A stretch of DNA of 30,629 nt from Acidimicrobiales bacterium (lineage in GTDB: Bacteria; Actinomycetota; Acidimicrobiia; Acidimicrobiales; UBA8592), in NCBI GenBank assembly GCA_051011515.1, contig JBPCTU010000127.1:1-30629 (forward strand). Reading direction: 5' to 3'. The translations under genes and the position numbers were made by a program. Positions 1-30,629 of this stretch are shown piece by piece. The notes beneath the pieces were generated by a model. The model ran no database searches and had not been told where the DNA came from. It saw nothing but the letters and a program-made list of their open reading frames with translations. Every line of letters starts with the position of its first letter. Position 1 is the stretch's first letter.

Positions 1-1
1 C

Positions 2-301
2 CTGGAAGGTTCAGTCGTGGCGATCGTGGGGGAGTCGGCGAAGGTAGCTGCACATTGGGCCGGCGAGGTCGCAATGTTGTTCATCGATGGGGGCCACGGT
101 GAGGTGCAGGCCGCCGAGGACTACCAAGCGTGGTCGCCCAAGTTGACCCTCGGAGGGGTTCTGGCTATTCACGACGTCTTCGAATACCCGAATGAAGGTG
201 GTCAGGCGCCACGAGACCACATCTACCGGCCGGCTTTGGATTCGGGCGATTTCGAGCAACTCGAGGCAGTCGGGTCGCTACGAGTGTTGCGGAGGATCTA
301 G
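2..301 (+). CDS. Class I SAM-dependent methyltransferase (Methyltransf_24-like), 5'-truncated by the window edge
   Basis: Frame is open from base 2. The motifs 'MLFIDGGH...DY..W...L..GG.LAIHDV' are typical of the C-terminal half of Methyltransf_24-type enzymes. Stop TAG at 299-301. Confidence 0.8.
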   Translation: MEGSVVAIVGESAKVAAHWAGEVAMLFIDGGHGEVQAAEDYQAWSPKLTLGGVLAIHDVFEYPNEGGQAPRDHIYRPALDSGDFEQLEAVGSLRVLRRI

Positions 302-346
302 CGCACGCCCCGCCACTAGGGTCGCGCGACAAAGGAGGACTCACTC

Positions 347-1015
347 ATGAAGAGCACCCCTCGGCGGGTACGAACAGGTGTTTTGCTCGTAGCTGTCATG
401 CTCGCTCTTGTCCTGGGCATCCCATCCTCGATTGCCGGCGCCCAAAACTCGAAACCCACCATCTCTGTCACAGCGGCGGACTTGAACGCCGGCACTGTAG
501 AGATCACGAATCACGGCGATGCCGAGGTGGATGTCAACGGACTGATTCTGTGCAACTTCCCGGCCTACGGAGCAATTGCGGATGCGCCCCCTATCGCACC
601 AGGTGAGACGATCACGGTGGATTCAGGCGCTGCGGGCGTCCCGCTGGATCCCACAACAGGGGAGATGGGCATCTATACGGCCCCCGAGTACGAGAACCCG
701 GACGCCATTATCACGTACGTCGAATGGGGTGCGCCCGGGCATCAGCGGGCGCCGGTTGCCGTGGCGGCGGGAGTCTGGACGGAAGGGACCGCTGAGGTCG
801 TCGATGGTTTCATCGTCGCTTCGGTGGACAACCCGATCAGCCCCGACGACTGGGTGGTGTCGACTCAGGATACCGAAACCGCCGGCGACGAGGCCGACAC
901 AACTGAGCTTGCGCAGACCGGTACCGAGACCACGTTCGTTCTCGTGACCATCGCCGCGGTGCTGGTGTTGGGTGGGCTGATGTTCGTCGGGTTCAATCGG
1001 CGACGGACCATCTAG
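347..1015 (+). CDS. Secreted, sortase-anchored surface protein (LAXTG signal) with a lamin-tail-like beta domain
   Basis: Strong RBS AAAGGAGG upstream; N-terminal signal peptide (basic, hydrophobic, AGA|Q); C-terminal LAQTG followed by a hydrophobic helix and basic tail RRRTI. 'VEITNHGDAEVDVNG...IAPGETITV' resembles lamin-tail domains (domain call is tentative). Confidence 0.75.
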   Translation: MKSTPRRVRTGVLLVAVMLALVLGIPSSIAGAQNSKPTISVTAADLNAGTVEITNHGDAEVDVNGLILCNFPAYGAIADAPPIAPGETITVDSGAAGVPLDPTTGEMGIYTAPEYENPDAIITYVEWGAPGHQRAPVAVAAGVWTEGTAEVVDGFIVASVDNPISPDDWVVSTQDTETAGDEADTTELAQTGTETTFVLVTIAAVLVLGGLMFVGFNRRRTI

Positions 1016-1020
1016 CTCGT

Positions 1021-2109
1021 TCAGTCGAAGCTGTGTTCGTCCTGGGTGGACTTGCTCGGATCGTGAGTGGCCTCGATGTCGATCAGGGCCGGCAGTGACG
1101 AGTGATCCAGAAAAAGAGTCGACGCAGCGGATCCGTTGGCGAGCGCGTCGGCTGTCAACACGACTGCCGCCGCGGAATATGTCGATCGCTCGACATCGGG
1201 AAAGCTGACACCGTCGGGAACCACGAGGCCGGTGAAGTAGCTGCCGTCATGGTGGCGGAGCGCAGCGACAGAGGAGAACAGCTCTATCGCCTGGGCCTCC
1301 TCGCCGGCCACAAGGTGAGCGAGGGCGCATTCGCATGTCTCGGCGGTTGTTACCCACGGGCGATCGGATACACACCTGACCCCATGACCTTCCATGACGA
1401 ACTCCTCGAAGCGTCCTGCAAGCCGCTCTTTGGCTGCTTTCCCGGTCAAGACACCTGTTAGAACCGGGTAGTACCAATCCATGGCCCAGCGGTCCTTGGG
1501 CGCAAACGCCTCGGGCTGGGTTCGGATGACGTGTGCCAGCCTCGCCGCGCCGAGCTCCCATCCCGGCCGCTCGTGGCCGAGCTCTTCAGCTATGGCGACG
1601 GCGCATCGAATCGAGTGCGTCATGCTCGAGGAGCCGGTCAGGAGGGCAAACGACCAGGGAGTGTTGTCGGCATGGCGCGCCCAGAGGATTTCGCCTCGTG
1701 GTGTCTGGAGATCCAGCACGAACTCGATAGCAGCCTCTACAACACGCCACATGGACTCGAGAAACCCAGCGTCCTTCGTGATCAGGTAGTGATGCCAGAC
1801 GCCGGTCGCGACGTAAGCCACGCAGTTTGCGTCGAGTTTGTCCTGTTCGACCGACCCGTCGAGGTAGTACTGGTGCCACGCGCCGTCGGGCCGCTGCATG
1901 TCTGCCAACCACTGGTAGGCCGCCACAGATTCAGAACCCATGTCGGCGACATCGAGTGCCATGGCGGCTTCGACGTGGTTCCACGCGTCGGCGTGGCCAC
2001 CTGGAAACCAGGGGATCATGCCGGTTGGGAGTTGCCACTCGGCGATGTGTGCGGCCGTGCGTTCCACTTCAGCGCCCGACATGACGCCAGGCAGATCAGG
2101 TTGCGGCAC
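1021..2109 (-). CDS. Prenyltransferase/squalene-oxidase-repeat-like (alpha/alpha)-barrel protein
   Basis: 'WQLPTGMIPWFPGGHADAWNHVEAAMAL', 'QRPDGAW' and 'DRWAMDWYYPVL' are repeat-like motifs. Start moved to GTG 2109, which has GGAGG upstream and overlaps the upstream methyltransferase stop; the ORF track starts at 2226. Confidence 0.7.
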   Translation of the reverse strand: MPQPDLPGVMSGAEVERTAAHIAEWQLPTGMIPWFPGGHADAWNHVEAAMALDVADMGSESVAAYQWLADMQRPDGAWHQYYLDGSVEQDKLDANCVAYVATGVWHHYLITKDAGFLESMWRVVEAAIEFVLDLQTPRGEILWARHADNTPWSFALLTGSSSMTHSIRCAVAIAEELGHERPGWELGAARLAHVIRTQPEAFAPKDRWAMDWYYPVLTGVLTGKAAKERLAGRFEEFVMEGHGVRCVSDRPWVTTAETCECALAHLVAGEEAQAIELFSSVAALRHHDGSYFTGLVVPDGVSFPDVERSTYSAAAVVLTADALANGSAASTLFLDHSSLPALIDIEATHDPSKSTQDEHSFD

Positions 2110-2851
2110 GGATCGGGCCTCCAGGGGGTGCGCCGGCAGGCTTTCGAGCATAGAGGATCGCACTCTTTCCAAGTACGGGGTCGAGCACCTTTTCGGCAAA
2201 CCTCGTACTGCGGGGTTGCTCGACAATGTCCCAGGTCAGGAACTTCAGGTAGGCCCGCACCAGGGGGTTGGCTTCGTTGTCGAGTCCGACTGCGCACTTC
2301 AGCCACCAATACGGAGAATGAAGCGCGTGAGCGCGGTGATAGTCGGTCGGCTCGAGCCCGGCAATACGGATCTTCGCCTCCAGCTCTGGGCGCGTGTAGA
2401 TGCGCACATGGCCGCCCGGTTCATTCGGAGCGTGATAGTCCTCGGCCAATGCCCAGCAGATTCTCTCGGGAAGGAAGGCCGGCACGGTTGCCGCCAGTGT
2501 GCCGTTCGGTTTCAGGACACGGGTGAGCTCGGCCAGGGCCGCTTGATCGTCGGCGACGTGTTCCAGCACTTCGCTGGCGATGATCCGGTCGAACGTCGAA
2601 TCAGCGAACGGCAGATTCGCTGCGTCTGCGGCTGCTGTTGTTGCAACCGTTTCGGTGGCCAGCTCCCCTGCACCGTCCAACACCGCAAAGGTTCGTCGGA
2701 CCTCTTCCAGTTCGGGCAACGCAAGATCACAGGCCACGACGCGGGCGCCCTGCTTCGCGACCTCGTAGGCGTGTCGGCCGAAGCCGCACCCGAGGTCGAG
2801 CACCCATTCACCTTCCCGGAGGCCAAGCCTCGTGTAATCGACGGTGAGCAT
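2096..2851 (-). CDS. Class I SAM-dependent methyltransferase (Methyltransf_11-like)
   Basis: Motif I VLDLGCGFGRH, then DLA, ADAANLPFADSTFD, SEVLEHV and LKPNG. Start moved to ATG 2851 (MLTVDY), 8 nt after the GT4 stop, with AGGA upstream. Confidence 0.9.
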   Translation of the reverse strand: MLTVDYTRLGLREGEWVLDLGCGFGRHAYEVAKQGARVVACDLALPELEEVRRTFAVLDGAGELATETVATTAAADAANLPFADSTFDRIIASEVLEHVADDQAALAELTRVLKPNGTLAATVPAFLPERICWALAEDYHAPNEPGGHVRIYTRPELEAKIRIAGLEPTDYHRAHALHSPYWWLKCAVGLDNEANPLVRAYLKFLTWDIVEQPRSTRFAEKVLDPVLGKSAILYARKPAGAPPGGPIRAAT

Positions 2852-2859
2852 CGAAGGTC

Positions 2860-4155
2860 CTAGCCGCAGCTGTACCAGTCGTTCAGCAGCTCGCGGCACT
2901 GGTTCGCTGTCTTGTGGGCAGATTCGCGCCAGCTCCACTTCTCCATCACCCGCTGGCGTCCGGCCTGGCCGATGGTCTCGCACAAATCCGGGTTCTCGAA
3001 AGCGAACTTGATCTGATCGGCCAGGGCAGAACTGTCGCCGGGAGGAACCGCCAGACAGGTCTCGAGATGATTCCCAGCCACTTCGGGAAGGGCCCCACCA
3101 GTTGTGGCGATCAGCGGGGTGGCGCAGCTGAGCGCCTCTATCGCAGGTATCGAGAAGCCTTCGTACAACGACGGGACGACGGCTACCGACGCACTTGCCA
3201 AAAGGTCAACCAGCGCTTCGTAGCTGATCCCGTGGTTGAAGTTGACTGCGTCCTCGAGTCCTAGCTCCTCGAGCGTGTCCGAAGTGGTGCTCCCTGTGCG
3301 GTTTCGACCCACAAGTTCCAGATGAGCTTCGGGGTATTCGGTATGAACCTTGGCGAGAGCTTCGAGCAGGAACCGCTGCCCCTTCAAAGGCACGTCAGCG
3401 CTCGCCGTCGAGACGATGCGGCCAGGAATCCGAGCCACACCGGGGCGAGGGGCGAAGAAATCGGTGTCTATGCCGATCGGGACGACGTGGATTCGCGAGT
3501 CACTGACCTTGTGGTCGGCGCAGATGTCTTGTTTCGATGACTCCGAGACCGTTACGAACCGCAGCAGCTGCTGGCACACCCGAGTCTGCATACGGGTGAA
3601 CGCGTACCATCGGCGTTTTCCGAACCGCTCAACAGCGGTTCTGGCGTTGCCCAGCTCCAATCGACGGTCGACAGTGATCGGGTGGTGGATGACTCCGAGA
3701 ACGGGAAGGCCCAAGCGACGCTGGATGGCGATGTCCCCATAGCCGAGACAACCGTTGTCGATCACCAGGTCGAATTCACCGGGTCGATCGCGCAACGCCT
3801 GATAGGCGCGAATCGAGAATGCGAGCGGCTCGGAAAAGTTCCCCGTCATGAACGAGCCCAGTTCCACGGCATCCGCGAAATCCTTGATCTCCCACAAGGC
3901 CGGCGTCCGCCCGGGGAATTGATCGTTGTAGATCTCGAGGCTGGGAAACCGATGTAGTTCGACTCGCGGATCCAGTTCTGGGTAGGGGGGGCCACCCAGG
4001 ACCTCGACGTGGTGGCCTAGGTCGGTCATGGCTTTGCTCATCTCGCGTACATACACACCCTGACCTCCGACGTGGGGCTTGCCCCGGTACGCAAGCATCG
4101 CGATGCGTAGAGGTCCATCTGGTGGCGGGGGGCTGTTGGATGTCCGGTTCGACAA
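2860..4155 (-). CDS. Glycosyltransferase family 4 (GT-B fold)
   Basis: N-terminal 'LRIAMLAYRGKPHVGGQGVYV'; 'KG' donor motif; 'PSLYEGFSIPAIEALSCATPLI' (EX7E). Start uncertain: TTG 4155 has GGAG upstream, while the ORF track uses 4194. Confidence 0.9.
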   Translation of the reverse strand: MSNRTSNSPPPPDGPLRIAMLAYRGKPHVGGQGVYVREMSKAMTDLGHHVEVLGGPPYPELDPRVELHRFPSLEIYNDQFPGRTPALWEIKDFADAVELGSFMTGNFSEPLAFSIRAYQALRDRPGEFDLVIDNGCLGYGDIAIQRRLGLPVLGVIHHPITVDRRLELGNARTAVERFGKRRWYAFTRMQTRVCQQLLRFVTVSESSKQDICADHKVSDSRIHVVPIGIDTDFFAPRPGVARIPGRIVSTASADVPLKGQRFLLEALAKVHTEYPEAHLELVGRNRTGSTTSDTLEELGLEDAVNFNHGISYEALVDLLASASVAVVPSLYEGFSIPAIEALSCATPLIATTGGALPEVAGNHLETCLAVPPGDSSALADQIKFAFENPDLCETIGQAGRQRVMEKWSWRESAHKTANQCRELLNDWYSCG

Positions 4156-4261
4156 GGGTCGTTCTCCGACGGTCCGGGCGGTGGGGCAGTACAAACGCAG
4201 TCAACGCTATAGGGCAAGCTCGAACCTGCGCCTTCGTGGTTGAACTACTTTCGGCTCTCGT

Positions 4262-4699
4262 ATGCGAGCGGTAGTGCAACGAGTCAGCTCGGCTTCGGTG
4301 TCGGTTGCGGGCGAGGTGGTCGGGTCGATCGGCGTGGGGCTCTGTGTTCTTGTCGGGGTGACCCACTCGGATGGCCAGGTCGAAGCCCAGAAGTTGGCCA
4401 AGAAGATCCACGGCCTTCGGGTCTTTGACGATGACGCGGGGGTGATGAACCTTTCCCTGGATCAGGTTGGCGGTTCTATTCTGGTGGTGTCGCAGTTCAC
4501 CCTGTACGGCGACGTCTCCAAGGGGCGTCGCCCGACCTGGACGAATGCGGCTCGGCCGGATCACGCTGAGCCACTTGTCGAAGCATTTGTCTCGGAGCTG
4601 CGTGTGCTCGGGGCAGAGGTGGACACAGGAGTCTTCGGCGCTGATATGTCGGTCGCTCTGGTGAATGACGGGCCGAGCACCTTGCTCGTCGAGGTCTGA
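4262..4699 (+). CDS. dtd: D-aminoacyl-tRNA deacylase
   Basis: [40 protein letters not shown] are the canonical DTD signature motifs. Confidence 0.97.
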
Positions 4700-4703
4700 G
4701 TTG

Positions 4704-6167
4704 TTATTGCTGCGGCTGGGGTAGTCGGCGGTGCCCAAACCACGAGAGACCAACGAGGACGACTGAGATCAAGACCATCGGCCAAGGCCCCGCCCGTGTG
4801 GCGATGGTCTGACCGTCGCGTAGCTCGACGGTCTGTTCTATGACCGCGGTCTCACTGACCGCTGTCCGCTCGACCAGCGCTCCGTCTGGTGTGACAACCG
4901 CACTGAATCCTGTCGGAGCTGCTTGCAGCACCCACCGCCCGGTTTCCATCGCCCGAAGCTTTGAAGAAGCCACCTGTTGGGTCTGGAGGATTGTCAGCCA
5001 GTACGAGGACCCATTGGTCGGGTTGGTCAGAATCTCGCCGCCATTGCCAATGGCGTCGCGGGCTCGGTCCTCGAAAAAGACCTCCCACGAGATGTTCACT
5101 CCGAGCGTGACCGGCTCTCCATCGATCTCGATGTCCAGTGTCGCTTCACCGGCCCCGGGGCGAGTGTCACGGACGGGCAGGTAGTCGGGCGCCAACGGCT
5201 CGATCAGGCCACGGAGGGGCACCGTCTCGCCGAACGGAACCAAACGGACCTTGTCATAGCGATCTACTTCCACGCCCTCGGGTGAGAAGGCGATCGACGC
5301 GTTCGCGTTGGTGGATTCATCGATGCGCTCGAAGATTCCTGCGATGAGCCAAGCATCGAGTTGCCTTGCCAAGTCCTGGAGCTCGCCGTACTCGGGCGAG
5401 TCGGCGAGCAGGGTGTTCACGTTCACGACGTCTTCGGGCCACAACACCAGGTCGACGTCGCCCTCGATGAGGTTTGTCGCCTCCAAGTGACGCTCGAAAA
5501 CGAGTCTTTCGTCAGTATTGATTGCGCGGGTCCCCTGTTCTCCGCCTCCCTGAACTATCGCGATATTGATCTCCCGTGATGCGGCACCATCAGGCGCTAT
5601 CTGTGCAAGCAACCCCAAGGCGATGATGATCGCGGCCATAGACCCGGCCACTGTCCATGATCGCTCGATGGCGGCAGCGATCGCCATGCCGCCCAGGACA
5701 ACGAGGAAAGTCAACAGGAATGGCCCAAGTATCCGCACGGTCTCGCCGAGAAACGAATCGACCTGACTCATCGGGATGGTGGCAAGCGGCACACCACCGA
5801 ACGGCCAACGCCATCTGAGCGCCTCCACGAGGGTGAACGTCGCGGGCAGTGCCAGCCACTGCCATCGGTCTGGCGGGGCGGCAAGGGTCGCCACACCGAA
5901 CAACACGGCGAAGATGAGCCCCTGCACGACGTAGCCGGGTGGGGTCAGATCGATCATCCAAAAGGTCGCGGGAAAGAGCCAACCGGCTCCAAAGCCGAAC
6001 CCGATCCAATACCGCGACCTGAGGGTTTGGGCCGCAGGTGCCTTGAGTTGAACCGCGAGCCAAGCAAATGACACGAAGGCGAGCGGCCACCACCCCCACG
6101 GGGGCATTGACAGTGCGAGGGTGACACCTGCTCCTATCGGTGGTGCCATGGCGAGAATCCGCTTCAC
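4704..6167 (-). CDS. lnt: Apolipoprotein N-acyltransferase-like protein (nucleophile Cys replaced by Ser)
   Basis: N-terminal multi-TM region 'LALSMPPWGWWPLAF', 'WPFGGVP'; nitrilase-fold domain with WPE(245), YDK(306)VRLVPFGE and NIS(360)WE; 'RAMETGRWVLQAAPTGFSAVV'. Confidence 0.9.
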   Translation of the reverse strand: MKRILAMAPPIGAGVTLALSMPPWGWWPLAFVSFAWLAVQLKAPAAQTLRSRYWIGFGFGAGWLFPATFWMIDLTPPGYVVQGLIFAVLFGVATLAAPPDRWQWLALPATFTLVEALRWRWPFGGVPLATIPMSQVDSFLGETVRILGPFLLTFLVVLGGMAIAAAIERSWTVAGSMAAIIIALGLLAQIAPDGAASREINIAIVQGGGEQGTRAINTDERLVFERHLEATNLIEGDVDLVLWPEDVVNVNTLLADSPEYGELQDLARQLDAWLIAGIFERIDESTNANASIAFSPEGVEVDRYDKVRLVPFGETVPLRGLIEPLAPDYLPVRDTRPGAGEATLDIEIDGEPVTLGVNISWEVFFEDRARDAIGNGGEILTNPTNGSSYWLTILQTQQVASSKLRAMETGRWVLQAAPTGFSAVVTPDGALVERTAVSETAVIEQTVELRDGQTIATRAGPWPMVLISVVLVGLSWFGHRRLPQPQQ

Positions 6168-6247
6168 GGCGAACCATGCTCGCAGTGTTTGTGGGAGAAC
6201 ATGAAGCGGGGTGGCTCGAGGTGGCGCGAACCAGACCTGGGTCTTGG

Positions 6248-6553
6248 TCAGATGGCGCAGTTGTCGGGGTCTGAACCGTCGCTGAGGGCTACCCGCAGTT
6301 TCTTTCTCAGGCCTCCGCGAGTTGTAATTCGCATCAACGACGCCAGTCCGACGAGTTTCGGTGTAACCAGGACCCTCAGATCGGTTCCGGTGTTGACGCG
6401 GCGGTATGGCGACAGGTTCTTTCCCTTGACGTTGGTGTCGACCGACACCTCAGCGACCTTGCCTCAACCAGTTGGGCGGATGTAATCGACGGTCAGAGTG
6501 CCGCCGCGTTTTCGAAGCAACGTTTCGGCATCGGATGTCAGCTCGAGTTGCAC
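6248..6553 (-). CDS. Candidate small selenoprotein (101 aa, in-frame UGA at codon 30), HesB-like/CC-Se-motif-like
   Basis: Manual translation from GTG 6553: VQLELTSDAETLLRKRGGTLTVDYIRPTG-[TGA 6466-6464]-GKVAEVSVDTNVKGKNLSPYRRVNTGTDLRVLVTPKLVGLASLMRITTRGGLRKKLRVALSDGSDPDNCAI*. It is in frame with the ORF-track fragment 6248..6448. GAAGG lies upstream of the start, and a SECIS-like hairpin lies downstream of the UGA. Confidence 0.7.
6434..6449 (-). promoter_or_regulatory. Bacterial SECIS-like stem-loop
   Basis: Minus strand GGTGTC-GGTC-GACACC: perfect 6-bp stem with a 4-nt GGUC loop starting 20 nt after the in-frame UGA. Confidence 0.65.
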
Positions 6554-6667
6554 GCCTTCGGTCCCTTCATCTCTCGTCGACCCTATCGACCACGATCAGC
6601 CTGGGTGTAACCCCCGCCACCAGCAGACCATTCCTGGCAGCGGCCATGAAGTGTCAGACCCTTGCGG

Positions 6668-8074
6668 TCATCTCTGCGGGGTGAACCCCGGGCCGGTCGG
6701 CTCGGGTCGCGCCACACCGCAGTGATCGGCGGCGGTTGCCGCAGCCACGCGCCCTTGGTGGACGCACGCTGGAAGCCCGAGGCCGCGAAAGGCCGCGCCG
6801 GTGACGAAGACGCCAGGTGCCTCTGCGGCCAGGGTCCGTTCGATCTCGGAGACCCGGTCGAGGTGACCAGGCTGGTACTGGGGGAGCGATGATGGCCACC
6901 GAGTGATCCGAATCTCGCGGGGCTCCGCGTGGATGCCCGTTGTCCAGCTCAACTCGGTGAGGAGCTGCTCGGTGATCTCTTCGTCCGACATTCGCATAGC
7001 TCGGTCGTCGGCGGAGTGACCGGCCGAGACGCGCAGAAACGTGGTGGGCCTATCGCCGAGATGGGCCCACTTGGTCGAGGTTTGTGAACAAGCGGTCATG
7101 AGCAGGCCTTCATGGCGGGGGATGAGGAACCCTGATCCGGTGAGCTCGGGCATCTCGGCGGAGGCGAATGCAAACGTCACCATGACGACGGATGCGTAAT
7201 GGATCGAGGCCAACATGCTGGCCGACTCGGGTGCGATGGCCGCCAGAATGGCGGCTGAGGCGAAGGCCGGGGCAGCTAGGACCACTGCGTCGGCTTCGAA
7301 GGTGTCCTTTGCCTCGATAATCCATCCCGAGTCGGCTGGTTCGAGCGACTGCACGGGTTGCTCGAGATGGATTCGTGATCTGAGGTGGTCCGCCATGGCG
7401 TCGATGATCTGGCCCACACCACGTGGATGGGTCAGAAAGATGGGTGCGTCCGGATCCCGGTCCAGTGAAGCCAAATGAGCCGGTATCGACCTGAGGAGAC
7501 TTTCGTCATGCGCAGCAGCGGCTGCGAGCTGTGGAACACCCGCCTGCAGGCTCAGCTGGTCACCATCGCCGGCGTTGATCCCTCCGAGGAGCGGTCCCAC
7601 GAGCTGGTCCATCACCTCGTCGCCGAGACGTCGACGTATGAGAGCGCCTACGGACTCGTCCTCGGCCGGAGCGTCGGCGGGGGCACGCAGATCTTGGGCT
7701 GCCCGTTCTCGGCCCTCTGGGGTCAACAGTTCGGAGGACTCCAACTCGTCCAGGTCGAGAGGTACGCCCAGGTATTGCTTCCTAGGCAGCGGACGAAGGG
7801 CCCCGCGATACCAGATCTTCGCTGCTCCCGTAGCTGGAGCCACGAGATCCGGCGTCAGGTGGAGCTGATCGCACAGGTCGGTCACGTGTGCCTCGCGAAC
7901 CAGGAAGGCATCGGCGCCGGCATCTACCTGCGTACCAGCGATCTCGGTCGTCAGGACCTTGCCACCAACGCGACCGGACGCTTCCAAGACGTCGACCGCG
8001 ATGTTGTTGCGGTGCAGTGTCAGCGCTGTCGACAGGCCCGCCATGCCGGCTCCGACAACGACGATGCGGGTCAT
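6668..8074 (-). CDS. hemY: HemY-type flavoprotein oxidase (protoporphyrinogen/coproporphyrinogen III oxidase)
   Basis: FAD-binding GAGMAGL, EASGRVGGK, DAGADAF; 'GPLLGGINAGD', 'GSGFLIP', 'RW..SLPQY.PGH', 'GLGLPACV'. ATGA overlap with hemE. Confidence 0.93.
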   Translation of the reverse strand: MTRIVVVGAGMAGLSTALTLHRNNIAVDVLEASGRVGGKVLTTEIAGTQVDAGADAFLVREAHVTDLCDQLHLTPDLVAPATGAAKIWYRGALRPLPRKQYLGVPLDLDELESSELLTPEGRERAAQDLRAPADAPAEDESVGALIRRRLGDEVMDQLVGPLLGGINAGDGDQLSLQAGVPQLAAAAAHDESLLRSIPAHLASLDRDPDAPIFLTHPRGVGQIIDAMADHLRSRIHLEQPVQSLEPADSGWIIEAKDTFEADAVVLAAPAFASAAILAAIAPESASMLASIHYASVVMVTFAFASAEMPELTGSGFLIPRHEGLLMTACSQTSTKWAHLGDRPTTFLRVSAGHSADDRAMRMSDEEITEQLLTELSWTTGIHAEPREIRITRWPSSLPQYQPGHLDRVSEIERTLAAEAPGVFVTGAAFRGLGLPACVHQGRVAAATAADHCGVARPEPTGPGFTPQR

Positions 8075-9111
8075 GAGGGGCTGTGTTCGTATGCGTGCAC
8101 GGTCTCAACAACTCGCTCGAGGACTGCTGGGTCGACATCGGGTGTGACGCCATGGCCGAGGTTGAAGACATGGCCCGGGTGTCCAGCGTTCCTGGACAAC
8201 ACGTCGAGCACCTCAGCTTCGACAACCGGCCATGGTGCTCCCAGAATGGCCGGATCAAGGTTCCCTTGAAGGGCCCGGTTCGGCCCCACACGTTGCCGGG
8301 CAACGTCGAGCGGGACTCGCCAGTCGACGCCCACGACGTCAACTCCGGCCTTGCTCATGAGGTCGAGGATCTCGCCGGTGTTGACACCGAAGTGGATGAG
8401 CGGCACATCGAAGGCCCGCAACGAGTCGAACATGTGCTCGGTCCAGGGCAACACGTACCGTTCGTATTGCATCGGGCTCAGTGCGCCGGCCCACGAATCG
8501 AAGACCTGTAGTGCACTCGCGCCTGCTCCCACCTGAGAGAGAAGTGATGCGGTCGCGATGTCGGTGAGTCGCTCCATCAGCATCGACCAGAGTGCAGGGT
8601 CACCCGCCATCATGGCCTTGGTCTTGTGATACGTACGCGAGGGCCCGCCCTCGATCAGATAGCTGGCGACCGTGAACGGTGCGCCCGCGAAGCCGATCAG
8701 AGGCACGTCGAGTTCTGCGACGAGATTCCGGACTGTTTCAAGCACGTACGGCGTGTCCACGGCCGGGTCTAGCGGGGGCAATCTGTCCAGGTCTGCGGCC
8801 GACCGAAACGGTCGGTCGGTGACGGGTCCGATGCCGGGCTGAATATCGATGCCGAACCCGACTGCATGAACTGGCACGACGATGTCCGAGTAGAGAATCG
8901 CGGCGTCGACCCCGTAACGGCGTACCGGTTGCCGCGTGATCTCGGTGGCCAGGTCGGGGACCTTGATTGCGTCGAGGATCGAGCCTTCGCCGCGGATGGA
9001 CCGGTACTCGGGTAGGGACCGCCCTGCCTGGCGCATGAACCAGACCGGAACACGGTCGTGGGGTTCACAACGACACGCTCGGACGAAGGCGCTTGTCTCG
9101 TGAGTGTTCAC
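8071..9111 (-). CDS. hemE: Uroporphyrinogen decarboxylase
   Basis: PVWFMRQAGRSLPEYR, ILYSDIV, GFAGAPFTVASY, FDSWAG, LQGNLDP, FNLGHG. Confidence 0.97.
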   Translation of the reverse strand: MNTHETSAFVRACRCEPHDRVPVWFMRQAGRSLPEYRSIRGEGSILDAIKVPDLATEITRQPVRRYGVDAAILYSDIVVPVHAVGFGIDIQPGIGPVTDRPFRSAADLDRLPPLDPAVDTPYVLETVRNLVAELDVPLIGFAGAPFTVASYLIEGGPSRTYHKTKAMMAGDPALWSMLMERLTDIATASLLSQVGAGASALQVFDSWAGALSPMQYERYVLPWTEHMFDSLRAFDVPLIHFGVNTGEILDLMSKAGVDVVGVDWRVPLDVARQRVGPNRALQGNLDPAILGAPWPVVEAEVLDVLSRNAGHPGHVFNLGHGVTPDVDPAVLERVVETVHAYEHSPS

Positions 9112-9207
9112 TCTCTCACGCTATCCAGTCGCCGAAGGAGGGAAGCTCGATGGTCCCCTGACCTGGATGTTCACCGAATGTTGGTCCTATACGTGAAGCA
9201 CATAAAC

Positions 9208-11370
9208 GTGGCGCCGATAGAGTTATTCGCTACCCAATTCCGGGTAACGAAGAAGTCTTGCGGGTTTCGAGGAGCAATCATCCACCCTGAATTCGAGGCC
9301 GAACAGGAATACATCAAGTCAGCACACCAGACTTTGGAGCTGTCTCAGGAGAAGGCCAAGAAGCTTCACAGCATGGTCGAATCGGGACGTGGTGGAACAC
9401 ACCAGGCCCGCTTCGAGCGAGATGTGATCCAAGACCAGGTGAACAGTCGCGTCGCGCAACTCGACATTGGCGACGCATCGCTCGTGTTCGGAAGGCTGGA
9501 TTTGGCCGACGACCGGGCCGGCGAGACGTTCTATATCGGTCGGGTCGCAGTTTGGGACGACACTCAAGAACCAATCACGGTCGACTGGCGTGCGCCGGTC
9601 GCCGAGCCGTTCTACCGAGCGACGGGCCGAGTACCCATGGGACTCGCTCGCCGGCGCCATTTCGCGACCCGCGGCCGAAGCCTCCTGGGGGTCGAGGACG
9701 AATACTTCGGCGACGGTCTCGAGGCGAACGGAACCGAGGCGAGCGATCTGCGAGGCGCCCAGACACTCGCGATCACCATGGACCAAGCGCGGACGGGCCG
9801 GTTGGGCGACATCGTGGCCACGATCCAGGCAGAACAGGACCAGATCATTCGGTCCGAACTCTCCGGATTGTTGGTGGTACAGGGTGGGCCCGGCACTGGC
9901 AAGACGGTCGTTGCACTTCACCGCGCCGCATACCTGTTGTACACGCACCGGTTCCCGCTGGACGGCCAAGGCGTGCTGGTGATCGGTCCGAACAGACTGT
10001 TCCTCACCTATATCGAGCAGGTGCTGCCGTCCTTGGGGGAGGCCGGAGTCCAACTCGCGGTCCTGAGCGATCTGGTTCCCCGCGTTCGCGTGCGCGACTT
10101 CGACAACGAGGATGTTGCCAGAGTCAAAGGCGATCCGGCAATGTCCCACGTGTTGCGGGCGGCTGTCCGCGACCGTGAACGCGCGCTCAGAGAAGATCTG
10201 GTCGTCGGTTACGGGCTACAACGTCTGCGCGTAACGATTGCGGAGAGCAGCGCCATCGTTGCCGAGGCCCGGCGGCGGTTCAACAAACACAACGCGGCGC
10301 GCCGGTTCGTCCGGGAGCAGCTCTTCGAGGTACTGGCCGACAGCGCAAGAGACGATGTTGCGCCCCATGAGGTCGAGGCGAGGCTTGCCGCCGATTTCGA
10401 GCTTCGGAAAGCCCTCGAATGGATGTGGCCGGTGCTCACACCCGAGCACCTGTTGCACGACCTCTACGGCTCTCACGCACTACTGCACAGTGCGAGTCAG
10501 AAACACCTGAGCCGTCGCGAGCGGATGTTCTTGCACCGTCCACGCACGAACCATGTGTCCGAAGTGGTTTGGACCGCCCACGACGTGCCCCTCCTCGACG
10601 AGGCGCGTGCTGTGTTGGGCCCCCGACCGGGCCGCAAGGCCGAAGACGAGTTGCGGACCTATGGACACATCGTCGTCGACGAGGCACAGGACCTCTCGCC
10701 AATGCAGCTCCGGATGCTCAAGCGACGTTCCCTGAACGGGTCAATGACCCTCGTCGGCGACATCGCGCAGGCGACGGGAGCGTGGGCTCACGACAACTGG
10801 GAGAGCGTGCTCCAAGATCTCCCCCAACGGAAACCGCCCCGGTTCGCCGAACTGACCGTCGGGTATCGACTGCCGCAGCCAACCATGGACGTGGCGGCCA
10901 GGGTTCTTCGTGCGGCAGTCCCCGGTTTATCCCCACCCACGGCGGTCCGCCGCGACGGGATACCGCCGAGATTTGTGAGGGCCGACCCACCCGCCCGACT
11001 GGCCGCCACAGTGACGGCGTTGATCGAGCCCGAACTCGAAGAGCTTGGGCCCGGGAACCTCGCCGTCATCTGCCCCAATGCGTTGGTTGGTCAGATGTCC
11101 GAGTCCATGAACGCAGCCGGTATCGACCATGGCCTCATATACGAAGGCGGCCTGGATGGCCGGGTGACGATTGTGCCCGTCGGCTTGGTCAAGGGCCTCG
11201 AACTCGATGCTGCCATCGTCGTGGAGCCGGCGCGGATCGTTGCCGACGAACGGAATGGACTGCGGTCGCTGTACGTCGCTCTTACGCGGGCCACACGAAG
11301 GCTGGTGGTTGTTCACGCGGAGCCGCTTCCTGCTGCGCTGCGTGAGCCCGTCGCTTTGGGAGCCGGCTGA
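9208..11370 (+). CDS. helD: HelD-family RNA polymerase recycling ATPase (SF1 helicase-like)
   Basis: 'LVFGRLD', 'FYIGR', 'DWRAPVAEPFY', 'DIVATIQAEQDQIIR', Walker A GGPGTGKT, 'ALHRAAYLLY', DEAQD, 'LVGDIAQ', 'KGLELD', 'LYVALTRAT'. The true start is uncertain (candidates 9181, 9193, 9208, or non-canonical ATC 9277/9280); 9058 overlaps hemE and is unlikely. Confidence 0.88.
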   Translation: MAPIELFATQFRVTKKSCGFRGAIIHPEFEAEQEYIKSAHQTLELSQEKAKKLHSMVESGRGGTHQARFERDVIQDQVNSRVAQLDIGDASLVFGRLDLADDRAGETFYIGRVAVWDDTQEPITVDWRAPVAEPFYRATGRVPMGLARRRHFATRGRSLLGVEDEYFGDGLEANGTEASDLRGAQTLAITMDQARTGRLGDIVATIQAEQDQIIRSELSGLLVVQGGPGTGKTVVALHRAAYLLYTHRFPLDGQGVLVIGPNRLFLTYIEQVLPSLGEAGVQLAVLSDLVPRVRVRDFDNEDVARVKGDPAMSHVLRAAVRDRERALREDLVVGYGLQRLRVTIAESSAIVAEARRRFNKHNAARRFVREQLFEVLADSARDDVAPHEVEARLAADFELRKALEWMWPVLTPEHLLHDLYGSHALLHSASQKHLSRRERMFLHRPRTNHVSEVVWTAHDVPLLDEARAVLGPRPGRKAEDELRTYGHIVVDEAQDLSPMQLRMLKRRSLNGSMTLVGDIAQATGAWAHDNWESVLQDLPQRKPPRFAELTVGYRLPQPTMDVAARVLRAAVPGLSPPTAVRRDGIPPRFVRADPPARLAATVTALIEPELEELGPGNLAVICPNALVGQMSESMNAAGIDHGLIYEGGLDGRVTIVPVGLVKGLELDAAIVVEPARIVADERNGLRSLYVALTRATRRLVVVHAEPLPAALREPVALGAG

Positions 11371-11429
11371 ACCCGAGGGCGAAGGTACTGTCCTGGGTGA
11401 CCCCGGAGGCTTGCCGGTAGGTTGCCAGG

Positions 11430-14400
11430 ATGGCTCTGGATGGGTTCTCGGCGCCGGTGCGCGAGTGGTTCGAGACCACCTTCGACGCACCTACACCCGC
11501 CCAGGCCGAAGCCTGGCCGGCCATCGCTGGAGGCGCCAATACGCTCGTTCTCGCGCCCACGGGTTCGGGCAAGACGCTCGCCGCATTCTTGTGGGCCATT
11601 GACCGATTGGTGGCTTCCCCTCCTCCTGAGGACGATAAGCGCCGCACCAGGGTTCTCTACATTTCTCCGCTGCGGGCGTTGGCAGTCGACGTCGAGAAGA
11701 ACCTTCAATCGCCTCTTCGTGGAATCGAGCTCGCCGCCGAACGTCTGGGTGATCGGGTGCATCCGGTGCGAGTGGCGATGCGGACCGGTGACACGCCCGC
11801 CGACGAACGGCGGCGTTTGATACGGCACCCACCGGACGTGTTGATCACGACACCCGAGTCTTTGTACCTCATGCTCACGTCCAAGGCGCGAGAGACCCTG
11901 ACTTCGGTGGAGTACGTCATCATCGACGAGATTCACTCGATGGCCGCCACCAAACGTGGGGCCCACCTATCGGTCACGTTGGAACGGCTGGAAGAGTTGA
12001 TAGATGGATCCCCGCAACGGATCGGTCTGTCTGCCACCCAGCGTCCCCTCGATGAGATAGCGCGGTTTCTCGCCGGTTACGAGGGCGGCGCACAACGGCC
12101 AGTCACCGTCGTCGACAAGGGCTCAGCCAAGACGCTCGACATAGAGGTTGTTGTTCCCGTCGAAGACATGGGAGCCCTGGGCGAGGCCGAGCGAGATGAA
12201 ACGGCGGGACCGCAGCTGGCAGCGCCGGACCGCCGGTCAATCTGGCCGTCGATTCATCCACGGTTGTTGGATCTGATCAAGAGCCACAATTCGACACTCG
12301 TCTTCGTGAACTCTCGGAGGTTGGCGGAACGTTTGGCAACACGTCTCAACGAACTCGAGGCCGAGCAGCTCGAGGCCGCCCGGATCGAGGCGATGTCGCC
12401 TGATGAGCGGGCGGTCGTGCACGCTGAAGGAAACCTGGAGGTATCCGAATCGGTCGACCTGGTCCGCGCCCACCATGGCTCTCTGTCTCGAGTCAAACGG
12501 CTGGAGATCGAGGATCGCCTGAAGGGTGGAGACCTCCGCGGTCTTGTTTGCACGAGTTCACTGGAGCTTGGTATCGACATGGGTGCTGTCGACCTCGTCG
12601 TTCAGGTCGAATCACCTCGCTCTGTCTCCAGTGGAATGCAGAGGATCGGTCGAGCCGGTCATCAGGTCGGCGCAGCCTCGGTCGGGAAGATCTTCCCCAA
12701 ACACCGCAGCGACCTGGTCGAAGCCACGGTCGTCGCCAAACAGATGCAAGCCGGGAGGATCGAACAAACCCGCTATCCGAGGAACCCGCTCGATGTCCTG
12801 GCGCAACAAATCGTCGCGATGTGTGCCTTGGATGAATGGCAGGTGGATGATCTGAAATCCGTGGTCACCCGAAGCGCCAACTTTGCCGAGCTCTCTGACG
12901 AGGTATTCGACAACGTGCTCGATCTGCTTTCGGGCCGTTATCCATCCGAGGCCTTCTCCGAGCTGAGACCCCGTGTTGTATGGGATCGGATACAAGGTGT
13001 CGTTCGTGGTAGGGCTGGAGCCCAACGTCTGGCGGTTACCAGCGGGGGGACCATTCCCGACCGTGGACTGTTCGGCGTCTTCCTGCCCGATGGGACTCGC
13101 GTCGGAGAGCTCGACGAGGAGATGGTCTACGAGAGCCGGCCGGGTGAGACGTTCCTTCTGGGGGCCAGCACATGGCGTATTCAGGAGATCACATTCGAAC
13201 GTGTCATCGTCACGCCCGCCCCCGGCGAACCGGGGCGTATGCCCTTCTGGCATGGGGACGGGCCTGGTCGGCCATTCGAGCTCGGAGCGGCGGTCGGCGA
13301 GTTCCTCAGGACAACCCGTGGCTCTGGCGCGCTGGACGTCCTCGTCGACGAGCACGGCCTCGACCGACTCGCCGCTGAGAATGTCGTCACCTACCTCGAC
13401 GATCAGCTGGAAGCGACCGGAGTCATCCCAGATGACCGGACCATCGTCATCGAACGTTTCCCCGACGAGATCGGCGATTGGCGAATGTGTGTGCTCACAC
13501 CTTTCGGGGCACAGGTCCACGCGCCGTGGGCGATGGCGATCAGGAAGTCCCTGAACGCCGAGCTGGGGCGCGACGTCGAGATCATCTGGTCTGACGACGG
13601 CATCGTCGTTCGGCTTCCCGAGGCCGTAGATCATGTCGACCTCGACATGCTCTTGCCCGATCCCGATGCGATCGATGAGATGGTCGTTGACGAGCTTCCG
13701 AGCACTGCCATGTTCAGCGCGCGATTTCGAGAGTGCGCAGCACGGTCGCTGCTCCTGCCGCGGAGGCGGCCCGACCAGCGCACTCCTCTGTGGCAACAGA
13801 GGCAACGAGCCGCGGATCTACTCGCAGTAGCCGCTGAGTATCCGGACTTCCCAATCCTCCTGGAGACCACTCGCGAGTGCCTCAACGACGTATTTGATCT
13901 GCCGGGCCTTCGATCGCTGTTGAGCCAGGTCAAGCAGCGTTCGGTAAGGGTCGTGCAAGTCGACACACCGAGGGCGTCGCCGTTCGCTCAGTCGCTCCTG
14001 TTCAACTGGATCGCGGTGTACATGTACGAAGGCGACGCCCCGCTTGCCGAGCGTCGCGCCGCTGCCTTGGCGCTCGACCGCGATCTACTGCGCGATCTGC
14101 TCGGCGCCGAAGAGCTACGCGAACTGATCGACCCGGGAGTGTTGGCTGACCTGGAGATGGAGCTCCAGAAGCTCACGCCGGATCGTCCAGCTCGCGACGC
14201 CGATGAGCTCCACGACCTGCTTCGGACGCTCGGGCCGCTCAGTCCCCCTGGGCTCGAGGCGCGCTCCCGGGATGGAGCCGACATTGAAAGTTGGTCCGCT
14301 GACCTGGTCCGGCAGCGACGGGCCATCTGGGTGACGATTGCCGGCGAGAAAAGGCTGGCAGCAGCTGAAGACGCTGCCAGACTCCGAGATGCCTTGGGCG

Positions 14401-15926
14401 TCGCGCTGCCGCCCGGCCTCCCCGGAGCGTTCACCGAAGCCGTGGACGCACCAATCACGGACCTCGTGAGCCGGTATGCCCGCACGCATGGGCCATTTCT
14501 TGCCCGCGACGTCGCTTCGTGGATGGGGGTTCCAACTCAACGCGTCCAACCAGCGCTGGCGGAACTGCACGCGACCGGTGTCATCGCCAACGGCGAGTTC
14601 CGGCCCAACGGGTTCGAACGCGAATGGTGCCACGAAGATGTGCTCCGCCGGCTTCGTCGTCGCTCCCTCGCAGTGCTGCGTCACGAGGTCGAGCCGGTCG
14701 AACCCGAGGCCTATGCCAGGTTCCTGCCGGAATGGCAGGGGATCGGGCGACGACACGGTGGTGTGGATGCACTCGTCGAGGCGCTCGTCGTGCTCGACGG
14801 CGTGCCGTTGGTGGCATCCACACTCGAGACCGACGTTCTCCCAGTAAGGGTCAACGACTACAGATCGGGGCTCTTGGACGAGCTGTGCACCTCGGGCGAG
14901 TTGGTCTGGGTGGGATCCGGTGCTCTCGGAGCCCGGGACGGTCGGGTTCGGCTCCTCTTCCGAGATCACCTCTCCCTCCTGCCCGCGCCGAACGAAGAGT
15001 TGCCGGCGGATCCATTACACGAAGCGATTCTCGATCATCTACAAGAGGTTGGCGCTTCGTTCTGGCCGGAGATCCTTCTCGCGGTCACGAAGCAGTCCGG
15101 TTCCAGAGAAGAGAAGGCCACCCTCGAAGCGTTGTGGGATCTGGTTTGGGCCGGGGCGGTGACCAATGACTCGTTGGCCGCCTTGCGCTCCAGGGTTGGG
15201 TCCAACCGATCTCGGCCGAAGTCGGGTCGCAATAGACCACGGCCGGGTCAAGTCCGTCGTATCGGTCCGCCCGATGGGGCCGGTCGGTGGTCACTGGTGT
15301 CGAAGTTGACCGATGGGCCCATCGATGCCACCACGTTCACCCATTCAACGGCACTCCAATTGCTGGAGCGCCAAGGCATCGTCACCAGGGAAGGTGTGCT
15401 GGCCGAGGGCCACGTCGGAGGCTTCGCTGCCGTATACCCGGTTCTCAAGGCTCTCGAGGAGCAAGGCAAGGTCCGGCGCGGGTACTTCGTGGCTGGGCTC
15501 GGTGCCGCCCAGTTTGCGCTCGCCGGAGCCGTTGATCGCCTGCGAGACGGTCGCGAGGCGACTGGCGACAGCGCCGCCATCCTGCTTGCTGCAACCGACC
15601 CGGCTCAGCCCTTCGGCGCAGCCTTGGGCTGGCCCGATTCCAGAGGCCACCCGGCCCGCCAGGCTGGAGCGCACCTGTTGTTGGCTGACGGTATGCCATT
15701 GGTTTACATAGAACGTGGGGGTAAGTCGCTGGCCACGTTCGGCTCTTCGGCGGCCACATGGGCTCCTGCTTTGGCCGACGCCGTCGACGGTGGCGCCTTG
15801 GGTGACCTCGAGATCGGGTCCATCGATGGTGACCCGGTTGGCGAGGCACCGGGCCGCGATGAGCTCATCGCGGCGGGCTTCACGCGCGGCTACAAGGGCC
15901 TGGTACGCCGACGGAAGCGTCGCTGA
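11430..15926 (+). CDS. lhr: Long-form Lhr DEAH-box helicase with extended C-terminal winged-helix region
   Basis: APTGSGKT, ISPLRAL, TTPESL, DEIH, GLSATQRP, HHGS, SSLELGID, QRIGRAGH; 1498 aa, similar in length to actinobacterial Lhr. Confidence 0.95.
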   Translation: MALDGFSAPVREWFETTFDAPTPAQAEAWPAIAGGANTLVLAPTGSGKTLAAFLWAIDRLVASPPPEDDKRRTRVLYISPLRALAVDVEKNLQSPLRGIELAAERLGDRVHPVRVAMRTGDTPADERRRLIRHPPDVLITTPESLYLMLTSKARETLTSVEYVIIDEIHSMAATKRGAHLSVTLERLEELIDGSPQRIGLSATQRPLDEIARFLAGYEGGAQRPVTVVDKGSAKTLDIEVVVPVEDMGALGEAERDETAGPQLAAPDRRSIWPSIHPRLLDLIKSHNSTLVFVNSRRLAERLATRLNELEAEQLEAARIEAMSPDERAVVHAEGNLEVSESVDLVRAHHGSLSRVKRLEIEDRLKGGDLRGLVCTSSLELGIDMGAVDLVVQVESPRSVSSGMQRIGRAGHQVGAASVGKIFPKHRSDLVEATVVAKQMQAGRIEQTRYPRNPLDVLAQQIVAMCALDEWQVDDLKSVVTRSANFAELSDEVFDNVLDLLSGRYPSEAFSELRPRVVWDRIQGVVRGRAGAQRLAVTSGGTIPDRGLFGVFLPDGTRVGELDEEMVYESRPGETFLLGASTWRIQEITFERVIVTPAPGEPGRMPFWHGDGPGRPFELGAAVGEFLRTTRGSGALDVLVDEHGLDRLAAENVVTYLDDQLEATGVIPDDRTIVIERFPDEIGDWRMCVLTPFGAQVHAPWAMAIRKSLNAELGRDVEIIWSDDGIVVRLPEAVDHVDLDMLLPDPDAIDEMVVDELPSTAMFSARFRECAARSLLLPRRRPDQRTPLWQQRQRAADLLAVAAEYPDFPILLETTRECLNDVFDLPGLRSLLSQVKQRSVRVVQVDTPRASPFAQSLLFNWIAVYMYEGDAPLAERRAAALALDRDLLRDLLGAEELRELIDPGVLADLEMELQKLTPDRPARDADELHDLLRTLGPLSPPGLEARSRDGADIESWSADLVRQRRAIWVTIAGEKRLAAAEDAARLRDALGVALPPGLPGAFTEAVDAPITDLVSRYARTHGPFLARDVASWMGVPTQRVQPALAELHATGVIANGEFRPNGFEREWCHEDVLRRLRRRSLAVLRHEVEPVEPEAYARFLPEWQGIGRRHGGVDALVEALVVLDGVPLVASTLETDVLPVRVNDYRSGLLDELCTSGELVWVGSGALGARDGRVRLLFRDHLSLLPAPNEELPADPLHEAILDHLQEVGASFWPEILLAVTKQSGSREEKATLEALWDLVWAGAVTNDSLAALRSRVGSNRSRPKSGRNRPRPGQVRRIGPPDGAGRWSLVSKLTDGPIDATTFTHSTALQLLERQGIVTREGVLAEGHVGGFAAVYPVLKALEEQGKVRRGYFVAGLGAAQFALAGAVDRLRDGREATGDSAAILLAATDPAQPFGAALGWPDSRGHPARQAGAHLLLADGMPLVYIERGGKSLATFGSSAATWAPALADAVDGGALGDLEIGSIDGDPVGEAPGRDELIAAGFTRGYKGLVRRRKRR

Positions 15927-15997
15927 CCCCGTCCGCTGTCGCCGGATCTTGAACATCCCAGCTCAGGGCGCCTATCAGACCACTCCTGGACGCCTTG

Positions 15998-16015
15998 CCG
16001 GGGGGTTTCTCCCGG
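15998..16015 (+). terminator. Possible terminator-like hairpin downstream of lhr
   Basis: CCGGGGG-GTTT-CTCCCGG, 7-bp stem with one G-U pair, about 70 nt after the lhr stop; no clear U-tract. Confidence 0.3.
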
Positions 16016-16325
16016 ATTCACCCAGGATTGCTTGAGTCGTTGGACCCGTTTCGGAAAAGCCCCTCAAGTCAATCTCAGGACCTCCGATTGCCTACTAGCG
16101 CCGGGGAGTCCTCGGTGTTTGACAACCAAGGGTCCAGCCCCGTTGAGAGAGTTCGCAACGAGGTGGGTTTCCTGCCAATCCGCCCCGGTGTGTGACGGTA
16201 AGTCGCCAGCCGTGCGGGGGCCGGGAGCTCGATAGGGCTTCCGAGCCGACCAAAGCGGCTGTTGAAGACGTGGCTGGTCCCGAAGAAATGCAATCCGACA
16301 CACACTGAGAAGGGGCTTACCCAAA

Positions 16326-16523
16326 ATGAACACCGTGCTGAACGCATATGTCCGTATGACCACTGCTATTGCTGCTGTCCGTGAGGAAGAGCGTGGCGCC
16401 ACCGCTGTTGAATATGGCCTGATCGTTGCTTTGATCGCCGCCATCATCATCGGCATCGTTGCCACACTCGGCGAGAAGGTCAGCGACAACTTCCAGAAGG
16501 TCAGCGACAACCTCCCGTCCTGA
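16326..16523 (+). CDS. flp: Flp-family type IVb pilin 1
   Basis: EERG|ATAVEYGLIVALIA: Gly at -1, Glu at +5, Tyr at +6, then a hydrophobic helix; 65 aa. Confidence 0.95.
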   Translation: MNTVLNAYVRMTTAIAAVREEERGATAVEYGLIVALIAAIIIGIVATLGEKVSDNFQKVSDNLPS

Positions 16524-16555
16524 TTCCCAGGATCTGAGGTTGAGGAACTCGTGTG

Positions 16556-16587
16556 ACGGGTCGGGTCGCTCCGGCGGCCCGACCCGT
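16556..16587 (+). terminator. 14-bp hairpin between the two pilin genes
   Basis: ACGGGTCGGGTCGC-TCCG-GCGGCCCGACCCGT (one G-U pair); no U-tract. Confidence 0.55.
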
Positions 16588-16677
16588 GCGCGTGAGCCAG
16601 ATCTTCACTATCACCTCGACACGGGCCACTGCTCGTGTTGGAGAACCCTCCACAAGTTCTGCGGCGAGGGAGGCAGC

Positions 16678-16860
16678 ATGAACGAGTATCTTCGAAGCAC
16701 ACCCCAACTGCATGCGACCCGAGGCGCAACCGCCGTCGAGTACGCACTGATCATCGCCCTCATAGCGGCAGTGATCATCGTCGCAGTTGGCACTCTCGGA
16801 ACCAAGACCGAGGGGTTGTACAACAACACCAATACTGAGCTCACCAACCACGGAGCCTGA
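16678..16860 (+). CDS. flp: Flp-family type IVb pilin 2
   Basis: GGGAGG RBS before ATG 16678; TRG|ATAVEYALIIALIAAVII; 60 aa. The ORF-track start at 16459 is a spurious extension. Confidence 0.92.
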   Translation: MNEYLRSTPQLHATRGATAVEYALIIALIAAVIIVAVGTLGTKTEGLYNNTNTELTNHGA

Positions 16861-16932
16861 GCTCACAAGACACTCCCGCCCCTGGACTCGCCCGAGTTCG
16901 CTCCAGAGGTCCAGGACTAGTCGAAGACTTGA

Positions 16933-16964
16933 ACGATGACGTGGCCATGAGGCCACGTCATCGT
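16933..16964 (+). terminator. Intrinsic terminator-like hairpin after pilin 2
   Basis: Perfect 14-bp stem ACGATGACGTGGCC-ATGA-GGCCACGTCATCGT followed by CGCGTTTTG. Confidence 0.65.
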
Positions 16965-17094
16965 CGCGTTTTGCGCCCAACGCGCGTATGAAGGCCACGC
17001 TCCGTCGTCTGCTTGCGCAGAATCCACAACAACTCAACTCCAGGGGCTGAGTGCCGATTGTCCGCATGATGTCGTGCGGGACCGATGAGAGAGA

Positions 17095-17925
17095 GTGCAA
17101 ATGAGACGACGCATCATCGCGCTGGTTGCAGCCCTGGTGCTTGCTGGAGTGGGTACGTTCGTGCTTGTTGGGTTCGTACGCGGTGCCGAGGACCGGGCTA
17201 CTGCCGGTCAAGAACTCGTCACCGTGTATGTGGTCAACACCGAGATTCCCCAAGGCACCGAAGGTGAAGCAGTAGGAGCGTTCGTTATTGCCGAAGAACG
17301 CCCTGCCAACACCCGGCCAGGCAATGCGATCACCGATACAACCACCTTGGACGGCCTGGTGGCCAACGCCGCCATCTTCCCTGGCGAGATTCTCCTCGAC
17401 AGCCGTTGGGTCCTCCCGACCGAGGCCGACCTGAGGCGGGACGATCTACCGACTCGCAGGGTCGAAGTCCCGTCTGGTCATCTGGAGATCCCGATTCGTT
17501 TTGCGACCGAGCAGGCTCTTGGGGGCATCATCGATGCCGGAGACATGGTCGCAGTGGTCGCTTCCTTCGACGCGTATGCGCCCGAGGGTGCCGACATCGT
17601 CGAAATCGATGGTGATCTGGTTGCGCTTCCAGAGTCAACCGAGGAAGAAGGGGCCCAGGAGGTCCAGGCAACCCACATCATCATTCACGATGCCCTTGTT
17701 GTCGAAGTCCAGGCCGAGAACAACCCGACCTTCGCGACCGACGACGGGGAAGCAGTACTGGCGCCCCAAACGAGCTTCATCATCACGTTTGCTCTGGAGC
17801 CGTCCGATGTCGAACGCATCGTCTTCGCTGCCAGCTACGGCAGGCTTTGGCTTGCCAGCCAGACGCCCGATGACACCGGCCCGACCAGCATCGTCACCAT
17901 CGACGACATCTTTCAAGGTTCCTGA
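17095..17925 (+). CDS. cpaB: Flp pilus assembly protein CpaB/RcpC
   Basis: N-terminal TM 'IIALVAALVLAGVGTFVLV'; SAF-like 'VYVVNTEIPQGT...LVANAAIFPGEIL'; 'GGIIDAGDMVAVV'; 'ITFALEPSDVERIVFA...LWL'. The start may be ATG 17101. Confidence 0.88.
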   Translation: MQMRRRIIALVAALVLAGVGTFVLVGFVRGAEDRATAGQELVTVYVVNTEIPQGTEGEAVGAFVIAEERPANTRPGNAITDTTTLDGLVANAAIFPGEILLDSRWVLPTEADLRRDDLPTRRVEVPSGHLEIPIRFATEQALGGIIDAGDMVAVVASFDAYAPEGADIVEIDGDLVALPESTEEEGAQEVQATHIIIHDALVVEVQAENNPTFATDDGEAVLAPQTSFIITFALEPSDVERIVFAASYGRLWLASQTPDDTGPTSIVTIDDIFQGS

Positions 17926-17931
17926 TCTGCG

Positions 17932-19116
17932 ATGATCCTGCTCCTCACGCCCGAAGAGAGCTTCGTCCCGTTCCTACAAGGACTCGTGGGCGACACCGTT
18001 GACATCTCGCGCCAGTGGGACGAGACATGGAAAGAGGCCCAGGCCATCGAGGTGGTTCGGGCTACCAGCTCGCCTGCGCCTGATGTCGTCATCATCGGGC
18101 CGAGTGTGCCCGAAGCCGTGGCTCTCGAATGGGCGGGTGCATTCGACAGAGAACACCCCGACGTTGGCACGCTGATCATTGCCCCGGCTACTCCCGATCT
18201 CCTGATGGGTGCCATGAGGCTTGGTGTCCGTGAGGTTGTTCCCCCGAATGCTTCCGGAGACCAGATTCGAGAAGCCGTTGAACGACTCTTGACCGCTGCC
18301 AGCCGTCTGAAGTCTTCACGCCCGGTCGGAGAAACTTTGGTCAGGAGCAACCGCGTCATCACGGTGCTCTCAGCCAAAGGCGGCAGCGGCAAGACCGTGG
18401 TCGCCACAAACCTTGCGCTCGGGCTCAACGACCACGCACCAGGTGAGGTCGTTCTGGTCGACCTCGACATCCAGTTCGGGGACTGCGGTTCCACGATGAA
18501 CCTGGAACCTGAGCAGACTCTGGCTGATGCCGCATTGAATGCGTCGGTCCTGGACGCCACGACACTCAAGGTGTTCCTCACACCTCACCCGTCGGGGCTG
18601 TTCCTCCTGGGTCCACCGCAGTCGCTCGTCGATGCCGCCGAGGTCACCGCCCAACAGATCAAATCGATCTTGGACCTGCTCGTCGGCATCTTCGAATATG
18701 TGGTCATCGACACCTCTTCGGGCATCGATGACCATGCCATCACGGCCATGGAATTCTCGACAGACCTGCTGCTGGTCAGTTCGTCAGAGGTGCCGAGTGT
18801 CCGGGCCATGCGCCGTCAGGTGGAGACGCTCGACACCATTGGCATGACCCGCCAGGACCGCCACTTTGTTGTGAACCGGGCCGGCACCCGAGTCGGCCTC
18901 CGCACCAGCGACATCGAACAGACCGTTGGTATGGAGGCATCGATCGAGATCCCGAGCTCGCGCCAAGTGGTCATCTCTACGAATCAGGGCCAGCCAATTG
19001 TGGTCTCGGCCCCGAAGGATCCAGCCGCAAGAGCGATGAAGGAAATGGTCGACATGTTCCGGCCCACGGATGCTGACGATGCCCCGAACAAGCGGGCTCG
19101 AAAGGGGAAGCGATGA
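17932..19116 (+). CDS. cpaE: CpaE/TadZ: pseudo-receiver domain plus MinD/ParA-type ATPase
   Basis: Deviant Walker A KGGSGKT, 'LVDLDIQFGD', 'YVVIDT'. The N-terminal receiver-like region 'PDVVIIG...LLMGAMRLGVREVV' appears to lack the phospho-acceptor Asp. Confidence 0.9.
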   Translation: MILLLTPEESFVPFLQGLVGDTVDISRQWDETWKEAQAIEVVRATSSPAPDVVIIGPSVPEAVALEWAGAFDREHPDVGTLIIAPATPDLLMGAMRLGVREVVPPNASGDQIREAVERLLTAASRLKSSRPVGETLVRSNRVITVLSAKGGSGKTVVATNLALGLNDHAPGEVVLVDLDIQFGDCGSTMNLEPEQTLADAALNASVLDATTLKVFLTPHPSGLFLLGPPQSLVDAAEVTAQQIKSILDLLVGIFEYVVIDTSSGIDDHAITAMEFSTDLLLVSSSEVPSVRAMRRQVETLDTIGMTRQDRHFVVNRAGTRVGLRTSDIEQTVGMEASIEIPSSRQVVISTNQGQPIVVSAPKDPAARAMKEMVDMFRPTDADDAPNKRARKGKR

Positions 19117-20525
19117 AGCTCGGCGCCATGCTCCGCCAAGCCGGAGAAGACGGAAACCTCCCGCCTCAAGAAATCGAGGAGGAGCCCGAGAGCCCAGAAC
19201 CCCTGGCCGAGGAGGAGTCGGTTCAGCGTGCGTTGGACCCACTCCAGATTCTCAAGACGAGGGCTCAGGAACAACTCTTCAGGCGCTTGGGATCTCGTTT
19301 GTACGACTCTTCGATGAGTCAGGACCAGCTGCAGGCGATGGTTGCTCAAGAGCTCGACGAGGCGATCAAGCAAGAGTCGATCCCGCTGAGTCAAACCGAA
19401 CGTCAGCGCTTGGTGACCGCCGTCAAGGACGACATCTTGGGTTATGGCCCGATGGAGCAGTTCCTGGCCGATGAAGCGGTTTCCGAAGTCATGGTCAACG
19501 GGGACGATGCCATCTACATAGAGCGTGCCGGCCGACTCGAGCTGACCGACGCGCGGTTCGTCTCCAACGACCATCTTCGGCGGGTCATAGAACGGATCGT
19601 CTCCAAGGTCGGTCGTCGTATCGATGAATCGTCTCCCATGTGTGATGCCCGCTTGCCCGATGGCTCCCGTGTGAACGCGATCATTCCGCCGCTCGCCGTC
19701 AGGGGCCCAGCACTCACCATTCGTAAATTCGCCAAGAAGAAGCTCGACGTCCAAGATCTGGTCGAGAAAGGCGCGTTCACCCAACAGACCGCGGACTTCC
19801 TGGAGGCCTGCGTACTGGGCCGACTTAACGTTCTGGTCTCCGGTGGTACTGGTACCGGTAAGACGACGATGCTCAACCTGTTGTCCGGATTCATCCCCGA
19901 CGACGAGCGAATCGTGACTATCGAGGACTCGGTCGAACTTCAGCTCCGCCAGCGCCACGTCGTCACGCTAGAAACCCGCCCGCCGAACGTCGAGGGCAAG
20001 GGTGCGGTCGAAATCCGCGACCTGGTCAAGAACTCGCTACGCATGCGGCCGGACCGCATCGTCGTCGGTGAGTGCCGTGGCGGCGAGACGCTGGACATGC
20101 TCCAGGCCATGAACACGGGCCACGAGGGTTCGCTCTCCACGGTTCACGCCAACAACGCTCGTGACACGCTGTCGCGTGTCGAGACGATGGTATTGATGGC
20201 CGGCATGGATCTCCCGGTCCGAGCAATTCGCGAGCAGATCGCATCCGCTGTCGACATGATCGTGCAGCTGTCCCGGCTGCGAGACGGTAGCCGCCGCGTG
20301 ACTCAGGTAACAGAGATCGTTGGTATGGAGGGCGAGCGGATCACCATGGCCGACCTCTTCAAGTTCGATTTCTCGGCCGGGTTCACTGCCGACGGGAAGT
20401 TCGCAGGTGGACTCCAGGCAACGGGTATTCGACCAATGTTCACCGAGCGGTTGCAGGATCACGGCATCGAGCTCCCTGCGGAGCTCTTCGCCGGACCGAA
20501 CCCCGCGCTGCCCAACCGGCGCTGA
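19113..20525 (+). CDS. cpaF: Tad pilus motor ATPase CpaF/TadA
   Basis: [84 protein letters not shown] overlap with cpaE. Confidence 0.97.
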
Positions 20526-20536
20526 CTCGAGCGCTC

Positions 20537-22636
20537 GTGACCGCCCGCCATACGCCACGACTGGTCGAAGGACTCTTCGCCACGCTCTTGGGCCTGCTGT
20601 TGCTGGCCCTGCTCGTGGCACCCGCGCGCGCTCAGGAGGAGGTCCCCGAACCAGTTGGCGACCCCGTGGTCGAGGATGAATTGGGACCCCCAGTTGGCGA
20701 TGAACCAGCCGATGAATCAGTCGAGAGCGAAACGTCGGGTCCGGTAATTCGTGAGATCGTCGACGACGGCGACCGGGCCGTCCAGATCCTGTCGGTCGAC
20801 GACACAGATCGGCCGCTGGTCGACGTGATTCTCGCGGTACCTCCGGTACTGGCCGGCGACCTCTCGGCGCGGTCGTTCGCCATGACGGAGAACGGTTCGC
20901 TCAGAGAGATCTCCGTTGCGAAGCTCCGCGACACCCTTGAGGTTGTCGTGGTCATCGACACATCGGGGAGCATGAGCGGCGAGCCAATCGACAACGCCAA
21001 AACTGCAGCCAAGAGCTTCGTAGACCAACTCGATGACGAGACCAGGGTCGCGGTGGTCGGGTTCGGCGCCACCGCCTCGGTGAGCGCAGACCTGGATTCC
21101 AGCCGGGCCGAGGTCGATGCCGCAATCGACGGGCTCCAGGCGGGTGGCGAAACAGCCCTCTATGACGGACTGGTGTTGGCCTCTTCGCAGTTCCAGGATC
21201 CTGAAGCCAGGCGATTCGTTGTTGTGCTCTCCGACGGCACCGACACAGTGAGCAGTTCAACGCTCGACGACACGTCTCAGGCGTTCATGACCCAGGAGAT
21301 CAGCCTCTACGCCATCACCCTTCAGAGCGAAGACGCCGATTTCAGCGGACTCCAAACGCTGGCGCGGGGTGTGAACGGTCAGGTGGTATCAGCCGCCGAC
21401 GCCGAGTCGCTCCGGGCGACGTACGCATCCGTTGCGAGCCGGCTCACCAATCAATACCTGCTTCGTTACCGGTCCGGGGTCGAGGGCGAAGCCCAGATCG
21501 TAATCTCGGTTGACTCGGCCGGCGTCCTCGCGATTGCCAAGGACACGGTGGACATCGGAGCTCCTGTCGGCGATCAGGCGACCGAGGATGGAACCGGCAC
21601 TGTTGGAGGTTCCTCTGCACGCGTCAACATCGACACGTCCAGCCCGCTGATCTCGGTGGTCCCGACCGACGACTCGTTGCTCAACTCCGAGAATGCGGTC
21701 TACATCGGTGCGGCCGGCATATTCGTCAGCCTCCTGGTGGCACTGGCAGTCGCGCTCACAGCTGAACCAGAAGGTCCGTCGGCCTTCGAGAGACTCAACT
21801 TCAAACCGAGCAAGGGCACGACCCCGAGGTCGGGCCTGGCCGCGATCGCCGATCGTGCGAGTGGTGTCGCCGACCGAATCCTCGAAAAGCAGCAGCGTCG
21901 CGGCGCGCTCGATGCCGCGCTTGAACAAGCCGGAATGGACATGCGTCCCGGCGAATACATCATGACCGCGGCTGGCGCAGCGCTTGCCATGGGGGCATTT
22001 GGCTTCGTGATGCAGGGCCCTCTGGGCGGACTTGTCATGTTCGGTGCCGGTGTCCTCGGCGGAAAGATGTTCGTCAATTTCAAGGCGAAGCAACGGCAAC
22101 GCGCCTTCGCAAACCAATTGGGGGACACCCTCCTAATGATCGCCGGGAGCATCCGCGCCGGCCACGGAGTCGTCGAAGCCATTGACACGGTCGCCGCCCA
22201 GGCCGAAGCCCCAACGGGTGAGGAGTTCACTCGAGCCGTAGCCGAAGCTCGGATCGGCCGCGACATGGTCGATTCTCTGTACGACATTGCCGAGCGCACC
22301 AACTCGGAGGACTTCATCTGGGTGGTGAGGGCCATCTCTATAAACCGCGAACTAGGCGGGGATCTGGCAGAGATCCTGGACAACGTCGGCGAGACGATCC
22401 GAGATCGCAATCGCCTCCGTGATCAGGTCAAGGCTCTGAGTGCCGAAGGAAAGGTCTCAGCCTTCATCTTGTTCGGTTTGCCGATCCTGGTGGCGATCTG
22501 GGTTCAAATCTCCAATCCGGAGTACATGGACGCGATGACTGGTGAAACCGCCGGGAAAGTCGTGTTCGGTTTTGCCGTGTTCGCACTGGTTGCCGGCGGG
22601 GTCTGGTTGAAGAAGCTCGTGAAGGTGGACTTCTAG
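20537..22636 (+). CDS. tadB: vWA domain-TadB fusion protein (T2SS-F family)
   Basis: Signal peptide (ARA|Q); vWA MIDAS DTSGSMS, GETALYD, LSDGTD; TM near residue 390; C-terminal TadB 'FANQLGDTL..IAGSIRAGH', 'INRELGGDLAEILDNV.ETIRDR..LR.QVKALSAEG'. Confidence 0.9.
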   Translation: MTARHTPRLVEGLFATLLGLLLLALLVAPARAQEEVPEPVGDPVVEDELGPPVGDEPADESVESETSGPVIREIVDDGDRAVQILSVDDTDRPLVDVILAVPPVLAGDLSARSFAMTENGSLREISVAKLRDTLEVVVVIDTSGSMSGEPIDNAKTAAKSFVDQLDDETRVAVVGFGATASVSADLDSSRAEVDAAIDGLQAGGETALYDGLVLASSQFQDPEARRFVVVLSDGTDTVSSSTLDDTSQAFMTQEISLYAITLQSEDADFSGLQTLARGVNGQVVSAADAESLRATYASVASRLTNQYLLRYRSGVEGEAQIVISVDSAGVLAIAKDTVDIGAPVGDQATEDGTGTVGGSSARVNIDTSSPLISVVPTDDSLLNSENAVYIGAAGIFVSLLVALAVALTAEPEGPSAFERLNFKPSKGTTPRSGLAAIADRASGVADRILEKQQRRGALDAALEQAGMDMRPGEYIMTAAGAALAMGAFGFVMQGPLGGLVMFGAGVLGGKMFVNFKAKQRQRAFANQLGDTLLMIAGSIRAGHGVVEAIDTVAAQAEAPTGEEFTRAVAEARIGRDMVDSLYDIAERTNSEDFIWVVRAISINRELGGDLAEILDNVGETIRDRNRLRDQVKALSAEGKVSAFILFGLPILVAIWVQISNPEYMDAMTGETAGKVVFGFAVFALVAGGVWLKKLVKVDF

Positions 22637-23547
22637 TGCCTGTAGAGATCTACCTTGCCTGTGCTGCGGTAGCTGTTGCCTTGCCTCTGATCGCCTACGC
22701 CGCGGGCGCCGGGGAGAGACTCGCCGAGGGCTCGTCAGGTATCAGCGCTGCCAAGCCGAATAGCGCCAATCTTCGAGATCTCCGTCTTCAGCAGCGTGCG
22801 AGTGACCGCGTGCTTGCACCGATGATGGACGTGGTCGCCGGGAAGGCCCGTCGTTTCACGCCGATGGGTGCTATTGACGCGATGGAGAAGAAGATCAACA
22901 TGGCCGGCGTCACGGCAACTTGGACGGTTGAAAGACTGCTGGCAACCAAGATGCTCCTCGGCGTGATCGGCACTGGCCTGGGAATCTTCATCCTTTCGCA
23001 GGGCGTGAGTCCCCGGAACCTCGTGACGGCGATCTTGCTCGCTGCCGGTGGGTACATAGCACCGGATATGAGCCTTGACCGCCGCGCCAAGGATCGGGCC
23101 AAGATGATCGAGAAGGAACTGCCCGACATCCTCGACCAGATGACGATTGGAGTTGAGGCCGGTCTTGGTTTCGATGCTGCCCTCGTTCGAGTCGCACAGG
23201 AGAACGAAGGGCCGGTTGCCGAGGAGTTCGGCCGCATGATGCAAGATCGCCAGTTGGGCATGTCGCGTGAAGACGCGTTTGGTCGTGTCGCCGCTCGCGC
23301 CGGTTCGCCCGATCTGAAAGGTTTCGTTCTAGCCCTGACCCAAGCCGACAAACACGGTATGCCACTCGCAACCGTGCTTCGGGTGCAGGCAGATGAGATG
23401 AGACAGAAGCGGCGCGTCAGAGCCGAGGAGAAGGCGCTGTCGCTGCCCGTGAAGATGGTGCTGCCACTCGTGGTCTGCATCCTGCCGGCCCTGTTCACCG
23501 TGATTCTCGGCCCAGCCGTATTCCGAATGCGAGGAGAAGGATTTTGA
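22636..23547 (+). CDS. tadC: Tad pilus inner-membrane platform protein TadC
   Basis: 'ELPDILDQMTIGVEAGLGFDAAL', 'QADKHGMPLATVLRVQADEMR.KRR.RAEEKA..LPVKMVLPLV.CILP'. 1-nt overlap with the tadB stop. Confidence 0.95.
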   Translation: MPVEIYLACAAVAVALPLIAYAAGAGERLAEGSSGISAAKPNSANLRDLRLQQRASDRVLAPMMDVVAGKARRFTPMGAIDAMEKKINMAGVTATWTVERLLATKMLLGVIGTGLGIFILSQGVSPRNLVTAILLAAGGYIAPDMSLDRRAKDRAKMIEKELPDILDQMTIGVEAGLGFDAALVRVAQENEGPVAEEFGRMMQDRQLGMSREDAFGRVAARAGSPDLKGFVLALTQADKHGMPLATVLRVQADEMRQKRRVRAEEKALSLPVKMVLPLVVCILPALFTVILGPAVFRMRGEGF

Positions 23548-24587
23548 GCACTCAAACTCAACCAGCGGCGGCTGGCAATGTGCCTGCCGACGCGATGGAG
23601 AACTTCGTCAGTCCGAAGCCTCGTACAGCTCGCGATGTGATGGCGGGCATAATCCATCGATCGACACCCGACCCTGGAATGGACCGGCGGCTGACCACTG
23701 GCTTCCACCCTCTCGACAGCGTCTTGGACGGGGGATTCTCTCCCCAGGACCTGGTCTTGTTGGGTGGCAAACCCGGTGTCGGGAAGACAATCGCCATGGT
23801 CCAATGGGCCCGCAACATGGCACAACAAGGGGCCCGTGTCGTATTCGCGAGCTACGAACTCAGCGAGCGCAACCTTCTCGGGCGGCTACTCAGCGCCGAG
23901 GTGTGTGCTCGACACAAAGACCTCGACAGCACGGCCAAACATCGGCTCAAGATGATCATCCTCGACAGCATCAAAGCGGGTGCGGTCGCCGAGGATCAAG
24001 ACGTCCGAGGTGTCATCCGCGAGGCGTATGACGCCATCGACGAGTACGCCGACCGCCTGCTCCTACAGCGGGTGTCCGGCTACCACACCGGTCCGAGTGA
24101 GCTCAACGATCTTGCTGCCGAGTGGGTTGGTCCCGGCGGGGCGCTTTTCGTCGACTATCTGCAGAAAGTGCCGGTCCGGGGAGCCAAGGACGACAGCGAG
24201 CGGGTCCTTACGGTCGCCGAGAGCCTCAAGGAGACGGCGATGACCCACGACGTGTGCGTCGTCGCCGCCGCGGCCGTGAATGCCGAGGGTTTGGGACAGC
24301 GGAGACTGCGGCTCGAACACATGCGGGGTAGTGCTCTCCTGGCTCATGAGGTCGACCTGGCCATCGCCATGAACGAGAAGAGCACCGCACTGTCGAAGAG
24401 TCACCTCGCCTACGACCCGCACCTGCTGGAGGCGTCGAAGAACCAGATCGTCTTCTCGATCGAGAAGAACCGAGAAGGTCCGGCGAACGTTCACCTCGAA
24501 TTCGACAAGGAGTTCGAGGACTACCGGTTCAATCCGGCGGGCGGATTCGTAGCCCAGCGGCTCACCGACGATACGTTCGAAGAGTAG
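23544..24587 (+). CDS. Stand-alone DnaB-like (RecA-fold) ATPase domain protein
   Basis: 'LTTGFHPLD', Walker A GGKPGVGKT, 'ASYEL', 'FVDYLQ', 'LEHMRGS', 'KNREGP'; only about 50 aa precede the motor domain. TTG start overlaps the tadC stop (TTGA), with GAGGAG upstream. Confidence 0.8.
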   Translation: MSTQTQPAAAGNVPADAMENFVSPKPRTARDVMAGIIHRSTPDPGMDRRLTTGFHPLDSVLDGGFSPQDLVLLGGKPGVGKTIAMVQWARNMAQQGARVVFASYELSERNLLGRLLSAEVCARHKDLDSTAKHRLKMIILDSIKAGAVAEDQDVRGVIREAYDAIDEYADRLLLQRVSGYHTGPSELNDLAAEWVGPGGALFVDYLQKVPVRGAKDDSERVLTVAESLKETAMTHDVCVVAAAAVNAEGLGQRRLRLEHMRGSALLAHEVDLAIAMNEKSTALSKSHLAYDPHLLEASKNQIVFSIEKNREGPANVHLEFDKEFEDYRFNPAGGFVAQRLTDDTFEE

Positions 24588-24612
24588 GAAACGAACAAGC
24601 TCACACAGATCT

Positions 24613-24650
24613 CGAGGGTGGGATCCCCGGGCGGGGTGATCCCACCCTCG
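24613..24650. terminator. Terminator hairpin between the convergent tad operon and ABC permease
   Basis: CGAGGGTGGGATC / GATCCCACCCTCG perfect 13-bp stem, followed on the + strand by GTCTGTTTTC. Confidence 0.75.
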
Positions 24651-24665
24651 GTCTGTTTTCGGGGC

Positions 24666-27377
24666 CTAACCGCCGTGGGCAATCGCATCGAGGACGTTGA
24701 GTTTGGCCGCGCGGCGAGCTGGGAAGTAGGCGGCCAACAATCCGGCAATCAACGCCGTCACCAGGTTCAATACGAGCGTGCCCCAGGGAATCGCCAGCTT
24801 CGAGACGAAGTCGTCGGGGATGATCTGAACACAGGCCACACCGAAGATCAGGCCCAGCCCGATCCCTAAGGTTCCACCGAACAGGGCAACGATGATGCCC
24901 TCGACCCTCACCGTTCGTTTCATCTGTTTTCGTGTCGCACCGACGGCGCGGGTCAGGCCGATTTCTCGGGTCCGCTCGAATACCGACAGCGCCAACGTTA
25001 TGGCGATTCCCAGGATGGCGAGAACAACCGATATCTGGAGCAGAACGATGACGATCGTCAACACCTGATTGATCGACTCCTCCTGGTCGTCGCGGAACTC
25101 GTCTTTGGTCTGCGCGTCGAGTTGGGGGAACTCGTCGGTGACGGTGGCGATTGCGGCTCGAGCATCCGCTTCGCTCACATCGTCGGCAGTGATCATCGTG
25201 ACGTAAAGGTCTTCTTGGGCCGGCAGCTCTTCGTTCTGTTCCCAGAATTGGGAGTCGAGCACCCAACCCGAATCGAAAATGGCCAGGTCGGAGTAGATGG
25301 CTGCCACCGTGAACTCTCGTTCGACCTGATCGACGAACTCGAGCGCGACAGTGGAACCAACGTTCAACTCGAGGTCATCTGCTCGGTCTTCGTGAACGAT
25401 GACACCGGTCTCGGTCATCAGTGACTCGTCTTTGTCGATGTAGTCGGGGGCGAAGTGGAGCTCGATGTCGACGAGGTTCGTCGAGTAGGACGTCCGAACG
25501 TCGTCGTCAACCACTGTGCGGAAGGCATCCTCGTTCCAGGTGACCGGGAGCACAGCTTCCAGTTCCTCGAGTTGCGCGAGATCTTCCCCGAGTTTCGGGC
25601 TGAACCCCGTCCCCGGTCCCTGGTTGTCGCCGATGACGATCCAGTCGGCGGTGACTGCTTCGTCGAGAACGTCGGCGAAGGTGGCTTTGAGCGAGGACAC
25701 TACAACTGCCACGGCGGTAACCAGCGCGAGTCCGATCATCAGCGCGGAGGCTGCCGTCGCGGTCCGTTCCGGGCTCCTTCCGGCGTTCTCTCGGGCCATG
25801 CGGCTCGGAACCCCGAGACGGGCGAAGGGGGCACCGATCGCTCGGGCCACCGGAGTCGCGAAGGACGGGCTGAGCAGGTTCATGCCCAGGAAAGCGATCA
25901 GGGCCGCTGCGCCGAGCAGGGCCAACAGGATCGACGCCCGAAAGTCGGCCACCAACGCGATGACGAGCAACACTGCGGCGAGCCCGACCATCGAAGCGCG
26001 CCCGATGCGTCGGTCGATCCGTGAAAGGCCCAGGTACAACAGGACACCGGCCACAACCGAGAGCAGCAGAAGAAAGAGCCACTGATCGATGAGGAACCCG
26101 AGGACGACCGCGAGAGCCGCGAAGAGGGTGAGTACCCCGCCGATGAGGGGTTGACGTTCGGTGCTCTGGTCGAAGGACACATCTGCCCGAAGCGCCGCCA
26201 TTGGTGACACCGACCTAGCCCTCAGTGCCGGCCAAATCGCAGCGACGAGTGTCAGGCCGACACCGAGCAGGATCGCAACTATGACTGTTGTCAATCGAAG
26301 CGGCGTAGAGCCGTCTTCGGGACCGAACTCGGCGGCGGCCAGCAGGGCTTGGATCGCGCCCGCAAGCGGGACGCCGATAGCCACGCCGACAACCGTTGCG
26401 AACACCCCGACGCCGAGGGCCTCCACGGCGATCGACCGCGTGATCTGGCGGCCAGTGGCTCCGAGGGCCCGAAGTAGACCGATCTCCTGGATGCGCTGGC
26501 CGACGATGATCGAGAACACGTTGTAGATGATGAATGCCGCGACCAACAAGATGATGAAGGCGAAGACCAACAGGATCGTGCGGAAGATGTCGATGAACTC
26601 GTTGAACGTGTCGGCTTGTTCGTCGACGAGCACCTCACGAGGGATGACTTCGAGGCCGTCGGGAACCACCTCTGATGCCGCCGCGATGACGGCGGCTTCG
26701 TCAGCGCCTGCTTCGAGCGTGATCGTGACGTCGTCGTAGCCCCGGCCGCTGTTCAGCAGGTCAACTGCGGTCGCAGTCTCGAAAGCGACGAGTTTGGCCC
26801 CGACCAGCGCATTCTCTTCGGGATCGGCGAATGTGAACGTTCCTACCAGTTGCAGGTTCACCAACCCCTCTGGGGTTTGCACGTCGTATCGCTCGCCTAC
26901 CTGGAATTCATCGTCCTCGGCCGCGTCGATGTCGATCATGAACTCATCGCTGGATGTTGCGGGACGCCCCTCGGCACTGAACAGGCGAACGTCGGTGCCC
27001 TGATCCTCCCAGTTGACGCCGATGTTGGGTCCCTGCGATGTCGCGGCGTCGCCGTCAGCGGTGTTGGGAACAATGCCGAACTCGATGACTCGGGGCTGCA
27101 CCGCGGCTACACCGTCGAGGTCCTCCAGCAGCGGGGGGACTTCGAGGCCAACAGGGGCAGCGTTCAGTCGATCGCCGAACGGAACCTCGCTACGCACCGC
27201 GATGTCGTAGCCAGACTCGATATCGCCGCTGAGATCGCCGAATGTCTCGCGAAGACTGTCGGTCAGTACGAATACCGCCGTGGTCAATGCGACGCCGATC
27301 AATACGGCCAACGACGTCAGAATGAACCTGCCCGGGCGGGACGTGATGTTCTTGAGAGCGAGTTTGACGAGGGTCAT
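24666..27377 (-). CDS. MacB/FtsX-type ABC transporter permease with two permease modules
   Basis: 'ALKNITSRPGRFILTSLAVLIGV'; 'QRIQEIGLLRALGAT'; second module 'ERTATAASALMIG' and 'ERTREIGLTRAVGAT'. Start moved to ATG 27377, 7 nt after the ATPase stop. Confidence 0.92.
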   Translation of the reverse strand: MTLVKLALKNITSRPGRFILTSLAVLIGVALTTAVFVLTDSLRETFGDLSGDIESGYDIAVRSEVPFGDRLNAAPVGLEVPPLLEDLDGVAAVQPRVIEFGIVPNTADGDAATSQGPNIGVNWEDQGTDVRLFSAEGRPATSSDEFMIDIDAAEDDEFQVGERYDVQTPEGLVNLQLVGTFTFADPEENALVGAKLVAFETATAVDLLNSGRGYDDVTITLEAGADEAAVIAAASEVVPDGLEVIPREVLVDEQADTFNEFIDIFRTILLVFAFIILLVAAFIIYNVFSIIVGQRIQEIGLLRALGATGRQITRSIAVEALGVGVFATVVGVAIGVPLAGAIQALLAAAEFGPEDGSTPLRLTTVIVAILLGVGLTLVAAIWPALRARSVSPMAALRADVSFDQSTERQPLIGGVLTLFAALAVVLGFLIDQWLFLLLLSVVAGVLLYLGLSRIDRRIGRASMVGLAAVLLVIALVADFRASILLALLGAAALIAFLGMNLLSPSFATPVARAIGAPFARLGVPSRMARENAGRSPERTATAASALMIGLALVTAVAVVVSSLKATFADVLDEAVTADWIVIGDNQGPGTGFSPKLGEDLAQLEELEAVLPVTWNEDAFRTVVDDDVRTSYSTNLVDIELHFAPDYIDKDESLMTETGVIVHEDRADDLELNVGSTVALEFVDQVEREFTVAAIYSDLAIFDSGWVLDSQFWEQNEELPAQEDLYVTMITADDVSEADARAAIATVTDEFPQLDAQTKDEFRDDQEESINQVLTIVIVLLQISVVLAILGIAITLALSVFERTREIGLTRAVGATRKQMKRTVRVEGIIVALFGGTLGIGLGLIFGVACVQIIPDDFVSKLAIPWGTLVLNLVTALIAGLLAAYFPARRAAKLNVLDAIAHGG

Positions 27378-27384
27378 GTCTTGC

Positions 27385-28140
27385 TCAATCGCCAAGCGTC
27401 TTCAGATAGTCGAACACCGAGTCCGCACTCGGGTCGGCCATCTCGCCCGTTACCTTGCCGTCGGCCAGGAAGACCACGCGGTCCGCGTAACCGGCAGCCA
27501 CTGGGTCGTGGGTCACCATCACGATGGTCTGGCCGAGTTCGGTTACTGCCTCGCGCATGAACTCTAGGATTTCGGCGCCGGTCCGGGAATCGAGGTTGCC
27601 CGTCGGTTCGTCGGCGAAGATGATCTCGGGTCGGCTGGCGAGCGCTCGGGCAACGGCAACACGTTGTTGTTGCCCGCCGGACAGTTCGTTGGGCCGGTGC
27701 TTCAACCGATCGTCCAATCCGACGGTGGCGACCACATGATCCAACCAATCTTGGTCAGCCGTGCGCCCTGCCAATGCCATCGGCAACGTGATGTTCTCGA
27801 TGGCCGACAGCGTGGGGATGAGGTTGAATGCCTGGAAGATGAAACCCACCCGTTCGCGGCGGAGGAGTGTGAGCTCACGTTCGGACAACTTCGTGAGGTC
27901 GACATCGCCGATCCACACGTTGCCGGACGTAAGCCCGTCGAGGCCGGCCATGCAGTGCATCAACGTCGACTTGCCCGAACCCGAAGGGCCCATGATTGCT
28001 GAGAACTGAGCCGTGACGAAGTTCACGTCGACACCGTCGAGCGCTCGGACCTCGGTGTCTCCGGACCCGTAGATCTTGCTGGCGCCCTCTGCCCGTGCTG
28101 CAAGAGCCGTCACAGGGGGAGCCGGGGGTGTGCTCGTCAT
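27385..28140 (-). CDS. ABC transporter ATP-binding protein (LolD/MacB-type)
   Basis: GPSGSGKST, Q-loop GFIFQAFNL, LSGGQQQRVAVARAL, IIFADEPTGNLD, VTHD; GAGAGG upstream. Confidence 0.96.
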   Translation of the reverse strand: MTSTPPAPPVTALAARAEGASKIYGSGDTEVRALDGVDVNFVTAQFSAIMGPSGSGKSTLMHCMAGLDGLTSGNVWIGDVDLTKLSERELTLLRRERVGFIFQAFNLIPTLSAIENITLPMALAGRTADQDWLDHVVATVGLDDRLKHRPNELSGGQQQRVAVARALASRPEIIFADEPTGNLDSRTGAEILEFMREAVTELGQTIVMVTHDPVAAGYADRVVFLADGKVTGEMADPSADSVFDYLKTLGD

Positions 28141-28359
28141 CAGAACCTCTCAGTGCCGTCAAGGCAGTGCTCGTCGCGAGCCAGGCTCGCCGAAGTATCC
28201 GCCGTTCATGAATTAGGAGACAATCTAGGGAGATCCACACCCTCTGGCGTCCGCTGGCGGTTGATTTCCCGTCATTTCGGAGACTGATCTTTGGCCACGT
28301 CGGACTGGTCCCCGGGGATGACAACGCCGTTCTCGTACCCAAAAACCACAGCCTGACCG

Positions 28360-28394
28360 ACGAGGCGTCGCCTCAGGTCTAGGCGACGCCTCGT
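28360..28394. terminator. Perfect 14-bp hairpin overlapping the stop codon of the 28379..28876 gene
   Basis: ACGAGGCGTCGCCT-CAGGTCT-AGGCGACGCCTCGT; the minus-strand TAG is at 28379-28381. Confidence 0.55.
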
Positions 28395-28876
28395 GTGCGG
28401 ACCTCCTGGATCCGCTCGGCATCAACCGGGAACTGCCAGAGCCGGTCGAGCCAGGCGTCTCGGTATCTGCGGTACAGGTCCTGGTTCTCCTCGATGGCTG
28501 CGGTATCGCCGCGTTGGCGTGCCGCCGCCATTGCATGAGCAGAGGCCCGCAGCGTGGCAAGCTCGCCACGCATATCAGGTGCCGGGTGGTCGTCGATCGC
28601 CTGGTCGAGCTGGGCCAGGGCTTCTTGATCCGCCTGATTGTCGGGATCGAAGCCGTCGGGGCGGTCGCAGACGTCCAGGAACCCCAGAACGGTCGCTTCG
28701 TGGTTGCGGTGCCATTCGCCGAGCTGATCGATCGTTGCTTCGTCGGCGGGCGACGCCGACTCCGGAAGCCTTATGTCGGCTTTGCTGGGCTTGGGCCTCG
28801 TCAACAAGTGAACGATCACGATGATCGCCAAGCAGCCCACACCGATCAGAATCGGGTAGAGGATGTCAGTCGACAT
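28379..28876 (-). CDS. Hypothetical single-pass membrane protein
   Basis: ATG 28876 (MSTDILYPILIGVGCLAIIVIVHLLTRPKP): N-terminal TM, then an acidic helical domain; GGAGG upstream. Confidence 0.7.
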   Translation of the reverse strand: MSTDILYPILIGVGCLAIIVIVHLLTRPKPSKADIRLPESASPADEATIDQLGEWHRNHEATVLGFLDVCDRPDGFDPDNQADQEALAQLDQAIDDHPAPDMRGELATLRASAHAMAAARQRGDTAAIEENQDLYRRYRDAWLDRLWQFPVDAERIQEVRTRGVA

Positions 28877-28901
28877 GGATCCGCCGGGCCCTCCAAGTGG
28901 C

Positions 28902-28939
28902 GCAGCCAGTGGTCGAAACCCCCCACGACCACTGGCTGC
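28902..28939. terminator. Perfect 14-bp hairpin 25 nt upstream of the membrane-protein start
   Basis: GCAGCCAGTGGTCG-(10-nt loop)-CGACCACTGGCTGC. Confidence 0.5.
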
Positions 28940-29081
28940 ACAGATTGCCACCCGTGAACTCCAAAGCGGCCGATTGCCCCCCGGTCAAATTGGCCACACC
29001 TGGAGTTGATGTGTCGGGTGACACAGTACACATCCGTGCTGCGCGCGCCAAGGGGAAGCTCCAAAAGTGGCGCGAGCCGAC

Positions 29082-29255
29082 TCAGCTGACGATCTTGACC
29101 GGAGCTGGAACGGCCTCGATACAGTCGTGCAACCCGCAGTTCCAGCAGGGGTCCCTCAGTGTTCCGCGAAACGTCACGTCGCAGTGGGGGCACGCCACGG
29201 TGACGCGTGCGGGACGAAGCCGGCGGATCTTTCCGCGACGGCGGGTGCGGGTCAT
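29082..29255 (-). CDS. Small Arg-rich zinc-ribbon protein (57 aa), absent from the ORF track
   Basis: Manual translation: MTRTRRRGKIRRLRPARVTVACPHCDVTFRGTLRDPCWNCGLHDCIEAVPAPVKIVS*. CxxC-x11-CxxC spacing; 45 of 57 codons end in G/C by hand count; AGGA upstream. Confidence 0.65.
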   Translation of the reverse strand: MTRTRRRGKIRRLRPARVTVACPHCDVTFRGTLRDPCWNCGLHDCIEAVPAPVKIVS

Positions 29256-29380
29256 GGGATCTGATCCTAAGTGTGGGCGTGGAGCGAACTGGTGGATGCT
29301 TCGCCGAAGGTGAAGTGTGTCGTTGGAGATCTCCGGTCCGTTAGCCTGGCCGTCCTACAACCCCCAAAGAGGAACCCAAG

Positions 29381-29932
29381 ATGCCCGACTGCCCAGCCTC
29401 AGACGGATCAAGCCCCCGGGTCACCAGCTTCGACGCTGCGCCACCGATGTGCATCGATTCGTCCAAGTCCTACACGGCGACCATGGACACTTCGCTCGGC
29501 GAGATGGTCATATTCCTCGACGCCGCCAGCGCACCCAAGACCGTGAACAACTTCGTGTTCCTGGCCCGGTATCACTACTACGACGGGCTGGTTTTCCACC
29601 GCATCATCAACGGTTTCATGTGCCAAGGAGGCTGTCCTGAAGGCAGCGGGCGTGGTGGACCGGGTTACCGCTTCGAAGATGAGCTTCCTTCCGCCGGTCG
29701 TTACGAGATCGGCTCACTGGCTATGGCCAATGCCGGTCCGAACACCAACGGGAGTCAGTTCTTCATCATCACCGGAGCGTCTGGTGTCGGTCTACCGCCG
29801 CAGTACTCCCTGTTCGGAAAGGTGATCAAGGGTGTCGAGGTGGCCGAGGCCATGCAAGGTGTCTCCACCGCTCCGGGTGACCGCCCGCTCGAAGACGTCG
29901 TCATCAACTCGGTGACGATCTCCGAGAGTTAA
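29381..29932 (+). CDS. Cyclophilin-type peptidyl-prolyl cis-trans isomerase
   Basis: APKTVNNFVFLA, FHRII.GFM.QGG, GGPGYRFEDE, LAMANAGPNTNGSQFFI, LFGKV; AGAGGA RBS. Confidence 0.96.
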   Translation: MPDCPASDGSSPRVTSFDAAPPMCIDSSKSYTATMDTSLGEMVIFLDAASAPKTVNNFVFLARYHYYDGLVFHRIINGFMCQGGCPEGSGRGGPGYRFEDELPSAGRYEIGSLAMANAGPNTNGSQFFIITGASGVGLPPQYSLFGKVIKGVEVAEAMQGVSTAPGDRPLEDVVINSVTISES

Positions 29933-30351
29933 CCTTCTCCTGCGCCGGTCTCGGCCTCAGATTCTGCCCCGGCCTGGGCCGCCTCCCACTCCTCGACCTC
30001 TTCGTCGGTGGGAATGATGATCTCCTGGCCGACCTGGATGACGTCCGCGTCGTCCATGTCGTTGACCTCGATGAGTGCACCCAATGGCACGCCGAACGTG
30101 TTGGCGATTGCCCCCATGGTGTCGCCAGGCTCCACCGTGTAGGTGAGGCGTTCGGGCTCGATGACCGCCGGGATCGCCGTTGGTGTCGGCGCGGTCGTGG
30201 TGTCGAGCGGTGTGGCGGTGGCCACCGCACTGTCGTCGGTTTCTTCGGGACGTTCCTCGGTGGTGCTGTCGTCGTCGTCGCCACCACAGCCGGCGAGGAC
30301 CAAAATCGCGACGACTGCGCCGGCGAGCGCGCTCCTTGTTCGCATGGCCAT
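29929..30351 (-). CDS. LysM-domain lipoprotein
   Basis: Lipobox LAG|C after a basic and hydrophobic leader; acidic Thr/Pro-rich linker; LysM 'YTVEPGDTMGAIANTFGVPLGALIEVN...VIQVGQEIIIP'. Start at ATG 30351 or 30345. Confidence 0.9.
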   Translation of the reverse strand: MAMRTRSALAGAVVAILVLAGCGGDDDDSTTEERPEETDDSAVATATPLDTTTAPTPTAIPAVIEPERLTYTVEPGDTMGAIANTFGVPLGALIEVNDMDDADVIQVGQEIIIPTDEEVEEWEAAQAGAESEAETGAGEG

Positions 30352-30439
30352 CCCCCGGGAGATCGGACTTGTGGGTGAGCGAAATATTATCTCAGGGGTT
30401 GATGTAGCAATAAAACGCCTGGTCAAGCTAGGTATTATT

Positions 30440-30628
30440 TCAGCCGGCGGTGAAGCCCTGTTGAGCAGTTGTTATGGCGCCGGCTGAGGTCATCGCGTCT
30501 CGTAACACTGTCGGATCGTCACTGCCTGGGCTCCAAGCACGGGTGGCTTCGAGGAAATCGAACAGTGCCGACAAGGTGGTGGCCAACCCGTCGGGGATGG
30601 GCACGGCCCGCACCGCGCACCACCCCGA
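30440..30628 (-). CDS. C-terminal fragment of a hypothetical protein (5'-truncated by the window edge)
   Basis: Open frame from the window end: SGWCAVRAVPIPDGLATTLSALFDFLEATRAWSPGSDDPTVLRDAMTSAGAITTAQQGFTAG*; stop TGA at 30442-30440. Confidence 0.5.
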   Translation of the reverse strand, partial: SGWCAVRAVPIPDGLATTLSALFDFLEATRAWSPGSDDPTVLRDAMTSAGAITTAQQGFTAG

Positions 30629-30629
30629 C

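Follow-up and report, generated by a model that had tools for sequence, protein, structure and literature searches.

A DnaB-derived ATPase gene in a Tad pilus operon, probably an undescribed optional third ATPase of Tad systems in many uncultured Actinomycetota

Background

Why should a Tad pilus operon contain a gene for the motor half of a DnaB-type helicase, and what could its product do there? Bacterial Tad pili are described as run by one motor ATPase (CpaF) together with the ParA-like CpaE/TadZ. The window analysed here, a stretch of 30,629 nucleotides from an Acidimicrobiales bacterium, encodes both of these proteins and, directly after tadC, a further ATPase at 23544-24587. A conserved, catalytically intact third ATPase derived from DnaB would add a new accessory component to a type IV filament machine. 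It would also parallel the ArlH of the archaellum independently, as a case in which a surface appendage has recruited the motor domain of a replication helicase. A full-text literature search returned no account of DnaB-like genes at Tad loci. We suggest that the gene probably encodes an undescribed, optional third ATPase of the Tad pilus system in many uncultured Actinomycetota.

The Tad operon of the window

Upstream of the ATPase gene, and on the same strand, lie two flp genes, cpaB, cpaE, cpaF, a VWA-tadB fusion and tadC. Briefly, flp gene 1 (16326..16523, +) encodes a 65 aa pilin whose translated ORF contains the processing motif G/ATAVEY, the same Flp motif as in flp gene 2 (16678..16860, +; about 60 aa; Pfam Flp_Fap 3.7e-10; MNEYL...RGATAVEYALI). 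The start of this second gene was inferred at an internal ATG, the Flp_Fap match corresponding to residues 88-116 of a long ORF at 16459-16860. The cpaB/rcpC-like gene (17095..17925, +) matches Pfam RcpC (2e-11) and TIGR03177 pilus_cpaB (4.5e-17; 62.2 bits, under the 71-bit cut-off of the model), and its product has one N-terminal hydrophobic segment. It is followed by a gene for a ParA/MinD-type ATPase of the CpaE/TadZ kind (17932..19116, +; Pfam ParA 1.1e-14, AAA_31 and CbiA), by the cpaF/tadA motor ATPase gene (19113..20525, +; Pfam T2SSE 1.8e-69; TIGR03819 TadA-family 349.5 bits), by tadB fused to an N-terminal VWA domain (20537..22636, +; Pfam VWA 2.7e-19, T2SSF 4.8e-18) and by the gene of the TadC platform protein (22636..23547, +; Pfam T2SSF 1.5e-22). 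The locus thus contains a Flp pilin with a G/xxxxEY motif, CpaF/TadA, TadB, TadC and CpaE/TadZ, and it shares flp, cpaB, cpaE/tadZ, cpaF/tadA, tadB and tadC, in the usual order, with the known Tad/Flp type IVc systems (Caulobacter Cpa, Aggregatibacter Tad, actinobacterial Flp). It differs from them by the extra DnaB-derived ATPase, by an extracytoplasmic VWA domain on TadB and by the location of tadV and tadE/F, which are encoded away from this operon (Peptidase_A24 on contig C5, TadE on four contigs of the genome). A second Tad locus is present in the same genome, with its own copy of the ATPase, 44% identical.

The VWA-TadB protein is laid out as a Sec signal peptide, the VWA domain, a transmembrane helix and T2SSF, and the signal-peptide-like N-terminus and transmembrane segments place the VWA domain outside the cytoplasm. 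Binding of this domain to the acidic C-terminal tail of the ATPase via the MIDAS was considered and rejected for that reason, the VWA domain being extracytoplasmic behind a Sec-type signal peptide; VWA-TadB fusions are, furthermore, common in Tad loci that have no such ATPase.

The gene of interest (23544..24587, +), identified by Pfam, structure and alignment as a DnaB-derived ATPase gene that encodes a linker helix and a RecA-type domain without the N-terminal domain, is an uninterrupted ORF of 347 codons. Its TTG start shares the tetranucleotide TTGA at 23544-23547 with the TGA stop of the tadC ORF (22636-23547), and a ribosome-binding site, GGAG, is found at 23533-23536, 7 nt 5' of the start. 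Downstream, a hairpin and U tract (24605..24660) form a probable terminator common to the ATPase gene and to the FtsX-type permease gene (24666-27395, minus strand; Pfam FtsX) that converges on it from the other side; the hairpin itself (24605-24656) is followed by UUUU, and the folded stretch as a whole has a free energy of -43.4 kcal/mol (z -4.5, equalled by 0/200 shuffles). The overlap, the ribosome-binding site and the terminator that had been read from the letters alone are therefore all present. A promoter scan found no sigma-70-like site just 5' of the gene, actinobacterial promoter types lying outside the coverage of the scan. In 52/62 related loci a start codon candidate occurs within -8 to +20 nt of the tadC stop, with a 4-nt or 1-nt overlap in 24 of those 52, so the tight junction is not due to chance. 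The original prediction of a last operon gene, translationally coupled to tadC, thus stands at this locus but does not extend to the family, in which head, co-directional and convergent arrangements also exist.

Identity and fold of the ATPase

The 347-aa protein matches Pfam DnaB_C over nearly the whole profile (2.8e-23, 83 bits, positions 2-253 of 255), and the same Pfam search finds no DnaB N-terminal domain (PF00772), in line with the primase-binding domain having been called missing at the outset. Pfam KaiC matches the P-loop part only (38 bits, residues 51-168). The best NCBIfam matches are DnaB models throughout; the DnaB equivalog TIGR00665, however, scores 70.2 bits and its cut-off of 385 bits is not reached, and the match of the RadA/Sms model TIGR00416 (36.9 bits against a cut-off of 403 bits) is confined to residues 48-111. 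Among phage families, PHROG 19 (DnaB-like helicase) is matched at 2.9e-42. A search of AlphaFold DB clusters for a named or cultured relative gave generic SF4 helicases only, and a scan for hydrophobic segments detected none, which indicates a cytoplasmic protein with no membrane anchor.

The AF2 model (pLDDT 84.9, residues 1-24 modelled as disordered) has G40P and DnaB as its top structural matches (Z 29.4-27.4), ahead of other SF4/RecA-type proteins such as T4 gp41 (25.0), T7 gp4 (24.8), RadA (23.6) and KaiC (21.0). The fold shared with DnaB helicases (G40P 3bh0, G. stearothermophilus DnaB 4esv and E. coli DnaB; Z 27-29) covers about 270 residues, the linker helix among them, and the structural alignments begin at model residues 22-25, which face the DnaB linker helix (Z 29.4). 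The ATPase is therefore the C-terminal domain of DnaB with its linker helix and without the N-terminal domain, and it is derived from DnaB, not from KaiC or ArlH. It is not the replicative helicase of the cell: a true DnaB of 465 aa (363.8 bits) is encoded elsewhere in the genome, on contig C474, which makes the gene studied here a paralogue.

Motif conservation and selection

The protein has in common with DnaB helicases the Walker A (GKPGVGKT), the H1a catalytic Glu (SYELSE), the H2 DYLQ of the Walker B (VDYLQK), most of H4 and the K-x-R finger (EKNREGP). Residues K81, T82, E105, D204, R254, E269, D271, K308, R310 and G312 are invariant in 71/71 Tad-linked sequences, so that the motifs first noted in this one protein, from Walker A to the K-x-R finger, prove to be features of its relatives as well. 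Besides lacking the N-terminal primase-binding domain, it differs from DnaB by about 25 extra residues inserted between H1a and H2, by a conserved C-terminal extension, by its position in pilus loci and by the H3 motif, which reads AAAAVN where DnaB has SQLSR. In RecA-type motors the H3 Gln is the gamma-phosphate sensor. The early observation that this Gln is lost was confirmed and holds for the whole Tad-linked set: 64 sequences have Ala at this position, 5 have Ser, one has Thr and one Pro, and Gln occurs in none, the DnaB of the same genome having Gln there. The H4 DNA-binding motif is mostly kept (R254 in 71/71, R261 in 64/71 and S263 in 59/71).

Values of dN/dS in the family range from 0.03 to 0.31, and the reading frames are intact in nearly all matches, an in-frame stop being seen in one or two only. 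This is a real gene, maintained by purifying selection, and its catalytic residues are intact.

Linkage to Tad genes across genomes

The prediction of a Tad variant with a third ATPase called for a gene-neighbourhood survey, which was carried out on 80 of 386 genome loci, all from metagenome-assembled genomes. The ATPase gene has tadC directly upstream in 62 of these loci and is divergent from the tad operon in 7, whereas 4 loci lack tad genes and another 7 are too short for a verdict; it is thus Tad-adjacent in 69/73 informative loci. In a 301-genome sample of the class, 16/18 matches outside this genome share the strand of tadB and are about 1-2 kb away from it. Both sets show a strong enrichment beside tad genes and bear out the claim that the ATPase belongs with them. 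Four arrangements occur (after tadC, divergent from flp, before flp-tadV and convergent with tadC), Tad adjacency persists down to about 32-35% identity and the downstream genes vary from locus to locus. An adjacency maintained through four arrangements is difficult to account for unless some functional tie exists. An Lhr helicase gene, considered as a partner, was rejected since it is upstream in 5/80 loci only, all belonging to the clade of the window.

An optional gene with relatives outside Tad loci

The family has a narrow and patchy distribution within Actinomycetota: 17/301 sampled genomes of the class carry the gene and 133/301 have tadB, the ATPase gene is absent from all 23 control Tad loci (23/23) and sister Tad loci with and without it are found, at times within one genome. 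The CpaF tree requires at least 4 gains or losses. The gene is therefore optional and has been gained or lost repeatedly, and its absence from most Tad loci of the class means that it cannot be a core part.

Distant relatives outside Tad loci share the lost Gln, the H1a-H2 insertion and the C-terminal tail, which therefore are not adaptations to the pilus. Two of them (P0179 and P0195) keep the DnaB N-terminal domain and sit in housekeeping contexts; a TrmA-like methyltransferase gene is upstream of one clade of non-Tad relatives, and others neighbour Trm1, LigT or a ParM-like gene. Within the Tad-linked group itself, one clade has moved off the tad genes and purifying selection persists in it. 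A family tree with one DnaB outgroup had an overly long branch (6.9) and left the base unresolved. These natural contrasts (loci with and without the gene, head and tail positions, relatives outside Tad) open the role of the ATPase to comparison and experiment.

Proposed function and alternatives

On balance we lean towards the reading that the protein is a cytoplasmic, ATP-hydrolysing and probably ring-forming ATPase, derived from the C-terminal half of a DnaB-family helicase, which serves as an optional accessory part of one Tad/Flp subtype in monoderm Actinomycetota. It would act on or with the Tad motor, that is CpaF with TadB/TadC, or with CpaE, either as a regulator that depends on nucleotide or as an auxiliary ring. 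That the H3 Gln is lost throughout the family argues that ATP turnover may be uncoupled from DNA translocation of the DnaB kind, and judged on these sequences a switch or regulator would be a closer fit than a processive helicase; the largely kept H4 motif leaves room for a nucleic-acid substrate. A complex prediction of CpaF with the ATPase scored 0.00, which gave no verdict and was weighed neither way.

In role, but not in descent, such a protein would resemble ArlH beside ArlI in the archaellum, a precedent from the RecA superfamily (PMC12488501). ArlH/FlaH is the nearest analogy in role: like the ATPase, it is a small single-domain RecA-superfamily protein encoded beside the genes of a motor ATPase and a platform (PMC12488501). 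The two differ in that ArlH/FlaH belongs to a KaiC-like lineage and is a core part, whereas the ATPase is DnaB-derived and optional and keeps a full hydrolytic site with the Arg finger. Further marks of ArlH/FlaH are nucleotide-dependent binding to the motor ATPase and autophosphorylation; for the ATPase, any binding to the motor would be putative. Archaeal type IV filament 4B loci likewise carry an extra RecA-like ATPase (or KaiB; PMC13705601); they are archaeal and KaiC-related, and are set apart from the Tad ATPase here by description, not by sequence.

Alternatively, the protein could be a DNA motor, a DnaB-type hexamer that translocates or unwinds DNA with the Tad machine for pilus-dependent uptake or export. 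The DnaB-type fold with its linker helix, the intact ATPase site and Arg finger and the mostly kept H4 are as expected for such a motor. RadA, which is a DnaB-like helicase with a part in transformation, lies near in structure (Z 23.6) and is likewise a DnaB-like RecA-fold ATPase, but the protein studied here has neither the zinc finger nor the Lon-like domain of RadA/Sms (Pfam) and only its P-loop region matches. Micrococcus luteus requires its Flp/Tad pili for transformation (PMC4322843). ComEC was found in 5/5 carrier genomes checked but, being common, has no discriminating power. Against a DNA motor, the Gln through which RecA-type motors link nucleotide state and DNA binding is missing in 71/71 sequences, no DNA-handling gene (comEA, comEC, dprA or a relaxase) recurs in the loci, the upstream Lhr helicase is specific to one clade (5/80 loci), the ATPase has no membrane anchor and the majority of Tad loci in the class function in its absence. 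We therefore regard this second option as rather unlikely. Its most specific form, in which the DnaB-derived ring would dock to the Tad platform as a motor for nucleic acids and give monoderm Actinomycetota a machine that couples the pilus to DNA uptake or export, appears more doubtful still; to our knowledge, a helicase-type motor is known in no other type IV filament system. If the ATPase does handle DNA, it would directly link Tad pili, at the level of mechanism, to DNA uptake or transfer in Actinomycetota.

It is similarly doubtful that the protein has no part in the pilus, as a DnaB paralogue with its own nucleic-acid or replication role that is merely co-regulated with tad, for example as a link between attachment and replication or RNA/DNA metabolism. 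The relatives outside Tad loci with the same special features, the housekeeping contexts of the two that have a DnaB N-terminal domain, the TrmA-like methyltransferase, Trm1, LigT and ParM-like neighbours, and the separate transcription unit of the gene in head arrangements would all suit this explanation. The adjacency to tad genes, kept in each of the four arrangements and at identities as low as about 32-35%, speaks against it, as does the true DnaB also present in the genome.

That the protein is itself a true homologue of archaeal ArlH/KaiC, which came with the archaeal forerunner of the Tad system, is disfavoured and we hold it to be very improbable. An archaeal pilus is regarded as the source of Tad pili (PMC6668835) and Pfam KaiC does match the P-loop part; however, DnaB models outscore KaiC models in every search, the linker helix, H2 DYLQ, H4 and K-x-R finger are of the DnaB type, close relatives carry the DnaB N-terminal domain and the distribution is narrow and patchy in Actinomycetota. 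Finally, a decaying or hitch-hiking copy without function, which the optional and repeatedly lost state of the gene might suggest, has next to no likelihood, being contradicted by the low dN/dS, the invariant catalytic residues and the reading frames intact in nearly all matches. A reading as a defence system was also considered and set aside, the sole PADLOC match being a weak one to mad8 (about 22-27 bits).

Operon organisation

The DnaB-like ATPase is encoded by an ORF of 347 open codons (23544-24587, +) and, as the original prediction had it, this DnaB-type gene is coupled to tadC at the end of a Tad/Flp pilus operon. Indeed, the TTGA at 23544-23547 combines its TTG start with the TGA stop of the directly preceding tadC (T2SSF ORF, 22636-23547, +), a GGAG lies 7 nt 5' of the start, and a hairpin (24605-24656) followed by UUUU lies 3' of the gene. 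The folded stretch with this hairpin has -43.4 kcal/mol (z -4.5), equalled by 0 of 200 shuffles, and a convergent FtsX-type permease gene adjoins the hairpin on its far side. Upstream, on the same strand, are a tandem pair of flp pilin genes (16326-16523, +, and about 16678-16860, +), both with the processing motif G/ATAVEY, then cpaB, a ParA/MinD-type cpaE, cpaF (19113-20525, +; T2SSE 1.8e-69) and a VWA-tadB fusion (20537-22636, +; 699 aa).

This operon contains neither tadE/F nor tadV, both of which are found elsewhere in the genome. Its CpaF reaches 349.5 bits with the model TIGR03819 ("TadA family conjugal transfer-associated ATPase"), slightly short of the 373-bit cut-off. TadB begins with a Sec signal peptide, followed by a VWA domain and an additional TM helix; with signal peptide and helix, the VWA domain of this platform protein is predicted to face the cell exterior. 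The VWA-tadB fusion is common across the class and independent of the DnaB-like ATPase gene. Directly 5' of flp lies the gene of an Lhr helicase (11430-15926, +; 1498 aa) whose C-terminal part is AlkZ-like, a synteny confined to the window's own clade (5 of the best 80 loci).

Domain composition and conserved residues

The protein matches Pfam DnaB_C across nearly the whole profile (2.8e-23, 83 bits) and Pfam KaiC over the P-loop part only (38 bits). Its top NCBIfam matches are DnaB models, all far under their equivalog cut-offs (70 versus 385 bits), the RadA model gives 36.9 bits versus a cut-off of 403, and PHROG 19 ("DnaB-like replicative helicase") is matched at 2.9e-42. With an AlphaFold2 model built from a 25-sequence alignment (mean pLDDT 84.9), the best 50 Foldseek matches were all DnaB-family chains, and structural re-alignment gave Z scores of 29.4-27.4 for G40P and bacterial DnaB, 25.0 for T4 gp41, 24.8 for T7 gp4, 23.6 for RadA and 21.0 for KaiC. 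Since these alignments start at model residues 22-25, facing the DnaB linker helix, the model indicates that the protein consists of the linker helix and RecA-type domain of DnaB, without its N-terminal domain.

Every motif quoted in the original prediction was found in the protein. Across the Tad-linked relatives (n=71), K81 and T82 (Walker A), E105 (catalytic Glu), D204 (Walker B), R254, E269, D271, K308, R310 and G312 are invariant, and the "RESG" motif of DnaB H4 is represented by R261 in 64/71 and S263 in 59/71. At the position of the H3 Gln (SQLxR in DnaB), these relatives have Ala (64/71), Ser (5), Thr (1) or Pro (1), and Gln in none; the genome's own DnaB has Q. Unlike DnaB, the family carries about 25 inserted residues between H1a (the catalytic Glu motif) and H2 (Walker B), and a conserved C-terminal extension (F320, F324, R328, P331, G333, L340). 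Pairwise dN/dS within the family is 0.03-0.31, and the gene is functional, with an intact hydrolytic site.

The genome, assembled from a metagenome (651 contigs, 79% complete), also encodes a separate bona fide DnaB (465 aa, 363.8 bits) and a second Tad locus on contig C14 (L010:2368-6256), where VWA-tadB and tadC are accompanied by a copy of the DnaB-like ATPase at 44% identity. The contig ends within this second locus; contig C531 carries a third VWA-tadB.

Association with Tad loci

A word-indexed protein search returned 473 relatives, about 320-360 aa long, and those with annotation are named as Acidimicrobiia or Actinomycetota metagenome-assembled genomes. When 1.84 billion cluster representatives were searched with a profile, 272 clusters were matched at E <= 1e-30. 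Three relatives that are 44-50% identical sit in the same operon (flp-tadE-tadG-like-cpaB-cpaE-cpaF-VWA/tadB-tadC-DnaB-like ATPase gene), followed by genes unrelated to each other. We then classified the best 80 of 386 genome loci: tadC is directly 5' on the same strand in 62 ("tail" loci), the gene is divergent from the tad operon in 7, no tad gene occurs within up to 10 kb in 4, and 7 are too short to judge. A candidate start codon lies -8 to +20 nt from the tadC stop in 52 of the 62 tail loci, with a -4 or -1 overlap in 24. Tad linkage in 69 of the 73 informative loci among these best 80 supports part of the original prediction, that of a Tad variant with a third ATPase; the operon probably encodes such a Tad/Flp pilus subtype, with the third ATPase derived from DnaB.

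In an independent, evenly drawn sample, the family occurs in 17/301 class genomes, and for 16 of the 18 matches outside the window's own genome a same-strand tadB match is found about 1-2 kb away. It occurs in 41/401 genomes of the phylum sample, mostly within a few families, many of these carriers having the divergent "head" arrangement beside flp. Closed genomes and further contigs revealed four arrangements: after tadC, divergent from flp, co-directional ahead of flp-flp-tadV, and convergent with tadC. Adjacency to Tad genes is held through these rearrangements, down to about 32-35% identity, which argues for a functional tie rather than retention by inherited gene order.

Members outside Tad loci

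In one clade of the family (L071, L075, L083, L087) the gene follows that of a TrmA-like methyltransferase, and no tad genes were found over up to 10 kb; this clade, too, is under purifying selection. Four representatives with N-terminal extensions join the head clade at SH-aLRT 95-96, and the three for which contigs were inspected have non-Tad contexts. The DnaB N-terminal domain PF00772 was found in P0179 (1.3e-14) and P0195 (8.2e-6), which share the lost H3 Gln, the insertion and the C-terminal tail. Distant members (188-224 bits to the family profile) likewise lie outside Tad loci, one adjoining a ParM-like gene. Because non-Tad relatives share these traits, the lost Gln, insertion and tail are not pilus adaptations. 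The family appears to have originated within DnaB-like helicases, a single DnaB outgroup having been used for rooting.

P0179 (L099:2231-3706) and P0195 (L101:9001-10560) are full-length DnaB-like proteins in housekeeping contexts. In a small sample of three cases, non-Tad members stand beside RNA-modification or RNA-repair genes (TrmA-like methyltransferase, Trm1, LigT; L083:8649-11035, L071:8876-11008, also L099 and L102).

Proposed role

No hydrophobic segment was found in the sequence of the DnaB-like ATPase, which is therefore predicted to be cytoplasmic. The linker helix is what holds DnaB rings together; as both this helix and the trans-acting K-x-R finger are retained, a ring-shaped, ATP-hydrolysing oligomer is the most likely form. 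In RecA-type motors, the H3 residue (RecA Q194, T7 gp4 H465) detects the gamma-phosphate and passes this signal on to the DNA-binding loop. The family-wide replacement of Gln, mostly by Ala, points to a change in, or loss of, the DnaB mode of DNA translocation, and this weighs against the main rival reading, a DNA motor, for which the retained H4 motif speaks in that it makes a nucleic-acid substrate possible. Our preferred reading is that of an auxiliary ring or a nucleotide-dependent accessory regulator that would act on the Tad motor, analogous in role to ArlH beside ArlI (PMC12488501). A preprint proposes that inversion of the CpaF ring on the platform switches CpaF between extension and retraction (10.64898/2026.02.24.707734); speculatively, a ring docking on one face of CpaF could bias this choice. 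In full-text literature searches, no paper turned up that describes Tad or Flp loci with a DnaB-like gene; RecA-like ATPases have been described in type IV filament loci of archaea (PMC13705601).

Gains and losses

In the class sample, tadB, mostly as the VWA-tadB fusion, is present in 133/301 genomes, against the 17 with the DnaB-like ATPase gene. All 23 control Tad loci, including second loci of carrier genomes, have cpaE-cpaF-tadB-tadC, with cpaB detectable in most, and none of the 23 shows a trace of the gene. On the CpaF tree, where the head loci form one clade, carriers are interleaved with non-carriers, and strongly supported branches force at least four gains or losses. The genes after tadC in non-carriers nested among carriers are mutually unrelated (fatty-acid hydroxylase, tadV, sigma factors, Xer-type recombinase). 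The DnaB-like ATPase is thus an optional, repeatedly lost part of Tad loci.

In a sister Tad lineage without this gene, a conserved gene for a 448-512-aa polytopic membrane protein lies at -4 to +16 nt after tadC (L112:4411-5778, -; L113:9554-11092, +; L131:9555-10904, +; L142-L144, L146, L148-L150). The protein has no Pfam match and belongs to no known family; two of its members share 29% identity, and it looks like another lineage-specific tail gene of Tad operons.
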